Shown piece by piece: positions 1 through 64,000 of a stretch of 64,000 nt of DNA; positions within the stretch are counted from its first letter, which is position 1, and each line of letters opens with the position of its first letter. The position numbers and the translations under genes were made by a program. Location of the stretch: positions 192,001 to 256,000 of IMG/VR virus record IMGVR_UViG_3300029288_000056. One strand, written 5' to 3'. The notes under the pieces are model-generated. The model ran no database searches. It had not been told where the DNA came from and was given only the letters and a program-made list of their open reading frames with translations. Source of the DNA: a virus. Its lineage: Duplodnaviria > Caudoviricetes.

Positions 1-563
1 GGTGCCCAACAAAATGCTACGTGAGTATTCTTAACGTGGAAGATCTCAAGGTTTTGGCTTAGGAGGTTTACCGCTCGGGTCACACCGTCGATCTCAGTGT
101 AGTCGTGCCAAATAATCAGCCCATCCTTAGGCCTTAATGATTGTAACGCTAGCACAGAATCCACAAGGCATTGCTCATAACTGTGGCCACCGTCTACCAA
201 TACAACGGCCTGCAAAATCATATCATAGAGTCGTGAAGAATCGCACCAAAGTTGGCGTATATTGGGCGCGGTGTACAGTTTGTTCTCGCGATTAGGGTAG
301 CTATCCCCGGGACTAAACGGTATTAACGGTTTAACGTCGGACGGAATGTCAGTCGTGAGAATGTGAACTTCTGGAAAATTGATAGCTATATTTTGCGCGG
401 TGATTCCACGAAAAGTCCCTATCTCGAGAAGGCGCTTCAGATCCTTAACTTTACTCAGGAGCGTGAGCACAACCAGTAAATCGTTTCCCGGCATATCTCC
501 GCTAATGGGCTCAAATTCAACCGTCTTAAATTCTCCCACTTCAATTTCAGTTTCTTTTACCAT
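1..563 (-). CDS. Class I SAM-dependent methyltransferase (Methyltransf_24-like), runs off the window edge
   Basis: Not in the ORF track (no stop in window). My translation from ATG 563: MVKETEIEVG...RLLEIGTFRGIT...VLVDGGHSYEQC...LIIWHDY. TAATG overlap with the upstream ORF stop. Confidence 0.8.
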   Translation of the reverse strand, partial: MVKETEIEVGEFKTVEFEPISGDMPGNDLLVVLTLLSKVKDLKRLLEIGTFRGITAQNIAINFPEVHILTTDIPSDVKPLIPFSPGDSYPNRENKLYTAPNIRQLWCDSSRLYDMILQAVVLVDGGHSYEQCLVDSVLALQSLRPKDGLIIWHDYTEIDGVTRAVNLLSQNLEIFHVKNTHVAFCWA

Positions 564-1550
564 TATTCCTCTTTCATATCTCCCATAAAGTCTTGTGCCA
601 TCTCATGAACGATAAGTCTTCGCTCATGAAGAACGATCTCTGATTGGAATATAGAGCTATATGTCTTACCCACGACCTGCTTGATAACCTCGTCTATCAG
701 ATTACTCAGTTGCTTGCCTGAGGAGATGTTCTTCTCAAACCAATCTACCTCTAGGGAATAGCAGTGCACCATAAAGTTTCCGTCTTGCATCCAAATATCA
801 AAACGGAAACCGTTATCCTCCATAACTTTTTTGTTATGCGCGGTCCACTTATTGAGGTTCTTTAGCCCCTGTTCTATCGATTGCATAGCTCTCCTTGTAG
901 TAACAAACTTTCACAATCTTCGTCCCATATAATTCAAAAATAATTACCACCAATATGAGGGCTATCTTGGCTAGATTAACTAGCCTTGATACCCTCTTAC
1001 TGTAGGGTGGTGACGGGTGAAGCTTCATACAGGACTTTGTATAATAGCCGTTCGTGGGTCTGAGTAAGTGCAGCCCATCATAACGCACACCATAATTATA
1101 GCAAACGCCGCAAAAAGGATCGGCACAAGCGAGTCATGCCAGATTTTATCATCTACTGGGTGGGCGATAATACAAGCAAAGAACTTGGCGAGAGTGAATA
1201 ATCCACCCGCGATAATGATCATAATAACTAACGACACTAGTGTTGATATCATCTGCCACCTACCATTTGAAGTATTTAGTATTCTTGTCGGCCATTTCCA
1301 ATGTAATTTCTGTATGCTTCCACCTAGCTGATAGCATTATTGTCCACAATGCCACTTGCGGTATCATTGAATATATGAACACTATTATATTGGTTGGGGA
1401 TGGTAAAACCCAAACTATCCAAATGTTAATTAATGCCGCTACTACTGGTATCACTATCTGCCACCAATAACGACTGTCCCTAATATAAGGGAAGTCTGTT
1501 ATACTCCTTCGCCCGCTATCAGCTATTCCACTCATGATAAAGCCATTCAT
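563..1550 (-). CDS. Cluster of small hypothetical proteins (563-886, 1025-1252 membrane, 1260-1550 membrane)
   Basis: Contiguous minus-strand ORFs; hydrophobic segments in two of them. Confidence 0.55.
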
Positions 1551-1560
1551 GTATCCCCTT

Positions 1561-1592
1561 AAGTAAAAGTGCGGCGGGGTTGCCCCCGCCGC
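1561..1592 (-). terminator. Rho-independent terminator
   Basis: Minus strand GCGGCGGGG-GCAA-CCCCGCCGC followed by ACTTTTACTT, just after the DUF932-like gene. Confidence 0.75.
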
Positions 1593-1607
1593 TCATATCT
1601 TATGTTC

Positions 1608-2600
1608 TTATGCCGCTAAACCCGCTATCAGGTTTCCGCCAAGTCTCTGAAGAACTAGCATCCTGTTTTGGCTCTCAACTTCCTCGGACTTACGTGTAAC
1701 TGCATTGACTAGGTTGAAAACTGTTATGTTACTGTGACCCTCGTTTTGAGCCTCGTTGTTTATTCTCGTTTTGAAGTCCTCTAATTCCTTTCGCCCAATG
1801 AATCCGCGAAGGATGAAGCGATCAAGAACTCTATCAAGGTCACTGATCGATGTTGCCTTAGCCCAAATGATTCGTTCTGCGAGATAACCGTCTGCGTTGA
1901 ACGCTTTGCTAATCGCCACTATCATATTGTCGTAGATGATCTCGGTCGGTACCCCGCGGTGCCACTGATGATACTGATACTCCTCGGCCTGAAATCCAAA
2001 AATCATTCCGTTGGAGCAGATTGACCTGTAGTAGAATGGAACCACCGAGACTGCGTGGTCACCAATTTCGGAGTTGGCAATCAGAACTCCACCCTTAAAC
2101 GTCTCTCCTGCGATTTCTTTGGTGTTTGGTGTGAGAAGTTTAAAGTAAAACTTGTCTGGGCTGTATGTAACTGAGAAAGGAACGACACCCACGTTTGGGA
2201 GGACTCGGTCGAGAGCTTCTAACATAGGCTTGTTATCCATAATTGAATAACCCCCAGACAGAACCGCGCGCACACCTTCGTTGTCTGTTCTGAACAAAAG
2301 GTCCGCTCTGTTGCGTTCCATATTCCTGTAGACGTAGTTAAAGATGTCCGACTGAAGATTCACTGGAAGTCTACCGACAAACTTTGATTGCTTACAACCC
2401 GCCTTGAAGCAGAGTTGCGTAAAGGCGTGATCCGTAAAGCCGTAAGTACCACTGTCTAAACCCTGAACAGCCAAGCTTGTGCCATCACCCAAAAAGGTGA
2501 GCTGGTCTCCTTGCTGCCTGATGTCCTGATAGCCCCGATGGGACTCGTCCATGAGAGTTACTAACTCTGATGGGTTAAACGTTCTTGTTTTTAGACTCAT
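1608..2600 (-). CDS. DUF932-like phage protein
   Basis: Motifs VRAVLSGGYSIMDN, GVLIANSEIG..AVSV.PFYYRSICSNGMI, FNLVNAVT. Start moved to ATG 2600 (AAGGAG RBS, downstream of a promoter). Confidence 0.7.
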   Translation of the reverse strand: MSLKTRTFNPSELVTLMDESHRGYQDIRQQGDQLTFLGDGTSLAVQGLDSGTYGFTDHAFTQLCFKAGCKQSKFVGRLPVNLQSDIFNYVYRNMERNRADLLFRTDNEGVRAVLSGGYSIMDNKPMLEALDRVLPNVGVVPFSVTYSPDKFYFKLLTPNTKEIAGETFKGGVLIANSEIGDHAVSVVPFYYRSICSNGMIFGFQAEEYQYHQWHRGVPTEIIYDNMIVAISKAFNADGYLAERIIWAKATSISDLDRVLDRFILRGFIGRKELEDFKTRINNEAQNEGHSNITVFNLVNAVTRKSEEVESQNRMLVLQRLGGNLIAGLAA

Positions 2601-2619
2601 TTTCATCTCCTTTAACGAC

Positions 2620-2648
2620 ACTGTAACATATACAAAACAAAAAGTCAA
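2620..2648 (-). promoter_or_regulatory. Sigma70-type phage promoter (copy 1 of 15)
   Basis: TTGACT-17 nt-(TGT)TACAGT. Confidence 0.8.
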
Positions 2649-2651
2649 GCA

Positions 2652-2852
2652 TTATTTTACGCTCCATAAATCCTGTAGATTTGTAGTATACTCCCGTGTT
2701 CCGCATATATCGCACTCGAGATAAGGATCGTGTCTTTTCCATTCCTGATACCAATAAGCAGGGATCATAAATACCTGCTCGCTGCCGCAGTTGGGACAAC
2801 TTTTACCCGGGTAATACTGAACAACTTTTTTCTTCTTCCCAAATATACTCAT
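2652..2852 (-). CDS. Small Zn-ribbon protein (paralog of 16202-16435)
   Basis: CPNCGSEQVFMIPA...ECDIC. Confidence 0.65.
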   Translation of the reverse strand: MSIFGKKKKVVQYYPGKSCPNCGSEQVFMIPAYWYQEWKRHDPYLECDICGTREYTTNLQDLWSVK

Positions 2853-3209
2853 TTAGTCTCCTTTAGACGTGCCATTCTCCAATATTATTCATGGCTTTAG
2901 TTATTTCGTCATCATCAACATACTGTAATAGAACCCGGCAAGCCCTCTCATGCTGTTTGCTACCATCACGGACATAACTATTCAACTTCTCCATAAGTAT
3001 TTCTTTATCCCTACTTTTATCTTTGGGTGGATTAAAATCAATTTGCAAGATACCACCCCAAAGAAAAGCATTTGCCACAAAAAAAGCGGTAAGTAAATCA
3101 CCCATTATAGCTAGTACACCAAAACATGTCGCGGAATACAATAACTGTTTTAAAACAGAATACCATACTTCACTCATTTCTTCCCCCTTTCGTTCATTTT
3201 TACCCTATT

Positions 3210-3785
3210 TTATAAATGCATAATATCCTTATATATCATCATTGCTAATACAACAGAGTGGCCCATTATCCGGCTACTGTCCTCAACTACCTCTTCAAAA
3301 GATAAGTCCCCAATATCGTATCCGTCAAAATCAAATAAACAGACGTCTTGTTCTTGCACAAGCTTTTGGAGTTGTTTAAAGGCCTCAGTTTCTTTTGCGG
3401 CCTTTACGTACAAAGGAATATAAATCCGTCGGCGCGCTGTGATGTAGCCTAGTTTCTCCCCATCCCAATAAGAGTAAAGGGGCTTAACGCCTTTGCCCAT
3501 TGTGTAACGAACCGCTCGCGGGTTACTCCATCCTTTTTGTGCCCATTCAAAATACTTTTGGGTAGGATCTCCATTTTCGTCTGCGAATTGAGGATAGACC
3601 TTACAGTATTGCCAAGCATTTTCCATCGTCTCTGACACGCGTCCGCCATAAAGCTCAACAGGCCCTAGAAGAAAAGGACTAAGTTGCCGCATACAATCCG
3701 TAGCATGAGACGTAACATCTATAACCCTAAAACCCTCCGGTACTTTGTCGCGTGGGCCGATGATTTTAATCATTTTCGTTAACAT
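3210..3785 (-). CDS. DUF6939-like protein (possibly NADAR-related fold)
   Basis: VIDVTS, LSPF..GPV, MENAWQYCKVY, LGYITARRRIYIPLY, LFDFDG, GHSVVLA. Confidence 0.55.
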   Translation of the reverse strand: MLTKMIKIIGPRDKVPEGFRVIDVTSHATDCMRQLSPFLLGPVELYGGRVSETMENAWQYCKVYPQFADENGDPTQKYFEWAQKGWSNPRAVRYTMGKGVKPLYSYWDGEKLGYITARRRIYIPLYVKAAKETEAFKQLQKLVQEQDVCLFDFDGYDIGDLSFEEVVEDSSRIMGHSVVLAMMIYKDIMHL

Positions 3786-5330
3786 TCTCTACAAAGTTGA
3801 TTCTATCTATGTCGACCGACACGAGCTTAGGTGTCATCTTACCATGTAGATGTTGACCCGGCTTTATGTTAATGGCGTCCCAGTAACCGATTGCATAGTT
3901 GCCCTTTGACGTTATCAGTACCATACAGCCTTTCGCCGGATACAACCCAGCCGCTATACCGAGATCGGTTCTAGATGGAGTAACCGTTTGGCTTGCGCAA
4001 CCTAGCGCTAAGAGTAAGATAAGTAATAGTTTTTTCATTCTGTGACCTCTTTTTCTTCAATTGTTTCAAGTGGGCAATCTTCTATTTCCCTATAGTATCC
4101 ACCTTCAAAGTCGCATTCAATTCCTTGACCTTTCCTTGTGGGGTAACTACATTTACATTCATAACTATCATCACCATAAAATGGACATTTCTTAAACCCT
4201 TCATATCTACAATCAGGGTCAGCAACGTCATCACTATAGTGATCTTTAATTTCCTTCACATCAAAAATATATTCATTACCGTCAATCACGGTACGCTTAA
4301 TTATGACGTTATAACATTCAAAAAGTAGTCTAACGCCCTCATCCGGTACAGCTTCAAAGACTTGATTATTATATTGAAATCTCTGACGCTTTTGAGTTTT
4401 ATTCGCCCTCCATTGTGCCCATTGTTTTGAATAAGATACGCCGCAACCACGAGGGGATAAAAGATCAAATTCTTCTATCCTATCCTCTGCTATTTTAAAA
4501 ACACGTTCAAATATATCATTCTCGGTTGGCCGGTTGCACTGTGGACACTTCTCACCATTAGTCTCTGCTGTATACCCGCAAAAACTACATACGTATATTG
4601 TCTTTTCTTTCACCTAACATCTCCCACTACGTTCTTGGTCTCGTTGTAATAGACTTCATAGGTCTTACCGGGCACCAACTTGACATAGGCGCTATTACGA
4701 ATGAAGTAGCCTCGCTCCGAGAAGGTTACGGCATGCTCCGTTGAGTAGGTGAGGTTAAGCTCTGCCGGGTTTCTCAACTCACCATTATCCTTCAGATAGG
4801 TGCCGGCGTAAACCCAAGAGCACTTATCATTTGTCTGTTTGTGACCGCAACTAATCAGACAAAGTATCAGTAGTATTACGCATAGGTACTTCATTTTGAT
4901 CCTCCAAAGGTTGAAAGTGCCCGTCATATTCCTCAACTAAGTGGTTAATTTTGTATCTGAGACGCTCGCGTTCTGCGATAAGTTTAGGGTCTTCTTCTAA
5001 GGATTTAACCCAAGGCCCATCGTGAAATTCCTGTAATTCACAACTATAATTAGGTTCCACAACTATACGCATAGGACATTTGTATATGCGCGCACTTAAC
5101 AATAAGGTTCCACTCCTACTTTTAATACGGAGTATCCAATCATCCTCATTGTATTTTCTGTTATTTTCACGACTTATGATAACAGGCCAAATATTCGAAA
5201 GCTCCACCTTATTATACCCATTAGCTTGTAGTATATTCGCCGCTTTCTTAGCGACGAGCAACCCCTTGGCTTTAATCTCTTTGTTTCTCGCCTCGAGCTT
5301 ATCAACTTCCTCTTTGAGTTCCTCTAACAT
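3766..5330 (-). CDS. Four hypothetical proteins, including two lipoprotein-like ORFs (3766-4038, 4610-~4894) and a Cys-rich protein (4035-4613)
   Basis: Lipobox-like LALGC and LISCG signal peptides; CxxC motifs; overlapping start/stop codons. Confidence 0.55.
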
Positions 5331-5336
5331 TATCCC

Positions 5337-6395
5337 TCACTTTACTATGTATTCGTCTCCGGAACCGAATTTCTGAAGCTCTCTCACTAATGAAGAGCTC
5401 ACATGATTAAGATCGTTATCGCAGAAGAAGTAGACTGGATTCGTGACGCCATTTCTACAAAGGTAGTCGCTCATATTCTTCTCCGCCTGTAGGTCGGAAA
5501 TGTTGCGCAGCCCTCGAATCAACCGATAGGTGATTCCGGTGCCACGAGCGTCAAGCTTAAGTTTGTCCATAAAATCAACTAACAGGCCGTCAAATTCGGT
5601 ACAGTAGTGTTGGCTCTTGACCTTCTCGGGTGGAAACGGAAACTGCTGGTCTTCCTTTGCCCTAACTACCATAACCTCGTCAAATACGTCACTGGCTTGC
5701 TCAAGTATGTTGAGATGGCCGATGTGGAACGGATTGAACGATCCCACGTAAACACCTACGTTCTTAGGCCGAATTATGTAAGATGCTTGCGCTATAATCC
5801 CTTCACATATCTTGGTCTGCATCGTGGGGTTAAATTTTTCCCAACCCTTATCAACACTCAGCCTGTTGTACAATCCGTCCAAGAACTGTATTCTAGCCTT
5901 CCAATATTCGTCGTACCTTACGTCTAGATGCTCAGCTCTGATATTCTGCTCGGTGATGTAAAAGGTGTGTTCAGTAAAACCGATAAGATCGTAAAGACAG
6001 ATCACATACATGATCGTCTGGTCTTCTGGATTCTCCGTGTAACAAGGTAGCGCGCTTGGCGTGTGTTCTTGAGTTGCCAGAATACATCTGACTGCCGATT
6101 TCACAACAGGATCATCAAAGTCTTTGGCGTGTTCCAAGAGAAACGCCGCGGATTTAATTTCCGCTTCCGCACCAATTATAACGTCGTGAAAGAGAATAGC
6201 CAAACGCAGAGCTTCGTCTTCCTTTTCCATAACAGGAAACGCCATATTGATGTGAGTCTCAAGCATGTGAGCTATGTGATTATTGTTGTGGTATACCCTA
6301 CCCGGAGCCTTGTATAAGTCCACAAGGTCGCTCCAACTAATATTGGTATACTTTTTTAGTATATCGTAGGTCTTTTCATTTTCTTGAAAATTCAT
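5337..6395 (-). CDS. HD-domain phosphohydrolase fused to a CoaD/PPAT-like nucleotidyltransferase
   Basis: N-terminal YHNNNHI...LAILFHD (HD). C-terminal YVGSFNPFHIGH, LIRGLRNISDL, HVSSSLVRE (CoaD-like). Start reassigned to ATG 6395, TAATG-coupled to an upstream 37-aa ORF. Confidence 0.8.
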   Translation of the reverse strand: MNFQENEKTYDILKKYTNISWSDLVDLYKAPGRVYHNNNHIAHMLETHINMAFPVMEKEDEALRLAILFHDVIIGAEAEIKSAAFLLEHAKDFDDPVVKSAVRCILATQEHTPSALPCYTENPEDQTIMYVICLYDLIGFTEHTFYITEQNIRAEHLDVRYDEYWKARIQFLDGLYNRLSVDKGWEKFNPTMQTKICEGIIAQASYIIRPKNVGVYVGSFNPFHIGHLNILEQASDVFDEVMVVRAKEDQQFPFPPEKVKSQHYCTEFDGLLVDFMDKLKLDARGTGITYRLIRGLRNISDLQAEKNMSDYLCRNGVTNPVYFFCDNDLNHVSSSLVRELQKFGSGDEYIVK

Positions 6396-6508
6396 TATAG
6401 CCCCCATATCCAAGGTCTGATAACAAACCACCAAAGAGAAAAGAAGGCCCAGAAGAAAATAGCCCCACTTATAATATATGCTATCCATTGTTTCCAAGTC
6501 CAGCCCAT
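6395..6508 (-). CDS. 37-aa Trp-rich single-pass membrane peptide
   Basis: AGGAGG RBS right after a promoter; MGWTWKQWIAYIISGAIFFWAFFSLWWFVIRPWIWGL; stop overlaps the next ATG. Confidence 0.7.
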   Translation of the reverse strand: MGWTWKQWIAYIISGAIFFWAFFSLWWFVIRPWIWGL

Positions 6509-6525
6509 TTTATCCTCCTAAAGTC

Positions 6526-6554
6526 AGTCTAACACACTCCATCCCAAAAGTCAA
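6526..6554 (-). promoter_or_regulatory. Sigma70-type phage promoter (copy 2)
   Basis: TTGACT-17-(TGT)TAGACT. Confidence 0.8.
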
Positions 6555-6819
6555 GCGTTTTTACCATTCACTACATTCGGATTCAGGTATGTCAGGATTC
6601 AAATCGGGGTCAAGGATAGCGCTAATAATTTCCGTTAGTGGCTCGGTAAAGTAGCAAAACGAGGGGTAGTCCTCTTTAGTTTGTCTATCCTCTTTGCACA
6701 GTTCATGAATAATGCATTTATCACAACCCTTACCATCAACCCATGCTACGGCGTTATCCAGTCTTGCCAAGACCTCTTGTTTTGTAAATAGTTTTTCCAT
6801 TTTATCTCCTAAGTTAAGC

Positions 6820-6849
6820 AAAAAAATGGGGGCCCGTTAAGAGCCCCCA
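6820..6849 (-). terminator. Rho-independent terminator
   Basis: TGGGGGCTC-TTAAC-GGGCCCCCA followed by a T7 tract. Confidence 0.8.
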
Positions 6850-6854
6850 ATGCT

Positions 6855-7277
6855 TTAGCGGCCTTCGCCCCAGATAAAGTCGTAGCTTACGTTGAAGTAG
6901 TTAGCCAAAGTGATGGCAGTCGTTACGCGGGGCTTATGCTTGTTTTGCTCTATTCTGTAAAGAGCGCTGCAATCTATACCGATTTCCTTTGACAGTCGGT
7001 TGATTGTAATACCTTTTGCGCGCCGTAGTCCCCAAAGAATGTCGCCTACGGTGAGTTTGCTTGATGGCTTTGGAACACACATACCGTTAGCAATGCTATT
7101 CGGTTCCAAATTGAAGAACCTCGCCAGTTTTTGAGCAACTTGGCTACGTGGTTTCTTGGTCTTTCCTCTTTCAATTGCACTTACATGCTCTTGGGAAATA
7201 CCAATCATCTCCGCCAACCGCTCCTGAGACATTTTGGTCTCTTTCCGATAGCCACGAACGACCTGTCCTAATTTCAT
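6855..7277 (-). CDS. Tandem XRE-family HTH regulator (two HTH domains)
   Basis: MSQERLAEMIGISQEHVSAIERG and ITINRLSKEIGIDCSALYRIEQNK. Confidence 0.85.
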   Translation of the reverse strand: MKLGQVVRGYRKETKMSQERLAEMIGISQEHVSAIERGKTKKPRSQVAQKLARFFNLEPNSIANGMCVPKPSSKLTVGDILWGLRRAKGITINRLSKEIGIDCSALYRIEQNKHKPRVTTAITLANYFNVSYDFIWGEGR

Positions 7278-7278
7278 A

Positions 7279-8385
7279 CTACTCTCCTTTTGGTTGCCTA
7301 GCCATTTTCCAAACGAGCATATTCTCGTCTGGCTCTATCATTTTCCAAATAGCCTTATCATAAGGCCTATTATCTAACATTAAGAAGGCGAGAGCTCTGT
7401 AAGGGCTGTCCGCCATGTAAGCTGCGAATTCTTTTCGAGATTGAGCTTGAGTCTTACCGAGCTTAAATTCGTATTTCTCAAACAGTTCCTTCGCCGCCGT
7501 CTCGATTTCGTTGTACTTGGCTTGAAAGTCGTCGATCAGTTTCTTAATAACTTCATACTGCTCGTCCGGCATTCTCTCAAGCAGATCGTCCCTATGCTCT
7601 CCAGCCATCATCCATTCCCAAATTCGCTTCGTGGTGACTGAGAACATACACTTATGCAGAGTCAGATAGTCCTCGAACTTAACTTTAACACGCAAACCGT
7701 CCGGGAATCTGATTACGAAGCCTTCCTCGTTCGGCGTATTGAGGCCTTTGAGTTCGTCGATACTGGTTACACCGTCAAGCCGTTCAACAACCGGGAAGCC
7801 CGCATCGTTGTTGGCCAACATCTCGTCATAGGTCAATTCCCGACCAGACTTGGTTTCGAACATGGTTATAAGGAACAGATCCTCAGTCTTCCCGTAGTCA
7901 AGTACTACTCGGTTTTCAGGGTAGATGATTTCAAAGAGATACGAGTAGTTCGGATTGAGCTTAGACGCGTCGTAACGCTTTATCATCTCATTAGCCTTAA
8001 CCGCTCGCTCGCCGTCAAAACAACCACGAGTAGCTATGTAGGGCTTTCCATCCAAGAAGTAGAGCGTTCCGAGAGAACCGTCCATCTTCTTGGTGATTTC
8101 AAAGTCTATCTTATTAGATACCTGCCGTATGAAGGACAGTCTTTGAGTAAGAGGTGGATTTTGAGACGCCATCTCCTCTATATTGAAGAATTTTTCGACG
8201 CATCTGGACACTATGTTGAAGTTCTTATCCACAATTAAGCCGCGGCAAGCTAAGGTAACTTCGTTCCAAACGCGGTCAAACTGAGTATCCGCAGTATAAT
8301 TGAGGATCCACAGCTCGGCGGTCGGGTGCTTACGTTTAATCACGTACCCTTTCCGCATCATTTCGTTTAGAAGATTAATGTCCAT
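7279..8385 (-). CDS. T4 Rnl1-like RNA ligase
   Basis: ACRGLIV, KFFN, motif I KMDGSL, IATRGCF, YLFEII.PENRVV, EGFV, KVK. Confidence 0.88.
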   Translation of the reverse strand: MDINLLNEMMRKGYVIKRKHPTAELWILNYTADTQFDRVWNEVTLACRGLIVDKNFNIVSRCVEKFFNIEEMASQNPPLTQRLSFIRQVSNKIDFEITKKMDGSLGTLYFLDGKPYIATRGCFDGERAVKANEMIKRYDASKLNPNYSYLFEIIYPENRVVLDYGKTEDLFLITMFETKSGRELTYDEMLANNDAGFPVVERLDGVTSIDELKGLNTPNEEGFVIRFPDGLRVKVKFEDYLTLHKCMFSVTTKRIWEWMMAGEHRDDLLERMPDEQYEVIKKLIDDFQAKYNEIETAAKELFEKYEFKLGKTQAQSRKEFAAYMADSPYRALAFLMLDNRPYDKAIWKMIEPDENMLVWKMARQPKGE

Positions 8386-8391
8386 ATTGTA

Positions 8392-8419
8392 ATCCTATCA
8401 TACTTTCCCAGAAAGTCAA
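8392..8419 (-). promoter_or_regulatory. Sigma70-type phage promoter (copy 3), leaderless for the RNA ligase
   Basis: TTGACT-16-(TGA)TAGGAT-6 nt-ATG. Confidence 0.8.
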
Positions 8420-8706
8420 GCTTTATTTTGGTAAAGTTCCAAACTTCAATTCCGTAATTAAGGCTTTAACCATAATTACCTTATTATCGCCCTGACGGTC
8501 AACTCCTTGTATGGTGATTTCAACTACATCAGTTGAGTTGGCCGTTTGGATCAAGTTAATTGCTTCGTCGAAATTGAATGGCTTACGAATTCTGTCGGTT
8601 GCACCAGATGGAACTCGTCCAATAACAACTCTTTCGACACGATCTCCATTACCATCATGAGTATCAAGAAATATTTCTTCTGTTGACATCTCAACCCTTT
8701 CTACTA

Positions 8707-9147
8707 TCAAGCTTTATTTACGATAATTATCTTATCCTCAAGGTAAGTGTCAAGGATCTCCTTCACCGCGTTCCAGTCAAGGTTTCCAAGACCACAACCC
8801 AGCTTCGGAGAGCAGATAAACGGTTTAATCCCAAGCCAAGACTTTGTGATCCGCTGAAGTTCTTGCGCACTTCTATGAATCAGCGGATACTCCGAGTCGT
8901 TCTTCCAGTGATTCTTAGTCGGAAAGGTTATGACCCGTTGCTTTGGAAATACGTAGACTTGGTTGCCATCATGAGCTAGCGCGTTTCCTAGCATCATTCG
9001 TATTTCTGGAAACTTTATTGCCGCTTGAAGTGCCACGCCCGCACCCATTACGGCGCGGCCGTCTCGATCTGTATTTCCGTTAGTCGGGACCACGACCCAG
9101 TAACCCATGGCGTGAAGGTCCCAAATGTCTCCGTTAATCTCTTCCAT
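8707..9147 (-). CDS. Macrodomain ADP-ribose hydrolase (TARG1/DarG-like subgroup)
   Basis: GDIW, VVPTN, VMGAGVALQ, ITFPTKNHWK, PKLGCGLGNLDW. Confidence 0.85.
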   Translation of the reverse strand: MEEINGDIWDLHAMGYWVVVPTNGNTDRDGRAVMGAGVALQAAIKFPEIRMMLGNALAHDGNQVYVFPKQRVITFPTKNHWKNDSEYPLIHRSAQELQRITKSWLGIKPFICSPKLGCGLGNLDWNAVKEILDTYLEDKIIIVNKA

Positions 9148-9674
9148 TACTTCACATCTCCAATAACCGATTCAAATCTCGGTTTGTTGTTTAGGATCTT
9201 TTTAGCGATTTCTGTATGACTCTCTTGTTCATCGTCAACCACCGTCGCCAATATGTTCATGTCGGCCATACTAAAATAGTCCGGGCGGAAGTAGTGATAC
9301 CAGTTGGCCCGGATAAAACTTGAATGGTCGGGGTTGTATTGCTGAATGTATCCAGCTATCACAAACATGTAGTACAATTTGAACATGATCCTGTGATATC
9401 TGTGTTGTACTCTCACTTGTCTACTCTTCATAAACATGCGCTGAATGGCACGTCTGAAGAGCGAGGTCTTAAACTCAACTCCACCGAAAGCGCTGGAATA
9501 CAACTGATACCTCTTGCTGTATTCTTCGCTTTCTTTTAACTTATCTTCCAATCCAAACCATTCTTTCCTGTAGGCATCTGCTTGAGCCGACAGCTCGAGA
9601 ATAGCGGTTGGAAGGTCAAACTCATCCAACGACACACTTTTACTAATGGATTTAATTATCTTGTTAACGTTCAT
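9147..9674 (-). CDS. Hypothetical protein
   Basis: 175-aa ORF downstream of promoter copy 4. Confidence 0.6.
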   Translation of the reverse strand: MNVNKIIKSISKSVSLDEFDLPTAILELSAQADAYRKEWFGLEDKLKESEEYSKRYQLYSSAFGGVEFKTSLFRRAIQRMFMKSRQVRVQHRYHRIMFKLYYMFVIAGYIQQYNPDHSSFIRANWYHYFRPDYFSMADMNILATVVDDEQESHTEIAKKILNNKPRFESVIGDVK

Positions 9675-9704
9675 ACCTTTCCTTTGTTTGTCAGCATTTT
9701 CTAT

Positions 9705-9733
9705 ACCTTAACATACTCTTTTAGAAAAGTCAA
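9705..9733 (-). promoter_or_regulatory. Sigma70-type phage promoter (copy 4)
   Basis: TTGACT-17-(TGT)TAAGGT. Confidence 0.8.
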
Positions 9734-9740
9734 GCACTTT

Positions 9741-12700
9741 TTACGCGAGATGGACGTTGACTGCCCCAAAGGTGTCGCAAATCCTATCTATCAGATCCCA
9801 ATTAGCCTCAATGCGGTGGTTTGCGCTAGTCCTTATGAGTCTGTCCCCCATTCTCAAGTACAGGTCTAGACCTAAGGACTTTCCACTTGAACTGTTTTTC
9901 AAGAACTCCATATTGTCATCAGTCTGATTCTCATCGTTAATCTCTATGGTGATTTTTTGGAAATTGCGGCCTCTGTATTCGTTTAATTCGTATACTTGAT
10001 TGGCGATAATCTTCGGCAACTGCATACCTAGACTACTGGAACCAATCACGATAACAGGGTTATTAACCTTAAGTTTTCCAGACTGCTTCTTAAACAAGTC
10101 GGCAAAGACGATCATCTCAAACTCACCGGTCTTATCCTTGGCCTTTATGAAGGCCATTCGATTCCCCTTCTTGTCAATATGATCTCTCACGACTGTGATT
10201 ATGCCACCAACTATAACCGGCCTTTTCTCTTCGTAGGACGTCATGTCGGAAGCGAAGTCTTGAGTAAACAGGGACAGCCTCTCAATCTTTTCATTGAGCG
10301 GATTTCCACTAAGATAAAAACCTAGCGCGTCTTTCTCATGTTCTAGTTGTTCGTCGTCGCTCCACAGAGCGGGAATCGCCGAAAAGACGTCTTCAGTTTC
10401 GTCGCTCCAGAAGCCTACGGCCCCCTTCTTCTTTTCGGAATGTTTAGACTTCGAGATGCTTTCAACAATAGACATATACTCCGCACGGCTATGGCCAAAC
10501 TTATCGAAACAGCCGGCTTTTATCAAAGACTCGATTACTTTCTTATTCACCGTGTTGAGGTTTACCTTGTTACAAAAGTCGGTAAGGCTTACAAAGGCGC
10601 CCTTGGAGTCCCTAGTTTCTTCGATGTGTTTTGCGGCACCAATACCAACGTTCTTGAGCGCAGCCAAGCCGTAGAGAATAGAACCGTCTCTTATTGTAAA
10701 GTTAGCCTTACTCTCGTTGACATCGGGCAAAAGAAAGTTTATCTTATCTTTACGGCAAACCGTTATGTACTCGGAAATCTTCTCTGGATCGTTTGACTCA
10801 GAAGTTAAGCAAGAAGCCCAAAATTCTAGAGGATAGTGGTACTTCAGATAAGCCGTCTGATAAGCAAGAACCGCATAGGCCGTAGCATGAGGCTTGTTAA
10901 AACAGTAGTCAGCAAATGGAATGATGATGTTCAAAATCTGTTCTGCGACCGCCGTATCTACACCGTTAGCCTTGGCGCCTTCTAAGAAGCGCGGCTTAAT
11001 CTTGTCTAGGGCCGCGTAGTCACCTTTGGACATGATCTTTCGCAGTATATCACCCTCTGCAAGAGTGAACCCCGCAAGGGCTTGTGCCATCTGCATGATC
11101 TGTTCTTGGTAGAGGAACACGCCGTAAGTGTCTTTAAGGATGGGTTCGAGCTTCGGGTGAATATAGGTTATTTCCTTACTGTGAACCTTTGAGTTGATCC
11201 AACCATCCACCATACCACTACCTAACGGGCCGGGGCGATACAGGGCGTTGATAGCCATAAGGTCCTCTATGCAAGAGACTTTCCCTCGTTGACACAAATC
11301 CCTCATGCCGTCGGTTTCAAATTGAAAGACACCTTCACCCTTACCCGCTGCAATCATAGCAAAGACGGCTGGGTCGTCCAACTCCCTCATCCTAACCCTA
11401 GCTTCTTTGTCAACTAAGGAAAGCGTGTCTTCAATTAGGGTTAAGGTCTTTAGCCCTAGAATGTCAATCTTCAACAGGCCTACGTCGGTCACGGAATTCA
11501 TGTCGTAGCCAACCATGAGTTCATTCTTAGATCTACACATAGGAGCGTAGTCGGAAATATCACCCGGGGAGACTACCAACCCCGCTGCATGCATACCTAT
11601 ATTTCGGATCACACCCTCAAGTGGCAGACCTTTGTCTATTATATCGTGGCACTGGAAGTCTTCATCATACAGTTTACGCAGATCGGGAGAAACCCTCAAA
11701 GCCTCGTTCAAGTCTTTTGCGGTTTCTGGGATCGCTTTAGCCAGCTTGTCGGTAAGGGAGTAGTCTACACCCAACACCCGGCCTACATCTCTAACGACAC
11801 TTCTTGCACCCAGAGAGCCAAAGGTGATAATCTGGCTAACGGCGTTTTCTCCCCATCTAGTCTTAATGTAGTCTACGACTTCTCCCCTGCGAGAATCTTG
11901 GAAGTCAGTATCTATGTCGGGAGGTGAAATACGATCGGCGGTTAAGAACCGTTCAAACAGGAGGTTGAACCGCATTGGGTCTACGTTAGTGATTCCGAGA
12001 CAGTAACTAACTATAGCCCCACTAGCAGACCCTCGCCCGGGACTTACCGCTATACCTTGACTAACTGCGTATTTGATGATGTCCCACACAATCAGGAAAT
12101 AACCGGAGAAGCCGGTCTTCTCAATGACTGAGAGCTCGTATTCTATTCTCTCTCTGATCTTATCGTCGTATTCGCCATAGTTCTTTGTGGCGCCTTCTCT
12201 TACGAGTGACGCGAGGTACTCATACTCGGAACCGAACTCACTCGGAACATTGTATGAAGGGAGTCGGTTCACACCTAACTCAATATTAATGTCACATTGT
12301 TCTGCCACTTCCAGCGTATTCGTCAAGTACTCTTCGTCAAACTTTTCTCGCATCTCGTCAAAGTCTTTGAACCACATTTGATCTGAGGAAAATTTGAAGC
12401 GCTTCTCGTCGGACAGCTTAGATCCGGTTTGTATGCATAATAAGATCTCATGGGAGACAGCATCTCTGGCGTTAACATAGTGTGAGTCGTTCGTTGCCAC
12501 AACCTTAACACCCATCGTCTTGGCCAGTTCTATGAGCATTGGCATAACACGAATTTCGTCGTCAATGTTATGATCTTGAACCTCTACAAAAACCGACTCA
12601 GAGCCGTAGATTTGACGGTAGAAGTCCAACTCGGTTTTAGCTCCGTCAAGGTCCCCTCTTAATAAGAGCTGCGGAATCTTACCCTGTAGGCAGCCCGTCA

Positions 12701-13121
12701 GACAGACTAGTCCACTGTTCCACTGTTCTAATTCTGAGTGCGAGACACGGGGCTTATAGTAGAAGCCGTCCTTGTTGGCAAACGAGACTAACTTTAGGAG
12801 ATTGTGGTACCCCTCTTCGTTCTTGGCAAGAAGGATCAAGTGATTAAGCTTGTCGTCCTTATCTTTACGGCCTAAGTCGTCAGCCATGTAAAGCTCGGTA
12901 CCGATGATCGGCTTAACGCCTACATGTTGGCATGCTTTGTAAAAAGCGATCGCGCCCGAGACGTTTCCGTGATCTGTTATTGCTACAGCCGGCATTTTAA
13001 GAGAGACGATCTTATCAAAGAACAAGGTCTTCTCTTTATTATCCTTAGGCACACGACACATACCATCCAAAACGGAAAAATCCGTGTGTACATGGAGATG
13101 TACGAAATTCTTTTCTGTCAT
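9741..13121 (-). CDS. dnaE: DNA polymerase III alpha subunit (family C)
   Basis: PHP domain FVHLHVHTDFS.LDG and AITDHG; GRGSASG; catalytic PPDIDTDF; KIDILGL; FNKPHA.AY; C-terminal OB fold; 1126 aa with no intein. Confidence 0.97.
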   Translation of the reverse strand: MTEKNFVHLHVHTDFSVLDGMCRVPKDNKEKTLFFDKIVSLKMPAVAITDHGNVSGAIAFYKACQHVGVKPIIGTELYMADDLGRKDKDDKLNHLILLAKNEEGYHNLLKLVSFANKDGFYYKPRVSHSELEQWNSGLVCLTGCLQGKIPQLLLRGDLDGAKTELDFYRQIYGSESVFVEVQDHNIDDEIRVMPMLIELAKTMGVKVVATNDSHYVNARDAVSHEILLCIQTGSKLSDEKRFKFSSDQMWFKDFDEMREKFDEEYLTNTLEVAEQCDINIELGVNRLPSYNVPSEFGSEYEYLASLVREGATKNYGEYDDKIRERIEYELSVIEKTGFSGYFLIVWDIIKYAVSQGIAVSPGRGSASGAIVSYCLGITNVDPMRFNLLFERFLTADRISPPDIDTDFQDSRRGEVVDYIKTRWGENAVSQIITFGSLGARSVVRDVGRVLGVDYSLTDKLAKAIPETAKDLNEALRVSPDLRKLYDEDFQCHDIIDKGLPLEGVIRNIGMHAAGLVVSPGDISDYAPMCRSKNELMVGYDMNSVTDVGLLKIDILGLKTLTLIEDTLSLVDKEARVRMRELDDPAVFAMIAAGKGEGVFQFETDGMRDLCQRGKVSCIEDLMAINALYRPGPLGSGMVDGWINSKVHSKEITYIHPKLEPILKDTYGVFLYQEQIMQMAQALAGFTLAEGDILRKIMSKGDYAALDKIKPRFLEGAKANGVDTAVAEQILNIIIPFADYCFNKPHATAYAVLAYQTAYLKYHYPLEFWASCLTSESNDPEKISEYITVCRKDKINFLLPDVNESKANFTIRDGSILYGLAALKNVGIGAAKHIEETRDSKGAFVSLTDFCNKVNLNTVNKKVIESLIKAGCFDKFGHSRAEYMSIVESISKSKHSEKKKGAVGFWSDETEDVFSAIPALWSDDEQLEHEKDALGFYLSGNPLNEKIERLSLFTQDFASDMTSYEEKRPVIVGGIITVVRDHIDKKGNRMAFIKAKDKTGEFEMIVFADLFKKQSGKLKVNNPVIVIGSSSLGMQLPKIIANQVYELNEYRGRNFQKITIEINDENQTDDNMEFLKNSSSGKSLGLDLYLRMGDRLIRTSANHRIEANWDLIDRICDTFGAVNVHLA

Positions 13122-16100
13122 TCTATCTTATAACCTAAGGTCTCTCTCAATTGCATCTCTGTTAAGATCTGGGCGTTTTGTTGGTACTCTTTAACCGCGA
13201 GGTGGTAAAAACGGCAGAACTCGATCAAGTCTTGCTCTGACTCAAATTCCCAACTAAATGATCCACTAAACTTTGCCGGTATCATAACACGATACGAGGC
13301 CCATTTGTCCCATACACTTACATTAGCTGTTATCTCTTGCATCAAAACTCCAGACTTGTTGTAAATCTTCCAACGTATATTCCCCTTCAACGGCTCCGTT
13401 GTCGTCAAGTCCGAAATAGGTGCCAACATTCATATAGGGGTTTTGCCCGTACCAATACTGCAGATTAAGAGCGGGAGGTGCCTTAATATCGGGATTCCAA
13501 TTATTCCAATCAATTAGCCTTGTAGTCCTGTGTATCATCGCACCTTTGGCGTGTTTAGGAACATGAGCCAAAACTGCGATTGTTTCAAGGGTTAATTCAC
13601 CGCGCACTGGGGGAGGAGGGTTAATGATGCGTGTTAAAAATTCGGCCGTTATCTCTTGCATTATTCTCCTTTAAAATGTCCACTGGCAACTCATACAACA
13701 ACTATGCTCAAGTTCCCTGCCACACCAAGGGCAATATTCCTTTGGTCTATGAATCCAGCACGGCGTAGAACACGGACAGTCGCCCTCTATGTCGCATTGG
13801 ATTAATTCTCCACGCCCAAGTGATTCGGCATAGGAAGTTGATGTCATTTGATAATTATATCTATAAGTAACATTTCCATTTTTATCTCTATGCCTTACAC
13901 CATTATCAGACATAGAAGGTGGGCCACAAAAACTCATTCTAATTCATCCTTATATCGTCCCGGTATGATAACACCGGAAGTTTCGCAAGTCCAACACTGC
14001 TCCTGTTTGGGTTCTCCAATCGGTTCGCTATTACAGAAATCACTTGGTTCCCCCTAGCTCCTTCTGCAGTACATCTTCTACCTTCCCATACTGTTCTACT
14101 AAACCTGTACAAACGCACTCAAGCGCAACCAAAAAACGGAGTCCGTCCGTCTGTGCTTCTGCAAGTTTATGGAATGATTCCCTTGCGTTTTCGGTCAATT
14201 CCTTACCGGCCGAATTACAGGAACGTTGAGCCGCATCAATTAATGCGCTGGCGAGACAGTCAACCAACTTGTCGCTCTCGATCCAAAGACCCTTCTTGCC
14301 GTCTTGTTCTAATTCCTTAATCATTTATTTCTCCTATCACCAATACGAGCGTCTTGACCCCGTCAACTTCGTGGACCTTAAGTCGTTTGTCAACATTATC
14401 CAACTCGTCAAAGTAAATTGTGTATTTTGTGTAAGGTTTTATCGGTGTGTTGTATACAATATCCCGATGTACGGGATGAGCATAAACACCCTCCAATTGT
14501 TCTAAATCCCGAAATTCACTCATTTTTATTCACCTTTCTCGGAAACACAACGACTTCGCCTTCTCCGCCGCAAGTCTGACATTTATTACGAGGTTTACTG
14601 TTGACCGGAAGAACGACCTTCATACTCCCGATACGTCGGATATTGGACTTCCCCTCACCCCCACAATCGGGACATTTTATGATCTTCGTTTCATCCTTAG
14701 TAACGAAGTATCCCTCAGTAGTGCTGCAGCCCCACTGTCCCATCGGCGTATTACAACAATTAGACTGTCCCGGATGGCACTTGGTGCAATGGCTTTCGCA
14801 ATCATCAAGGTTTTCAAAGTAGTCGTATTTTTTATCACTGCGCCAAAGCCCTTCAGGGTCTTCGCATCTCCATAATTCAGTGGCCATTATTTACCCCCAT
14901 TGTACTTGGTGTTTAACGATCGTGTCTCCACAAATACTCCATTAAAAAATGAGTAGGTTATGTCGATACCATCTTTGACTACTTCTGGTAAGTTCCTTAA
15001 TAATTCTTCGATAAATTTTCGAACGGTTTGTTCTGGTGTATCACCCATTATATTAAAAGCACTCCTCTCTTTCTGTTTTAACGCCATTAAGTACGTCAAT
15101 GCAGTCTTGTTCACTGTCGTACCCTTTGGTCGTAAAGCCGCAGTCGTGGCAGATCATTCCAAATGAACAACAGAAAGTCCTCATCGTCCCTCGCAATGTA
15201 CGAACTACCGTTGCAAGTGATCCGAAACCGGTCTTTAGCTTCCATTTTCTATCTCCATTCTATCAGTAATAGCCATCTGTTTTGATGTAACAGGAAGGAC
15301 AACCGTTAGAATCTCTAATGGCGCCCAACATTCAGGACAGTTTGTCATTGGGCACGGTCTCATTGGTGGGGGATAATCATAAGGAACCCCATCTTTCCAC
15401 CAGCCTACCTTAACCTTGTGTTTCTTATCCGCAGAACACACGGCCTTACCCAAGGTTATAGTTCGCTTAATTCCTATTGCTGTTATTTTCATTTACGCTC
15501 CTTAAATATCAATGTGATCGGCAACGAAGTATACTAAACACGCCACAATGACGACCCCGATAAACGTACCAATCATTTGGCAGATAATATTAATCATGGC
15601 TTTCCTTGATCTTCTTGACATACTCTAAAATTGCGTTGACTCCGTCGAGGGTCTTTCCGTCATCATCCACACTCTCAGCCACGTTTCTGTCGATATCGAT
15701 CCATGGCATAATAAACATTGCGCGCTGCCAAAGCGCCCACTTCCGGGCATCTTCTAAACACGTCTTAAGTGCATCTTGCGGTCCAATGCGCCGCTTCAAA
15801 TATTCGTCTTGTATCTCTTTTATCGTGGCCGCTTGATTTCGGCGCTCACGAATTTCTTGGCAAGTCTCACATTCTCCGTAAATCCCGATCTGATAACCGT
15901 CGTATACTTCCTTGCCGCAACTTCCACAAAGATAGACATAGCGCTTATCATCGTGAATCAGCGTGTCGACTGTTTGCTCAAGTTCCTTAATTCTCTTCGC
16001 TTTTAGCCCGAACATAATCCTCCCATAGTTTAGAAAAGTGTCCTTCCCATTTTGTTGATTCAAAGACGGGTCCTGATTTCCTATTAAAAAGATTTGGATT

Positions 16101-17593
16101 GGCCGCCTCAACTTCACAACGCATTAGATACTGCATGTCGTCACAAAACCTCAGTATATCGTAGTATAGTTTAGGCCATTTTATTCCCCTGATTTTATCG
16201 TTCATTCACATACCTTTGTCTTTAGCCATTGATCCTTCAATGGTCTTTTATCTGTTTCTTCTGAATCCTTATTGCACACTTTACATCTCAAGAATGAGTC
16301 GAAATGTAAATGAGCCCCATCGAGAGTACCATAATAAAAATTAGCTGGGATTATAAAAATATTTTCGCTACCGCAATTAGGGCACTCATGTCCAGACACG
16401 GGGTTACCCAGTTTTGGATCGTATAGATATGGCATTAAAATCCTTTCGTTAAACTTCTTAGAGTTTTTCCTTATCGAACTTTTCTTGTCGCTCTTTTTGG
16501 AATCTAGTAAGCCCGTCCAATAGATTCACACAAGCGCCCAGTGCGGTTGTGCCGGTACCCGGTCTCACGTCGCGAAAGTCCTGATCCTGTCTTTCTAGCT
16601 CAGTCTGCCACCGCTCGGCGCTCGCGCCCAATGGCGGAAAAAAGGTCAGTACGACAAACCTGTTGAGCTTTTTGGCGATATAGGCCATAGCCTCTGGTGC
16701 TGTCTCGAAATTACTCAACCTCATCACCTACTATTTTAGTCCACTCTAGTGTGTATGTATAACTAGGGCACTCTATACGATAAGGATAAGGTCCCGGTTT
16801 TGTGTTTCTGTTTATACCATAAGCGTCGGCAAGACCTTTTTGCTTTAGCAGCTTACCGGTCTCGTCCGCGGCCTCGTGAGTCTTAAATTCTTGTTCGTGT
16901 CGTTCTATTTTCATTTTATCCCTTTGTTAAGTCTAGAAGAGTCTGCGCGGATTGAGTATCGTTAGTTGAGTCCTCAATCCGGCGAATGAGTTGCTTTTTA
17001 ATCTCAGCAATAGCGGCTGGGCAAACGTCGGACAGCCTGTCTTTAGTAAGTTCAACCTCAATGCCGTTGTTTTTCACCAAACAGTAAATACCGTAGGTCA
17101 CCTTTTTTGACCTATATGATCCACTAGGGAAACGCCATAAAGAATGACGATCATGTGTTTTTGTGAACCCTTCCCCAGTCGCAATAGTGATCTGAACTAC
17201 GTCACAAATATCCTCCAACAACTCTAGTTCTTTTTCCATCGTCTCTCCTTAGTGAAAGAGTATGTACAGTATAATGATTAAAAGGATGATCTCCATTTAT
17301 TTCTCCTTTAAATTTCTTTCGTATTCTGCTACTGCTTTTTTAATGTCGTCCAAATTTGGTCTACCCTCGTCCATCTTGTCAACTATTAGTTTAACTTGAG
17401 CGTCGCTCATTCGATGAGTTCTGTAAGCCCAATAGATCTTCCCGCCGCCCTCTTTTCCGAATACGCTCCTCAAATACACTAGAGAATACTTCATCGGATC
17501 TTTGGTTTGCTTTCCCCACTCACTTAAACACCGGGACATCTCGGCCATGTCGCGCTCATACCTACGGTCAGAAGAACTATAGAGATTGAACAT
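13118..17593 (-). CDS. Array of ~15 small hypothetical ORFs, several Cys-rich/Zn-binding
   Basis: Tightly packed minus-strand ORFs, many with GGAG-type RBS; no recognisable family. Confidence 0.55.
16202..16435 (-). CDS. Small Zn-ribbon protein (paralog of 2652-2852)
   Basis: CPNCGSENIFIIPA...RCKVC. Confidence 0.65.
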   Translation of the reverse strand: MPYLYDPKLGNPVSGHECPNCGSENIFIIPANFYYGTLDGAHLHFDSFLRCKVCNKDSEETDKRPLKDQWLKTKVCE

Positions 17594-17602
17594 TATCTCC
17601 CC

Positions 17603-18061
17603 TTAAAGTGATTTTAAGAAACTAACGATTCCAACCATAGACGTACGGAACGCTTCTTCGCCACAATCCATTCCTTGAAACGTTATCTCAAATTTTTCGG
17701 TGTAGCGGCGCAACGTACAATCCCACTCATATCGCATAAAAATACGGGTTGCACTGTTTAGTATAGTCATCCTGTCCATCGTCTCATAGAATCTTTTAGA
17801 CTTCTCTTCGTTCAAGAACAACAGCAGATAACCCATCGCGCGCAAAGAACAACCGGTATCACCGTGGTGTCCCACGCAAGACATTACGGTCGCCACACCC
17901 TCAAGACCGTTTATCTCAATAAGGTACGGAACGATCTCTTTGTCTAAACGCTGCGGTTCGGATGCGAGTATTTCGTTGAACTCGTCCTTAATTTCTTTCT
18001 CGCGCTCTGGTGTTAAATACCTCACTGCTCTACCTTTCTTTGCGGAATAAATATATACCAC
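17603..18061 (-). CDS. TYW3-like protein
   Basis: LDKEIVPYLIEINGLEGVATVMSCVGH resembles the TYW3 N-terminal D..I..L...IN.....T..SC.G motif. Confidence 0.45.
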   Translation of the reverse strand: MVYIYSAKKGRAVRYLTPEREKEIKDEFNEILASEPQRLDKEIVPYLIEINGLEGVATVMSCVGHHGDTGCSLRAMGYLLLFLNEEKSKRFYETMDRMTILNSATRIFMRYEWDCTLRRYTEKFEITFQGMDCGEEAFRTSMVGIVSFLKSL

Positions 18062-19020
18062 GTCAAATACGTTGGGTAACTAGTGCGGTAGTCCGGTTGC
18101 CACATTTTAATCTTGATCTCCGAACCGTCGTATTCGTAACCGTTGTGTACGCATCTTAACAGACCGAACTTTTCGTCCAAATCCCTAATGTTATCGGCTA
18201 TCCACTTAGCTATGTCTTTAAAGTCTATGTCCCAAATCTGAACCTTCTTGCGCTCCAAAAGCCTTACTTCGACAATTTGGGCAGTCAGATCAATATTTTG
18301 ATCCCGTATAACTTTGTAGTCTAACGACTCTAGATACGCAAAGATGATCTTTTCAAAGTGGTCGTAACCGACTAAGGCATAGCCGGAATAGACACTTACA
18401 TCTTCAATTATATTCATAGTTCCTCGTTTCCAATAATAATTTTTGTCCCACAAAATGGGCAAAAAGAGATCTGCTCCCGTCTTCTCGTCTCAAGGAAACT
18501 TGTAATTAAAAAAGAGTGTCTGTATTGATCCCAATGGTACTGTATTATTCCTTCTGATACAGCCATTTGTATTTTATCACAACACCATTTAATATCAGTC
18601 ATTAGTGATCCCTTCAACGGCTTTTAAAAGAATGGCTATGAAAGCAAAAGTACAAATTCCTATTGCTGCCGGAAAAACGTTGTCCCAGAACCAGCCGCTC
18701 AACTCGCTGTATAGTCCGTTAAAGGCCTTGTACGTTAGCCCCGCAATACAGCCACCACAAGTCGTCAGGAATGAGACGATGAAAATTACTACCGCTACTT
18801 CCATTACTCCCCAATGCTTCATTTACCATCCTATCTCTTTAGATATCTCAGGAGTCATACCGCCTAATTCATGAAAGCGATCTCTGAAATATACATATAA
18901 CGGTAAATCACCGTTAAAATATGGGTGTCCCGGTGGAGCAAACCGCCATAGACGCGCTAATTCAATTTGTGACATACTATCTATGACAGCCTTCTCTTGC
19001 TCAATCTCTTGATCGGTCAT

Positions 19021-19647
19021 TTAGTTCTCCTTTTCCGGATACACTTCTTCGTATCTATCTGATAATAGTTTCCCATTATACAACCAGTATGCAGTTCCTC
19101 TTACTCCCATTTTTACGTCTAAAAGCTTAGTGGATAGCGCGGAAAGAGTCGTTTCCTCGCCGTTATAACTAACCTTATTCTTATCGTTTACAACAGTAAC
19201 GGTTATGTCATTATCTTTGATGAAATTCAAAGTTGACCCAATCGGTATGCCTAACTTCTCGAAAGTCATTTGCGGACGATTCACTCTTAATTTGTTTCTT
19301 ACTTCAGTCGGCGTTAGACCTGAGTCAAGAGCTTTCTCAACTTCTGGCGTAACGTTTTCCACACTCACTAATTCTAAAACGGCAATTATCTTGTCGGGAT
19401 CTATTTTAAAAAATTCCCTCTGATGATTTACTCTAACAGATTCAAAAGCAAAATGAATGGTAGCCTCAACCCTTCTTGCGTCATTAACTCGGCAAGCATA
19501 TTCACAAGTAAACGGATAAGGAAGAGCGGATGTGTAAAGTTCCCTCATTCTCTCGTTGATGGATTTCTTTTCGGTAAACCCTATTTTGATTAATTCCGGC
19601 ATTGCGGGATTGCTCAAAATGTATACAACACCCTCTTTATCTTCCAT
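19021..19647 (-). CDS. GIY-YIG (T5orf172-like) nuclease with a C-terminal DNA-binding-like domain
   Basis: GVVYILSNPAMPELIKIGFT, RMRELY..ALPYPF, VEA.IH, REFF. Confidence 0.85.
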   Translation of the reverse strand: MEDKEGVVYILSNPAMPELIKIGFTEKKSINERMRELYTSALPYPFTCEYACRVNDARRVEATIHFAFESVRVNHQREFFKIDPDKIIAVLELVSVENVTPEVEKALDSGLTPTEVRNKLRVNRPQMTFEKLGIPIGSTLNFIKDNDITVTVVNDKNKVSYNGEETTLSALSTKLLDVKMGVRGTAYWLYNGKLLSDRYEEVYPEKEN

Positions 19648-19697
19648 TGTTTATCCAATCGTTTTTATATAGTGTGCGGGCTATCATTTAAATCCTC

Positions 19698-20594
19698 TTA
19701 TCCATGAATCTCGTCCCTAATTTCTCTGAAACTTTTATTCTTGTTGTGTGCTCCAATTCCAACTATGTTAATTATGTCATTCCTATACCTATTTAACAGA
19801 GCGTTAACTAACTTCAAATTGTGTCCATTTACATACATTGTTTCGCCTCTTATTTCAATACAATCTCCATCTTTCATTTCTGAGGGTATTTTAAGTATGT
19901 CCTCTATCATGTCTGCCAAATTAAATCCTTTGTTTCTTCTATCTTCAGATTCTTTTTCTAGACTCTTAATTCTTTCTCGGTTAGCATTCATTTCCTGATT
20001 TAATTTTTTACAACATGATATTTGATTATCCATTTTATTTATTAGTCTTTCTTCCATTCTATTTTTAAAATTTTTTATTAACTTATTTTTACATTTTACA
20101 GGAATAAACCAAATATTTTTAAACATCCTATTTAAATCATTATCCCATATTATCAATCGTTTATCCCATTGTTCATCATTAACAACATCACCCTTATTTT
20201 CTTTCGTAACCACATTGTTATATCTATTACTATTAACGGTATCCTTACACCACTTCACTACATCCATTCTAATAGTGTATATAAAAAATAAATCTCTTAA
20301 TATAACATACATTACGAATGTTGCAATTAAATAAATAACTGGAATATAAATAGGAATTAAAAGTGCTGTAGCAAAATGTAATCCTGCCCAAGAAATAGTT
20401 GTTAACGTTATACCATAGAATCCATTAAAATGAGTTAAAATATCATTTTTGGCACGCGGAAGATTACCCCAAATTCTTTCTATTGATTCACCGCAATTAC
20501 CATAATGTTTAACATGAATAGTGAGAAAGCCATAAACAGTCAATGCGCCTCCCAAAAGAGCAAATATTAACCAAGCCAAATCCAATGTAATCAT
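19698..20594 (-). CDS. AT-rich multi-pass membrane protein with a coiled-coil C-terminus
   Basis: Three hydrophobic segments; DNA visibly more AT-rich than the flanks. Confidence 0.6.
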   Translation of the reverse strand: MITLDLAWLIFALLGGALTVYGFLTIHVKHYGNCGESIERIWGNLPRAKNDILTHFNGFYGITLTTISWAGLHFATALLIPIYIPVIYLIATFVMYVILRDLFFIYTIRMDVVKWCKDTVNSNRYNNVVTKENKGDVVNDEQWDKRLIIWDNDLNRMFKNIWFIPVKCKNKLIKNFKNRMEERLINKMDNQISCCKKLNQEMNANRERIKSLEKESEDRRNKGFNLADMIEDILKIPSEMKDGDCIEIRGETMYVNGHNLKLVNALLNRYRNDIINIVGIGAHNKNKSFREIRDEIHG

Positions 20595-20602
20595 TTTTCT
20601 CC

Positions 20603-22705
20603 CTAAAATAGTTCTTCCGGTTTATCTTCTATCTCAACCTTCTGCACAATTACAAAATCCCAATAGTGTATAGCGTTCAGCAACTTACTCAATTTCCCTT
20701 TTAACCAAGCCCGCAGTTCCTTATCTCTGCCCCAGTTTTTCTCATCTCTGGTTCTGATGGCTTCCTGAATTTCGCTCACTGTGCTGTCCAAGCAGGGTTC
20801 TTCTTTATATTTATTTAGAACTGCTTCAACTGCCCTTGTTTGTTCTGGGGTGCCAAAGCGAAGTCTACGGTGGATGCCTACGAATCCCACCCAATTGTTA
20901 GTATAATTATGATTGCTTTCTCCTAAAAGATTCCATAAAATCAAGTAGGTTAGAATCAATTGGCACTCTTTATTATTAAAATCTCGCGGCATATGAGTAT
21001 ATGCCTCATTAAATTGTAGAGGTGTTGCAACAGGCACAGTTAGTCTAGGATTAGCACTAATAGTTGACCAAAGTGAATAAATTAATTCTGAAGGAAATCC
21101 ATTAAAACTAATGTCCGCCTTCACATTAGCAGGAATAACTCGCGATCCTCCGCCTTTTGGTTTACAATGAAACATTGGCGGTTGCGGCACATTAAAAACC
21201 TCTTTATGTGCGACACACAACTCACCCTCAATACCATCCCGTTGATCGTATCTCCAACCGTCTTTTAAAAAGAATCCTTCTTGAAGTTCAACTGTTTTAT
21301 CATAGCAATCAAACTTGAGGTCTAAATGATTAGTTGAACCGCCAAATTTCCACAAAGTGAGAGCAATAGGTTTGTCCCCAGAAACTTCGTTAAAGTCATC
21401 GCCTGAAAGAATCAGACCTTCAAGAAAAGTAAAGTTAGAGAGCAACTCTTTTAAAAGTTTATTGTATCTACGCCGCCCCAAAAAAATTCCCGCAGGGCAA
21501 TAAAAAGCAAGATAACCACTACCCAAAATTTTCATCATCTCAACGGTTTGTCCAATAGTAGGTAGTATAAGGTCGCCTCGCCCATATTGCAAAAGTTCAT
21601 CTCTGTAATTTATTGCGATTTTGCGACTAACATCCACACCATCATCAACTAATGTATTGGTCGCCACAGTTCCAAACGGCGGATTAAAATAAAACAGATT
21701 CTCCCCAGATAATCCCCACTTTCTAATCAGTTCTGCCGCCGTTACACTTATACAGTCTATGTTGTCAAAGACCGCATCATAACCTTCAAATTGTAACTTT
21801 GCAATCGCAATCGCATTAGGGTCAATATCGTTGCCTATTATCTTTACACCTTCTGCGGCAAACGGCACTAATAAAGAACCTGTCCCGGAATAAGGATCCA
21901 CAATAACGGAAGGGTTAATGTGTTTGAGGATAAGGTCGTGAACCTTTGCTGTCGTGTGAGGCTTGGTATAAAACTGACCCAGACTTCTCCTCTTGCTTAT
22001 TTCCTCGTATTCGTCCAAGTGGTCAGACAGTTCAGTTATATCGTGAGGTGTGATTCGTAACGACTTGACAAAATGCTCGTCTTCCGGCTTGATTCTTTTA
22101 CTCGCCACAACAGAACCGTCCACCGTATCAACAATCCCGCCTGATTTGATTAAAGCGATTTCGCCCTTATTGATATAGACATCGGCAATCTTACTTATCA
22201 GTTCCTTGATGTTAATATCGTATCGTTCCAGCCGGGTTATCACATAAAAAATATTTTTCGGCGAAATAAAGATGTAGGGAACAGTAAAGTCCAGAGGCGA
22301 GTCGTAATTATTAGTGCAAAATGGCGCACCTAAAATTTCACGTGCTTTTCTATTTAATTCAGCATTTCCAACTAATGAAGGTGAAACCGTAGAATCAATA
22401 CTGTTATAAAAGTCTTTAAGCACAGAGTAAGGCGGAACTTTATAGAACTGAATTTCTGAAGCCGTTGCCAATCCAAAGACCTGAGGTATAAAGTCATATT
22501 CATTTCCACCAAAGGTTCTAAATGCTCCATACAATAATTGACATGCCGCAAAATGAGAAGGCTTCACTTCTATGTAAATGTTGTTGAACGCGTCAATCAC
22601 GTCGCAAAAGTAGTTAGCCGGCGCAACTTGGAAATTAAAATCTCCAGTTGAAAGTTTGCGCGCTATCTTACGTTGCAAGTCTCTCTCGTCAGCAAAATTA
22701 ATCAT
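20603..22705 (-). CDS. Fused PD-(D/E)XK nuclease and amino-DNA methyltransferase (type IIG-like)
   Basis: N-terminal E..LQ...CDVID....YIEVK; LGQFYT; motif I VDPYSGTGSL; motif IV NPPFG. Confidence 0.75.
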   Translation of the reverse strand: MINFADERDLQRKIARKLSTGDFNFQVAPANYFCDVIDAFNNIYIEVKPSHFAACQLLYGAFRTFGGNEYDFIPQVFGLATASEIQFYKVPPYSVLKDFYNSIDSTVSPSLVGNAELNRKAREILGAPFCTNNYDSPLDFTVPYIFISPKNIFYVITRLERYDINIKELISKIADVYINKGEIALIKSGGIVDTVDGSVVASKRIKPEDEHFVKSLRITPHDITELSDHLDEYEEISKRRSLGQFYTKPHTTAKVHDLILKHINPSVIVDPYSGTGSLLVPFAAEGVKIIGNDIDPNAIAIAKLQFEGYDAVFDNIDCISVTAAELIRKWGLSGENLFYFNPPFGTVATNTLVDDGVDVSRKIAINYRDELLQYGRGDLILPTIGQTVEMMKILGSGYLAFYCPAGIFLGRRRYNKLLKELLSNFTFLEGLILSGDDFNEVSGDKPIALTLWKFGGSTNHLDLKFDCYDKTVELQEGFFLKDGWRYDQRDGIEGELCVAHKEVFNVPQPPMFHCKPKGGGSRVIPANVKADISFNGFPSELIYSLWSTISANPRLTVPVATPLQFNEAYTHMPRDFNNKECQLILTYLILWNLLGESNHNYTNNWVGFVGIHRRLRFGTPEQTRAVEAVLNKYKEEPCLDSTVSEIQEAIRTRDEKNWGRDKELRAWLKGKLSKLLNAIHYWDFVIVQKVEIEDKPEELF

Positions 22706-22710
22706 TCGTT

Positions 22711-22739
22711 ATCCTATCACACCTTTTCGCAAAAGTCAA
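22711..22739 (-). promoter_or_regulatory. Sigma70-type phage promoter (copy 5), leaderless for the MTase fusion
   Basis: TTGACT-17-(TGA)TAGGAT-5 nt-ATG. Confidence 0.8.
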
Positions 22740-22742
22740 GCA

Positions 22743-25700
22743 TTATTCTTGTTCTATGATATCGGTAATTTTATTCCCATCTGCAACAATTTTATACACC
22801 TTACCGATTTTCATGTTAAGGATTTTATCTTCGATGGCGGGGTCGTAATGAGCATACACACTGGCCACCCCGTTATAGTTAAACATAACCTCGTCATAAG
22901 ATGAGTGAATATCTATATCCTTAAGTGTAATGATACTAGTATCCACCTCATAACTTGACTGACACGCAATTGCAAGTGCAAAGACTACACCTACAACCAG
23001 AATAGTTAACCACTTATTCATGTCACATCTCCTTTAACATCTTGTACACGTCTGTAAACAACGGGACCGTTGATGGATCTTTCCGATAATCCATGTAGTA
23101 AACATCACAGTGATCAAATCCGGCATGTGTTACGTTAACACCGTCAGGCACGATTATGTTAAAACGGTCCACTCCGCAGCAGCGATCTGGTATAATGAAG
23201 TCTTCCGTCGCGATGTACCAGCTCCAATTGAAGTCGTAGTCGCGAGTATGAGTCACCTTGCCGCCGCGCTCTAAATAGCCTTTGAGCCACAGCGCATAGT
23301 CTGCGGCGGTAGCCCGCTTCAGGGTGGACATTAGGTCTGGTTTCCCTAAGACGCCGCCTCTGTATACATAGCCTGCAGGTTTCAAGATCTTTTTAGCCTC
23401 CTCAATAAGGTCTGGGTTTTTGATACTTCTCAGCGCCTTTAAAATGTGCGCTTCTCTAAAACCATGTCCCTCGATTTTACTCTCAACCTCAAACTCCACT
23501 TGCTTGAAGTACACACGGTCGAAAGTGTCATCAAGGTATTGAATTATTTTATCGTCCATCTTTCTCCTAAAAGTATTTACAATTAGACATATCGAAGGTA
23601 TGATACTCTTCTATGTGCTCTTCCATAAGGTCGGCGATTTTCTGCAAATGAGAATATGGATAGCAAGTATCGGCCTGAAGCGTATGGCAACCCTGCAATG
23701 TTCGCAATGCTCGCTTTAGTCTGAGAAACGAGTATCCTCTTTTGGTCAGATCTCTTGCCCAGCTGTCAGGAAAGAAATCGGGATAATCGGACTCGACGGT
23801 TGCGACAAGGTCTTCAAGGTTCATTCTTTTTAAGTTCTTAATCGGACAGTCGTCAGAAAGCCCACTCAAAGGACACATGAGACACTCGCACACACTCGTG
23901 TAAATATCGTCGTGATACTGTGTGCACATTTCGAAGAGCTTTAGTATTCCGTCTTTAAATTCCATTTGCGCCCCTAATCTTCTGGTACGGATTGTCTCGG
24001 AAGGTCCTCGTCTGACGGAATCTCACCGTGCGTAATGGTAACTGGATGGATATTGCACTTATGCGCCAATCTGTCGCCATATTCGTCTTTGGCAGGGAAG
24101 ATACAGATTTTGAAGAGGTACTTCCCTTCGATCATAAGTGTGTCGTCAACTTCACACAAAGGGATACAGTGTTCACATATAGGTGGAATAGGCTTGCCTA
24201 GACAGTCTTTCCTTCCGTTTACGTATCCTAAATGTAAACAGAACCATTTGTTTTGAGTTCTATCGCTCATCTCTCCTCCTGACGACATACTAACACAGTC
24301 TCTAGGAAAAGTCAAGCGTTATTTTTACTTTTTAAAGTCCTTACATTGGTGAAGTTTCTGTCTCCTCCAGCGCTTTTTGTCGTCAGCTTTACAAAGCACC
24401 TTCCACTCACTCGTTTTAGTTTCATGGTCGAGACTACCAAGTTCGTCTAAACAATGTCTGCATTTCCCACAAAGCGATTCTGGTTCCATGTATGACATCT
24501 CTACTCCTTTAGTTTATTGTCCATTGTATCTCAGCCAAATTTGATCGGTACCTTCTTTTACGACGTATTGGATCATCTCGTCGTTCGTCTTGCCTAGACT
24601 ACGCAGTTCGTTCATCATCTTACAAGCATCAAATGCCACCAACACTACGGTAAGATCCTGCTCTAACTGCTCTTTAGTCATCGTGATTGTGTCTGCCATC
24701 TTATTCACCTCGTTTTGTAAAAGTACCATCTATGGCGTCGCATTGAGGAGCTTCGCTAAATCGCAAGACTAGGTCAATGCGACATTTCCCATCAACAAAC
24801 TCACTGCAGTCTTCTCGCTTTACAAACCATCGCTCTTGGTGCCCGCACCAAACTATATTTTCGGGGGGTAACATACTAACACACTCTCTAACCCACCTCT
24901 AATGGCGTCTTCCAACTCGTATTCATGTATATCATCTGTGGTAACCATTTCTATTCTTTTCATTGCGGACGTAATTATTCTTCCGTTCTCCACAACAAAT
25001 GAAAGTACATCCGCATCCTCATCCACAGCTAGTGCTGCGGATCTCATAGCCCATACAACTAATCCATCCTCAGTTCTATCTTCACCACTTAGCCAATTAT
25101 TAGCCCATTTACTCCAGACTTCATCCTTGTAAACCAACTTAACCAATCGAATGATAGTCTCCACTTGCTCGGTTGTTAGTCTTGGTAATTCCACCTTAGC
25201 ACCCAGCTTAAGTCTTCTTGCGCCGCATTTCATTCCGTCCTCCAACACATCGCCGTCCGTCTCACACGCAAAACAGAGGGGACTAGATATATTGGCGTGA
25301 TAAGGGTTCATCAACACTGCGATGTATTTGTTGGGGTAGTAGTGCAACCAACCTTTATTACAAAGGCTGCTGCTCCAGTTTGATTTTTTACCTTTTGGTT
25401 CCTGCCACTTTCCAACTTTCCACTTATAGTTGCCGTGGGTAGTCATGTCCTGTCTTAGAAGCTTTACCATTTTATCTCCTTGGTGTTATTGCTGCTGCAC
25501 TAATATACTCGGCTATGAAGGTCCAATAATCAGGTTGGTGAGCGGGAAACCCAAGACTGTCATTCTCGCCCTGCTGCTCTATGAAGTCGTCAGACGCCGC
25601 CTTCATTATCGCGGCAAACTCGGACTTAGGAATCCAAACGCCTTCAGTTGTAACACATTCTTTTCCGTCCCACTCTATACAGTCATCGCCGCCGCATCCA

Positions 25701-28700
25701 CAACAAAGACATAGTTCGTCGTGATCAGGGCGATACTGTCTAACGTCCATTTCTATATTAATTGCTGCCATTTTCTTCCTCGCTTTCCATTTGGCAAATA
25801 TCCATTATTCTGTCGGGATGGAAACAATGTGTTTCCCCGAAAGTGTAGTCTGGCTTGCACATCTTACAATCCTCGGCCATCTCGTATTCTAAACCTGTTA
25901 ATGGACAGATCATTTATCTACCTCTTTCATCAGTTCCTCACGACGCGCTTTGCCGTCTCGGTAGCCGGTGTCATAACTTGATTTATCGGAATCCAAAGGA
26001 CCGAGTGGATTCGCCATGTATTCATATCTACTACATAAATCTACATATCCATCAATATATCCTTGCCTATAATCTTGGTCGTATTGCTTGATGCTCTTGT
26101 CAACACACCCCGCCATGAGCAGGGCCATAAGGCAGAACAAAATATACTTTGCCATTTTACTCCTCACTCCGGTTCATAGGGACTGTTGGGATCGTCAAAC
26201 TTAACTTTGCCCGATTCTAGGTAGTCAGCAATTCTATCCAAAGAATCGTAGTTATCGCCGATAAATCTATAAACTTGGGAAGCAACGCCCTCACCCATTG
26301 AATAACCCCCGTTGCTATAAACACGCAACAATTCAGCGACTACTTCTTTATCGTCTTCAAAAATAGGATATGACATTTTACTCCTCGCTTTCAGGATAAA
26401 GATGTTCAAACAACGCTAAAAACGCATACTGTTTTCCACGTGCAAAATCGGAGTCTGCGGCTTTTTTACCGTATTGCTCCCGGAGATACGCTCTGGTCTC
26501 TATACATTCCCGCGCCAGCGCGACACAGTTATCCACGCTGCCAAACTCGTTATTGATGGCAGTGAGTTGCCGTTTGCTTTCTCTTAACGAATCAAGACAT
26601 GAATCGGCGATGAAGTTGCATGGCAACTTAACTTCTTCCCCACATATTACACAAAGGTTTTTGGCCGTCCTCACTTTTCCTCCTTATCCATCGAAACAAG
26701 CGCGGCTTGGAGTTCCACCTTGAGCATATCCATTGTTGAAAATGGAGAGCCTTGGATGAATGCCATCTGCAGCGCCTTATCTATTGCCTTCATAATTTCT
26801 TTCACCGTATATCTCGGCTTATCTAATGAGGCGCGGATCTCAATGAGCGTGGGGAGGTACGGTTTCAACACACCTCTCGACATAGACTTGATGGCGGGGT
26901 CTGATATAAATGTTATAAGCTCGTTCAGATCGTCCTGTGCTTTACTCATTAGTGTCTCCTTTTAATGTGTCGATCAAGAACCCTAGTTGATGAAAATAAG
27001 CGCATGTTATGGCATTATAGGGTATCTCTGATTGCAGAGTGACACGAAGTTCACCGATAAACTTTAGCGCATCGCCCACTCGCTTCTGACTCTCGGCAAG
27101 CTGACCACCTGCTACGGCTGCGACGGAGCGAAGAGTGCAAATGATAAAAGCAATATCCTCGAGAGTCACGACCATTCCCGTAACGCCTTCGGTTGCGAAT
27201 TTAAAGCGCTCTTCCAAGTAGTCGGCCAGCTTAATACACTCACCGCTTGCGATGCGGGCTGTAACGTCGTCCATTATGTTCATTTCATCTCCAATTTCTT
27301 TGCCAGCTCGGAACGCTGCGGTTCGGGGAGGGGGGAGAGTAGTGCGGTTAGGGCTTTATTAAATGCCTCGACCAATCCAGACATGCTACAACCCCAGCCT
27401 TTTACCTCATCATTATTTTTTTGATATATTTGGAATGCAAACGGCATTGTAATACATGATTCTGTTTCAGGCAGACGGGGAATTGGTTGAAATCCCTCAT
27501 TAAGCAATATTTCTATCCTCTTCACCATCTTCGCGCTCTCGGCGGCTTTGGCAAGCTCAGCTTGTGCCGCTGTAAGTTTATCTTCGCGCTCAAACCATTT
27601 CTTGTCAAAGACACTTCTGATAAACAGTGCGCCGAGAGCCAATAGCGACGCTAACGCACCTACAATAAATAGTCCCATAGCTATACTACAGAACAACGGT
27701 ACTGTCATAGTACTTCCTACTGCACCGTGATGAGTAGTTATGGGAACAACATACGGCATTGGTACTAACATTTAATTTCCTTCCACTGTAAAGTCCTTAG
27801 GGACTTTGGGAGATTTCCAACCTTCACATTGAGGTATACAATCGTTATTAGCTAATGGGCATAAGTTCTGATTGCATGGCAAATTAAACGCCCTATCCAT
27901 AAAAAAGCAGTATGTGGACGGCGAGGTTCTTTTACAATACCCCTTTACATACCCCTCTTCAAATATCGTCATATGCCGCAAGGTCTGCGCATACTCCCAA
28001 TCTGCGTATGAAGGATACGGTTTACCGTCTTCGTCACAAGGAACGTCCTTGAGCGATCCCCAACACCGAGGTATACGATTCCTATATGGAAACGAACAGC
28101 GAATCACTGGCATATACTTACAACTACAATGCCCTTCGGAATGGTTTTTATCGCACTCTGCCATAAACTCTCGCCAGCCATAGAGCTCGTCGTATTCGGG
28201 GCAAAGATGAGCAAGACGCGCGAAGAATTCATCCCAATTTGTAGATGGGGAGTAAACGTCTGAAAACATTATACCCTTTTCAATGGCTATGTCAATTAAT
28301 TTATGCTTTTGCTCCACAGTCAGTCTTGCCACTATTCCTCCAATTCCGAAAGATCATAGACCTTAGTTAAATCGCCAAAATCAAAAAAGCTGGGGCTAAA
28401 GGTTGCTAATACATCAGACGAACCCATGGGTTCATGCTGACATTCCAAAATAATATCGTCCCTCAGACAATTAGGGGCGGAAAATCGGGCATACTTATAG
28501 CCCAGTTTTTTGGCAGACAAAAGCATGTTGGTCTTAAAATTCTTAGTCACAGATATATGGCTTCTGGCGGTAGTGATTACCGCCAACGAGCCGGTTATGC
28601 CCATAATGAGCACAAGTAACAATAGTAATTCTCCCATTTCATTCCTCCACTGGTTTAAAGTATATCCATTTTTTACCGGTTGATTCCTCCACAACCATCA

Positions 28701-31700
28701 CCGGTGCGCCACAGCTACAGTTAAATATCGTAAACAGCTCTCTGCCCTTTCCCTCTAGCCCGGTGATAATCTCACAAGGTATCCAAGGTGTGGTCCTTTT
28801 GTTCCATGCCTCCACCTTAATCATATGGGTGGGGTCCTTACTACATTGGGCAATATAGCTCATCTGCGATCCTCGCTATCTATAGCCATTTACGATCCTC
28901 ATATCTATATCCATCAACTAGGCGCTCCGCATATAGCGACTTCATATAGTGCTCTAAGTGAGAATGCCCGCCCCTGTCTTTTCGCTTAGGTGGATTATTG
29001 GGGTCCCTAGGCTCACTACAGCTTACGCCGTATGCGCCGTAATATTGGCGAGAGGTCCATTCACAACGCTCACCATTTGCCTCACAGCCATCTGCGTTGG
29101 GACACCAACGCCACCTCTCGTCACCAAGAGCGATTATCCTGTACTTGTCTTCGAGGTTTCCACCCAGTCCTGCAAGAGCGAGCCCTAATAGCAGTCCCAC
29201 AAAGAAAATAGCAAAAGTAATCGTGTCGTCGTGTGTAGGGTTGGGTAGTGACGAAAAGGCGTATGAGCCTATAGCACCAAAGATGATGAAGATCCATCCA
29301 ACAACGGCCGTATAACCCCAAAACTGTCGCCAAAAATAATACCATTTGTAAGATTTCATTAGTCTTCCATTTCACCCTTTACTAAGGTCCACACCATCAT
29401 TGATACCATGGCGATACCGACCAACAAGTCTCCCAGCCACCAAAGGCTCGGGTCACCCTTTACCATTGCGACGGCGAGAAAGGCCAACAGGAAGTGTCCG
29501 AAGCTCCAAAGGTTCATCCAGAGTCTAATCATTAAGCCACTCCTCCCAAGTGCTGCAGAACAGTGCGAGGGCAAACATAAAAAAGATTATACCCATCGGA
29601 ATAGCAACCCACTCAGTCAGCCCCGCGTTGAATAGCAGGATGGGTATCGCAATAGACCCGATGAAACAAGCGGCGTAAAACAACATCACAAACATTACAC
29701 GAATGTAACCCCAAAAATCTTCCATTATTCCCCTTCGGTAGCGCCTGAGGGTTTGATTTCTAATAAATCATAAGCACCACAGCCGCGATGTTGTTGTATA
29801 AGTATCCAATCACCTTGTTTAACCCAAGCATGCATATAGTTCGGGGTATAGTTACCTTCCCAAAAGCCGCCGTCAACATCACGGACAGCCCACAGTTTAC
29901 CGTCTATGTGGATACTATCAACATGAACCCATGTCGGTTTAGCGTCACAACATATCAGCGTCATCATCAATAGTAAGGAAACCTTCATCATGTTTTTAAC
30001 TTTCATTATTATCCTCCATCAACAATCTATCATAGGTCTATTCTGAAGTCAAGCGATATTTTAGAGATACGCTATCCAGTTAATTAACGGATAGATAGCG
30101 ACTAATACTAAGATCCCAACTGCAATAATGAGCGCCCAGAATAAAGTCTGTATAGCTCGATCCATCTTCAAGGAACCTTGCATACGCTTCCGCCAAAACT
30201 CCACGCGTTTCCTGTATATCTCCCTTTGAGGAGAGTCGAGCAGTATGCTATACATATGATAGCTGTGAGCTTCTGCCCAGCTCGGGAACTTGAATATAGT
30301 AGCAACGACGCTGAGTGTGACGACTAGCAGTGTTATAATGGGAATCAGTATCATTATTCCTCCTTAAGAACTTTCTCAATAGTCTCGTCCAGTGCCTTAC
30401 TGAGTTCCACCAAGAAGTCAGTACGCACCAGATCAAACGCTTCCGCACCTTCATAATCTTCTTTGTCTGTATAAGTTCTGCGATGTGTTTCGAACAACCG
30501 AGATGTCGTCTGAAGTGCCCTGTTTCTAACACGCATCAATTTTTCACAAAGGGTTATGTAGGTGACCGCGTCTTTGCGCGTTTTAAAGCCACCCTCGTCT
30601 GCACAGGAGCCGGAACATTCGATTATCCATTCATCTTCATCATAGCATCCGGTTTCACTTTTGTATATACTTAAAGTTCCGGCGCATTTTGGGCATCTAA
30701 AAGTTTTCTCCATTACTCTCCTTTTCGGTTATGCCGAGTTTATCGAGAACTTCCATAATCATCTCTATCACCATATTCACAAGACTGGCGTTACCCATTC
30801 CCGGGCCGACGATTGCACAGACTTTCTCTCGCAGATTCTCGATCTGTCCTGCGAATAAGTACTCATCCTTAAAACTCGCCGCCACTCTTTCGGCCATGTT
30901 TGCGCGCTCATCCTGCCTGATTCGCTCATCATGTTCTTTTTGATAATTTTCTTTCCAGATAACGAGTTCATCGGTTAAGCGAGTGATTTCCGCATAACAG
31001 TCCTTCACGTGACCCCACTTATGCGATTCACTGGTGTGACAGTTCCAATCGTTTATATCTATTCGCTCAAACATATTCTTCTCCATCGATGTTTAATTTA
31101 GTCATCACATAAAGCACCCGAATACCCAGTGGTATCCCGATGATACTCACGAAACACACAATGGCCACTAAGAACAGAACAAGATAAGCCATAACTTTGA
31201 GTATGAATATCATTTTTTGCTTCTTATCCTCGCCAGCTCTGATGCATAGAAGTCCTTATAGCTTTGTTCTAATGCATTAAGCTGGCGGCCTGCTGATATT
31301 GCTGCTATCATGAGTGCGATAAACATCGCTAACCCAACTCCAATAATTATCCAAAGAAATGTAGAATCCATTACTCCTCCAAACTATAGTAGGATGCCTT
31401 AACGGCGTTGATTATAGAGGACAAAACCATAATGAGCGCGGCCACAAACATCATGATTATAACCCATACACCCACATGATATCCAAAGTTTTGCACAGGA
31501 TTATCACCCATCATTTTCACACCCAGACACGATAGACCGAATAAGACTGGCGCGAGAATGATCTGATATATCGCCATCAACAAGTGACGAACTACTTTAT
31601 CCATTTTGTTTCTCCAAGTATCGTTTCAACTGAAGTAACGACCTTTCTACACCGTCTATTACTTCGTCCGTGAATGTCGCAAGGTTTGCCCAAAACTCTT

Positions 31701-34212
31701 TCCCCTCTTCTGATACTTGACTGAAGGCTTCGGGAAATTCACCTGCCACGCTTTTTCGCGCCATCATAACTAAAAGGCGCATGCCTTCGGAGAAACTTAG
31801 TTCGTCCATTTAATCCTCGTCTCTGTAGAAATGGCTACTAAGAACATCATAGAGTTCGTTAACTTGGCCGATGCCTTGTGTTGCCTCCTCTAATCTAGCA
31901 ACACGCCTCTCTAGCACCGGAATTTCGTATTGCTTTGCAACCGCTTCTATCCTTCTCACGGCACTAGAGACAGCATCCTCTACCTTACTCTTCGTGTCGT
32001 AGTAATCCTTTATTAATTTATCAATCTTCTCGCTTATATAAAGTAAGCGTTTTTCCATACTACTTACCTCTATAAATGTAGTCGTGTAATAACTACAACC
32101 GCCGCGATTAGGCAAATCACAAGACACACAACTAGATGATAAACTCGGCGCATGAACTAGCAAATGCGGGCATTTCTGCCATCCAAATTCGGGTTGAAAA
32201 TCCTTACACCTAATTGGAGTATGCTTTGCCTTGATAATTACAGTGATATCTTCAGTAGGTTCGGCCATCTTCTTTTCCTTCGTCGTCTTTTTCATGTCGA
32301 TATCCTAACACACTTTCCCAAAAAGTCAAGCGTTATTTTACAGCATCTCCTCAAGACAGATAGTGTGAACAGTGGTTATAACGAGCCCCAAGATTTCTCT
32401 GGGAGAATAACCCTTATTACACCACTGCCTTATGATGGGTTGCAGAGCATCGCCACATTGGATGTCTAACTTATTAGCATCCTCAGTATAACGATAATCA
32501 TCGTCGTAGAGGCTCTTATTATCTGTGCGTTTGCGTGCCATTTTGGTGCCTCCTATTGTTTTAAACGTTCAACACCGTCGTTGTACGCTGTGATTATGTA
32601 ATGGCATCTGTTATTCCGATGATAAAAACAATCGGCGTGTGACATAAACCTTTGCCCGTGGCAAGATTTAGGTAACGGATTTTGTCTATTCATAGTTAGT
32701 CTCCTTTGTTTATACCCAACAACTTATCAAACGCCTCGTCTATTTGCAAGAGGGCTATTGTTATCGCTGCCACTTGCTTATTCACTAAAATAGCGCCTAG
32801 TGCGTCATTTTTCTTTATATCGCCATTAGCTTCAAAAGCATTATCCCGTGTTATTTCCAGCACTCTCTTAACCTCAGGGCTAAGCATTGTTTCTCCTTTT
32901 AGGTTACGCCCCGCAATCGGGGCAATCAATAAATTCAGGGCGATCTGTTTCGTGGTTGCGGTGCAGAATTCGCTTCTTATCGAAACAAGTTAAGCATGTG
33001 CCATCTGGAAGCTCACCTGTGCCACCGCATATTTTACACTTCTCACGTGTCCAAACAATTTGCATGGCATCGGGTTGACTTTCGCAAGCAGCCGATTCTT
33101 CATGTGGAGTATCAATAAAACCGCAGTCGCATTTGGGACATATCATTTATTCCCCAACTCCTTAAAGATAAGGGCCCTAACTCTCTTTATTTCTTCATCG
33201 CCCGAATTGCGATACTTAACGGCCTCCGCTTCAGAATTAAACAACACGAAGGGCTTACACTTACAAGTAACAGCCCAAGTTTCCTTATCTGATCCGAATA
33301 CCATGATAACCTTCTCAACCTTCATGTTTTTGCCACAAACAGGGCAAATACGTTTCTCCATTTTACTCCTCACTCCTTTACCCGAAGGCGGTTAGTGTTA
33401 TGTTTCAGAGCTAAATGATTCGTAAGCCTCAATATCAGCATCGCATGTCAAACCATCGACGTTGCAACAAACTTCATCTAAGTCAGCGTCGAAAAAAGCG
33501 AACCGACAACCATTAACCATGAAATTACAGATGCCATTTGTTCCTTGTCGACATTCGATCTTATAGATTTGTGCGCTCATCTATTTCCCCTATTCGTTTT
33601 GGAGTGTCGCCGGTGAGGTCGTAAATACCGAAAATGAGCCGACCATCAAATTGATGTCTGTCAAACAGCTTTTTGCCTCGCTGGAACTGCCCATACCCCA
33701 CACCGTCATCCAAGTTGAAAACGGTTAGAATTGTCCACAGGGCGGGAAGTCCCTCGATTTCGGGGTGATTACCATTTTCATAATAGGCATATATTTCCTT
33801 CTCACCTGCACCATCCATCCGAATATCCACTTTGTAATAGCCAGCCTTTTTAAGCTCAACTAGCAATTCCATTGTGTTCTTGTCAGCCATTTTTCTAGTC
33901 ATTTTCTCCATCTTGATCCTCCTATTATTTTACTTGGGTAAAACTAATCCCCGTCCAATCACAGGTGATTCGAGATTGCCCGTTCTTCTCAATTATTATA
34001 GAGAAGGGGTCGTTCGTTGCCCGAATGAATTTATACCCTTCGGGTATGTTGGATTTGATAGCCCCCAAGTAGTCCTTCCAATCCTCCCAGCCTTTTTCGT
34101 CTTGCCAACGAGTAAAAAGATAATATAGATTTTTAATCCAGTTACTACCTTTTTGCTCTATTTCCTCAACTGTCATCTTAAATCCGTTAGCCATTTTGAT
34201 CCTCCTAAACAA
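22743..34212 (-). CDS. Long array of ~35 small hypothetical ORFs (membrane peptides, lipoprotein-like, Cys-rich)
   Basis: Contiguous minus-strand ORFs with RBS and coupled stops/starts, typical of a large-phage early/accessory region. Confidence 0.55.
24287..24315 (-). promoter_or_regulatory. Sigma70-type phage promoter (copy 6)
   Basis: TTGACT-17-(TGT)TAGTAT, then AGGAGG RBS and ATG at 24270. Confidence 0.8.
30024..30052 (-). promoter_or_regulatory. Sigma70-type phage promoter (copy 7)
   Basis: TTGACT-17-(TGA)TAGATT. Confidence 0.78.
32302..32329 (-). promoter_or_regulatory. Sigma70-type phage promoter (copy 8)
   Basis: TTGACT-16-(TGT)TAGGAT-6 nt-ATG. Confidence 0.78.
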
Positions 34213-34241
34213 ATACTATCATACTTTATCGGAAAAGTCAA
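34213..34241 (-). promoter_or_regulatory. Sigma70-type phage promoter (copy 9)
   Basis: TTGACT-17-(TGA)TAGTAT, directly after a terminator. Confidence 0.8.
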
Positions 34242-34243
34242 GC

Positions 34244-34277
34244 AAAAAATATAGCCCTACCAGATAGGTAGGGCTAT
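34244..34277 (-). terminator. Rho-independent terminator
   Basis: ATAGCCCTACC-TATCT-GGTAGGGCTAT followed by a T tract. Confidence 0.85.
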
Positions 34278-34420
34278 TGCTTAAATTTTATTCCTGTTGT
34301 AGAATCTCAAAAGCTTCGGTGACCTTTTCTTTTAACCTCACTAACGCCTTAAATTTGTCTCCTTCGAGCTTGTCCATTACATAAACAAACAAGTCCTCAA
34401 TCTCTTTAAAATCTATGGGC

Positions 34421-34810
34421 CTAGAATTCTGTGTCATCTTCGTCCTCACTAGTGGGAACGTCGGCGTTACTTACAATATTCTCGTGTTCCTTGTTTGGCG
34501 CTGATAGCCACTTAACATGCTCGGCCACAATTTCGTAGGTTGAAGTCTTCTTACCTTCTGCGTCGGTGAACTCTCTCATCTGAATTCTTCCGGTAACCAA
34601 AAGCGGAGAGCCCTTATCAAGATAAGTGGCGCAATTCTCCCCTTGCTTACCCCACACTGCGATGTTCATAAAACAAGTCTCTGATACTCCCTTATGGGAA
34701 CGCGAAGAAGCTATACGCATCTTACACAACGTCTTGCCGTTGGTAGTGATTCTTACTTCGGGTTTGCGAACCAAGTTCCCACTCATAATACTGATGTTCA
34801 CGTCTTCCAT
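34421..34810 (-). CDS. ssb: Single-stranded DNA-binding protein
   Basis: N...GNLVRKPEVR, VWGKQGE..A.YL.KGS.LLV.GRI, acidic tail DEDDTEF. Confidence 0.93.
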   Translation of the reverse strand: MEDVNISIMSGNLVRKPEVRITTNGKTLCKMRIASSRSHKGVSETCFMNIAVWGKQGENCATYLDKGSPLLVTGRIQMREFTDAEGKKTSTYEIVAEHVKWLSAPNKEHENIVSNADVPTSEDEDDTEF

Positions 34811-34872
34811 CTAATCCTCCGTTGTTGTTTGATATCTCATATCATATAACAACTGTCTTGGGAAATAATCCC

Positions 34873-35301
34873 CTACGGAGCTATGGATACTTGTGATAAT
34901 GGGGGAACTACGGGTGCCGCGGGTGGGCCCGGTGGTGTTCCTGCGGGAGGCGTTGGTGGTATCGGGGCCGCTGGAGGTGTCGGTGGTGCGAGATCTACGG
35001 CGTCGTCAACTAAGGCAAACCACCGGTCTTCCGAACTGCGTACAAGCGCAGGGAACAGGGTCTTCTCGTCAAAATGCTGAGTAAGCATATATTGTCCAGA
35101 CGCGGCCATTAAATAAATAATTTTCCACCCTTTAACATTTCCAGATCTGCTATAGCCCGAATACTGATAAACGCGCAAAATACGATTTCCAACTGTACTT
35201 CTACCGAGCCTTATAGGTGCAACAATGCGCCTCCCACCTCCATAATTAAGGGATATGCAGTAACGTTGAGACATTGCGTCTTTTATAATATCTTCAACCA
35301 A
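34873..35301 (-). CDS. Stand-alone WYL-like domain protein with a Pro-rich tail
   Basis: ISLNYGGGRRIVAP..LG......LRVYQ..G.S......WK; C-terminal PPTPPAAPIPPTPPAGTPPGPP. Confidence 0.65.
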   Translation of the reverse strand: MVEDIIKDAMSQRYCISLNYGGGRRIVAPIRLGRSTVGNRILRVYQYSGYSRSGNVKGWKIIYLMAASGQYMLTQHFDEKTLFPALVRSSEDRWFALVDDAVDLAPPTPPAAPIPPTPPAGTPPGPPAAPVVPPLSQVSIAP

Positions 35302-35316
35302 TTTTGTGCCCCTATT

Positions 35317-36198
35317 TTACCAGTTTATTATCATTTTTTGAGTAGCTATCATAGTTAGCGTTTGCTCGTGTTCTTTTTCATGCGCTTTTATAGAGCCATG
35401 GCACTTTTTACATAGTGTGATTCCATTATTAACATCAAAACGTAATTCTGGAAACGCAGTAAAACCTTTAATGTGATGGATTTGTAAGTCCTTCAGTGTG
35501 CCACAATATTGGCAGTGATACCTATCACGTTTTTTAATTAATTTTTGCCACCTTCGGCACTCTAAACTAGCTCTAATTAAGTGGACATCAGAAGTAACAC
35601 CACCCTGCCAATTTGGGCTGTTTACGCCTCTATATTTTCCAGTACGTGTTTTACTCATTTTTATTTTAGACTCTTCTGAGTGACGTTTGCCTTTTCCTGC
35701 TTCGCTAATTTTTCTTTTGGTTTCATCTGAAAGACGGCGGCCTCTAGACTCGTGGCCTTTTATATATCTTGGGATACGACTATGACGTTTATGTATAGGT
35801 TTAATTTCTATCTCTTGCCCGCAACCACACTCACAAAAATGTTTCCCTTGATGCTCCTGTTTAAATCTTTCGAGCTTTTTATTGTTTATATCTATATGAG
35901 ACCTGCTTATTTTATTTCTTTGCTCCTGTGTAACAATGTGACCCATCTTAGTTTTACTTATTTTTCTACATGTCTCAATGGACATATTTTTTGTACCATG
36001 CCCTTGAATAAATCTCGGTATACCATAATATCGGTGATGAGGTTTTATGATTATTTCCCGATCACATCCACATTGGCAAAAATGCTTATTTTCGTGTTCC
36101 AATTTAAATTGTTGCCAGTACTTTTTGCCATGATGATTGAAAATAAATCTGTTTCCGGATCTAACCTCTCGACCACAACCGCACTCGCATAATTTCAT
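35317..36198 (-). CDS. HNH homing endonuclease with NUMOD3 repeats and three C-x-C-G-C modules
   Basis: CECGCG/CQCGCD/CECGCG; SDETKRKISE, HSEESKIKMS; RD.YHCQYCG..LQIHHIK...NGITLCKKCH. Confidence 0.9.
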   Translation of the reverse strand: MKLCECGCGREVRSGNRFIFNHHGKKYWQQFKLEHENKHFCQCGCDREIIIKPHHRYYGIPRFIQGHGTKNMSIETCRKISKTKMGHIVTQEQRNKISRSHIDINNKKLERFKQEHQGKHFCECGCGQEIEIKPIHKRHSRIPRYIKGHESRGRRLSDETKRKISEAGKGKRHSEESKIKMSKTRTGKYRGVNSPNWQGGVTSDVHLIRASLECRRWQKLIKKRDRYHCQYCGTLKDLQIHHIKGFTAFPELRFDVNNGITLCKKCHGSIKAHEKEHEQTLTMIATQKMIINW

Positions 36199-36239
36199 AA
36201 TATTATGATAACATAATAAGGAATTAAAATAATTAGTTT

Positions 36240-36668
36240 CTAGAAGAGCTTACTATAATCGGGCATTTCAAACTTTGGAAGAGTCCGTCGTTCAAAACAA
36301 GGGATACAAACCGTCTTCTGATGGTCTAGGCTACTGCCGTTTTTGACGACTTTCCACCAAACTCGCGTGAATTCAACACCTGACACTTCCCAGCGGCCGT
36401 CTTCAAATTCAACCAACTCCCTCACGTTATTAGGAAAGCCCAATTCCTTAGCTCTCTTTTTAGCTTCTGACGGGGAGAGTAGGCAGACTTCTCGCTGCAG
36501 TTTCTCAGTGTCGAGACCACAGACCGAACACACACCTTGGTCTCTTTGCCATACTAATTCGTTAAGACTGACACCGTTTCTGAACTTAAACTGCTCAGCG
36601 CACTCGTCAGAACAAAAGGTACGCTTCCGACCTTCTAAAGGGTCGCCGCAGAATTTACAGTATTTCAT
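36240..36668 (-). CDS. Zn-finger/degenerate HNH-like protein
   Basis: CKFCG..RTFCSDEC, VWQRDQGVCSVCG, TVCIPC; catalytic HNH residues not evident. Confidence 0.55.
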   Translation of the reverse strand: MKYCKFCGDPLEGRKRTFCSDECAEQFKFRNGVSLNELVWQRDQGVCSVCGLDTEKLQREVCLLSPSEAKKRAKELGFPNNVRELVEFEDGRWEVSGVEFTRVWWKVVKNGSSLDHQKTVCIPCFERRTLPKFEMPDYSKLF

Positions 36669-37375
36669 AACAGGTCCAATGAGTTGATCTTAGAACTGAT
36701 CCCGTGAACGAAATGATTTTGCATCATCTTAATAAAAGCCTTTTGAGTTTCTTCACTGACTTCCAAACTACCCACCTCGGAGATCGATGTCCTGAGTAGT
36801 CTGTCAAAGATTGCCGGTCCGTTCTTGAGATCGAGTACGTTGTTTCCTTTTGCACAGTCCTTACACACAATACAGGACTTGTTTATCGCATAGTAGGAAT
36901 TTCCGTTAAGGGATGCAGTACAGGAACAGGCCCTTGTGTTTATCCCGTATCCTGAGAAATGAAGAACCTTAAGCAAGAAGGCCGCCATCTCGTTAAACCC
37001 GAACGACTTCACGTCCGTGAAAGTCTTCCTGATAAGACCCCACATTTTTGGATCGGCGCTAAAGTTATGAGAGAGTTTGTCCGTAACCTCTAACATCGGG
37101 AACATATAGAACAGCCCCTCTCCCTTAACTTTACTGGGTTGAACTAACGAACCGGACTTCAGAAGGTTGAGATCGCGTTTTGGCTTAAGATAAAACTCCA
37201 CATTAACGATATTGGCCGGTTCAAGGATCAATCCGTAGGAATGGTTGTTAGACTTAACGCCCTTCGCGATCAGAGGGATCTTGCCGAAACCCTCTGAATA
37301 CAGTGTTATAATGTAGCTGGTATCGCCGTAGGAAAATCTTTTCAAAACTATCGCTTCGGTATTCTCAATCGCCAT
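36665..37375 (-). CDS. recO: DNA repair protein RecO
   Basis: TEAIVLKR..YGDTS.IITLYS..FGKI.LIAKG...LEP OB fold; LL..L..SGY; Cys cluster C.C...C..C. Start ATG 37375 (TAATG coupling). Confidence 0.85.
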   Translation of the reverse strand: MAIENTEAIVLKRFSYGDTSYIITLYSEGFGKIPLIAKGVKSNNHSYGLILEPANIVNVEFYLKPKRDLNLLKSGSLVQPSKVKGEGLFYMFPMLEVTDKLSHNFSADPKMWGLIRKTFTDVKSFGFNEMAAFLLKVLHFSGYGINTRACSCTASLNGNSYYAINKSCIVCKDCAKGNNVLDLKNGPAIFDRLLRTSISEVGSLEVSEETQKAFIKMMQNHFVHGISSKINSLDLL

Positions 37376-38196
37376 TAAAACAATCCCACATTCGTCGGGC
37401 AAGAAACCGTCGTCTCTACAATCTGGTTGTTGGCGTAGCAGTACTTGCAATTGTGCGTACAGGTGTTGTATGTCCCAACGTCAATAGACTCGGTGCATAA
37501 ACAAGCACCTCTTTGGCCATAATCTTTTTTATACTCAAGTGAAAGCCCGAAGATCTTGTTGATCAGATCTGTGTCGATACAGGCGCCGTGATTTACGCAA
37601 GTAATGTTTTCTGCGCAAGAAAAGACCTCGATAGGTTTGCAGACTTCAACAATTTGCTGACACATGTCGTTAGTTTCTTGATCTGTAGGGTTCACAAACT
37701 TTACGTCGCCCATTCTCTCTAAAACGAAACGATAGTAGTCCATAAAACTAATCACAAGGCGCTCCGTCTTTCCTGCCAGCTGATTAGAAATGTACTTAAT
37801 GCGGTCAATGTGGTAGTTGATAGGTGTTAGATCACTGATGATGATCGGATCGTATCTCCAAATAACCCTACTGGGGCCAATGCGGTCTGAGAGTTCTTGG
37901 AACGTCTTCAGTCTGGCCTCAAACGGTCGTAAGGTAGGTTCAAATTCCTTAGGATAGTCGTTAAGAGTAAACTGAAAATAGTAGTTGTAACCCTCGAGCT
38001 CGTTGAGCCGCCCCATTAGATTCGCAGGATCCTTGGTCCAAAAAACTATAACGTCAACCTTAGTGGTATCGACGTTGATGGTTCTTGGCTTGTGGGATTC
38101 GGGATGCAGAACGAACTTACCTTGTTTGAATGAGTCTACGAACCAATCTGCATAATGCGCGGGGATATCAGTCTTGCGGCTCGCGCTGATTATCAT
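37375..38196 (-). CDS. DUF1848 family protein (radical-SAM-like)
   Basis: MIISASRKTDIPA, IVFWTKDP, FQFTLN.Y, WRYDPII, CID, C.CT.SIDVGTYNTCTHNCKYCYAN. Confidence 0.9.
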   Translation of the reverse strand: MIISASRKTDIPAHYADWFVDSFKQGKFVLHPESHKPRTINVDTTKVDVIVFWTKDPANLMGRLNELEGYNYYFQFTLNDYPKEFEPTLRPFEARLKTFQELSDRIGPSRVIWRYDPIIISDLTPINYHIDRIKYISNQLAGKTERLVISFMDYYRFVLERMGDVKFVNPTDQETNDMCQQIVEVCKPIEVFSCAENITCVNHGACIDTDLINKIFGLSLEYKKDYGQRGACLCTESIDVGTYNTCTHNCKYCYANNQIVETTVSCPTNVGLF

Positions 38197-40970
38197 ATTT
38201 ACCCATCTCTTTTCTTGAACGTCTTTTTTCAGCCTCAAGCCATTTTTTATGCTCAAGCCATTCTTTATTTACCGGTTTAACTTTTACTTTATCATATAGA
38301 CATAAATGCAGATTAACAGTTATACTATATCCTTCACCCTTACCATTAATCCAGATGGCTTCTACATTCCACCATTGATCATCAAAGCAATCTTGTATCG
38401 CCCAAATACAATGGTTTAAAAATTCTCCAAAAATAAAATACTTGGTTAATCCTTCAAATTGAAGGTGAAATCCTTGTTTCCCTTTTCTAACATCATTGAG
38501 TTTTATTCTATGCTTTTCTAGGTGAAGTTTAAGCCAATATCTAATCTCCTCTGATTCAAAACCGGCCTGTAGTTTAGGTTTCTCAGTCATTTGGTTCCCT
38601 AATTATCGTCACGATCATCGCAAAAATAAACATAACGATGAAAACTGGTATCCAGACTGGAGAAAGGACCCAAGCCGCGATGTTAACGATCTTATCCTTC
38701 GTTTCCTCCGTCATAATGCTCCTCCTTTGTACCCTCTGTTGCATTAAACTTATATTTAGGGACTCCATTTTTGTCCACCCATGGGCTGCGTATAGTAGCA
38801 GGCTTATGCAGTTCGTACGCGAGGCTTGTGATGTCGATATACAGACAACCTTTGTCACCTTTTTCCCAATTAGACGCAACGACGTCCGAATTACTATTAT
38901 CAAGCTTCCGAACAGTGCTACCTTTCATCAAAACAGTTACCGAACCTTCGCACGGAATGATGTTGATGACTTCTACCCATCCAAGGCAGCGTATTTTTGG
39001 CGCCTCTTCCGGTTCCGGAATATAGTCTTTCAAGGCTCTTAAAGATGAGAGTATTACAAGAACGGTTTTGTTAAACTCTTGCTGATATACGTCTCTCGGT
39101 GTACCATGATCGCATAACATGAGTTCCAACTTATGTTGGGCATCTTGCAGTTTATCAAATATCTCTCTGTATTCCATCGTGTCCTAACAAAAAATTGCTG
39201 AGATTCCATTTGGGTATGTCTCTTTGTGATGAACCATTCCGCCCGAAAGCATTTCCATCCATTGTTCTTTTGTGGCCCTAAAACTACCAAAGGTTGTAGC
39301 CCCAGTCTCACACCAAGCACACAACTCTTCCAGCGTAGCAAAGACGGGGCTAACGGGACTACCTTCTGAGCAGTCCTCCCACAACTGGTATCCATCGCCA
39401 GCGGGTGGATCAATCGGTCGCCATTCCTCAGCTAGTCTCTGGACTTCTTCGCTTTGCCAAGTGTACCCCTCACCGTCACAATGAGGACACTCACCGTAAA
39501 CACCTAGGTGTTCCGCGCGGGCTTTTACGCATACATACTGTTCATTAAAAAAGAAGTCGTGTTTGACATACTCATTAAATTCTTCAGGTGTCGGTTTTTT
39601 CTCAAAGTCTCTCAGTCGTTTCTGTTCCCACAAAGCGTCGATCTCAACTTCGGTTAAATGATACTTCCATGCGTTGTCGTTATAGCGATGATGTGAATCT
39701 AACCAGACATATCTCGGATTATCAAAAGCATACCAGCCTTCGCTGATTTTTCGTGTTTCCTCATTATAGCCAGACCTCTCGCAATAAGGGCAATCTTGAC
39801 TACTGTACGGTGTCAAGTATCCGCTCCACACCTTGTGAAGCGGCCAGTCAAAGTCCATGGGTACACGTTTCAGCTGACGACTCATTTCTACTCCTCTGTC
39901 ATTTCATCAATACGCTTTTTGAATTCCTTTTTCAAACCGAGCTCCGGCATAGTAAGCCATTTTTTAAGCATCTCAACGTCGACTAAAAAGAATGTCTTGA
40001 GCTTGTAATCACATGAGATAAAGGCTGCTTGTGGAAATTCCATTTTCACCATATCTTCGAGCTTATTGCCATCTTTGTCCAATAGACCACTTTCTGTTTC
40101 TGAAAAAATAGGCACCTCGAGGTACTCTATGTTCTCAAACATGTCCATTGGCATGTCAACCATCTCAAATGTTCTTGCTCCAATATCCGGCATAATAAGG
40201 GGAAGTTTCTTATTCATTATTTATCACCTCACCATCGTTAACTTTCATAATCTCGTCTTCTCTAAAGACACCATCAATACAAACAACTTCGTCAATAATA
40301 AAATCATGTATTGCGCAAAATCTTAGGGCGCCTTCTTTAGAATCAAAAGCACCCAATAGACTCCCAGTATAATAATCAGGACCACACTTTACAAGCCATA
40401 GCCATTTTTCATCGTTAAAATTTTCGTCTACTTCATCTATATCAACGGTAGTTCTACAACGATACTGCCCGTCGTCACGATGATACTCGTTTGTTTGTAC
40501 AATACCAACCTTAACGGCGCTTACATTTATTAAGGTCTTAAGAACTTGCTTTTGTTCTAAGTCCACTTTACTCCTCATTAGGGAAATGATTCTTAAACGC
40601 TTCAAGATACGTGTTGATCTCTAAATACAGTAAATCCCCGTAGCCGCGCTTACTCAAATCTGCCCATTTCTCAAGCACTTCTTTGGGCATTGCCACCCTA
40701 TTTTCATCGATAAAATCTATTAAAACAGAGTAAACGGATCCCTCTGTTAAATCGTTTTCCTTATCCATTTTGTTTTTCCTTTTGTTTATCCATAAACTCT
40801 TCTCTCATCTTAATATATACTAAACAATTCTTAAACTTCGGATTAATGCAATTACTTGGTGATGCGCCTTGACACCCCATGGCTAACAAGATAACTTCGC
40901 CTTCTGAATAATGTTCACAATTGATCTTATCACACTTGATTGATCCCATAACGAACTCTGGTATAATCAT
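38168..40970 (-). CDS. Seven to eight hypothetical proteins, including a 233-aa Zn-finger protein (39184-39885)
   Basis: 39184-39885 has CPYC/CPHCDGEG and YQLWED.SEGSPVSPVF. Confidence 0.55.
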
Positions 40971-40974
40971 AATG

Positions 40975-41060
40975 AGCGGGCGGCGGGATTCGAACCCGCA
41001 ATAAGACTTTATGTCTTGCTGGGTTGGAGGCCCAGTACCATACCATTAGGTGACGCCCGC
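40975..41060 (-). tRNA. tRNA-Gly(TCC), atypical: long variable arm, C33
   Basis: Acceptor GCGGGCG/CGCCCGC with U73; D-arm ACC/GGT; anticodon arm CTGGG-CCTCCAA-CCCAG; V-arm AAGAC-ATAAA-GTCTT; T-arm GCGGG-TTCGAAT-CCCGC; no CCA. Confidence 0.85.
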
Positions 41061-41888
41061 AATAATATCCACGACTCTATCAATCATACTAAGTGAATTT
41101 AAAAATAGTAAATTAATATCATTATTTTCAAGAGCTTTTTTAATCTTATATCTACGTTCTTTTTTATCGTAACCCCTAATCTCTAGATAAACATTAAGAT
41201 TCGGAAGATAGAAATCTGGATGATATTTATGCTCTTCACCATTATCATCAAAATAAACGAGATACCTATTATAATCCCTTTCCCATTTGATACCTTTCTC
41301 GTCCATTCTAATAGCGCATCTTAATTCCCAACTACTGTCCATCCAAATTCCCTTATAATACGAACCATGAATTCTACTTGTTCCTGATTTTGTTCTATAT
41401 CCCCCTGTTTTACCTTTACAACTTCTAGAAATTTTATCTTTTATTTCTTGTGTTGGTATAGGATGATAATGCGCCCCGCAAAACCCAGTTTTGTTATTAC
41501 TAAGTAGTCTTTTCCCGCAAACTATACATACTTTAAGTTCCTTCTGAGTTACTACCGTTCGACTTTTGACAGCTAATGTTTTCTTTAAAGTTTCTCCAGC
41601 TTTACGCTTAGATTCCTCTGTGGGATGTCTTCCGTTAGCACAAGACCTTGAGCGGTGTTTGCGATATCTACCTATATTAAATCGGTGCGGCGTTACCAGA
41701 ATCTCATATTCATTACCACACTTCTCGCATTTAAGTTTATATTCTTGCCGCCGTGTGAGATTTTCTTGCACTTTCTTCATATGCGCTTTTCTATTGGGAT
41801 TATAAAAGCAATTAGTCTTGTGCCCACCAAATTGCTGTCCATTAGAAAATTCTAACCATTTATTACAATGCTCACAATAATACTTCAT
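41046..41888 (-). CDS. Free-standing PD-(D/E)XK homing-type endonuclease between two tRNAs
   Basis: Zn-finger and NUMOD3-like segments; MDSSWE, YHPDFYLP..NVYLEIRG. ATG directly follows tRNA-Glu; the stop lies in the tRNA-Gly D-loop region. Confidence 0.8.
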   Translation of the reverse strand: MKYYCEHCNKWLEFSNGQQFGGHKTNCFYNPNRKAHMKKVQENLTRRQEYKLKCEKCGNEYEILVTPHRFNIGRYRKHRSRSCANGRHPTEESKRKAGETLKKTLAVKSRTVVTQKELKVCIVCGKRLLSNNKTGFCGAHYHPIPTQEIKDKISRSCKGKTGGYRTKSGTSRIHGSYYKGIWMDSSWELRCAIRMDEKGIKWERDYNRYLVYFDDNGEEHKYHPDFYLPNLNVYLEIRGYDKKERRYKIKKALENNDINLLFLNSLSMIDRVVDIIAGVT

Positions 41889-41961
41889 CAGGGTCGGAGA
41901 GAATCGAACTCTCAATACTCACCTCGAAAGGGTGATGGCTTAACCGTTCGCCTACGACCCC
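41889..41961 (-). tRNA. tRNA-Glu(TTC)
   Basis: GGGGTCG/CGACCCT+G; TCACC-CTTTCGA-GGTGA; GAGAG-TTCGATT-CTCTC; no CCA. Confidence 0.9.
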
Positions 41962-41967
41962 ACAACC

Positions 41968-42729
41968 CTACTTAGTTGCGCGATAAATAGAGCTTTTGTA
42001 TTCTTGATGTACATTGTCGATATTGCTTAGTTTAAATCCCTTGATGATCTTATCGCAAGTAGCAGCAAGAATGTCTTGCATCTTACTCCAAAGCTTCAGT
42101 GAGTGAACTATTGGAGCATAAACTTCGATCTTGCCGGGGGTGAATGTCTTTTTACGACCATTCTCGAATTCAACTTCGAATCCGTCAATCTGACCGGTGA
42201 AGATCAGTTGCGCGTCCTTACTGTTAAGGGCCTCCATTGCCAAATAGCGAGAAACAGCCTTAGGAGCACCAGCGCGCTTATCGTCAGGATTCAGATAAGA
42301 GATACCTGCACGATAAAGTCCATCAGAACCGTAAACCCACGCCACGCATGCACTGTAGTTAAACAGATCTGCGTTTGAGCCAATGTAGAAGAAACCTACA
42401 CGCTCAGCACCAAACTTGTTGCGGGTGTACTCTCTGTATGTACTTTCACCTTTTGCAACCTTTTTAGTATTCATTTTCTCTCCTTTCTTGAGATAATTAT
42501 TTTAGAATTATGCCTTTGGAAAACCATAACTTTTCATACTTAATATAATTGAAAGTGGTAAGCATGTGTCTATCTGTAATTTTCTTTTACCAGATTCGGT
42601 TTTTGCCGCTAATAGAGCCTGCTCATGAGTATAACCAGCGTTTATAAGGATGCCAGCAATTTCATCTGGAAATTCGCGAGGAAATCCATTTTTAATTTTC
42701 TTTTGTAAACTAGGTGCAAATATTTTCAT
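41968..42729 (-). CDS. Two hypothetical proteins (41968-42474, 42508-42729)
   Basis: AGGAG RBS for the first; the second starts 7 nt after a -10 box. Confidence 0.6.
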
Positions 42730-42736
42730 AATTTTT

Positions 42737-42764
42737 AGCCTAACATACTTTTCTGAAAAGTCAA
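42737..42764 (-). promoter_or_regulatory. Sigma70-type phage promoter (copy 10), leaderless
   Basis: TTGACT-16-(TGT)TAGGCT-7 nt-ATG. Confidence 0.78.
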
Positions 42765-42776
42765 GCGTTTTCTTTT

Positions 42777-42848
42777 AGCCCTCATCTGGACTCGAACCAG
42801 AAATAGTTGACTACCGATCAACCGTTTTGCCATTAAAACTATAAGGGC
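42777..42848 (-). tRNA. tRNA-Thr(GGT), C33/G38
   Basis: GCCCTTA/TGAGGGC+T; GTTGA-TCGGTAG-TCAAC; TCTGG-TTCGAGT-CCAGA; no CCA. Confidence 0.87.
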
Positions 42849-42855
42849 TTAATAC

Positions 42856-43785
42856 TTAACGATACAGGGCGCGAATCGTGCCCATTGTAGTTGTCTCAAC
42901 CGTACTGTCGGTTTGAATCTTGAGGATAGTAGCATTACTCCCCACGATGAAGCCTGATGTCTCGGAGGTGAGGCTGACGCCGAACAACGAACTGAACGAA
43001 GGAAGTTGTTCATTCAACAGCCATTGCACACCGTTGTACTCAAGAATTACGCCATCCTGACCAACACACCACCCATGTGTTGGGGTGGGGAAGCAGATGC
43101 TGTAAAGCTTTGTATAAACCGGCTGTTGCACCATGGTCCAGCTTAATCCTTCATAGTGATAAAGGTGCCCTGCATCATCGCTTGCCCAGCCATTGTTGGA
43201 GATTACGAACCACAGACCGTAAATGATGTTGCCATACTGGGCATTCTTGGTTATCCAGTTGGAACCGGTCCAATGGCGTGTTTGCCCGGCTGAACCAGAG
43301 ATCCAGAAGTCGGTGTTGTTGTTAACCCAGATGGAATGCCACTCGTAATTTCCGGGATTCGGTGTCATGTTCGTCCATGAGGAACCATCGTATTTGAGCA
43401 TAGCCTGATTTCCTACCGCATATCCGTGCTGGCTGTCAATCATCCAGATCCCGTGTAATGTGTGTGTAGTAGGACTTGGTGTGGTCTCCCACACACTACC
43501 GTTATAGTGAAGGATTATTCCGCCTTCGCCAACAGCCCATGCGTTGTTATTGTCAGTTGCACTAATCCCATAAAGCGGATAAAGACCCGGAACGGGTGAA
43601 AGACCCCAACTGGTTCCATTCCATTTGGCTATAGTTCCGTAGTAACCACACAGCCAACCATAGTTTTCGCCGCGCATCTCTACATCGTAATAATCAAAGA
43701 AGCTTGGCGCAGGGACCGAAGTCCAGTAGTATCCTGCCGTCGCAAAACATACAAACATTAAAATAAACACAAACAGTTTTTTCAT
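42856..43785 (-). CDS. Secreted beta-propeller protein (Ycf48/BNR-like repeats) with a C-terminal sorting-like motif
   Basis: Signal peptide MKKLFVFILMFVCFATAG; ~40-aa repeats (L.GI......WAVG..G.ILHYNG..W); ends STVETTTMGTIRALYR. Start corrected to ATG 43785 (AGGAG RBS). Confidence 0.8.
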   Translation of the reverse strand: MKKLFVFILMFVCFATAGYYWTSVPAPSFFDYYDVEMRGENYGWLCGYYGTIAKWNGTSWGLSPVPGLYPLYGISATDNNNAWAVGEGGIILHYNGSVWETTPSPTTHTLHGIWMIDSQHGYAVGNQAMLKYDGSSWTNMTPNPGNYEWHSIWVNNNTDFWISGSAGQTRHWTGSNWITKNAQYGNIIYGLWFVISNNGWASDDAGHLYHYEGLSWTMVQQPVYTKLYSICFPTPTHGWCVGQDGVILEYNGVQWLLNEQLPSFSSLFGVSLTSETSGFIVGSNATILKIQTDSTVETTTMGTIRALYR

Positions 43786-43807
43786 TTCACTTCTCCTTTT
43801 GAAGTTG

Positions 43808-43880
43808 CGGGGGCAACGGGATTTGAACCCGTAGTTTTCTGGCTGACAACCAGAGGCCTTGCCAATTTGGCCATACCCCC
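43808..43880 (-). tRNA. tRNA-Asp(GTC)
   Basis: GGGGGTA/TGCCCCC+G; TCTGG-TTGTCAG-CCAGA; ACGGG-TTCAAAT-CCCGT; no CCA. Confidence 0.9.
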
Positions 43881-44438
43881 AATTATTAAGCTCTTCCGTG
43901 AAGCCACAAGGGGTTGAATGGGAACACCCATTTTCCCTTGAGTTTATAAGCGTACTTGCAGCAGGGCACCCCGGGAATACAATACTCACACTGTCCCATG
44001 TCTGCACAATTGCCTTTTAAGTTCAGGCACTTCTGTTTAACTACGTCTCCATCGGCTTTCTTCATTTACACCACCCTGTCGTCTGTTATGTATGTAGCCT
44101 TCTTAATCACCGTTTCGTTGTTCCCATTTGCCTAGTTCTTCTTGGCTAATCATAGCACCGATTACTAGAAACATTCCGACCCATCCTTGCCAAGTCGCCA
44201 AGTAGTTAAAGTTGACCCCCAGCATAACGCCGTAAAGCAGGATCGTATAATTTAAAAGATACCACCAAGTACTCATTCTTCCAACCTACTTCCTAAAAGC
44301 AGGACTAGCTCACCATCAGAAGTTATACGAACGTCGTCCTTATAATCCATACAATGAAGGTAATGGCATGTACCTAACATGCTCTTTTCTTTATCGGTCA
44401 ATTCTCTTAATGTTATTTCACTCATTTATCCTCCTATG

Positions 44439-44512
44439 AGACCGCGACTGGAATCGAACCAGTGCATTGACAGATTTGCAGTCTGCCGCCTTCCCTGCTT
44501 GGCTACGCGGTC
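44439..44512 (-). tRNA. tRNA-Cys(GCA)
   Basis: GACCGCG/CGCGGTC with U73; GCAGA-CTGCAAA-TCTGT; ACTGG-TTCGATT-CCAGT; no CCA. Confidence 0.92.
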
Positions 44513-44879
44513 ACAATTTCTACTGCGGGATCTTCCGCATAAACAGATCTAATATAATACTTCTGAAGGATCTTCTTCGCTTCCTCAAACTCACCGAGCT
44601 TTAGAGACTGGCTTAGCGCGACTAGATCTTCTAGTGATGCGCCCAACTCGATCGTCAGATACATTATTCTCCAACTCAGCGCCTCACTAAAGTCGGTTGG
44701 CACGTACGGTGGTTTTACCGTATCAAAGGCAAACTCGTTGGCCTTCATCGCCTCGTAGTGTTTGCAATCTTCCTGATCCTCGTCAAAAGCACAGTACCAA
44801 CCTGAGGTACCGTTCAATTTCCAGTTTTCACATATCCAACAGTTTGGCATGTCTCTCCAATGTTAATAACTTTACTGCT

Positions 44880-44907
44880 ATTTTATCACTGTTTTTGGAA
44901 AAGTCAA
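44880..44907 (-). promoter_or_regulatory. Sigma70-type phage promoter (copy 11)
   Basis: TTGACT-16-(TGA)TAAAAT. Confidence 0.8.
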
Positions 44908-44915
44908 GCACTTTT

Positions 44916-45632
44916 TTAGATCAATCTCTCCACTCGGTTGTACAAAACGTGAAACCGATTATCCGTGCTAAAGTGGTGTTCTATGTGGAAGTGCCCCGCA
45001 TACCACCCCGAAAAATTCAGCTTTTGGTATACCTCATCAAGAAAGTTACTTACAGGATCGTAAGCCTTCAACTCAAAGTTAGCGGGGGTTACGTTTTCCT
45101 TCTTAAAATATTCACGAACCGAATTAGGAATCGTATGTGTTAAAACAAAATCAACCGTGGGGTTTTCCTCTATCTTGGTCAGGACGTAGTTTTCTTCTTC
45201 CTTTGACAGAAGTTCTCCACTCCACCAAGAAAGGTGTTCACGCCTAAAGACCTTATCAACTGAGAGCGCACCACCGATAGTCAGTATCTTTTTACCGCAA
45301 ATGTTGTAGATCTGTCCGCGCTTCAAATGTACGATGTTACGGCTGTATCTTCCGACCAACCCCCCGCACCATCCCTCTTCGGGAAGTGCCTCAATGCGCT
45401 CATGGTTTTCGTGATTGCCGTCAATGAAGGCGACTTCATAAGGTCTATCATCGTACCAAGCGCGCCAATGTTTTTCTTCATCATTGTTCGGATCTCCGTG
45501 CCACAAAAGGCCAAAGTCTCCAAGCACGATTAGAAGATCGCCCTGCTTTCCTTCGTCCCACTTTAAGACCTTGCCGATGTCGTGACTAAAGTGAGTGTCA
45601 CCGGTCACGAATATGCGTTTAATTTCGTTCAT
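44916..45632 (-). CDS. Calcineurin-like metallophosphoesterase
   Basis: IFVTGDTH, IVLGDFG, FIDGNHEN, VLTHT, WYAGHFH; start ATG 45632 (ATGA coupling). Confidence 0.92.
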   Translation of the reverse strand: MNEIKRIFVTGDTHFSHDIGKVLKWDEGKQGDLLIVLGDFGLLWHGDPNNDEEKHWRAWYDDRPYEVAFIDGNHENHERIEALPEEGWCGGLVGRYSRNIVHLKRGQIYNICGKKILTIGGALSVDKVFRREHLSWWSGELLSKEEENYVLTKIEENPTVDFVLTHTIPNSVREYFKKENVTPANFELKAYDPVSNFLDEVYQKLNFSGWYAGHFHIEHHFSTDNRFHVLYNRVERLI

Positions 45633-46339
45633 AGCATCCTTTGTTTTGTCACGAAGTATTCCCTCATACAGTTCCCACAATAACGACAGCTCTTCTGAAG
45701 TTTTCCGCCACAAGAGTAAACCAATAGGTTAGCCAGAAATCTGTCTTCGATCAACCTCTGACCCATCTGATTAAGAACCCAGTATTCGTTTAGGGTGCGT
45801 GTTTTCCATTCGTAGTATGACTGAAAATAAGGACGGTCCAATTGATGTGAATACGCCATGTACGTCAGAACCACCGGGACGCCTCTAGTGGTGTAGTACT
45901 CAACCGCCGGCGTTACCACAGTATCAAGGTTCCACACGCTTACCCTCACTCTAACAAACATGAGGTTGTACGGGGCCGGGCTCACCCTATGAAAGGATTT
46001 CTCCGTCATGTCACCCGGGTTTACCGTTAAGACTACGGGCCCACTGAACTCCTCGATCTTTTCGGGTACAGCAGTGTTGAAGAAATAGTTCTCAAAAGTC
46101 CGCGCCACAGATTCAACGAGTTCCCTCTCATTCGAGCTATCGTTCCCATCATTGATCCTAACGATTCTATTTTCCGTCAATTCCAACGGGGGAATGTTGG
46201 GCAGGTTTTCCTTGAGCGGTTCTAGATAACTGCGGCCTGAAGCGTAAAAACAATCGTCGCAGTGATTCGGGCAAGTGCTAGTCTGTGGAATACAACAAAT
46301 TATCCCACTGTTCTTAGTCTTGGGGTTCTCGATGTACAT
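45629..46339 (-). CDS. Short radical-SAM-like protein
   Basis: CPNHCDDCFY (CxxxCxxC), VRINDGNDS, C-terminal CRYCGNC. Confidence 0.65.
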   Translation of the reverse strand: MYIENPKTKNSGIICCIPQTSTCPNHCDDCFYASGRSYLEPLKENLPNIPPLELTENRIVRINDGNDSSNERELVESVARTFENYFFNTAVPEKIEEFSGPVVLTVNPGDMTEKSFHRVSPAPYNLMFVRVRVSVWNLDTVVTPAVEYYTTRGVPVVLTYMAYSHQLDRPYFQSYYEWKTRTLNEYWVLNQMGQRLIEDRFLANLLVYSCGGKLQKSCRYCGNCMREYFVTKQRML

Positions 46340-46941
46340 TATCCCTCGTATTTCATGTATTTAATGATTATCTTCTGTTGTGCTGGATCAACATGATATT
46401 CCTTCTCATAGCACTCGGGACAGATTGGTGTATCTTTAATCACTTCCCACTCTTTCTTGATCAATCTGTGGCACTCTTCACACTCGAAAAACTCTTCGCC
46501 ACAATGTGGACATTGCATGGTTCCTCCTTTAACAAGCGTACAGGTATAGATGCCAGCCCCGTTCTTTGATTTTATCGTTATCCGGGCCAAGAAAAGCTAT
46601 AGCTCTGTTTAATAAATTAATCTGTTCCTCAGTGGGTTGTGTTATTCCAACTAATTTGCACTCTGGAAAATCGTATTGATCGAAACCGACTGCCGTGGAT
46701 ATTATCCCGACAACTGACCCTAAATACTCTCCCGTAGCCCAATCGGTTCCATAATCATAGACCGCGACGCCAAACTCGTCCTTCAGCCGTTTTTCTAATT
46801 CGTTAGAGATCTTTAGATACTCTTTGTAATCATCGCTAGTCTTTTTCTGATCAACCAGCCATCCCAAATTCCAATCTTCTACGCGATATCCATAAGCCAA
46901 TCCACAATTAAACTGAACAGACATGTTATCTCCTTTTTAGG

Positions 46942-46970
46942 ACTATATCATAAGTCGTTAGAAAAGTCAA
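46942..46970 (-). promoter_or_regulatory. Sigma70-type phage promoter (copy 12)
   Basis: TTGACT-17-(TGA)TATAGT, immediately after Y-RNA-like copy 1 and its T tract. Confidence 0.8.
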
Positions 46971-46980
46971 GCAAAAAAAA

Positions 46981-47065
46981 TAGAGAACAGGTTGAGGTGA
47001 GATATTGGGTTTCCCGGATTTTTGGTGGAAAATTTTATCAATGTAATCCCACAAGCATTTCTCTA
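46981..47065 (-). ncRNA. Y-RNA-like stem-loop 1 (minimal), ends in a T8 tract
   Basis: Terminal stem TAGAGAA/TTCTCTA; core AATGCTTGTGGGATTACATT ... ATCTCAC..CCTGT shared with three other copies around the TROVE gene. Confidence 0.75.
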
Positions 47066-47338
47066 ATTTAAATCAAGTAAAGCTGGATTTGTATATCTAA
47101 ACTTCAGTCTACTGACCACGGACTCCACTTCACTAATGGCGCCAGAGTTTTCAGCGTTATAACCCTTACCATAAAGCTCCGCCAAAATCCTCTCCACACA
47201 ATCGATGGCTTTCTTAAGCGGTTTCCAACCCCAGTTCTCGTAAACTCCCGTCATTGCGGAATTTGCTACTCCGCGCGCTATGATCATCCACTCGTCGTAA
47301 GTGAACTCCATAGACCATTTTTCATTGAATGTTCTCAT
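47063..47338 (-). CDS. Hypothetical protein inside the Ro60/Y-RNA array
   Basis: 91 aa; TAG stop overlaps the 5' end of Y-RNA-like copy 1. Confidence 0.6.
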   Translation of the reverse strand: MRTFNEKWSMEFTYDEWMIIARGVANSAMTGVYENWGWKPLKKAIDCVERILAELYGKGYNAENSGAISEVESVVSRLKFRYTNPALLDLN

Positions 47339-47825
47339 TCTTTTTCGCCACCTCGGGATTTTTTGCCGCTAAGTCCACAAATCTTAATAGACTCATGATT
47401 TCATTCTCCATTACCTTACGATCATCTTCGGTTGCTTCTTGTCTCTTTTTAAATAGATTAAATATAACCTGTGCCTGCATCTCTGTACATTTACCAGCCT
47501 TCATACACGTATTTATTTTGTCTATTAAAAGCTGCCCCACTTCGTGTTGATCCGCAAAGTCATATCTCAATCTATCATAGTGAGTGTGAATCTTCGGCTC
47601 AAAGTCTGTGGTGCGGTCAAATTTCATATTTCTGATCGTTTTTTGCTCAAAGCTTTCCTTATTTTCTTCCGCTAGTGTATCTGCGACTTTGCGTACAAAG
47701 CTTCCCAAATCGTCTATCGCACTGATAACTTCTTTTGATATTTCGTCGCCACTTTCGATCAGTCTGTCGACACTATACTTAATCTTATCCTTAAGTTTTG
47801 CAAGTTCTTCAATAAATTCCATCAT
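47322..47825 (-). CDS. Hypothetical helical protein inside the Ro60/Y-RNA array
   Basis: GGAGGTG RBS, ATG at 47825/47822; charged and predicted helical. Confidence 0.7.
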   Translation of the reverse strand: MMEFIEELAKLKDKIKYSVDRLIESGDEISKEVISAIDDLGSFVRKVADTLAEENKESFEQKTIRNMKFDRTTDFEPKIHTHYDRLRYDFADQHEVGQLLIDKINTCMKAGKCTEMQAQVIFNLFKKRQEATEDDRKVMENEIMSLLRFVDLAAKNPEVAKKNENIQ

Positions 47826-47844
47826 ATTCACCTCCGAAATAAAA

Positions 47845-47967
47845 TACCAGAACAGAATCGGCGAGATTTGCACCTCATTTCTGAGGTTGCCGGTTATTAG
47901 TCGGCCGCTTTTGCAGGGTATTCCCCTGCTGCAATTGTAATGTAATCCCTAACCAGCATTTCTGGTA
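47845..47967 (-). ncRNA. Y-RNA-like stem-loop 2 with a three-hairpin junction
   Basis: Terminal stem TACCAGAA/TTCTGGTA; core AATGCT..GGGATTACATT ... ATCTC..CTGT; TTGCA/TGCAA closing hairpins GCAGGG/CCCTGC, GCCG/CGGC and ACCTCA-GAAA-TGAGGT. Confidence 0.78.
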
Positions 47968-47972
47968 AAACT

Positions 47973-48107
47973 TTTCGGGACAGAGTTAGTGAGTCGTATT
48001 TACGCGCTCCACCAGTTGAGCTATCTCGGCATAATGAGCCGAGAGTGGGATTCGAACCCACAACCACGTGCTCCATAGGCAATGTATACCCACAAGCATT
48101 CCCGAAA
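47973..48107 (-). ncRNA. yrlA: YrlA-like Y RNA with a circularly permuted tRNA-like domain
   Basis: Terminal stem TTTCGGGA/TCCCGAAA. Inside: T-arm GTGGG-TTCGAAT-CCCAC, acceptor stem TCTCGGC-TCATTAT-GCCGAGA closed by a loop, then D-arm GCTC-AACTGGTG-GAGC. Adjacent to the TROVE gene. Confidence 0.88.
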
Positions 48108-48113
48108 TATGGA

Positions 48114-48166
48114 ACGGACAATTGGTGACTAATCCGGTTGCGGTAAGATATAGCCACCAATGCCGT
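48114..48166 (-). other. Structured hairpin between the TROVE stop codon and the YrlA-like RNA
   Basis: ACGG-CA-TTGGTGGCTA ... TAGTCACCAA-TTGT-CCGT. Confidence 0.55.
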
Positions 48167-48169
48167 GTA

Positions 48170-49732
48170 TTACAAATCTATACTCTCTATAACCTCAACG
48201 AACTGATCCACATCGTTTCCGTATTTCATGAACATACTTATCACGTTATATACGGAATCGCTGAACCCGCCCACGTTGAGAATTTCTTTACTGTTATGCG
48301 CTTGAGTGGACGTATTTGGCGCCAAGTCTATACAAACTAACTTTGCACCCGGATTGTGTTGCTTAAACTTCTTCCACTCATCCATCGTTGAAGTTCCTCG
48401 GTAGCTGTCCTGACTATCCACCCATGATTCGTTGTCAGATAGATAGATGCAAAGATCGCCCTTCTTGCCGTTTTGATTCAAAAAGGCCAATGCTGTGGAG
48501 CAACTTGTGCCTCCACCGCTACTACCTCCGATTTCTCTTGCGTTTGTAGCAATAGAATCTAGAGGGTTGATCCCACTCATAAGTTGTGCTCTGGTCGCAA
48601 ACTGTATAACTTCTGCAGTTGGATTCTTGCGCAAAATAGAAGCCGCAAACAGACCCGCCACGTTACAACAACTGACTTTAGAAGTAGCACTTCCTCTTTG
48701 GCCGGTCACGGGAGAACTCATAGACCCAGAGACATCAACGAACAGCCAAACCTTTCCCTCAATCTCAGGTATATTCTCCGCCGAATAGTCAAGAGCCTTT
48801 TGTAGCGCTATGGTTATCTCGCGTGGCATTTCGCTTTGCGCGAACATGTAAGCCGTAAACAGTTGATAAGGAAATGTTCTGGACTTTTTCACAAGTTCAG
48901 CATCCATCAACTGACTAACAACGTATTGCACCATTTCTTTGTCTTCAAAGACTTTGTGACGTAGAAGCGTATTGAGATTGATTCTCAATTGGTTCCAAGT
49001 CATAGTCTTTGCGAGCGCCTTCCAATGTGCATCGGTAAGGCTCAGGGACGTTAGCATCTCAAATGGAACTTCTGGAAACGCGACAGACTCCCCGTTAGTA
49101 AGAGCTTTCTTAAACAACTCGTACGCTTTTAGGTCGTCTGGTAGTAAAACGTCGTTAAACTCGCGGCCCAACACGTAGTTGATCGTATTCTCGCGTTCTT
49201 TGTTTACGGGTTTTGGGTGAACCATCTTTATAATATCAGACATTGATGGATCACTTCCTGTGACGAAAGCCACGTAAGAATCGGTCCAACTGTTGATCAA
49301 GCCGGCAAGTTGTTTCTTGAGTGAAGTACCAAAGGATTGGCGACCGAATTTATTCGAACGAATTGCTTGTACGAAGTTTCGTATCATCTTTCCGTTGGTT
49401 ACGACCTTTGGAAACGCCTTTTTAAATTGAGCCAAAGCCTCTGGAGTCTTGCAACCCGCTAGATAAGCCAATAGCGCAACCGGCATGTCCTTCATCAAAC
49501 CACGAGTCGCAGAATAGACCGCGGTCTTGGCGATAAAGGTAGGATCAACTTGAGGTAGATACTTGTAGAGATGGGCGAGTTGGTCTCCCCCACTTGCGTA
49601 GTAGGTGCCGTTAAAGCAGCCGGTTACAGCTAACTGCGCGATGGCGTGCTTTGCACTCATTGAATACGCAATTCCACCTGCGTCATTTACTGCGTCTGCA
49701 GGTTTGACACCGTTAAACACGTTCTTGTTCAT
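48170..49732 (-). CDS. rsr: Ro60/Rsr-like TROVE-domain ribonucleoprotein with a vWA domain
   Basis: NDAGGIAY, TGCFNGTYY, GRQSFG, MVHPKP, LRINLNTLLRH, FPYQLFTAY; vWA MIDAS VDVSGSM; GGGT; LSDNESW; VGGFSD. Confidence 0.93.
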   Translation of the reverse strand: MNKNVFNGVKPADAVNDAGGIAYSMSAKHAIAQLAVTGCFNGTYYASGGDQLAHLYKYLPQVDPTFIAKTAVYSATRGLMKDMPVALLAYLAGCKTPEALAQFKKAFPKVVTNGKMIRNFVQAIRSNKFGRQSFGTSLKKQLAGLINSWTDSYVAFVTGSDPSMSDIIKMVHPKPVNKERENTINYVLGREFNDVLLPDDLKAYELFKKALTNGESVAFPEVPFEMLTSLSLTDAHWKALAKTMTWNQLRINLNTLLRHKVFEDKEMVQYVVSQLMDAELVKKSRTFPYQLFTAYMFAQSEMPREITIALQKALDYSAENIPEIEGKVWLFVDVSGSMSSPVTGQRGSATSKVSCCNVAGLFAASILRKNPTAEVIQFATRAQLMSGINPLDSIATNAREIGGSSGGGTSCSTALAFLNQNGKKGDLCIYLSDNESWVDSQDSYRGTSTMDEWKKFKQHNPGAKLVCIDLAPNTSTQAHNSKEILNVGGFSDSVYNVISMFMKYGNDVDQFVEVIESIDL

Positions 49733-49771
49733 TTTTATTCTCCTTTTTAGGAAACAGTTATGAAAAGATTA

Positions 49772-49846
49772 AGATGGGACAGGGGTTTGCTGAGATACGG
49801 TTTTAATTTACAGTTTAAATGTAATCCCAAGCGAGCATTCCCATCT
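49772..49846 (-). ncRNA. Y-RNA-like stem-loop 4 (minimal), in the leader of rsr
   Basis: Terminal stem AGATGGGA/TCCCATCT; core AATGCTCGCTTGGGATTACATT ... ATCTCAGC..CCTGT. Confidence 0.75.
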
Positions 49847-49889
49847 ACAACACTAACACGGATTATGCAAAATAATCCCCTATTATTTT

Positions 49890-49960
49890 CAGGAGTTAAA
49901 GGATTTGAACCCTTACCGGATGTTTTGGAGACATCCATGCTACCATTACACCAAACTCCT
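49890..49960 (-). tRNA. tRNA-Trp(CCA)
   Basis: AGGAGTT/AACTCCT+G; GATGT-CTCCAAA-ACATC; T-loop TTCAAAT; no CCA tail. Confidence 0.92.
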
Positions 49961-49965
49961 ATGTA

Positions 49966-50874
49966 TTACAGATCTTCTCTATCTCTGAAGCCCAAAAAGA
50001 TAGGCTCACGTGGAAGGTCCTTTGTACCGATTTTCTGATACTTGTATTTAATCATTTTTCCAACGTATCGATCTTGGTTATCCCATATCTCTTGTCGCAA
50101 CTCATGTGTTAATCCCTGCCCGGTTCCAATGTCAAACTGTATTCCCTCAAAGTCGCCTATACCGACGACTAGAAACTTTCCTAGTGTGTTTGCTGGAACC
50201 TTACCTTCCTTAGAGAATGAACGTTTAGTTCTACCAAACGCATCTTTCTCGGCCTCGTTCAGGTTGTGCATCATCTCTTCAAAACCAACAATTCTTCCCT
50301 CTGCATCCTCAAATGGCTTTATCTTCAGGAGAATTCTTTCCCTCAAAGATGAGCGGCCAAACTTATATTCCCCATCTATTTTACGGATCATAGTTCCCTC
50401 GTATCCAGACTCCAGATGTAAGACTATGATTTCATTGAGGGCTTTTTCATTCATTATTAGAGTTTCCTCCACGATTTCCAGTTTAGTATGTCCGTTTTTT
50501 TCTACAAAAGCAGAATACCAATCTGTGATGTCCTTTATTCTACTTATAAATGGCTTTGCCGGCTCGTCTTTCACATAATCAAAGATAGAATAAACAAAAT
50601 CCGGTTCGCCATCCATGGACGAAATCGCGGAAGAGCAATCTTGAAATGTCTTGCCCGCGGTAAGCTCACCGTCTAAACCGTCCGGCAGTTCTAACCCCTC
50701 CAGATAGTTTCTGATGTATGCGTTTCTAATCGGTTTGAAGGATCTACTTAAGGCTTTTCCTTGAACCATCAAGCAACGGTGTCCATCAATCTTTGGGGAT
50801 GCATAAACGGGATACTGTACATCCCTCATGTCGTGGATCGTCTCAGCTAAAAGTGGCTTTGTTATTTTTCCCAT
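49966..50874 (-). CDS. lig: Minimal ATP-dependent DNA ligase
   Basis: PLLA, motif I PKIDGHRC, LDGEL, FD, EGTMIR, YKFGRS, LLKIK, LREPIFLGFR; start ATG 50874. Confidence 0.93.
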   Translation of the reverse strand: MGKITKPLLAETIHDMRDVQYPVYASPKIDGHRCLMVQGKALSRSFKPIRNAYIRNYLEGLELPDGLDGELTAGKTFQDCSSAISSMDGEPDFVYSIFDYVKDEPAKPFISRIKDITDWYSAFVEKNGHTKLEIVEETLIMNEKALNEIIVLHLESGYEGTMIRKIDGEYKFGRSSLRERILLKIKPFEDAEGRIVGFEEMMHNLNEAEKDAFGRTKRSFSKEGKVPANTLGKFLVVGIGDFEGIQFDIGTGQGLTHELRQEIWDNQDRYVGKMIKYKYQKIGTKDLPREPIFLGFRDREDL

Positions 50875-50880
50875 GTTTGA

Positions 50881-50909
50881 ATTATAATACAATTTAAGAG
50901 AAAAGTCAA
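50881..50909 (-). promoter_or_regulatory. Sigma70-type phage promoter (copy 13), leaderless for the DNA ligase
   Basis: TTGACT-17-TATAAT-6 nt-ATG. Confidence 0.85.
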
Positions 50910-50924
50910 GCACTTTCTTACAAT

Positions 50925-50955
50925 AAAAAACCGCCTCTTTTCGCAAGAAGCGGTT
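50925..50955 (-). terminator. Rho-independent terminator
   Basis: AACCGCTTCTT-GCGAA-AAGAGGCGGTT followed by a T tract. Confidence 0.8.
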
Positions 50956-51143
50956 GAACTAACATTGAATACCTTAACCGTTTAACTTGCTGTTTATCCT
51001 TTGGTCTATTCCCTTATCACATTCAGAGGTTATAATCTCTAAATCCTCGCCAAATTCTAGCAATGCCTTTTCTACCTTACTTTTGGTAGTAGGGTCTGAT
51101 TGCCAGTTCTCTGGAACGTATAATTTTATTTTCATAGTTTCTC

Positions 51144-52549
51144 CTATACTAACATGTCTTCTTCCGCATCATCGAAAACGAAGATAAGATTTTTTGCCCT
51201 ATCCTCAAACCACCACTCGTCTGGTTTTGGTTCGTACAAAACCCAAATATCCGCGAATATGTTTGAGCACTGCAGGTATTTAATTGACTGTATGTTTGGT
51301 ACGCCAATCATCATAATACCAATCTCGTCACGTGCCCACTTGTTTACTAAAATTTGTAACGATTCAATAACCTCGTTACTCAGTTCTTCCTCTTTATTAA
51401 GAAGAACCAAAACTCCACTTAAAGTATCAATGTTAAAAGTCATCGCTGGTGTTATACGTCTTGATACGTTCGTGCTATCGTCAAATTTCCCTATAATAAA
51501 ATCACTACACCCAAACTCGCTTATAAACCCCTTAACTTGATTTAACAACTTTAAGCGCCACAAAGTTGTTTCATCCACTATACCCTCTTTTTTCTGAGCT
51601 TACTCTGTTGCTGGTTGTTCAGTTGCGGTCGGTGCTGGTGCCGTTCCACCCTTCAGGTAGTTATTTAATCCAACGGTTATCACCGGAACTTCCTGATTAA
51701 TATACTGACTGAAATCCGCCAGAGGTTTAACATAATTTTGTTGAACACTCATAAATTGGTTATTCAGGTTGTTAATAATTTGTGCTTGCTGATTAACGTC
51801 CGTCGAACTCTTGAGTTGCATTAACAGATCGTTTATGTTTTTAATGGTCGTTGCGGATACCGCGCCAAAAGGACCAATTGACTTCTGGAACTGTGTCAGA
51901 AAGTTTTGAATATCTTGAAGAGTTTTCTGAACTTGTGGATCCACGGTTGCTGCGTTTAAAAATTCATTAAGTTTTCCCATTTTATCTCCCTTTGTAGCGA
52001 GTGTATCACACACTCTAAATTCGTTAATTAGTTTTATTTTATCAGCAACAAGACTAGCGCGATCATGCTTAAAATAGGAATACCAAAAGCGATCATCTTG
52101 AGGTATTTGAATAACGGCTTCTTAACCGCGGTAACGATAACCTCAAACAATCTGTCGTCCTCGTTAAAATAGAAGGCCGCCTTCTTGTGGACACAGTCTA
52201 CAAAGTCGTTGTGGTGGTACTCAAGAACTACTCCGCTATCATCAATGTCTTCAACCGTCGGCTTTCCGAGAGTCCTATATATATCGCCGCTTCCACAAGG
52301 AATAAGCAGTTGAAGTTCGGGGACGTAGGTCTCAGTACCGTCCTCAACATTGACGATTAGGAAAGATACCTCGTCTTTTTCGTTAATTATAAGAAACAGG
52401 TTATTGTTTGCCTCGTACTGCCTCAGGCCCTTAAAGTCGCCACCGGCTATATCCTTTAGATGCTCTTTAATCTGCGGTAAAAACTTTAAACTGTTTCCTA
52501 TACTAAAACCCCAAAAAGAAGTTGGGACCTTTAGTTTCACAATAAACAC
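51144..52549 (-). CDS. Three hypothetical proteins (51144-51578; 51600-51980 Q/N-rich helical; 52034-52549 with C-terminal TM anchor)
   Basis: ORFs with RBS; composition bias; C-terminal hydrophobic helix. Confidence 0.6.
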
Positions 52550-53019
52550 CTCATCTTGTTTTTAAAATCATACTCAAATTTTTTAGATTCTTCCACCGCT
52601 ATCTTTGGTAACTGTAGTATCAAGTCCATTAAGCGAGTGGACTTCTCGACTGAGGTCTTAACGATATAGTCCTTAACCTTCGTTAACCCGATACTTCTTT
52701 CGTCATAGACCTGCAGTTCGCATTTCGTGCCGACGATGTGAAAGCCGAAGCTTTTGTTTTCGGCGTAAATCTTTTGTAGCACACTCATTGCGGCCTGCTC
52801 ACGGGTAGTGTTGATATTGTTCCCGAGGATACTATCAATACTCACACGATAAAGCTCTGACAACTTAATAAGGTCCGCGGTCGTAGGTAGTAGAGTCCCG
52901 GCTTCATAGGGATGCAAATCAACACCGATACTCTCGCGTACTTGCTCCACAGATAGACCTGCTTTTTCACGGAGAGCAACTAATCCCTCCGCTATTTCCT
53001 TTAAATTATATTCTTTCAT
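52537..53019 (-). CDS. XRE-family HTH regulator
   Basis: IAEGLVALREKAGLS..QV...YEAG..LP...LIKLSELYRVSIDSILG. Confidence 0.8.
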   Translation of the reverse strand: MKEYNLKEIAEGLVALREKAGLSVEQVRESIGVDLHPYEAGTLLPTTADLIKLSELYRVSIDSILGNNINTTREQAAMSVLQKIYAENKSFGFHIVGTKCELQVYDERSIGLTKVKDYIVKTSVEKSTRLMDLILQLPKIAVEESKKFEYDFKNKMRCLL

Positions 53020-53022
53020 ATT

Positions 53023-53096
53023 CACCCCCGGCAGGACTCGAACCTGCAGTGCTGGTGTAGAAGACCAGTGCCTTCAATCCATTTGGCGACGGGGGC
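53023..53096 (-). tRNA. tRNA-Arg(TCT)
   Basis: GCCCCCG/CGGGGGT+G; D-loop GGA (A20 identity); CTGGT-CTTCTAC-ACCAG; GCAGG-TTCGAGT-CCTGC; no CCA. Confidence 0.9.
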
Positions 53097-53295
53097 ATCA
53101 TTATATTCTACCTCTACACGCATCAACACCGAAAATCGGTGGATCGTGCCTCAAGCAAACACCTTTGGCGCAATTTGGGCAATCAAAGTTGTTACACGAT
53201 GGCACAAAGTCCTTTTCGTGGTGTTCTTTGATTTCAAAGTCTTGATACTCTTCTTCCAAACTAGAATCATCAGCGTAATACTCGTACTCTCGCAT

Positions 53296-53520
53296 CTAAT
53301 CTATACCTAAATCCTTCTCTGTTGTTACCCCATAGCTCGGGTCCCGGTAGTCAGTTGCGTAAAATCCTGATCCCTTGAATACAAGTCCGTAACTGGACGA
53401 AAAAACCTTTTTTATGTCATTCCCACATGTTGGGCATTTTACTAGTAATTCCTCACTAATGCTTCTGTGAAAATATTCGAAACGCCCACATTTTTCACAC
53501 ACATACTCGTAGACCGGCAT
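53296..53520 (-). CDS. FmdB-family Zn-ribbon protein
   Basis: MPVYEYVCEKCG...CPTCG...FKGSGFYATDY. Confidence 0.9.
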   Translation of the reverse strand: MPVYEYVCEKCGRFEYFHRSISEELLVKCPTCGNDIKKVFSSSYGLVFKGSGFYATDYRDPSYGVTTEKDLGID

Positions 53521-54047
53521 ATATCCTCCACCGATTTTCTATTAATAACATAATCAACAAAAGAAGTCAAGCACTTTTTATCAAACTCTTCAACGTATTT
53601 ACTTGCCATACTCTTTACGTCCCAACCTCGCCTTTTGCCGTCGTATACCCAGACTTTTATTCCCTTAGTAGTCAGTAGTTTAGCCTTTTTAGACGTCGGT
53701 AAGAATATATCAATTCTGTTTGAGTACTTTTTAGCAAGTCTATCCTTAACCTCTGTCATAAAAAATCCAAACTGCGGATGCCAAACTAGAACTTTCGTAT
53801 TTAACTTAACGTTATTCATCGCACAAAAACCGTATTGCATCCGTTTTCCTCTACAATCCCAATACTCGCCTTCCCACGGTCCGTATCCTGTAACCTTTAC
53901 TACACTCGGAACAAAGTTCCATCCTTCTATTTCCGGTTCTTCTATAAAGTTAATACACTTTTGAAAATACGTACTATCAATAATATCATTCTTTGCGCCG
54001 GCGGCACACATTAAACACAATAATAAGTAAAGAGTCTTCCATAGCAA
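53442..54047 (-). CDS. Secreted 3D/DPBB-like domain protein
   Basis: Signal peptide; VKVTGY...CA...VKDR....RIDIF; paralog at 62346-62837. Confidence 0.6.
   Translation of the reverse strand: MLWKTLYLLLCLMCAAGAKNDIIDSTYFQKCINFIEEPEIEGWNFVPSVVKVTGYGPWEGEYWDCRGKRMQYGFCAMNNVKLNTKVLVWHPQFGFFMTEVKDRLAKKYSNRIDIFLPTSKKAKLLTTKGIKVWVYDGKRRGWDVKSMASKYVEEFDKKCLTSFVDYVINRKSVEDICRSTSMCVKNVGVSNIFTEALVRNY
53542..53570 (-). promoter_or_regulatory. Sigma70-type phage promoter (copy 14, weaker -10)
   Basis: TTGACT-17-(TGT)TATTAA. Confidence 0.6.
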
Positions 54048-54165
54048 AACTCCGCCCCCCTGAAAACGTTAAAGATAGCCTCCCTCATTATATAATAATG
54101 GTTATCAATACTTAAAAATAGAGGCTTGAAATAAATTTTCATATCAAAAATCAGTCCTAGTTTAT

Positions 54166-55377
54166 TTAACTAACTCTGTTAAATAGGATGTTTTTATCCA
54201 TCAAAGTATTATTACTTTGTTGACGCTTCACAGGGGAGATTGAGACCTCTAGCCCTCCACGTCCAGCACCGGCTAACCGTCCGGCATTTAATATATTAAT
54301 CGCTGCGTTTGTGTCCCTATCATGTTTTGCTCCGCAAACACAAGTCCATTCTCTATCTTTTAGGGTAAGATCGTTGTTGATATATCCACAAACAGAGCAG
54401 ATCTTACTAGATGGGAACCAACGGTCTATAAAAATAATAGAACCGTTTTTCCATCGTTCTTTATATCCTATCTGTCTTACGAATTCACGCATAGATGCAT
54501 CCGCAACCGCACCGGCAAGATGATGATTTTGCATCATGCCACTTATATTAAGATCCTCCAGATATACAATATTATATTTCTTACAAATTCTTGACGTGGC
54601 CTGATTAATTGTGTCATTCCTCTTATCTGCAATGCGTTTGTAAATACGTTGGACTCTTAGTTTAGCTTTTTGTCTGCGTTTACTCCCTACCTCTTTACGA
54701 GCTAATTGTCGTTGCGCTTGTGCTAATAATTTTTCCAAATGTTGTCCGTGTTTAGGATTCTCAAACTTACACCCATCACTTGTGGTCGCAAGCGTTTTTA
54801 CACCTAAATCTATACCCACTTCCCTTACTTGGTTATCGCAAGGGTTCTGGGTTTCAACTTCAACCGTAAACGAAGCGTACCACTTTCCCGCTTGTTCACT
54901 AATCGCAACTGTACCAACTAATTTTCCCTGAAAACGTAAAGACTGACACATACGTACCCACCCGAGTTTTGGAATACGCACTTTGTTATTATCAAGAGCT
55001 ATCGTGCCGGTCTCTAAGTGAAAAACCAGCCTATCTTGTTTTCTACTCTTAAACCGCGGAAACCCCGGTTTACCAGATTTATTCTTAACTCTTCTAAAAA
55101 AGTTAGTATAAGCAAAATCAAGTTGCTGTAACGCTAAACGGGGAATACTTTTAGGCACACCAGATAACCAAGTGTGAGTTGAATATTTCATTATCGTTAT
55201 TTTTGTAGCTAAAATATACGCGCCCGATGTCTTATTTGTGTTTTTGTATTCAGTCTGTTTACTTTCTAATCCAAAATTATAGGCAAAACGGTGGGCGCCC
55301 GCATACTTAACAAACTCAACTTTTTGAGTATCATTCGGTAGTAGTTGTATCTTATGAGATTTATGTATCAGTATCAT
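54166..55377 (-). mobile_element. tnpB: Solo TnpB (IS200/IS605-family RNA-guided nuclease), no TnpA
   Basis: HKIQLLPN N-terminal HTH, RFAYN, PRFKSRK, RuvC GIDLG / YLEDL / DRDTNAAINI, Zn finger CSVCG..C.C. Confidence 0.92.
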
Positions 55378-55643
55378 TTATCAAAAATGTTGGATTGACT
55401 AATCATTTTATGATCATCGATTCTGTAACAAGAAAGTTCAGAACCTTTTATCCCTTTTCTATTTCCAATTTTTATCTCTATGTTTTTATGCATTTTTGCC
55501 CAACATAGGGCCCGTCTTGCGAGATCAATATGTATACCCATATCAACAAGGGCGTCCTCGGCCAACTTGTCGTCGGTATAAGTAGTCCCGTCTATCGTTA
55601 TATTAGTGATGTCGTCTTTACGTTCAACACTAATCATAAACAT

Positions 55644-57086
55644 TTAAAAATCACCTTCCTTAAATATATCATCTGTCAACTCATCAACGTCACCCTTATG
55701 TTCTTCTACTACTCTCGGTCTTATAGTTACGCCTTGTTCGACGGATTCAAATCTCATAAACTTATCTACGAAGTTCATCTTTAATACACCCCTTGGGCCG
55801 TTTCTTTGCTTCGCGATATTTATAAACACTTCCTTGGTAGACATTGACGGATCTGTGAAGGATGCGTTATCATAATAATCAGGTCTATGTATAAAGAATA
55901 CAACGTCCGTGTCTTGTTCTAGACTACCAGAACCCCTTAAATGTATCAACTGAGGCATCTTATCTTCACCCTTAGCCGCATCTCTACTGAGTTGAGACAG
56001 TGCAACTAACGGCATGTCAAATTCCATAGGGATCCTCTTTAGATCCTTAGATATACTTGTGATGTCCCTAACTTGATCACCAGTATAATCATTTGGGTTG
56101 ACCAATTGAATATAGTCCACAAAAGCAGCCGCTATCGGTCGTCTTGATAACTCGCGTCTAATTCTACTACGTATATTCGCTGAAGTGAGAGTGGGATCGT
56201 CCACGAAAATAAAGTTGTGGAAATGCTCCTTTATCGATGCGGCCGCAGACTTAATACTGCGCCACTCTTCGTCACTTAGCCGACCAGTCTTAACGTGCTG
56301 AAAATCAACCCTTCCCATTGTAGACAACATTCTCTTTAGCAACATGTCTCTTGGTGTTTCAAAAGAAAAGAATATTGTGGGTTGATTTCCTTTGATACCT
56401 ATGTTTTCCATAAAATTAAGCGCAAGCGCTGTTTTACCAACAGACGGTCTTGCCGCTATAATTATAAATTCACCTTTTTGTAGCCCGCCAGTCTGTTCGT
56501 CTATATCACAAAACCAAGTGGCCAGTCCATTAACGCAAGAGTTGTTTTCACACAACTTCTCTATATGGATAATAGCATCGTCAACCATCTCAACAGTTAC
56601 ATCATCGTTATTATTTACATTCCGGCAACCAACATCTAAGATCTTCTGTTCTACATTAGATACAATTTTTTCGGTCTCGTCCCAATTATTCTTAAGCTTT
56701 AAGGCGGCTCTCTCAAATATACTGATATAGTTTTTAGCGTCGCTACTCTTTTTTACCAACTCTGCGTAATGAGTGATATCCCCCGACATCTCAGCATCTT
56801 TGGTCAGCTTACTGAGGTATGGCGTTCCACCGACTTCTTGCAGTTTTCCACACTGATTTAAATGTTGAGAAACACTTATTATATCAAAACCCCTCTTATT
56901 ATTATACAGGTCTGATTTATTGTACAGATCTAATATAGCCTCGTAGATAATTTGATGCTGCGATGTTGAGAAATCAGAGGGTTGTAGTATGTCAGAAATA
57001 ACAGCCATGGTGTTTCGCGAATTTTCAACTATCAACAATCCCAGAACTTGCATCTCGGCATCTATTTGTTGCGGTAAATTTGTCAT
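55644..57086 (-). CDS. dnaB: Replicative DNA helicase
   Basis: PQQIDAE..VLG, Walker A AARPSVGKT, VDYIQL, LSQLSR, LRGSGSLEQD.D, IAKQRNGP; no intein. Confidence 0.96.
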   Translation of the reverse strand: MTNLPQQIDAEMQVLGLLIVENSRNTMAVISDILQPSDFSTSQHQIIYEAILDLYNKSDLYNNKRGFDIISVSQHLNQCGKLQEVGGTPYLSKLTKDAEMSGDITHYAELVKKSSDAKNYISIFERAALKLKNNWDETEKIVSNVEQKILDVGCRNVNNNDDVTVEMVDDAIIHIEKLCENNSCVNGLATWFCDIDEQTGGLQKGEFIIIAARPSVGKTALALNFMENIGIKGNQPTIFFSFETPRDMLLKRMLSTMGRVDFQHVKTGRLSDEEWRSIKSAAASIKEHFHNFIFVDDPTLTSANIRSRIRRELSRRPIAAAFVDYIQLVNPNDYTGDQVRDITSISKDLKRIPMEFDMPLVALSQLSRDAAKGEDKMPQLIHLRGSGSLEQDTDVVFFIHRPDYYDNASFTDPSMSTKEVFINIAKQRNGPRGVLKMNFVDKFMRFESVEQGVTIRPRVVEEHKGDVDELTDDIFKEGDF

Positions 57087-57793
57087 TCTTTTATATCTCC
57101 TTGTTGTTTTCTAACTTTGTTAACGTCTTCATTCCAAGCAGTGTTTACAAAAGTTCCATATGCATCTTTTTGATTAATAACCGGGTTTCCTTCGAGATCA
57201 TACTCTGGAAAAATATAGTCCAAACCGGCTAATTGTATAGTTGCCCTTTTGCGAGGCTCATTAAAAATATCGTTATCTAATCTTTGGCATATCTGATTAA
57301 AACCATCTACGATATCACTTAGATACGTGCCCACTTGATCGGCTCCGAGTGTGATAGAAAATTGATCTTTAAAATCATCCTCGATTGACGTATTATATAC
57401 GTTGATGTACTTAGAATCAAATATCACACACCAATTCTTTGAGATTAATTCCTCAAATGATTCCCCGGTCGGCCTAATATCCTCTATAGATTTTTTAATC
57501 TTAGTTAGATTTTTTTCGTCCAAGTCTAAGGTATAGTTAACTATTGTCTTCATACTGTTTTTATAGTATTGCATTGTTGAAAGCAGTTTAGTTATAGCAA
57601 TACCCATACCATCACTAATCGAAGATGATGTGGATACCTCTATTTTATCACACCATTCTTTAGGGTGATTACATTCATTTGAAGCCCTAATGATGTAAAC
57701 TCCGGTGTGAGGCGATACTTTTCTGTCTCTTTTTTTACATTTTATATTCCAGTTCCTAGCGGCTAAATCGGATAAAACTTTAATATCTCTCAT
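57083..57793 (-). CDS. Hypothetical protein in the replication operon
   Basis: 236 aa, ATGA-coupled on both sides. Confidence 0.6.
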   Translation of the reverse strand: MRDIKVLSDLAARNWNIKCKKRDRKVSPHTGVYIIRASNECNHPKEWCDKIEVSTSSSISDGMGIAITKLLSTMQYYKNSMKTIVNYTLDLDEKNLTKIKKSIEDIRPTGESFEELISKNWCVIFDSKYINVYNTSIEDDFKDQFSITLGADQVGTYLSDIVDGFNQICQRLDNDIFNEPRKRATIQLAGLDYIFPEYDLEGNPVINQKDAYGTFVNTAWNEDVNKVRKQQGDIKE

Positions 57794-58704
57794 TTTTTCT
57801 CCTCATGATAATCACACGGGACGGACACGTCGTATGGCATATTCCCCATCATTTTTACCTTAATCATTAACCCAGTCCCCTTGCACTTTGGGCAATCCTT
57901 ATGATTATTAACTATTTCCTCTTGTTGAGGAATGATAGATAAATACCCAAACTTCTTTAGATTCGCAAAGTTATCAAAAGAGAGGAAATGCACGAGGTCT
58001 AAGGTACTTCTTAATTTTGAATAGTAGTCGTCTTTTGTGCTATTAACACCGCGTATTGAGCTTGTGATGTGATGCAAATCAAACCCAGCTATTATAGCTT
58101 CTCTTAATATCGATTTTAACATGTTACAATCTCTAGTTATTCTTCTATCAAACTTTATTTTTAGATTCTGTGACTCATTCCAAACTCTAGTAGTTATATC
58201 AAAGAATTCTAAAATTTTTTCATTCATATGTATTTTATTCTTATTGTTGTTCTTCTTATTATTAGGTGTATCGCAACTACTTATTTCCCTTATAGTTACA
58301 TCATCGGTTGTTTGCTGTTCGTCTGTAGTTCGCCCGTTGTTCGTATGCTGTTCGCCCTTATCGCACTCAGAACTATAACAGAATAAAAGAGTTAATATAG
58401 TATAACGTTGCTTGCTGGTCGTCTGTATTGCGTTTGCGTATCGCTTTAGGAAGTTATCAACCTTTGATCTACTCCAGCGCCAATTTTCCGCCAACTTACC
58501 TAGGGTAGTTAACACGTCCCATCTTTTTAGTAAGACCCCATCTCTAACACGATCCTGTTTCTCGGCTTGGTGCATTAAGTCATAAGCCGCCTCTATCTCA
58601 GTAAACGGTTTACCACTTTTATCCAATTCCCGCCAAAGAACACCATCTCTAAAACCATTTGGCACCCTCAGATGCCCACCCATATTAGGGTTAGAAAGAC
58701 TCAA
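57790..58704 (-). CDS. Replication initiator/replisome organizer-like protein
   Basis: N-terminal wHTH-like EAAYDLM..A...TTLGKLAENWRWSRSKV..FLK, polar linker, C-terminal CPKCKGTG..C; upstream of dnaB. Confidence 0.65.
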   Translation of the reverse strand: MSLSNPNMGGHLRVPNGFRDGVLWRELDKSGKPFTEIEAAYDLMHQAEKQDRVRDGVLLKRWDVLTTLGKLAENWRWSRSKVDNFLKRYANAIQTTSKQRYTILTLLFCYSSECDKGEQHTNNGRTTDEQQTTDDVTIREISSCDTPNNKKNNNKNKIHMNEKILEFFDITTRVWNESQNLKIKFDRRITRDCNMLKSILREAIIAGFDLHHITSSIRGVNSTKDDYYSKLRSTLDLVHFLSFDNFANLKKFGYLSIIPQQEEIVNNHKDCPKCKGTGLMIKVKMMGNMPYDVSVPCDYHEEKK

Positions 58705-60380
58705 AACAGCTCCTCTTGTTGTTGTTTTTTACTTTTTCTTTTTTTACCACGTTGTTTATAAATCTCGACGATTTCCTCTTGGAAATTTTCGTCGCACAAC
58801 AGGCTCTCGGAGCTCTCTTTCATAATCTCTCTCTTTTGGTCAACTTTATCCATAATGTATTTATCTATTGTATTATCACCCAATAAATAATAAACGGTTA
58901 CGGGTTTAGTCTGGCCATCTCTGTGACATCTATCCTCACACTGTCTTAATTCGCCGAAAGTCCACCACAACTCTGTCATTAAAATATTACTAGCGGCCTT
59001 AAGATTGTTCAACCCTAGGCCCGCTACTTTTATAGAGCATATAATCAACTGACAGTTTGGGTCTTGAAACTTTTCTGACTGTAAATACCTTTCGTCTTGA
59101 CTATCTTCCTGAACTATGTGAGCTGCGTCAGGAAATGCCTTAATTAAAGCCGCTGACATCTCTTTGTGATAAGTGAAGACTACTAGCTTTTCTTCTGAAT
59201 CTAAAAATTCCTTAATCCACTCTATAGCCGGCTGTATCTTACCTCTCCCAACCTCAACATACAATTTACCGACCTTTAACATTGCCGGGATAGTTTCGTC
59301 CCCATCAACATCATCGTATTCTTCAGGGTTGGTTATATCCACATAAACGTGCGCTATTTGTTTTGGAGGTAGTTCTGTTAAAACCTGATCCTTGGATCTC
59401 CTTATATATCCCCCGTAGCCCCTCAATTTTTCATTAAGCTCTCTTAGATTGGAGCTACCAGAAGTATCCCAAATCTTTTTTCTCACAGGCACAGCCATGC
59501 CTGTTTCCTCGTTCTTAACTTTCATCCATACATCTTTTTGGTAAGCGGCACAATAACGCTTTACAAATCCAAACCAACCGCCGAACTGATCTAATTTTTT
59601 TACGATTTGTAACAAGGGAATCAGTTCTGATGGCCTATTTAAGACCGGTGTTCCTGTTAGTAACCAAACATACTGGCAGAAGTTTGAAAGGTGGAGTGAA
59701 AGCTTAGTCCTCTTGGATGACGGGGTCTTAAGCCAGTGAGCCTCGTCAAAGATAAGAGACTTTAATCCTACTTCCATAAGTGGTTTTAAATATTTATCCA
59801 ACGACTCATAGTTCGTTATATACATTAAATCTTCACGGCCAATATCTGATACACTATTTATAACACAAGGCTCAAGCTCTGATGTCCATTTTTCTATCTC
59901 ATGCTGCCAATTTAGCTTAATTGTGGCTGGGCACACAACGAGTGACGGTAAAAGGTTACTAGTATATATAGCTGCTATTGCCTCTACCGTTTTACCAATC
60001 CCCATCTCGTCACCAACAATACATTTCTTATTGTCTAACATGTACTTCACGCCGGTTCGTTGATAGGGTCTCAGTGGTAAATTAAGTCCCTCAACGTTAA
60101 AAACCGGCTCAGCTATAGAATTAGACTCCTCCACTAGCTCGGAGTATCGCTGTATGTAACCCTCAATCCTATCCTTATCACTGAGTACAAATCCGTAGTT
60201 CTCAGCCATCTTCAAAATAAAGTTGGCATTTGTGTATGTTAGTGGTGCAGTCCATACCTTGCACTTAGGGTCAAACTTTCTCCCCTCCACAGACGATTTA
60301 ACGATGTCCACAAGATGCGGATCGTATGGAAACTCTATCCTTATTCCATCGTCAGATACGTCTATGTATCTAATACCCAT
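58701..60380 (-). CDS. SNF2-family helicase with a HARP-like N-terminus (SMARCAL1-like)
   Basis: FPYD..LVD.VK....RKFDP..K.W; LRPYQ, DEMGIGKT, DEAH, LLTGTP..NRP, QCEDRCHRDGQ. Confidence 0.92.
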   Translation of the reverse strand: MGIRYIDVSDDGIRIEFPYDPHLVDIVKSSVEGRKFDPKCKVWTAPLTYTNANFILKMAENYGFVLSDKDRIEGYIQRYSELVEESNSIAEPVFNVEGLNLPLRPYQRTGVKYMLDNKKCIVGDEMGIGKTVEAIAAIYTSNLLPSLVVCPATIKLNWQHEIEKWTSELEPCVINSVSDIGREDLMYITNYESLDKYLKPLMEVGLKSLIFDEAHWLKTPSSKRTKLSLHLSNFCQYVWLLTGTPVLNRPSELIPLLQIVKKLDQFGGWFGFVKRYCAAYQKDVWMKVKNEETGMAVPVRKKIWDTSGSSNLRELNEKLRGYGGYIRRSKDQVLTELPPKQIAHVYVDITNPEEYDDVDGDETIPAMLKVGKLYVEVGRGKIQPAIEWIKEFLDSEEKLVVFTYHKEMSAALIKAFPDAAHIVQEDSQDERYLQSEKFQDPNCQLIICSIKVAGLGLNNLKAASNILMTELWWTFGELRQCEDRCHRDGQTKPVTVYYLLGDNTIDKYIMDKVDQKREIMKESSESLLCDENFQEEIVEIYKQRGKKRKSKKQQQEELF

Positions 60381-60381
60381 A

Positions 60382-62345
60382 TTATTCCTGTGCTATATCT
60401 ATAGTGTCTTTTCCGGCTGATGTTCTTCCCGGTTTTAATAAAACAGTGCGTTCCGCCCATTCTGTGGGATAACTAGACTTCAAAATGTTCTTCAACGCGG
60501 TTTCTTGTGTCTTGTTCGCAATCATCGGTTTAAACTGGTATCCCTTATTAACAGAACTAAAGTGAACAACAGTTCTCCATTCTCCCGCCTTTTTTCTTTT
60601 TAAAATAGGATCCCATAATTCTAAAAATTCAAAGTCCGCACTATCAATTTTTACAGGCACCGACTTACCTTTTAAATCACTGCATCTCAGCCATTTACCT
60701 TGATGAATATCTTCTACGGTGGTTGGTTTAGGTGGTATTTCCATTACATTCCCCTTTCATTTTTTCTTGGATAGTATTAGTGTATTCGATACGATTTTTT
60801 ATTTTTTCCATAATATCGCCTAAATAGATACAAAGATTTGAGTAGTTTTGTTTTGCGCCGTCTATTATATCCATACACGAGTCCATATTGCATTGTTGCA
60901 TAGCGAGATCTAGATCTTTTGTCAACGTACCAAAGGACACATCCACATTGTCTAATAAACTAACGATCTCAATAACTAATGACTTTTCAAATCCAACTAT
61001 ATCATTTTTAATTTCGATTAAAAGCTCCTCGTAAGGCATATTAGATGAATAATTTGCCCTGATTTTAATTACTAAGTCCTCGTGATTAAACTCTTCTACC
61101 AATATACTAAGGGCCTTTTCTTTTATCGCGGCACTTATTCTATCGTAACAATCAATGGATTTTTGCAGGGTGGGTGATATACCTTTTTCTTTAAACTTCA
61201 CTATCAATAGATCTGATAGTATACCATTCTTTTGCATAGAGGCGTAGTAATCCACACCGTCTATAGCAAAGCCAATAACGATACTTTCATCAGTATAGCC
61301 GTATTCTTTTCTCAGATCATTTATAAGAGAAAGAGCTATATCATCTATATCGTCTTTATACAAGTTATTCATTATCTACAATTCTTTTTACTTCTATAAA
61401 ATCACATTTAAAATATTCTACCATGTCCCCAACACTATAACCCATCGAGTTCAGCTTCTTAATTATCATATCTCTTTCACTGGTAATCTTATCTCCGTAA
61501 ATTTCTCCAATGTATTTTTCAGGGACATCGGTGATAGCCTTAATCATTCTAGATATCGGTGGCTCTATCTTCCAAACTTTTTTAAGCGCTTGCCTAACAC
61601 CGTAAACCCTCATTCCAAATCTCTCTGCAATAGCCTTCGCGGTCCACCCATCTAGATACATTTCGGCGATCATTTCCCAACGCTGATAAGCGAGATACCG
61701 GTTAGATAGACAGCCGCCATATAACTCAGGAGGGCAGGAAGGTGGTGATGTTTTTTTCAAATCCTTATATTGCCCGCGGTTCCTAATGCACGTCTGAAAC
61801 TCTATCTTATAATTAGTCATATTTCTTGGTGTAGCCATGTCGATATCACCAACATAGATAGATCTTGCTTTCTTATAGGAAATTTGATGTGCATATTTTA
61901 CTATGCCGTCCTTTTTGAGGCGACGGTGAGACAATTCAATTATCATTTATTCCTTTTTAAAACAAATAGGACATTGTCTAAAAGTTCTTTTGCCTTCAGT
62001 ATCGGTTTGTATTCCAAACTCAAGATCTATTCCGGTACCTTTGCATTTAGGGCATATTAAAGGTTTTGGCATTTCCTTGATCGACGTATCTATCTCCTCA
62101 TGTTTAAACACTTCTTGGGTCTCATCATCTATAAGATCTATAGAGCAGACTGCACCCTTAACAGTGTTAACAACCTTAACACGATTATGTCCCCTAAAAT
62201 CATCCAGAGAGATTATCTGCTTTGGAATACCTAGGTCCCTAAACAACCATGATAATTCCTTTTCGTTAAAGGCTTGTTCTTTTACCACGAAAGGTCTGGG
62301 CGAATCAAACTCAAGGACTATGATTGTGCTACATGATTTAAACAT
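60382..62345 (-). CDS. Four hypothetical proteins (60382-60744 possible ssDNA-binding/annealing protein; 61365-61946 HTH-containing)
   Basis: WLRCSDLKGK...KPMIANKT; YLDGWTAKAIAERFG HTH. Confidence 0.5.
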
Positions 62346-62837
62346 TTATTCTCCTAAGACTATAAATTCATTTCCTTGTAACATAACTGACACTCTATTA
62401 TTTGGGTCCATAGATGGCACAAATATCCACGCTTTACAACCGCCGATTTGTGTTATTTTATCCATATCATCTGCGTGAACGTATATATCCACCCTATTAG
62501 TATGATTTTTTCTAATATGATCATTTTTTATCGTTAGAAAATACCCGAACTTTGGGTGCCACACTAATATAATCGCTCCATCAGGAACTCCGTTAAGTGC
62601 GCATTCACCAATAGACAGTCTTTTATCGCTGCACCCAACAAATTCACCCTCATCATAGCTATAGCCAGTTACCGAGTCTATGTAAGGAATCGGTTTCCAG
62701 TAATCATCAAAGCTCTTTTTAGGAGCATGCGCAGTATGTGCACTATTCCGATGTTTAAAGGTAAACCCCTTCACACTGGAATACGCACCCAGTAAAGACA
62801 GTACCGCTAATATAATTATGAATTTTCGCATTATCAA
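62346..62837 (-). CDS. Secreted 3D/DPBB-like domain protein
   Basis: Signal peptide; VTGY, CALN, LVWHPKFG.F, NDH..K..TNRVDIY. Confidence 0.6.
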   Translation of the reverse strand: MIMRKFIIILAVLSLLGAYSSVKGFTFKHRNSAHTAHAPKKSFDDYWKPIPYIDSVTGYSYDEGEFVGCSDKRLSIGECALNGVPDGAIILVWHPKFGYFLTIKNDHIRKNHTNRVDIYVHADDMDKITQIGGCKAWIFVPSMDPNNRVSVMLQGNEFIVLGE

Positions 62838-63611
62838 TTATTAGATGATAATATACTTCTGAATTCACTCGCTGTTCCCCTAAGTTCATCAAAGAATTGC
62901 TTTGAATTAGTTACAATAGTTATGGTCTCGTATATTCTAATAATCATTTTTTTCATATATTTTAGCTTTTCAATCACGGCTGTTTTTTTATGTTCATCTT
63001 CGATAAAAGCCGCGGCCCTTTTTATAGCGTCAATTTCCCATAATAAACCGTGTGATTTATAATTTCCAAAGGGCTGTTTTATTTCAAAGCCAATTATAGT
63101 GTTTATTATATCTTCAAGATATTTACTTTCGCCGGTTAAAACCATGTGCAACGAATCAATCATTGTATTCAATTCGTTAAACACCGCCTGCCACCGATGA
63201 GACAGTCGTGCAAGTAATAATTTTTGTTTATCCATTTACCCTTCCTCAAATTCCCCAGACTGGGGTGACACTAAAGCTATAAAACCTATCTCTTCCCCAT
63301 TTTTACGATAAACATTTACTTCTGTTTTATCTGTTCGGGGGATAACACTAACACTATACATGGGTGTTATTTCAATTGAGCGGCCGAGGTGTGAATAACG
63401 TATATTTGGCTTCCAAAACGCTATTTCCACATCCTCGTGTTGGGCCTTTAGTATGGATAAGTGTCTCTTCTTATCATAAGAAGCTGAGATTATCCAACTT
63501 CCTCCCTTTGGGTTACTAAGTGGTACGTCACCAACCATAAAGGGGTCACGAACCTCAATAATATCAACAAACTCTTCGTTTTCTATAAACATTTTCTCAC
63601 TCCTTGGACAT

Positions 63612-63640
63612 ATAGTAACACACTTTATCTAAAAAGTCAA
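63612..63640 (-). promoter_or_regulatory. Sigma70-type phage promoter (copy 15), heading the replication-gene transcript
   Basis: TTGACT-17-(TGT)TACTAT, then AAGGAG RBS. Confidence 0.8.
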
Positions 63641-64000
63641 GCCTTTTTTCTCATCCCAACGATCTTTTTTATACCGGTTTCGAATTGGCCACTTTGCTTA
63701 GTCTCGCGAATAACAGACAAAACCTGAACAAGCTTATTAATATTGTTCAAGGACCTTTCGTCGTTTTTGTCACTAAGAGCCTCTATAGCCTTTATTACTG
63801 CCCTATGTTTTATGTTTAGCATCAACTCGTAGGGATTGGAGCCGTTAGTTCCTATCACTGAAGATAGCTCCCGTCTGTCAAATTCTATTCCGTGTATATA
63901 GTCCCATAATGGTCTGTATTGTATATCGTCAGATCTGAAAAGCACCCCTGCGGCATCCCTTAGACCGTCGTTGTTAGACATCATAAACAATAATTTACGT

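Follow-up and report, generated by a model that had tools for sequence, protein, structure and literature searches.

We have found a tRNA-Gly(UCC) gene in an uncultured jumbo phage in which the rule on long variable arms and the rule on U33 are both broken in an otherwise functional-looking molecule, and its design recurs in phages but hardly in cells. We read it as a working elongator Gly tRNA of the phage whose extra arm and C33 may serve to protect the phage tRNA pool, and to this statement as a whole we assign a probability of roughly 0.45.

The window, the whole 64,000-base stretch that was analysed, covers positions 192001-256000 of an IMG/VR virus record of 297,328 bases, with an estimated completeness of 94%. 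Nearly all of its genes lie on the minus strand. ARAGORN was used to predict tRNA genes and returned seven in the window and 36 in the entire genome. Among them is a tRNA-Gly(tcc) on the minus strand, placed by ARAGORN at 40974-41060 of the window and matched by the Rfam model RF00005 at 40975-41060. The match covers the full model (1-71) and scores 55.5 bits against a gathering score of 29, so the cloverleaf lies above the threshold by which an elongator tRNA is recognized. The gene (40975..41060, minus strand), supported by ARAGORN, Rfam and a minimum-energy cloverleaf, is 86 nt long and does not encode CCA. Its RNA reads, 5' to 3' and divided by structural element, GCGGGCG U C ACCU AAUGGUA UGGU A CUGGG CCUCCAA CCCAG C-AAGAC-AUAAA-GUCUU-AUU GCGGG UUCGAAU CCCGC CGCCCGC U. 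The branch is of the canonical 7/5 type; the 7-bp acceptor, 5-bp anticodon and 5-bp T stems are all perfect, the T loop is UUCGAAU, and G18G19 is present. The D loop has 7 nt and the D stem includes C11-G24, with a U13.U22 mismatch that leaves only three Watson-Crick pairs. The minimum-energy fold is the cloverleaf plus the variable-arm hairpin (-37.4 kcal/mol, z -4.2), and none of 200 shuffled sequences folded as well.

Textbooks reserve a long variable arm in bacteria for Ser, Leu, Tyr and Sec tRNAs. A class I tRNA has a variable loop of 4-5 nt, whereas the variable region here, C-AAGAC-AUAAA-GUCUU-AUU (41000..41018, minus strand), spans 19 nt and carries a 5-bp hairpin at 41003-41017, as seen by reading of the sequence, folding and alignment. 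The preliminary description had drawn attention to this region and its hairpin, and minimum-energy folding and shuffling confirmed both. Folded in isolation, the 19 nt form the identical hairpin at -3.7 kcal/mol (z -5.3), which 0 of 200 shuffles matched, and the final U is able to form a Levitt pair with A15 (A15-U48). The second departure lies in the anticodon loop, CCUCCAA (41024..41030, minus strand; sequence reading and Rfam), which comprises C32, C33 (41029), the anticodon UCC (41026-41028), A37 and A38. U33 is near-invariant in elongator tRNAs and forms the anticodon U-turn; the C reported earlier in its place is indeed present, and position 32 is a C as well.

The glycine elements reported earlier (G1-C72, C2-G71, U73 and UCC) were all found, together with G3-C70, and the bacterial tRNA-Gly identity set listed in PMC7826273 (G1-C72, C2-G71, G3-C70, U73, C35, C36) is present in full. 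The gene was aligned to six other Gly(UCC) genes with a CCUCCAA loop, three from metagenome contigs and three from viral contigs, and the sole large difference was a 15-nt block in the variable loop. Minus this block, the variable loop is CAUU, of normal Gly length. Once the hairpin had been taken out and the anticodon masked, the closest match among 1310 class I tRNAs was the Gly(UCC) of locus L236 (81% identity), a short-arm C33 gene whose acceptor stem and CCUCCAA loop are identical to those of the phage tRNA, and glycine was the commonest isotype among the 30 nearest; ranking all tRNAs by global identity did not discriminate between them. Judged by these alignments, a 15-nt hairpin has been inserted into the 4-nt variable loop of what is otherwise a class I Gly tRNA.

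Other origins of the arm were considered and rejected. Class II tRNAs typically have D loops larger than the 7 nt seen here; this small loop, a Gly-like acceptor stem and Gly-like nearest neighbours speak against a class II tRNA rebuilt into a Gly tRNA. An archaeal-type spliced mini-intron is rejected as well, since no bulge-helix-bulge surrounds the hairpin, the phage is of bacterial type and the tertiary pairs fit a retained arm. The hairpin is not repeated in the phage genome, which argues against a dispersed repeat as its source.

Codon usage and conservation bear directly on how the tRNA is used. Across 348 ORFs, GGA accounts for 1376 codons, or 27% of the glycine codons of the phage. Three of the six GGA codons of DnaB fall at columns that are >98% Gly in an alignment of 119 homologues, and a fourth falls at a column with 69% Gly. 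When 32 phage proteins were aligned with other viral DNA by tblastn, GGA was aligned to Gly at 60% of 302 positions, with comparable values for GGG (59%), GGC (56%) and GGT (51%). No excess of Ser, Leu or Tyr at GGA positions was seen in the DnaB alignment or in the 32-protein alignments. The residue at GGA codons of conserved proteins had been proposed as a test in the preliminary description; because GGA occurs at invariant glycines and is aligned to Gly like the other GGN codons, GGA means glycine in this phage.

The tRNA-Gly(UCC) is the only Gly tRNA with a UCC anticodon, and the only reader of GGA and GGG, in the 36-tRNA ARAGORN set, which is otherwise nearly complete. A profile search of the phage returned neither the GlyRS/SerRS-type class IIa synthetase core (PF00587) nor GlyQ, and a host enzyme must therefore charge the tRNA. 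We infer the expression of the tRNA, its charging and any nuclease resistance from its sequence; a Gly-charged translational tRNA with unchanged amino-acid identity is likely.

The gene had been treated as a one-off, a view that does not hold given C33 in seven of 36 tRNAs, a second extra-arm class I tRNA in the same genome and recurrence across phages. The C33 tRNAs (19% of the set) are Ile(GAU), Asn(GUU), Ser(GCU), Thr(CGU), Ser(CGA), Gly(UCC) and Thr(GGU). Other viral loci have C33 in 69 of 1755 tRNAs (~4%), distributed over many isotypes, and the proportion in this phage is higher (p 6e-4); in cellular-genome loci C33 was found in 3 of 174 tRNAs. Such a cluster of C33 tRNAs in one phage is a more unexpected detail than the arm. 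The only other C33 tRNA in the window is tRNA-Thr(GGU) (42776..42849, minus strand; ARAGORN and Rfam), with the anticodon loop UCGGUAG.

The second extra-arm class I tRNA, tRNA-Thr(UGU), lies outside the window at 134888-134975 of the genome (minus strand; ARAGORN) and has a 17-nt variable region with a hairpin, U-ACGA-GAAA-UCGU-CAC. It and Gly(UCC) are the only extra-arm class I tRNAs of the phage, and both carry U8-C9 and U13.U22. Long-arm homologues of Thr(UGU) with differing stem sequences were found at loci L001, L017, L019, L024 and L173. A single related contig was found, with 39% identity in a neighbouring protein and 18 tRNAs. It has a long-arm Thr(UGU) with another stem (GGC/GCC) and the same GAAA loop, as well as a long Lys(UUU), and the occurrence of the Thr arm in so distant a relative points to an arm that is old and maintained. 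Its Gly(UCC) has a short arm, U33 and a different sequence, and C33 is absent from all 18 of its tRNAs. By this comparison, the Gly arm of the phage would be either newer or of a different gene lineage than the Gly(UCC) of the related contig. Elsewhere in the phage genome, at 265480-265571 (minus strand), a 92-nt tRNA-like gene has good acceptor, D and T arms and an 8-bp hairpin, GGAUUACU-GACG-AGUAAUCC, inside the anticodon loop; its anticodon could not be assigned by ARAGORN.

The neighbouring genes are tightly packed. Upstream of the tRNA lies an ORF of 280 aa (41046..41888, minus strand) with a zinc-finger N-terminal part and an endonuclease I-like (PD-(D/E)XK) C-terminal domain (Pfam PF05367, E 9e-6; PHROG endonuclease families), which is probably a mobile endonuclease. 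It is placed between tRNA-Glu and tRNA-Gly in a region of low G+C (0.374), and its last codons (AGVT) and stop overlap the 5' end of tRNA-Gly, the UAA falling within the D arm. On the other side, a 69-aa ORF (40761..40970, minus strand), identified by translation, starts 4 nt past the discriminator base and had no family match in a PHROG search. This compact layout of endonuclease ORF, tRNA-Gly and 69-aa ORF depends on tRNA processing for separation. A promoter scan near the tRNA-Gly gene gave weak matches only, not above chance. Further along the window, a Ro60/TROVE homologue with a vWA domain (48170-49732, minus strand; Pfam E 1e-16) lies directly downstream of tRNA-Trp, and a Y-RNA-like partner would be expected near it. 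A TnpB/IS605 OrfB-type gene with OrfB_IS605 and Cas12f1-like TNB domains (54166-55377, minus strand) adjoins DnaB.

No close relative of the phage was found in IMG/VR, among GenBank phages or in JGI metagenomes. The exact anticodon-arm plus T-arm pattern had 0 matches in IMG/VR, megablast of 8 kb against GenBank phages also had 0 matches, and blastn of the tRNA-Gly against GenBank phages returned T-arm fragments only. A looser pattern gave three matches in JGI metagenomes, every one with a short arm, and no DnaB homologue above 37% identity was present among the matches listed.

The recurrence of the design was assessed by scanning IMG/VR with the pattern TCCAA-N18-35-GGTTCGAATCC and by applying that pattern to prokaryotic genomes, one for each species. 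Among the matches listed, 31 of 77 tRNAs in viral contigs were long-arm Gly or Trp, versus one long-arm tRNA among 71 matches in cellular genomes (Fisher p 8e-10). The preliminary description had proposed searching phage tRNA sets for the same structure, and it does recur: seven further long-arm Gly(UCC) genes of 84-89 nt, with unrelated arm sequences and on unrelated contigs, were among the viral matches listed. Long-arm Trp(CCA) made up 24 of the 77 viral matches listed and 0 of the 71 cellular ones; across the viral sample (loci L002-L234), it is the commonest extra-arm class I tRNA. The sole long Gly(UCC) from a cellular genome is archaeal (L276, a Nitrososphaerota MAG contig), and its ~17 extra nt after the anticodon stem look like a non-canonical intron, not an extra arm.

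In total, ~100 class I tRNAs with a variable region of at least 12 nt were found in viral loci, some of them selected by the search pattern itself, and the commonest were Trp, Lys(UUU), Thr(UGU), Ile(UAU), Asn, Gly(UCC) and Cys. Of 103 long-arm class I tRNAs, 79% retain the R15-Y48 Levitt pair, versus 72% of ordinary tRNAs. Better folding than in 95% of shuffles was seen for 49% of the 96 distinct extra arms and for 69% of true class II arms. The 13-22 pair of the long-arm tRNAs is often non-Watson-Crick, like that of class II tRNAs. With the Levitt pair kept and the arms structured, long-arm class I phage tRNAs look like working, structurally adapted molecules and not like junk.

In a second scan, eight Gly(UCC) genes of viral contigs had the CCUCCAA loop, and none of them carried a long variable arm. 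Thus, C33 in Gly(UCC) recurs independently of the arm, and no association between long arms and C33 was found across loci. An identical 18-nt variable region, UCAGAUAAGGUUCACAUC, was observed on different Gly(UCC) bodies at L005:4956-5044 (minus strand) and L024:2924-3011 (minus strand); a GGUUC motif within it resembles a T loop, and as a simple hairpin the region folds poorly. In open-access papers and preprints we found no description of long variable arms on class I tRNAs of phages and none of C33 in phage tRNAs. With its class I anticodon and identity, structured arm, kept tertiary pairs and viral enrichment, the tRNA-Gly(UCC) belongs to what appears to be a phage-specific, viral-enriched extra-arm class I design that these sources do not describe.

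We propose that host RNase P and RNase Z probably excise the tRNA-Gly from a long transcript of the minus strand, that it would then receive CCA, and that host GlyRS would charge it via the standard determinants (G1-C72, C2-G71, G3-C70, U73, C35, C36). The glycyl-tRNA would read GGA and GGG for the phage; from older work on position 32, its C32 may widen reading to more GGN codons. The most likely benefit of the arm and C33 would be a change in surfaces that are recognized by host tRNA-cutting or tRNA-modifying defences, such that the phage tRNA pool would survive infection.

The RNA enzymes of the phage fit this proposal. Domain searches revealed a T4 Rnl1-type RNA ligase (window 7672-8247, minus strand) and, elsewhere in the genome, RtcB (291176-293347, minus strand) and a Thg1-like 5'-end repair enzyme (173968-174372, minus strand). 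The RtcB ORF, of 750 aa, is matched by the Pfam model in two pieces ~900 nt apart, and the insert may be an intein. The Rnl1 of T4 mends tRNA that the anticodon nuclease PrrC has cleaved. Given this set of repair enzymes, with Ro60 in addition, it is plausible that the phage tRNA evades tRNA-cutting defences, and nuclease evasion, which the preliminary description had also suggested, is the most plausible adaptive reading of the arm and C33. Against it, we know of no defence nuclease that is specific for tRNA-Gly(UCC), and C33 may lower decoding efficiency, which also weighs against our best explanation. Changes in phage anticodon loops have been proposed as evasion of anticodon nucleases (PMC10264068), but U33C was without effect on cleavage by the K. 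lactis gamma-toxin anticodon nuclease (PMC2275089), which counts against the escape reading. That the arm or C33 is an anti-defence adaptation is accordingly offered as a tentative possibility. The broader idea is somewhat more doubtful: that class I extra arms and C33 are an evolved counter-defence, which would hide phage tRNAs from the tRNA-cleaving nucleases of the host or single them out for phage repair enzymes, with no change in synthetase identity or in use by the ribosome.

It is also possible, if on balance unlikely, that both oddities are neutral decoration of a functional Gly tRNA, the hairpin and U33C being merely tolerated and having no selected role. The variable region faces away from most partners, host tRNA-Gly would act as a backup, and weaker purifying selection on dispensable, host-backed phage tRNAs could be the source of both. 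In keeping with this, the Gly arm is not common to the only related contig, its stem is A/U-rich and weak (-3.7 kcal/mol) where the true class II tRNAs of the phage have G/C-rich arms, across loci long arms and C33 show no association, and the ~4% of viral-contig tRNAs with C33, in many isotypes, is as expected of relaxed constraint. However, all stems are perfect and the tertiary pairs are kept, phage extra arms are structured far above chance and recur in specific isotypes, the Thr(UGU) arm has been kept across a deep split, and the seven C33 tRNAs out of 36 are well over the viral background. The arm, perhaps with C33, could alternatively mark phage tRNAs for RtcB, Rnl1, the Thg1-like enzyme, Ro60 or a modification enzyme. 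The first four of these are encoded by the phage, and just two class I tRNAs are armed, both with U8-C9 and U13.U22; nevertheless, the arm is present in only 2 of 36 tRNAs and the two arms differ in sequence, and we regard such a recognition tag as improbable. Slightly less probable again is a tRNA that does not work, whether as a decaying gene or as a tRNA-shaped decoy that soaks up host nucleases. The C33, the U13.U22 mismatch and the inserted hairpin would suit it, and the same genome does contain the tRNA-like gene without an assignable anticodon at 265480-265571. It is contradicted by the Rfam score far above threshold, the three perfect stems, the 7-nt anticodon loop, the complete identity set and the fact that the nearly complete tRNA set of the phage has no other reader of GGA and GGG.

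The remaining explanations, both raised in the preliminary description, would give the tRNA a meaning or a use other than ordinary glycine decoding. Mischarging supposes that the arm recruits SerRS, LeuRS or TyrRS and renders GGA ambiguous, as reported for nematode nev-tRNAs. SerRS, as studied in E. coli, requires G73 and G2-C71, and LeuRS and TyrRS require A73; the phage tRNA has U73, C-G at 2-71 and the full Gly set. The long variable arm is a major determinant for SerRS (PMC5389517) and C11-G24 is present, but the unpaired nucleotides flanking the arm number one on the 5' side and three on the 3' side, as against 0-1 and 1-2 in the phage's tRNA-Ser. GGA is also used heavily and at conserved glycines, with no Ser, Leu or Tyr excess, and mischarging, which would damage more than 1000 codons, invariant glycines included, is very unlikely. 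The least probable explanation is a private glycyl donor for a non-ribosomal transferase of Fem-like or Mom-like type. Staphylococcal non-proteogenic tRNA-Gly(UCC) species for cell-wall synthesis exist (PMC7826273), C33 might weaken ribosomal use, and Mom of phage Mu modifies DNA using Gly-tRNA-Gly; Mom, however, accepts every tRNA-Gly isoacceptor, so a dedicated tRNA is unneeded (PMC13219725). FemAB (PF02388), Acetyltransf_6, Acetyltransf_1 and Acetyltransf_7 were not found in the phage by profile search, which leaves the suggested donor role unsupported. The T arm is canonical (G49-C65, C50-G64, G51-C63, UUCGAAU), unlike that of the non-proteogenic species, and the phage has no second tRNA for GGA and GGG. 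GGA is abundant and lies at conserved glycines, and neither a GlyRS/SerRS-type synthetase nor a FemAB or GNAT transferase was found in the phage, which makes both recoding and a non-ribosomal role unlikely.

If the arm and C33 protect against tRNA-targeting immunity, these features would mark tRNAs that are under attack in nature, and they would provide natural scaffolds that reveal where an extra hairpin can be accommodated in a class I tRNA, of use in tagged or orthogonal tRNAs. The counter-defence idea, if true, would represent a general, undescribed structural route of tRNA immune escape. If the features are neutral, they would give a measure of the slack in tRNA architecture under host-copy backup. 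In either case, such genes are at risk of being mislabelled as Ser, Leu or pseudo-tRNAs during annotation.

Compared with a canonical class I tRNA-Gly(UCC) (E. coli glyT; L235-L237), the phage tRNA has the same 7/5 cloverleaf, small D loop, GCGGGCG/CGCCCGC acceptor stem, U73, UCC anticodon and GCGGG-UUCGAAU-CCCGC T arm. It differs in its 15-nt hairpin (a variable region of 19 versus 4-5 nt) and in U.U at 13-22, and its C33 is common to only a minority of Gly(UCC) genes. With bacterial class II tRNAs it has in common a long helical variable arm, an effective 3-bp D stem, a non-Watson-Crick 13-22 pair and the Levitt 15-48 pair. In place of a Ser, Leu or Tyr anticodon with G73 (Ser) or A73 (Leu, Tyr), however, it has UCC, U73 and the acceptor pairs of Gly, and its A/U-rich arm ends in a pentaloop; in the class II tRNAs of the same phage, the arms are rich in G/C and end in tetraloops. 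The staphylococcal non-proteogenic tRNA-Gly is marked by a Fem-type partner transferase and by deviant D and T arms that weaken EF-Tu use; in the phage, FemAB and Acetyltransf_6 were not found and the T arm is canonical.

The analogy with nematode nev-tRNAs, drawn in the preliminary description, stands in part. These molecules (tRNA-Gly(CCC) and tRNA-Ile(UAU)) likewise join a Gly anticodon to a long variable arm, but the likeness does not extend to identity, as nev-tRNAs carry leucine determinants. The work of Hamashima and colleagues reportedly assigns them leucine identity, with Leu charging in vitro. Nev-tRNAs combine A73 with a Gly or Ile anticodon and are encoded in nematode nuclear genes; the phage tRNA has U73 and the Gly set, and comes from another domain of life and another origin.

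Phage tRNAs that escape host defences provide a further comparison. T5 tRNA-Tyr escapes retron-Eco7/PtuAB and Septu, T5 tRNA-Lys escapes PARIS, and mycobacteriophages carry anticodon-loop variants (PMC13096335, PMC11555353, PMC11464382, PMC10264068). As in those cases, the phage copy studied here differs from its cellular counterparts in the variable region and the anticodon loop, and repair enzymes are encoded alongside. What has been published concerns substitutions in existing loops, or a class II arm, and in none of these cases is a whole arm added to a class I tRNA. The nearest published relatives of the design are the 8/4 and 9/3 tRNAs of the allo-tRNA paper (PMC5389517). Allo-tRNAs and the (8/4) phage tRNA-Ser and tRNA-His described there are likewise non-canonical, of metagenome or phage origin and in some cases long-armed; an acceptor/T branch of 8/4 or 9/3 is the defining feature of allo-tRNAs, whereas the phage tRNA-Gly, with its 7-bp acceptor and 5-bp T stem, is a 7/5 molecule.

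What the first reader, a model, noticed from the sequence alone, without database searches (positions are those of the whole stretch)
46981..49846. Phage Ro60 locus with an array of four Y-RNA-like RNAs: shared core, different modules
Seen: in transcription order the locus is Y4 (49772-49846), rsr/TROVE, a hairpin, Y3 (47973-48107), Y2 (47845-47967), orf, orf, Y1 (46981-47065), then a T8 tract. Each RNA has a different but perfectly paired 7-8 bp terminal stem (AGAUGGGA/UCCCAUCU, UUUCGGGA/UCCCGAAA, UACCAGAA/UUCUGGUA, UAGAGAA/UUCUCUA), which is covariation. All four share a core: 5' AAUGCU..GGG(AU/UA)UACAUU and 3' CUC...CUGU. Their interiors differ: Y3 is a tRNA mimic, Y2 a three-hairpin junction, Y1 and Y4 short loops. 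Established: Ro60/Rsr binds the terminal stem of Y RNAs, whose second module tethers effectors (e.g. PNPase in Deinococcus), and Y RNAs are encoded next to rsr, including in some phages. Inference: this is a modular phage Ro RNP system in which one protein is paired with four RNAs, using a core motif that I do not recognise as the canonical Y consensus.
Basis: partly seen in the sequence, partly recalled or inferred. Interest (0 to 1): 0.93.

Follow-up and report, generated by a model that had tools for sequence, protein, structure and literature searches.

The report
Jumbo-phage Ro60 with eight Y RNAs
A 297-kb uncultured phage encodes the ring-shaped RNA-binding protein Ro60 and eight small Y RNAs that share the docking stem already known from Salmonella Y RNAs but carry different middle parts. 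This is a known kind of particle with an unusually large RNA repertoire.

Summary
Four RNAs on the minus strand (Y4, Y3, Y2, Y1) flank a 520-aa Ro60/Rsr gene. They share a 7-8 bp closing stem, an AAUGCU...GGG(WW)UACAUU 5' core and a CUC...CUGU 3' core (4 matches, 0 expected by chance).

The "unrecognised" core is the canonical bacterial handle. The enterobacterial-type YrlB and YrlA carry it, and Y3 matches Rfam YrlA at 52.8 bits (E 2.6e-10, below the gathering score of 69).

My handle-only covariance model finds seven copies in the whole genome, plus an eighth weaker one. Four of these lie 34-211 kb from the Ro60 gene. Y6 and Y7 sit directly upstream of tRNA genes, and the others lie near tRNA-like sequence.

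Across 72 copies from about 20 phage contigs, 94% of handle pairs are kept, against 62% in shuffles. All 13 pairs show changes on both sides. Ro60 is present in all four near-complete contigs that carry the handle. Relatives carry 5 to 11 or more copies, often abutting tRNA genes.

Most likely, one phage Ro60 is paired with many modular Y RNAs that are cut out of tRNA operons. This is a new variant of a known kind.

Expression and binding are untested. This scan has noted similar arrays on other DNA.

The parts
49889..49961 (-). tRNA-Trp(CCA), 42 nt upstream of Y4 in the same transcription direction
   Evidence: ARAGORN; Rfam tRNA 61.5 bits
49772..49846 (-). Y4: 75-nt short Y RNA. Closing stem AGAUGGGA/UCCCAUCU, helix 2 UUGGGAU/AUCUCAG, small interior.
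   Evidence: Model R1 58.6 bits, E 1e-10; constrained fold; no Rfam match
48170..49732 (-). Ro60/Rsr orthologue, 520 aa: TROVE ring plus a vWA domain with a DxSxS MIDAS motif (VDVSGSM)
   Evidence: Pfam PF25045 1e-16 and PF05731 3e-5; PHROG 850; PDB 2NVO E 4e-19 and phiLo Ro60 9KOP E 1e-15; MIDAS motif read
48114..48166 (-). Long hairpin of about 19 bp directly after the Ro60 stop codon. A possible processing site or stabiliser between the mRNA and Y3 (inferred).
   Evidence: Fold -21.3 kcal/mol, z -3.7
47973..48107 (-). Y3: 135-nt YrlA-type Y RNA. The handle carries a permuted tRNA mimic: T arm, a 7-bp sealed hairpin, then a D arm.
   Evidence: Rfam YrlA 52.8 bits, E 2.6e-10, below the gathering score of 69; R1 30.8 bits although not in the seed; fold
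47845..47967 (-). Y2: 123-nt Y RNA. The handle carries a three-hairpin junction that is cloverleaf-shaped but has no T or D loop sequence.
   Evidence: R1 34.2 bits, E 5e-5, although not in the seed; fold z -4.4; constrained fold
47322..47825 (-). ORF of 167 aa (ATG at 47825, preceded by GGAGG), function unknown
   Evidence: No Pfam or PHROG family; no homologue in the other Ro60 loci fetched
47063..47338 (-). ORF of 91 aa, function unknown
   Evidence: No Pfam or PHROG family; no homologue in the other Ro60 loci fetched
46981..47065 (-). Y1: 85-nt short Y RNA. Closing stem UAGAGAA/UUCUCUA, helix 2 GUGGGAU/AUCUCAC.
   Evidence: R1 58.3 bits, E 1e-10; constrained fold
46973..46980 (-). T8 tract directly after the closing stem of Y1. 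A likely transcription end for the locus (inferred).
   Evidence: Sequence
46942..46970 (-). Promoter-like site of the phage's recurrent type (TTGACTTTT-N11-RTGWTA) that starts the next transcription unit
   Evidence: Promoter scan 10 of 12 with an extended -10; 27 copies of the motif in the genome

Best explanation
The locus is a phage Ro60 (Rsr) ribonucleoprotein system with an enlarged Y RNA repertoire. The phage makes one Ro60 ring protein and eight Y RNAs. Each Y RNA has the same docking handle. The handle consists of a 7-8 bp closing stem, an internal loop with invariant AUGC on the 5' side and YUUG/CUG on the 3' side, and a 6-9 bp second helix with a conserved G.U pair followed by UACAU. 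This is the handle of the Rsr-bound Salmonella-type YrlA and YrlB RNAs, so Ro60 most likely binds it (inferred by homology, not shown here). Above the handle each RNA carries a different module. Y3 and Y7 carry YrlA-type permuted tRNA mimics, Y6 carries a tRNA-order (D then T) mimic, Y2 carries a three-hairpin junction, and Y1, Y4, Y5 and Y8 have short interiors. By analogy with the Deinococcus and Salmonella Ro60-Y RNA-PNPase machine and the Thermus phage phiLo Ro60-Yrl-host PNPase complex, the modules are inferred to gate the Ro60 cavity or to tether it to different host or phage factors, such as host PNPase or tRNA-binding enzymes. The RNAs are probably co-transcribed with rsr or with tRNA genes. 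Their ends are probably set by tRNA-processing enzymes, by a dedicated promoter in the case of Y6, and by a U8 terminator in the case of Y1.
For: 1. The handle is real and specific. There are 4 matches in the window against 0 expected and 7 in the 297-kb genome, all on one strand.
2. Model R1 was built on the handle alone. It recovers exactly these 7 at E <= 3e-4 and nothing else at E <= 1, including Y2, Y3, Y6 and Y7, which were not in the seed. An eighth copy scores 29.9 bits.
3. Across 72 copies, 94.1% of handle cells are paired, against 62% in shuffles and 37-51% when the partner is slid. All 13 pairs show changes on both sides, and the covariation score is 0.825 against 0.21.
4. The handle is the same as in the enterobacterial-type rsr-yrlB-yrlA locus. 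Rfam scores YrlB at 105 bits and YrlA at 70.9 bits in L003, and R1 hits these at 39.8 and 34.3 bits. Those RNAs co-immunoprecipitate with Rsr (Chen et al. 2014, PMC4201824).
5. Y3 and Y7 match Rfam YrlA at E 5e-12 and 2e-9.
6. Ro60 is present in 7 of 10 handle-bearing contigs and in 4 of 4 that are at least 90% complete. Only 334 of 50,697 phage records have any Ro60 match.
7. Relatives carry tandem arrays next to Ro60.
8. In relatives the units abut tRNA genes with gaps of 0-10 nt. Here Y6 ends about 5 nt before tRNA-His and starts about 11 nt after a phage promoter motif.
9. A phage Ro60 binding two phage Y-like RNAs and host PNPase is published (PMC12135203).
Against: Only Y3 and Y7 match any Rfam family, and both fall below the gathering score. 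The published CGAA element of the Rsr-binding motif reads GGAA or GAAA in this phage's copies, so recognition by this Ro60 is inferred rather than certain. Four copies lie 34-211 kb from rsr, outside the usual 'within 4 kb' criterion. Most sequences in the covariation alignment came from a pattern that required the core, and the alignment was fitted to the model. Invariance of AUGC and UACA is therefore partly ascertainment. The phage has no PNPase of its own, and no conserved protein partner sits in the locus.
Confidence: 0.8

Rival explanations
1. Only the YrlA-type RNAs (Y3, Y7) are functional Ro60 partners. The short handle-bearing units (Y1, Y4, Y5, Y8, perhaps Y2) are decayed duplicates, or cis-acting processing or stability elements of tRNA and mRNA operons.
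For: The short units have no Rfam match. The Y1 and Y4 folds are not clearly better than shuffles, with z of -1.1 and -2.2. They sit at operon junctions next to tRNAs, a promoter and a U tract.
Against: Short units are the best-conserved class across phages, with R1 scores of 55-70 bits, and their handles covary. Salmonella-type YrlB is itself a short handle-only RNA bound by Rsr (PMC4201824). Decayed copies would not keep AUGC, UACA and the G.U pair in 60-72 of 72 copies.
Confidence: 0.1
2. The handle docks a protein other than Ro60, for example a tRNA-processing or repair enzyme of the phage's RtcB, ligase and CCA toolkit. Its co-occurrence with Ro60 would then be indirect.
For: Half of the copies are far from rsr and lie among tRNA genes. 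The genome encodes RtcB. Three handle-bearing contigs show no Ro60.
Against: Those three contigs are fragments, 12-52% complete. All four near-complete ones have Ro60. The same handle is found in RNAs shown to bind Rsr (PMC4201824). Arrays start within tens of bases of the Ro60 stop codon in L001, G001 and G006.
Confidence: 0.06
3. The repeats act at the DNA level, as an operator, a recombination site or a mobile repeat, not as RNAs.
For: It is a dispersed repeat with a highly conserved 20-nt core, and all copies are on one strand.
Against: The two halves of the handle are separated by 30-110 nt of unrelated sequence. They keep complementarity through compensatory changes, including G.U pairs, which only make sense in RNA. 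The YrlA-type interiors match an RNA covariance model.
Confidence: 0.02

Closest known systems
Salmonella/enterobacterial rsr-yrlB-yrlA(-rtcBA) locus: YrlA (Rfam RF02553) and YrlB (RF02565), per Chen et al. 2013 and 2014 (PMC4201824)
   Same: The Ro60 is 44% identical to the enterobacterial-type protein in L003. The handle is the same (AAUGCU..GGGAUUACAU...UUGU). One tRNA-mimic RNA and handle-only RNAs lie on the same strand next to rsr. An RtcB is also present in the genome.
   Different: There are eight RNAs instead of two. Four are dispersed up to 211 kb away in tRNA regions. The extra module types are a D-then-T tRNA mimic and a three-hairpin junction. CGAA reads GGAA or GAAA. RtcB is not in the same operon. 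The genome is viral.
Phage Ro60 with Y-like RNAs: Thermus phage phiLo Ro60 with Yrl1 and Yrl2 (PMC12135203), and mycobacteriophage YrlA (22 phages in PMC4201824)
   Same: A phage-encoded Ro60 with phage-encoded Y RNAs next to the gene. The likely use of host PNPase fits the absence of a phage PNPase here.
   Different: Published phage cases have one or two Y RNAs, all adjacent to the gene. Here and in relatives there are 5 to 11 or more per genome, interleaved with tRNA genes.
Deinococcus radiodurans Rsr with Yrn1 and Yrn2 (the RYPER machine)
   Same: Rsr (2NVO) is the best solved match of the protein. Yrn1 is described as having its D and T arms in the opposite order to YrlA (PMC4201824). Y6 has the D-then-T order.
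   Different: In this phage both arm orders are mounted on the same YrlA-type handle. No sequence similarity to Yrn1 was tested.
Vertebrate Y RNAs (two to four per species, Rfam RF00019)
   Same: One Ro60 with several Y RNAs that share a Ro-binding stem and differ in the loop module. Y1 is followed by a U tract.
   Different: There is no Rfam Y_RNA match. The binding motif differs, the modules are tRNA-like, and the genes are operonic rather than Pol III units.

Membership tests
Ro60/Rsr protein family | TROVE (HEAT-repeat ring) domain followed by a vWA domain with a MIDAS motif, full length about 500-540 aa | tested here: met
   PF05731 3e-5 and PF25045 1e-16. Aligns over residues 15-502 to Rsr 2NVO, E 4e-19. 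DxSxS motif read as VDVSGSM.
Bacterial/phage Y RNA (YrlA class, Rfam RF02553) | Scores on the Rfam YrlA covariance model | tested here: inconclusive
   Y3 scores 52.8 bits (E 2.6e-10 in the window; 5e-12 per genome) and Y7 43.6 bits (E 2e-9). Both cover the full model length but fall below the gathering score of 69. Y5 scores 28.1 bits. Y1, Y2 and Y4 have no match.
Bacterial/phage Y RNA (YrlA class) | Encoded within about 4 kb of the Ro60 gene and on the same strand (criterion of Chen et al. 2014) | tested here: met
   Y1-Y4 lie within 1.2 kb of the ORF on the same strand. Y5-Y8 are on the same strand but 34-211 kb away.
Bacterial/phage Y RNA (YrlA class) | 5' and 3' ends pair into a long stem that carries the Rsr-binding motif GNCGAAN0-1G (CGAA element) | tested here: inconclusive
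   The stem, internal loop and second helix are present in all eight. The consensus across 72 phage copies is CGAAUGC. This phage's copies read GGAAUGC (Y3, Y4) or GAAAUGC/UAAAUGC, with the change compensated on the 3' strand.
Bacterial/phage Y RNA (YrlA class) | At least one Y RNA per genome with a tRNA-like domain (T arm, sealed stem, D arm) | tested here: met
   Y3 and Y7. Y6 has D and T arms in tRNA order.
Bacterial/phage Y RNA | Physical binding to Ro60, and Ro60-dependent accumulation | not testable with these tools
   Needs RIP, EMSA or Northern blots.
YrlB (Rfam RF02565) | Match to the YrlB covariance model | tested here: not met
   No match for Y1, Y4 or the others at E <= 10. The Rfam model is a narrow enterobacterial family. 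The handle is shared, since R1 hits L003 YrlB at 39.8 bits.

The most novel reading that the evidence does not exclude
Large phages keep libraries of Y RNAs as interchangeable adaptors. One constant handle docks on the phage Ro60, and each swappable module either directs the particle to a different host or phage factor or acts as a decoy for a different tRNA-targeting defence. There are 8 such RNAs here and 5 to 11 or more in relatives. Modules are exchanged between handles: Y1/Y7 and Y2/Y5/Y6 share closing stems but carry unrelated modules. The RNAs are released from tRNA operons by RNase P and RNase Z.
Probability: 0.3. Interest if true: 0.8.

Novelty: new variant of a known kind. Interest (0 to 1): 0.6.

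Why it matters
What bacterial and viral Ro60 particles do is still largely open. Only one or two Y RNAs per bacterium or phage have been described, and homology searches have found only the tRNA-like YrlA type. In 2014, searches with YrlB found orthologues only in other Salmonella serovars.

This work shows that a model of the handle alone finds many more partners, and that about two thirds of them lack a tRNA-like arm. A single phage can carry eight, with at least four module designs. That gives a concrete, testable set of RNAs for asking what each module recruits. It also suggests that Ro60 biology in phages is tied to tRNA operons and to the tRNA-repair toolkit.

The core system itself (Ro60, Y RNAs, the handle) is already known.

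Tried and rejected
- blastn of the locus against 50,697 phage records found no match, so no close named relative exists.
- The exact-pattern scan of IMG/VR returned 109 loci. Most were chance hits inside coding sequence. Only about 20 had a closing stem, and these were kept.
- Alignment A2 put the 3' strand of helix 2 out of register, so I used A1 for the model instead.
- I considered the two ORFs between Y2 and Y1 as Ro60 partners. They have no family and no homologue in any other Ro60 locus fetched, so I make no such claim.
- I looked for a phage PNPase and found none.
- The Myxococcus phage Mx1 locus (Ro60 43% identical) gave no R1 hit within 4 kb either side of the gene.
- My crude D-arm detector under-called D arms, so only the T-arm counts are used.
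- The 2020 Annual Review on bacterial Ro60 is not held.
- I sent no complex or structure jobs, because the tools cannot model protein-RNA binding.
Full report
**1. What is in the sequence**

Read on the minus strand, the region holds these features in order:
- tRNA-Trp at 49889-49961
- Y4 at 49772-49846
- a 520-aa ORF at 48170-49732
- a hairpin of about 19 bp at 48114-48166
- Y3 at 47973-48107
- Y2 at 47845-47967
- two ORFs of unknown function, 47322-47825 and 47063-47338
- Y1 at 46981-47065
- T8 at 46973-46980
- a promoter-like site for the next gene

The 5' core pattern occurs four times in the window, and none is expected by chance.

The ORF is a Ro60/Rsr orthologue. It matches Pfam vWA_Ro60 and TROVE and PHROG 850. 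Its best solved relatives are D. radiodurans Rsr and the Thermus phage phiLo Ro60. A DxSxS MIDAS motif is readable.

**2. The core is the known bacterial handle**

Rfam YrlA matches Y3 over its full length at 52.8 bits, E 2.6e-10, below the gathering score of 69. The YrlA consensus itself reads ...GaAUGCuuggGgaaCUAc...cUuGuc....

An enterobacterial-type rsr fragment, L003, has a Ro60 44% identical to this one. It carries Rfam-certified YrlB (105 bits) and YrlA (70.9 bits). That YrlB reads CGAAUGCUGGCCGGGAUUACAUC...UUUGUCGCG.

In this phage the published CGAA element reads GGAA or GAAA, with compensating changes on the 3' strand.

**3. There are eight copies, not four**

The window is part of a 297-kb virus record that is 94% complete by CheckV. 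The core pattern occurs seven times in that record, all on the minus strand.

I built covariance model R1 from the handle only. It has 13 base pairs and was seeded with 22 short RNAs from this and nine other phage contigs plus YrlB. It finds exactly these seven at E 1e-10 to 3e-4 and nothing else at E <= 1. The seven include Y2, Y3, Y6 and Y7, which were not in the seed. A locus-level search adds an eighth, a 59-nt copy at 29.9 bits.

The four copies outside the window are, in genome coordinates on the minus strand:

| RNA | Coordinates | Features |
|---|---|---|
| Y5 | 29557-29647 | short interior |
| Y8 | 30869-30927 | 59 nt, short interior |
| Y6 | 140116-140244 | preceded by a phage promoter motif, followed after about 5 nt by tRNA-His |
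| Y7 | 275361-275487 | YrlA type, Rfam 43.6 bits; followed after 9-14 nt by tRNA-Tyr |

These rest. The genome has 36 tRNA genes.

Constrained folds show the same architecture in all eight:
- a closing stem of 6-8 bp
- a 5' loop beginning AUGC
- a second helix of 6-9 bp with a G.U pair
- UACAU
- a module
- a pyrimidine-rich 3' loop ending CUG or CCG

**4. The modules differ**

- Y3 and Y7 are permuted tRNA mimics: T arm, sealed hairpin, D arm.
- Y6 has D arm, a 4-bp mini-hairpin and T arm in natural tRNA order, with only about 3 bp of acceptor stem.
- Y2 is a three-hairpin junction without tRNA loop motifs.
- Y1, Y4, Y5 and Y8 have short interiors.

Y1 and Y7 share the stem UAGAGAA/UUCUCUA. 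Y2, Y5 and Y6 share ACCAGAA/UUCUGGU. Their modules are nevertheless unrelated, which points to handle duplication with module replacement. It also means that stem differences within this genome are weak covariation evidence on their own.

**5. Evidence from other phages**

An exact-pattern scan of IMG/VR gave 109 loci. Most are chance hits in genes, but about 20 are true units with closing stems. R1 then found 86 matches in 25 loci at E <= 0.01. Counts per locus at E <= 0.001, unless stated otherwise, are:

| Locus | Matches |
|---|---|
| L065 | 11 |
| L118 | 10 |
| L001 | 7, plus one more at E 0.009 and an Rfam YrlA hit |
| L022 | 5 |
| L059 | 4 |
| L031 | 4 |

On the 72-sequence alignment:
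- 94.1% of cells pair, against 62.3% in shuffles and 37-51% when the partner is slid.
- All 13 pairs show changes on both sides.
- The covariation score is 0.825, against 0.21 in shuffles.

AUGC and UACA are in 71-72 of 72 copies, and the G.U pair is in 60 of 72. There is a caveat. Many of these sequences were found through a pattern that required the core, and the alignment is fitted to the model. The invariance is therefore partly ascertainment. The closing-stem covariation is not, because the stem was not part of the pattern.

About two thirds of the copies (49 of 72) lack a canonical T arm.

**6. Link to Ro60**

Of ten handle-bearing contigs, seven encode a Ro60 that is 41-53% identical to this one. 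That includes all four contigs that are at least 90% complete. The three without it are fragments, 12-52% complete. For comparison, only 334 of 50,697 phage records have any Ro60 match.

In L001, G001 and G006 the arrays begin just after the Ro60 stop codon. G003 and G008 also have copies 16-29 kb away. Dispersed copies are therefore not peculiar to this genome.

**7. Link to tRNA operons**

In relatives the units abut tRNA genes with gaps of 0-10 nt. Examples:
- L065: tRNA-Thr ends at 11708 and a unit starts at 11709.
- L065: a unit at 1223-1323 is followed by tRNA-His at 1327.
- L076: tRNA-Gly, a unit, then tRNA-Thr, with gaps of 1-3 nt.

I infer that RNase P and the tRNA 3'-end enzymes set the ends of the Y RNAs. 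This is not shown.

**8. Mechanism**

Three things are shown:
- a Ro60 gene
- eight RNAs with a conserved, covarying handle identical to that of Rsr-bound RNAs
- co-occurrence of the handle with Ro60

Three things are inferred:
- Ro60 binds the handle.
- The modules gate the ring or tether it to partners, as in the Ro60-Y RNA-PNPase machine (PMC4201824) and the phiLo Ro60-Yrl-host PNPase complex (PMC12135203).
- The tRNA-like modules engage tRNA enzymes.

The phage has no PNPase. It does have an RtcB elsewhere in the genome. A jumbo-phage survey already noted TROVE proteins alongside RNA-repair genes (PMC7824862). The two ORFs inside the locus show no conservation with other Ro60 loci, so I do not propose them as partners.

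**9. Novelty**

Phage Ro60 with one or two adjacent Y RNAs is published. I found no paper describing arrays of 5 to 11 or more handle-sharing Y RNAs, their dispersal among tRNA genes, or both tRNA-mimic topologies on one handle.

This scan has repeatedly noted similar arrays on other DNA and noted Y6 and Y7 on this genome. Those are unchecked notes, and I verified Y6 and Y7 independently.

I rate this a new variant of a known kind. It is solid as an observation, moderately surprising, and lacks expression or binding data.

Noticed in passing
outside the window: G000:C1:291176-293347 (-): RtcB RNA ligase in one 750-aa open frame. Profile positions 1-50 and 46-425 are about 300 aa apart, so there is a large insertion, possibly an intein or an inserted domain.
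   Followed up: no
window 54166-55377 (-): IS605 OrfB/TnpB-like protein with a Cas12f-like TNB domain inside the phage genome (Pfam).
   Followed up: no
whole genome; e.g. window 46946-46970 (-) and G000:140256-140280 (-): A recurrent promoter-like motif, TTGACTTTT-N11-RTGWTA, occurs 27 times at up to 3 mismatches, nearly all on the minus strand just upstream of ribosome-binding sites. One copy drives Y6 directly.
   Followed up: partly
window 48114-48166 (-): A hairpin of about 19 bp lies directly after the Ro60 stop codon (-21.3 kcal/mol, z -3.7). It may be an RNase III-type processing site or an mRNA stabiliser between rsr and Y3.
   Followed up: partly
L001:5570-6760 (+) (IMGVR_UViG_3300034152_000478): About nine tandem Y-like units start about 10 nt after the Ro60 stop codon. 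Their handle is a variant, (A/G)AUGC..GUGWUUACAUG..CUUG. They include one D-then-T tRNA mimic and two YrlA types.
   Followed up: partly
L065 (IMGVR_UViG_3300034782_000062) and L118 (IMGVR_UViG_3300009179_000175): There are 11 Y-like units in L065 and 10 in L118, interleaved with tRNA genes at gaps of 0-10 nt. In L065 one unit directly precedes tRNA-His, as Y6 does in this genome.
   Followed up: partly
window 49966-50946 (-): An ATP-dependent DNA ligase (Pfam, PHROG 114) lies directly upstream of tRNA-Trp and Y4, apparently in the same transcription unit as rsr.
   Followed up: no
L002 (Myxococcus phage Mx1, OR576727.2:52921-62561): Mx1 is the closest named phage with this Ro60 (43% identical). 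It shows no handle-type RNA within 4 kb of the gene, only weak tRNA-Sec-like Rfam hits at L002:972-1056 and 1512-1597.
   Followed up: no

What the first reader, a model, noticed from the sequence alone, without database searches (positions are those of the whole stretch)
47973..48107. Circularly permuted tRNA mimic (T-arm, loop-closed acceptor stem, D-arm) inside Y3
Seen: GUGGG-UUCGAAU-CCCAC comes BEFORE a 7-bp acceptor-like stem UCUCGGC/GCCGAGA capped by UCAUUAU, followed by UA-GCUC-AACUGGUG-GAGC. There is no anticodon loop; that arm continues into the Ro-binding stem. Established: this is the YrlA architecture. Inference: it could act as a decoy for host tRNA-targeting nucleases or recruit tRNA-processing enzymes. 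tRNA scanners would miss or mis-call it.
Basis: partly seen in the sequence, partly recalled or inferred. Interest (0 to 1): 0.75.

Follow-up and report, generated by a model that had tools for sequence, protein, structure and literature searches.

The report
Phage YrlA-type Y RNA, tRNA mimic
This 135-base minus-strand stretch of a 297-kb phage is a real small RNA gene of the known YrlA class, a tRNA body written in rotated order and clamped by the stem that binds the Ro60 protein encoded next to it, so it is a new example of a known thing and not a new kind.

Summary
Observation confirmed. On the minus strand at 47973-48107 lie, in this order, a T arm, a 7-bp acceptor-like stem closed by a 7-nt loop, UA, and a D arm. 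All of it sits inside an 8-bp terminal helix.

- **Family match.** Rfam YrlA (RF02553) matches full length at 52.8 bits, E 3e-10, below the gathering score of 69. The published mycobacteriophage ET08 YrlA scores only 37.4 bits, and only partially.
- **Context.** The RNA starts 63 nt after the stop codon of a 520-aa Ro60/Rsr gene.
- **Structure.** Six YrlA-type sequences plus one minimal Y RNA gave 96% paired cells, and 30 of 34 pairs carry compensatory changes.
- **Rotation test.** Rejoined in tRNA order with a borrowed anticodon arm, the halves are called a tRNA by ARAGORN. None of 200 shuffled controls is, and the native order gives no call.
- **Setting.** The host is a jumbo phage with 36 tRNAs, seven Y RNAs sharing one handle, RtcB and a CCA-adding-type enzyme.
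- **Origin hint.** A 25-nt run is identical to the phage's tRNA-Met(CAU).

The architecture, the phrase "circularly permuted tRNA", its presence in phages and the nuclease-inhibitor idea are all already in print. This scan has also noted similar phage Ro60/Y-RNA loci on other DNA. Function is inferred. Interest is low to moderate.

The parts
47973..48107 (-).
   Evidence: Rfam RF02553 hit at 47971-48106, 52.8 bits, model positions 1-114. My own model R1 and the motif scan give the same limits.
48100..48107 (-). 5' strand of the terminal helix (UUUCGGGA), followed by the conserved AUGCU at 48095-48099. This is the presumed Rsr-binding handle.
   Evidence: Pairs with 47973-47980. All 8 pairs of this helix are standard here, and 7 of 8 covary across relatives. 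AAUGCU matches the Rfam consensus.
47973..47980 (-). 3' strand of the terminal helix (UCCCGAAA), preceded by the conserved CUG
48088..48093 (-). Second helix, 5' strand (GUGGGU). It pairs with 47989-47994 (ACUCAC).
   Evidence: Rfam alignment. 6 of 6 pairs covary. In the thermodynamic MFE this strand instead pairs with the 18-nt insert.
48070..48087 (-). 18-nt 5' side of the internal loop (contains the conserved UACAU). Rfam treats most of it as an insertion.
   Evidence: A 15-nt insertion in the Rfam alignment. A comparable insertion occurs in the paralogue, in L009 and in the Salmonella-type YrlA.
48066..48069 (-). Anticodon-stem remnant, 3' side in tRNA numbering (A41 C42 G43 + U44). It pairs with 48002-48005.
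   Evidence: Read from the sequence. 4 of 4 pairs covary.
48062..48065 (-). Variable-loop equivalent (G45 G46 U47 U48)
   Evidence: Read from the sequence. U48 can pair with A15.
48045..48061 (-). T arm: GUGGG-UUCGAAU-CCCAC
   Evidence: Part of a 25-nt run identical to phage tRNA-Met(CAU).
48024..48044 (-). Acceptor-like 7-bp stem (UCUCGGC/GCCGAGA) closed by the loop UCAUUAU (48031-48037)
   Evidence: 7 of 7 pairs covary.
48006..48023 (-). U8-A9 equivalents plus D arm: GCUC-AACUGGUG-GAGC
   Evidence: The D stem is identical to the YrlA consensus.
48170..49732 (-). rsr: Ro60 orthologue, 520 aa, the presumed protein partner
   Evidence: Pfam vWA_Ro60 1e-16 and TROVE 3e-5. PHROG 850 1.4e-36. Matches D. 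radiodurans Rsr 2NVO at 3.9e-19 over residues 15-502, and phage phiLo Ro60 9KOP at 1e-15.
48114..48166 (-). Long hairpin between rsr and the Y RNA (context)
   Evidence: -21.3 kcal/mol, z -3.7.
47845..47967 (-). Neighbouring Y RNA ('Y2') with the same handle but a non-tRNA branched module (context)
   Evidence: R1 25.4 bits, motif scan, fold.
46981..47065 (-). Minimal Y RNA ('Y1') with the same handle (context)
   Evidence: R1 34.6 bits, motif scan.
49772..49846 (-). Minimal Y RNA ('Y4') between tRNA-Trp and rsr (context)
   Evidence: R1 24.6 bits, motif scan, fold.

Best explanation
The stretch is the gene of a YrlA-class Y RNA of a jumbo phage.

**Shown here**
- The RNA's two ends pair into the conserved Y-RNA handle: an 8-bp helix, AUGCU, a second 6-bp helix and UACAU.
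- Between the strands of the handle sits a complete tRNA body in rotated order: variable loop, T arm, a 7-bp acceptor stem closed by a loop, U8-A9, D arm, and a 3-bp anticodon-stem remnant.
- The nucleotides that build the tRNA elbow are all in place: U8, A14, A15 with U48, G18 G19, U54 U55 C56 and A58.
- It lies directly after the phage's Ro60/Rsr gene. No promoter-like or terminator-like site lies between them, so it is probably cut out of the rsr transcript.

**Inferred from the family (Chen 2013/2014, Wang 2018, the phiLo study 2025)**
- The handle binds the Rsr ring.
- The L-shaped, anticodon-less tRNA body offers a tRNA elbow to a tRNA-binding partner. Host PNPase is the only partner shown for any Y RNA.
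- The RNA would therefore tether Rsr to that partner, or gate access to Rsr, during infection.
- In this phage it most likely belongs to a tRNA maintenance and repair set: 36 tRNAs, RtcB and a CCA-adding-type enzyme.

**Also inferred**
- Because the acceptor stem has 7 bp, with U at -1 and G at +1, RNase P may nick the loop as it does in M. smegmatis YrlA.
For: - **Rfam.** Full-length YrlA match, 52.8 bits, E 3e-10, with AAUGCU, UAC, the T loop, the D arm and CUGUC aligned to the consensus.
- **Protein partner.** The rsr gene ends 63 nt upstream.
- **Fold.** The MFE fold recovers the terminal helix and the T, acceptor and D arms, z -3.75.
- **Paralogue.** A second copy in the same genome (G000 275358-275490) has a different sequence in every helix but the same structure.
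- **Covariation.** Across seven sequences, 96.2% of cells pair, 30 of 34 pairs change on both sides, and slid controls give 36-46%.
- **Rotation test.** The halves rejoined in tRNA order are called a tRNA by ARAGORN; 0 of 200 shuffles are.
- **Relatives.** Related phages carry the same kind of RNA beside or near rsr: L009 has two tandem copies, and Myxococcus phage Mx1 has one.
- **Transcription signals.** No promoter-like or terminator-like site lies between rsr and the RNA.
- **Repair genes.** RtcB and a PolyA_pol/CCA-type nucleotidyltransferase are in the genome, along with 36 tRNAs.
- **Literature.**
  - YrlA in more than 250 bacteria and phages, with its enzymes and RNase P/CCA processing (PMC4201824).
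  - The L-shape and the 'circularly permuted tRNAs' wording (10.1101/312249).
  - Phage Ro60 plus Yrl RNAs bind host PNPase (PMC12135203).
  - Jumbo phages with TROVE and a tRNA-like partner (PMC7824862).
Against: - The Rfam score is below the curated gathering score (52.8 against 69).
- The published Rsr-binding motif GNCGAAN0-1G is only partly kept. Here it reads CGGGAAUG, and the changed positions lie in the helix.
- The nearest-neighbour energy model prefers a fold in which the 18-nt insert pairs with AUGCU and the second helix's 5' strand: -50.1 against -43.9 kcal/mol for the canonical fold. The handle may therefore not be formed all the time.
- Position 21 is G, not the usual A.
- The three closest Rsr proteins (53-55% identity, on other large phage-like contigs) have no detectable YrlA within 4 kb.
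- There is no expression, binding or modification data for this RNA, and the host is unknown.
Confidence: 0.85

Rival explanations
1. Uncleavable decoy or competitive inhibitor. The anticodon-less tRNA body soaks up host tRNA-targeting defence nucleases, or other tRNA-attacking toxins, and so protects the phage's and host's tRNAs. This is compatible with the RNA being a YrlA; it is a rival only about what the module is for.
For: - Hughes et al. 2020 report that Salmonella YrlA is not cut by the DNA-damage-induced anticodon nuclease and suggest competitive inhibition.
- This phage removes the anticodon loop in two different ways. Two rotated copies open it into the handle. A native-order copy at G000 140116-140244, and its homologue L009:5071-5194, replace it with a 5-nt loop or a GAAA loop.
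- The genome invests heavily in tRNA supply and repair.
Against:
- Most known anti-phage tRNA nucleases read the anticodon loop itself, which is absent (my own knowledge of PrrC, RloC, colicins E5 and D, and VapC).
- It does not explain why the module is tied to an Rsr-binding handle next to rsr.
Confidence: 0.15
2. Two-piece, CCA-tailed form. RNase P cuts the acceptor loop before G+1, the 3' trailer is trimmed, and CCA is added by the phage or host enzyme. This gives a nicked Y RNA with a true tRNA-like acceptor end, as shown for M. smegmatis YrlA.
For: - The acceptor stem has 7 bp, which Chen et al. 2014 name as the determinant that made only M. smegmatis YrlA an RNase P substrate.
- The loop is A/U-rich, with U before G+1.
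- The phage encodes a CCA-adding-type enzyme.
- The relative L009:5362-5497 has ACCA directly after the 3' acceptor strand.
Against: - The loop is short (7 nt), and no cleavage data exist.
- The paralogue has only 6 bp and a 5-nt loop, so cleavage cannot be general.
- A single ACCA among six sequences could be chance.
Confidence: 0.3
3. A true circularly permuted tRNA gene whose transcript is circularised and reopened to give a working tRNA.
For: The order of the halves is the same as in permuted tRNA genes. The rejoined halves pass ARAGORN once an anticodon arm is supplied.
Against: - There is no anticodon loop or full anticodon stem anywhere in the element.
- The ends form a conserved Y-RNA handle instead.
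- Such maturation is known only from a few eukaryotic algae (my own knowledge).
Confidence: 0.01
4. A decaying relic of a tandem tRNA-Met duplication, or a short protein-coding ORF (47897-48160, 87 aa), with no RNA function.
For: - A 25-nt run is identical to tRNA-Met(CAU).
- blastn of the module hits junctions between adjacent tRNA genes in other phages.
- An 87-aa TTG-initiated ORF overlaps the element.
Against: - All helices are intact and covary.
- The handle is shared with six other RNAs in the genome.
- The ORF has no Pfam match.
- The paralogue differs by indels of 1, 4 and 1 nt, which would break any shared reading frame.
Confidence: 0.02

Closest known systems
YrlA (Rfam RF02553) of Salmonella Typhimurium and Mycobacterium smegmatis, partner of Rsr (Chen et al. 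2014, PMC4201824; Wang et al. 2018, 10.1101/312249, PDB 6CU1)
   Same: - Encoded beside rsr.
- Same handle, with AAUGCU and UAC on the 5' strand and CUGUC on the 3' strand.
- Same order of T arm, loop-closed acceptor stem and D arm.
- Same elbow nucleotides.
- The D stem GCUC/GAGC is identical to the consensus.
- The 7-bp acceptor stem matches the M. smegmatis form.
   Different: - Scores 52.8 bits, below the gathering score of 69.
- Longer 5' internal loop (18 nt) and a 7-nt acceptor loop.
- The T stem differs by one pair from the near-invariant consensus.
- CGAA of the Rsr motif reads GGAA.
- Lies downstream of rsr in a phage, within an array of other Y RNAs, and not in an rsr-yrlBA-rtcBA operon under RtcR.
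Mycobacteriophage YrlA RNAs (for example ET08, Bxz1-type phages; Chen et al. 2014, Fig. 1D)
   Same: A phage-encoded Rsr with an adjacent YrlA. The match to the Rfam model is below threshold in both cases (ET08: 37.4 bits, partial).
   Different: - The Rsr proteins are only about 24% identical.
- The host group is different.
- This phage has seven Y RNAs, three of them with a tRNA-like body.
Deinococcus radiodurans Yrn1
   Same: A Y RNA bound by Rsr that carries tRNA-like features and tethers Rsr to PNPase.
   Different: - Yrn1 has the D-like and T arms in native order around an anticodon-like arm.
- The element studied here has the rotated order.
- The Yrn1-like order is seen in another RNA of this phage (G000 140116-140244), not in this one.
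Thermus phage phiLo Ro60 with Yrl1 and Yrl2 (PMC12135203)
   Same: A phage Ro60 with phage-encoded Y-like RNAs next to the gene. It gives experimental support that such RNPs bind host PNPase.
   Different: - No tRNA-like domain is described for Yrl1 or Yrl2 (0 occurrences of the term).
- They lie upstream of the gene.
- The proteins are only distantly related (E 1e-15).
Circularly permuted tRNA genes of Cyanidioschyzon merolae, and two-piece permuted tmRNA genes (my own knowledge, not tested against a paper here)
   Same: The 3' half (T arm, acceptor 3' strand) precedes the 5' half (acceptor 5' strand, D arm).
   Different: - Those genes encode a full anticodon arm or a tag reading frame, and they mature into working tRNA or tmRNA.
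- This element has neither.
- ARAGORN, which also searches for tmRNA genes, reports nothing here.

Membership tests
YrlA (RF02553) | Encoded adjacent to a Ro60/Rsr gene | tested here: met
   The rsr ORF at 48170-49732(-) ends 63 nt before the RNA's 5' end.
YrlA (RF02553) | Score at or above Rfam's gathering threshold (69 bits) | tested here: not met
   52.8 bits, full length, E 3e-10. This is an operational cut-off: the published ET08 phage YrlA reaches only 37.4 bits, while a Salmonella-type copy reaches 70.9.
YrlA (RF02553) | Helix formed by the 5' and 3' ends that carries the Rsr-binding motif GNCGAAN0-1G on the 5' strand | tested here: inconclusive
   The helix and AAUG(CU) are present. 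The motif reads CGGGAAUG, so two helix positions differ from the published pattern (motif from PMC4201824).
YrlA (RF02553) | tRNA-like domain in the order T arm, loop-closed acceptor stem, D arm, with no anticodon loop | tested here: met
   and the rotation test.
YrlA (RF02553) | Nucleotides for tRNA tertiary interactions (U8, A14, R15:Y48, G18 G19, U54 U55 C56, A58) | tested here: met
   All are present when canonical tRNA numbering is laid on the sequence. Position 21 is G.
YrlA (RF02553) | Near-invariant D-stem and T-stem sequences | tested here: met
   The D stem GCUC/GAGC is identical to the consensus. The T stem GUGGG/CCCAC differs from GCGGG/CCCGC by one compensated pair. The paralogue is less conserved.
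YrlA (RF02553) | Helices supported by compensatory change | tested here: met
   30 of 34 pairs; 96.2% paired against 36-46% when slid. Caveat: the alignment was fitted to the model and has only seven rows.
YrlA (RF02553) | Bound by Rsr in vivo; pseudouridine 55 and dihydrouridine present | not testable with these tools
   Needs expression, pull-down and modification mapping.
Permuted tRNA gene | Complete anticodon stem-loop that gives a decoding tRNA after maturation | tested here: not met
   Only a 3-bp remnant, which opens into the handle. ARAGORN calls a tRNA only after a foreign anticodon arm is supplied.
tmRNA (including two-piece forms) | tRNA-like domain plus a tag reading frame and pseudoknots | tested here: not met
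   ARAGORN finds no tmRNA. The Rfam tmRNA model matches only the 17-nt T arm at 14.3 bits.

The most novel reading that the evidence does not exclude
In this phage lineage the tRNA body of a Y RNA may be an exchangeable cassette taken from the phage's own tRNA genes.

- Y3 shares a 25-nt identical run with tRNA-Met(CAU).
- The same handle also holds a second rotated body, and a native-order body whose anticodon loop is replaced by a short loop.

The phage would thus make a panel of anticodon-less mimics of particular tRNAs, tethered to Rsr. Each would act as an uncleavable bait for a host factor that attacks or handles that tRNA. Y3 could also be nicked by RNase P and given CCA.
Probability: 0.1. 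Interest if true: 0.7.

Novelty: new member of a known kind. Interest (0 to 1): 0.33.

Why it matters
It adds a clear, unannotated YrlA to an uncultured 297-kb phage. It also shows that Rfam's threshold misses phage members of this family.

The wider locus is of more use than the single RNA:
- One genome offers seven Y RNAs with one handle, including two rotated tRNA bodies and one native-order body that differ in their stems.
- They sit next to Rsr, RtcB, a CCA-adding-type enzyme and 36 tRNAs.
- This natural set of variants could help find the still unknown partner of the YrlA elbow.
- It could also test the published idea that YrlA blocks tRNA nucleases.

The 25-nt identity with a phage tRNA is direct sequence support for the proposal that YrlA RNAs derive from tRNAs.

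Tried and rejected
- **megablast of 46000-51000 against the phage collection:** no match.
- **The search for related loci with Rsr in viral contigs:** only one relative, L009.
- **Pattern scan of viral contigs.** The handle pattern AATGCT-N4-GGTWTACAT gave 119 stretches. In the first 100 loci, model R1 found a single weak minimal Y RNA (L030, 27.4 bits), so these were nearly all chance hits. The remaining 19 loci were not searched.
- **Closest Rsr proteins.** Neither R1 nor Rfam found a YrlA within 4 kb of the three closest Rsr proteins, L137-L139. A motif scan found only minimal Y-like candidates in the tRNA arrays of L137 and L138.
- **Other phages.** Rfam found no YrlA within 2.5 kb of rsr in Streptomyces phage Enygma, Microbacterium phage Big4 or phage csAssE-Sib at E up to 0.01.
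- **Three-sequence MAFFT alignment:** it misaligned L009, so it was dropped in favour of a two-sequence seed.
- **First genome-wide regular expression:** It was corrected (failed version).
- **Origin of the other two bodies:** I looked for a tRNA origin of the paralogue and of the native-order copy. Their longest shared runs are 10 and 12 nt, which is unremarkable.
- **Overlapping ORFs on both strands:** no Pfam family.

Full report
**What is there**

The window is bases 192001-256000 of a 297,328-bp virus record, estimated 94% complete. Almost every long ORF and all seven tRNA genes of the window lie on the minus strand, and so does the element.

Read 5' to 3' on that strand, it runs as follows:
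- **48107-48100:** UUUCGGGA, the 5' strand of the terminal helix.
- **48099-48095:** AUGCU.
- **48093-48088:** GUGGGU, the 5' strand of the second helix.
- **48087-48070:** an 18-nt stretch containing UACAU.
- **48069-48066:** ACGU.
- **48065-48062:** GGUU.
- **48061-48045:** the T arm, GUGGG-UUCGAAU-CCCAC.
- **48044-48024:** the 7-bp stem UCUCGGC/GCCGAGA, closed by UCAUUAU.
- **48023-48022:** UA.
- **48021-48006:** the D arm, GCUC-AACUGGUG-GAGC.
- **48005-48002:** GCGU.
- **48001-47995:** seven unpaired bases.
- **47994-47989:** ACUCAC.
- **47988-47981:** eight bases ending in CUG.
- **47980-47973:** UCCCGAAA, the 3' strand of the terminal helix.

**Is it more than chance?**

- Rfam's YrlA model (RF02553) aligns over its whole length (1-114) at 47971-48106 with 52.8 bits. 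E is 3e-10 for a 4-kb search and 5.4e-12 for the genome. That is below the gathering score of 69, which is why the default scan showed only tRNAs.
- The loss comes mainly from a 15-nt insertion and the longer acceptor loop.
- As a calibration, the mycobacteriophage ET08 RNA published as a YrlA gets only 37.4 bits and a partial match. A Salmonella-type copy gets 70.9.
- The single-sequence fold is 3.75 sd more stable than shuffles and recovers the terminal helix and all three arms.

**Structure test**

I built a model (R1) from this RNA and its paralogue. With it I collected six YrlA-type sequences and one minimal Y RNA: this phage, L009, Myxococcus phage Mx1 and a Salmonella-type fragment.

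- On that alignment 96.2% of cells pair, against 36-46% when partners are slid.
- 30 of 34 pairs show changes on both sides, and every helix is supported.
- The alignment is small and fitted to the model. However, the paralogue alone already changes nearly every stem while keeping the design. Its T stem is GGGAG/CUCCC, its acceptor stem CCGCCC/GGGCGG and its D stem GUUC/GAAC.

**Is it a rotated tRNA?**

Canonical tRNA numbering fits without strain:
- seven acceptor pairs, then U8 and A9;
- a four-pair D stem and an 8-nt D loop with A14, A15, G18 and G19;
- G26, and three anticodon-stem pairs (27-29 with 41-43);
- a five-base variable loop, U44 G45 G46 U47 U48;
- a T stem with G53-C61, and a T loop U54 U55 C56 G57 A58.

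As a direct test I joined the 3' part (acceptor 5' strand to G26) and the 5' part (U44 to acceptor 3' strand) in tRNA order, with the anticodon arm of a phage tRNA between them. ARAGORN then calls a tRNA. It calls none of 200 constructs with shuffled halves, and nothing in the native order.

ARAGORN on the window and the Rfam tRNA model also report nothing here.

**Surroundings**

- The ORF ending 63 nt upstream (48170-49732) is a Ro60/Rsr orthologue. It matches vWA_Ro60 at 1e-16 and TROVE at 3e-5, PHROG 850 at 1.4e-36, D. radiodurans Rsr 2NVO at 3.9e-19 over nearly full length, and phage phiLo Ro60.
- No promoter-like or terminator-like site lies between rsr and the RNA.
- A scan of the genome for the handle finds seven RNAs:
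  - Four lie around rsr in the window, at 49772-49846, 47973-48107, 47845-47967 and 46981-47065.
  - A second rotated-tRNA copy lies at G000 275358-275490, 12 nt before tRNA-Tyr.
  - A minimal copy lies at 29559-29645.
  - A copy at 140116-140244 has a tRNA-like body in native order with a 5-nt loop in place of the anticodon loop, just before tRNA-His.
- The native-order type has a clear homologue in L009, with a GAAA loop. L009 carries six handle-bearing RNAs after its rsr.
- The genome also has 36 tRNA genes, an RtcB ligase frame interrupted by an insert, and a PolyA_pol/CCA-type nucleotidyltransferase.

**Origin**

- The T arm and 3' acceptor strand share a 25-nt identical run with the phage's tRNA-Met(CAU) at G000 261197-261271. 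The longest run among all 630 pairs of the phage's tRNAs is 17 nt.
- The D loops are also alike, and both have G at position 21. The D stems differ, however, and Y3 keeps the YrlA consensus there.
- This points to descent from, or partial homogenisation with, that tRNA gene.
- blastn of the module against cultured phages hits only junctions between two adjacent tRNA genes. That illustrates how a tandem tRNA pair already contains the order T arm, acceptor, acceptor, D arm.

**How it most likely works**

Identity as a YrlA is well supported. The mechanism rests on the family.

- In Deinococcus and Salmonella, Y RNA tethers Rsr to PNPase and gates the ring (PMC4201824).
- The Salmonella YrlA domain folds as an L-shaped tRNA, and its conserved D and T stems are proposed to bind an unknown elbow-reading partner (10.1101/312249).
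- A Thermus phage Ro60 with its Y-like RNAs binds host PNPase and slows it (PMC12135203).
- Jumbo-phage TROVE proteins have been linked to RNA repair with a tRNA-like partner (PMC7824862).

I therefore read this RNA as the adaptor that joins phage Rsr to a tRNA-binding host or phage factor, within the phage's tRNA maintenance set.

The 7-bp acceptor stem makes RNase P nicking and CCA addition plausible, as in M. smegmatis. I put that at about 0.3.

The decoy idea is a published suggestion (PMC7790460). It fits the fact that both topologies in this phage lack an anticodon loop, but nothing here tests it.

**Doubts**

- The Rsr motif is only partly kept.
- The energy model favours an alternative 5' hairpin that hides AUGCU by about 6 kcal/mol.
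- The closest Rsr homologues show no YrlA nearby.
- There are no expression data.

**Verdict**

This is a new member of a known kind. This scan has already noted similar phage Ro60/Y-RNA loci on other DNA, and other notes on this genome describe the array and the tRNA-Met identity.

Noticed in passing
G000 140116-140244 (-), outside the window (= L007:1464-1592); homologue L009:5071-5194 (+): A Y RNA with the same handle but a native-order tRNA-like body: a short acceptor stem opens into the handle, and the anticodon loop is shortened to 5 nt (a GAAA tetraloop in L009). It lies just upstream of tRNA-His. The Rfam tRNA model scores 41-46 bits. One phage therefore carries both topologies of tRNA mimic.
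   Followed up: partly
G000 275358-275490 (-), outside the window (= L002:1501-1633): A second rotated-tRNA YrlA (Rfam 43.6 bits), 12 nt upstream of tRNA-Tyr and far from rsr. Its T loop reads UGCGAAU and its D loop AACAGAUA, so G19 and U55 are not kept.
   Followed up: partly
window 48070-48099 (-): In Y3 only, the 18-nt insert is complementary to AUGCU plus the 5' strand of the second helix. The MFE fold (-50.1 kcal/mol) hides the handle, against -43.9 for the canonical fold. This could be a switch or an accident. It is not seen in the paralogue.
   Followed up: partly
window 48040-48064 (-) and G000 261197-261271: A 25-nt run is identical between Y3 and phage tRNA-Met(CAU), longer than any run shared by two tRNAs of the genome (maximum 17 nt). 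That tRNA has an A1/A72 mismatch at the top of its acceptor stem.
   Followed up: yes
G000 291176-293347 (-) and 267427-267792 (-), outside the window: RtcB matches in two pieces within one 750-aa open frame, which suggests an inserted element such as an intein. A 458-aa frame carries a PolyA_pol/CCA-adding-type domain.
   Followed up: no
L009:5362-5497 (+): In this relative's YrlA the acceptor loop begins ACCA directly after the 3' acceptor strand, like an encoded discriminator plus CCA. L009:5071-5194 likewise has G-CCA after its acceptor strand.
   Followed up: no
window 48114-48166 (-): A long, nearly perfect hairpin starts 3 nt after the rsr stop codon and ends 6 nt before Y3 (-21.3 kcal/mol, z -3.7). 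It lacks the AUGCU/UACAU handle, and its role is unknown.
   Followed up: partly
L011 (OR845705.1, 'Escherichia phage ECO95 1-6-1', 1748 bp, UNVERIFIED_ORG): This short 'phage' record is an rsr 3' end followed by canonical YrlB (105.5 bits) and YrlA (70.9 bits), the Salmonella-type operon. A third, weaker YrlA-like hit follows at 1077-1190.
   Followed up: no
G000 265480-265571 (-), outside the window: ARAGORN reports a 'tRNA-???' with a two-base anticodon (aa). A weak RF02553 hit (14 bits) overlaps it.
   Followed up: no
L137:5660-5821, L139:5633-5809 and similar: In the large phage-like contigs with the closest Rsr proteins (53-55% identity), small 53-58-aa ORFs are called right after rsr, and no YrlA is detected within 4 kb. 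Minimal handle-bearing candidates sit in the nearby tRNA arrays (L137:7910-7972, L138:9018-9077).
   Followed up: partly
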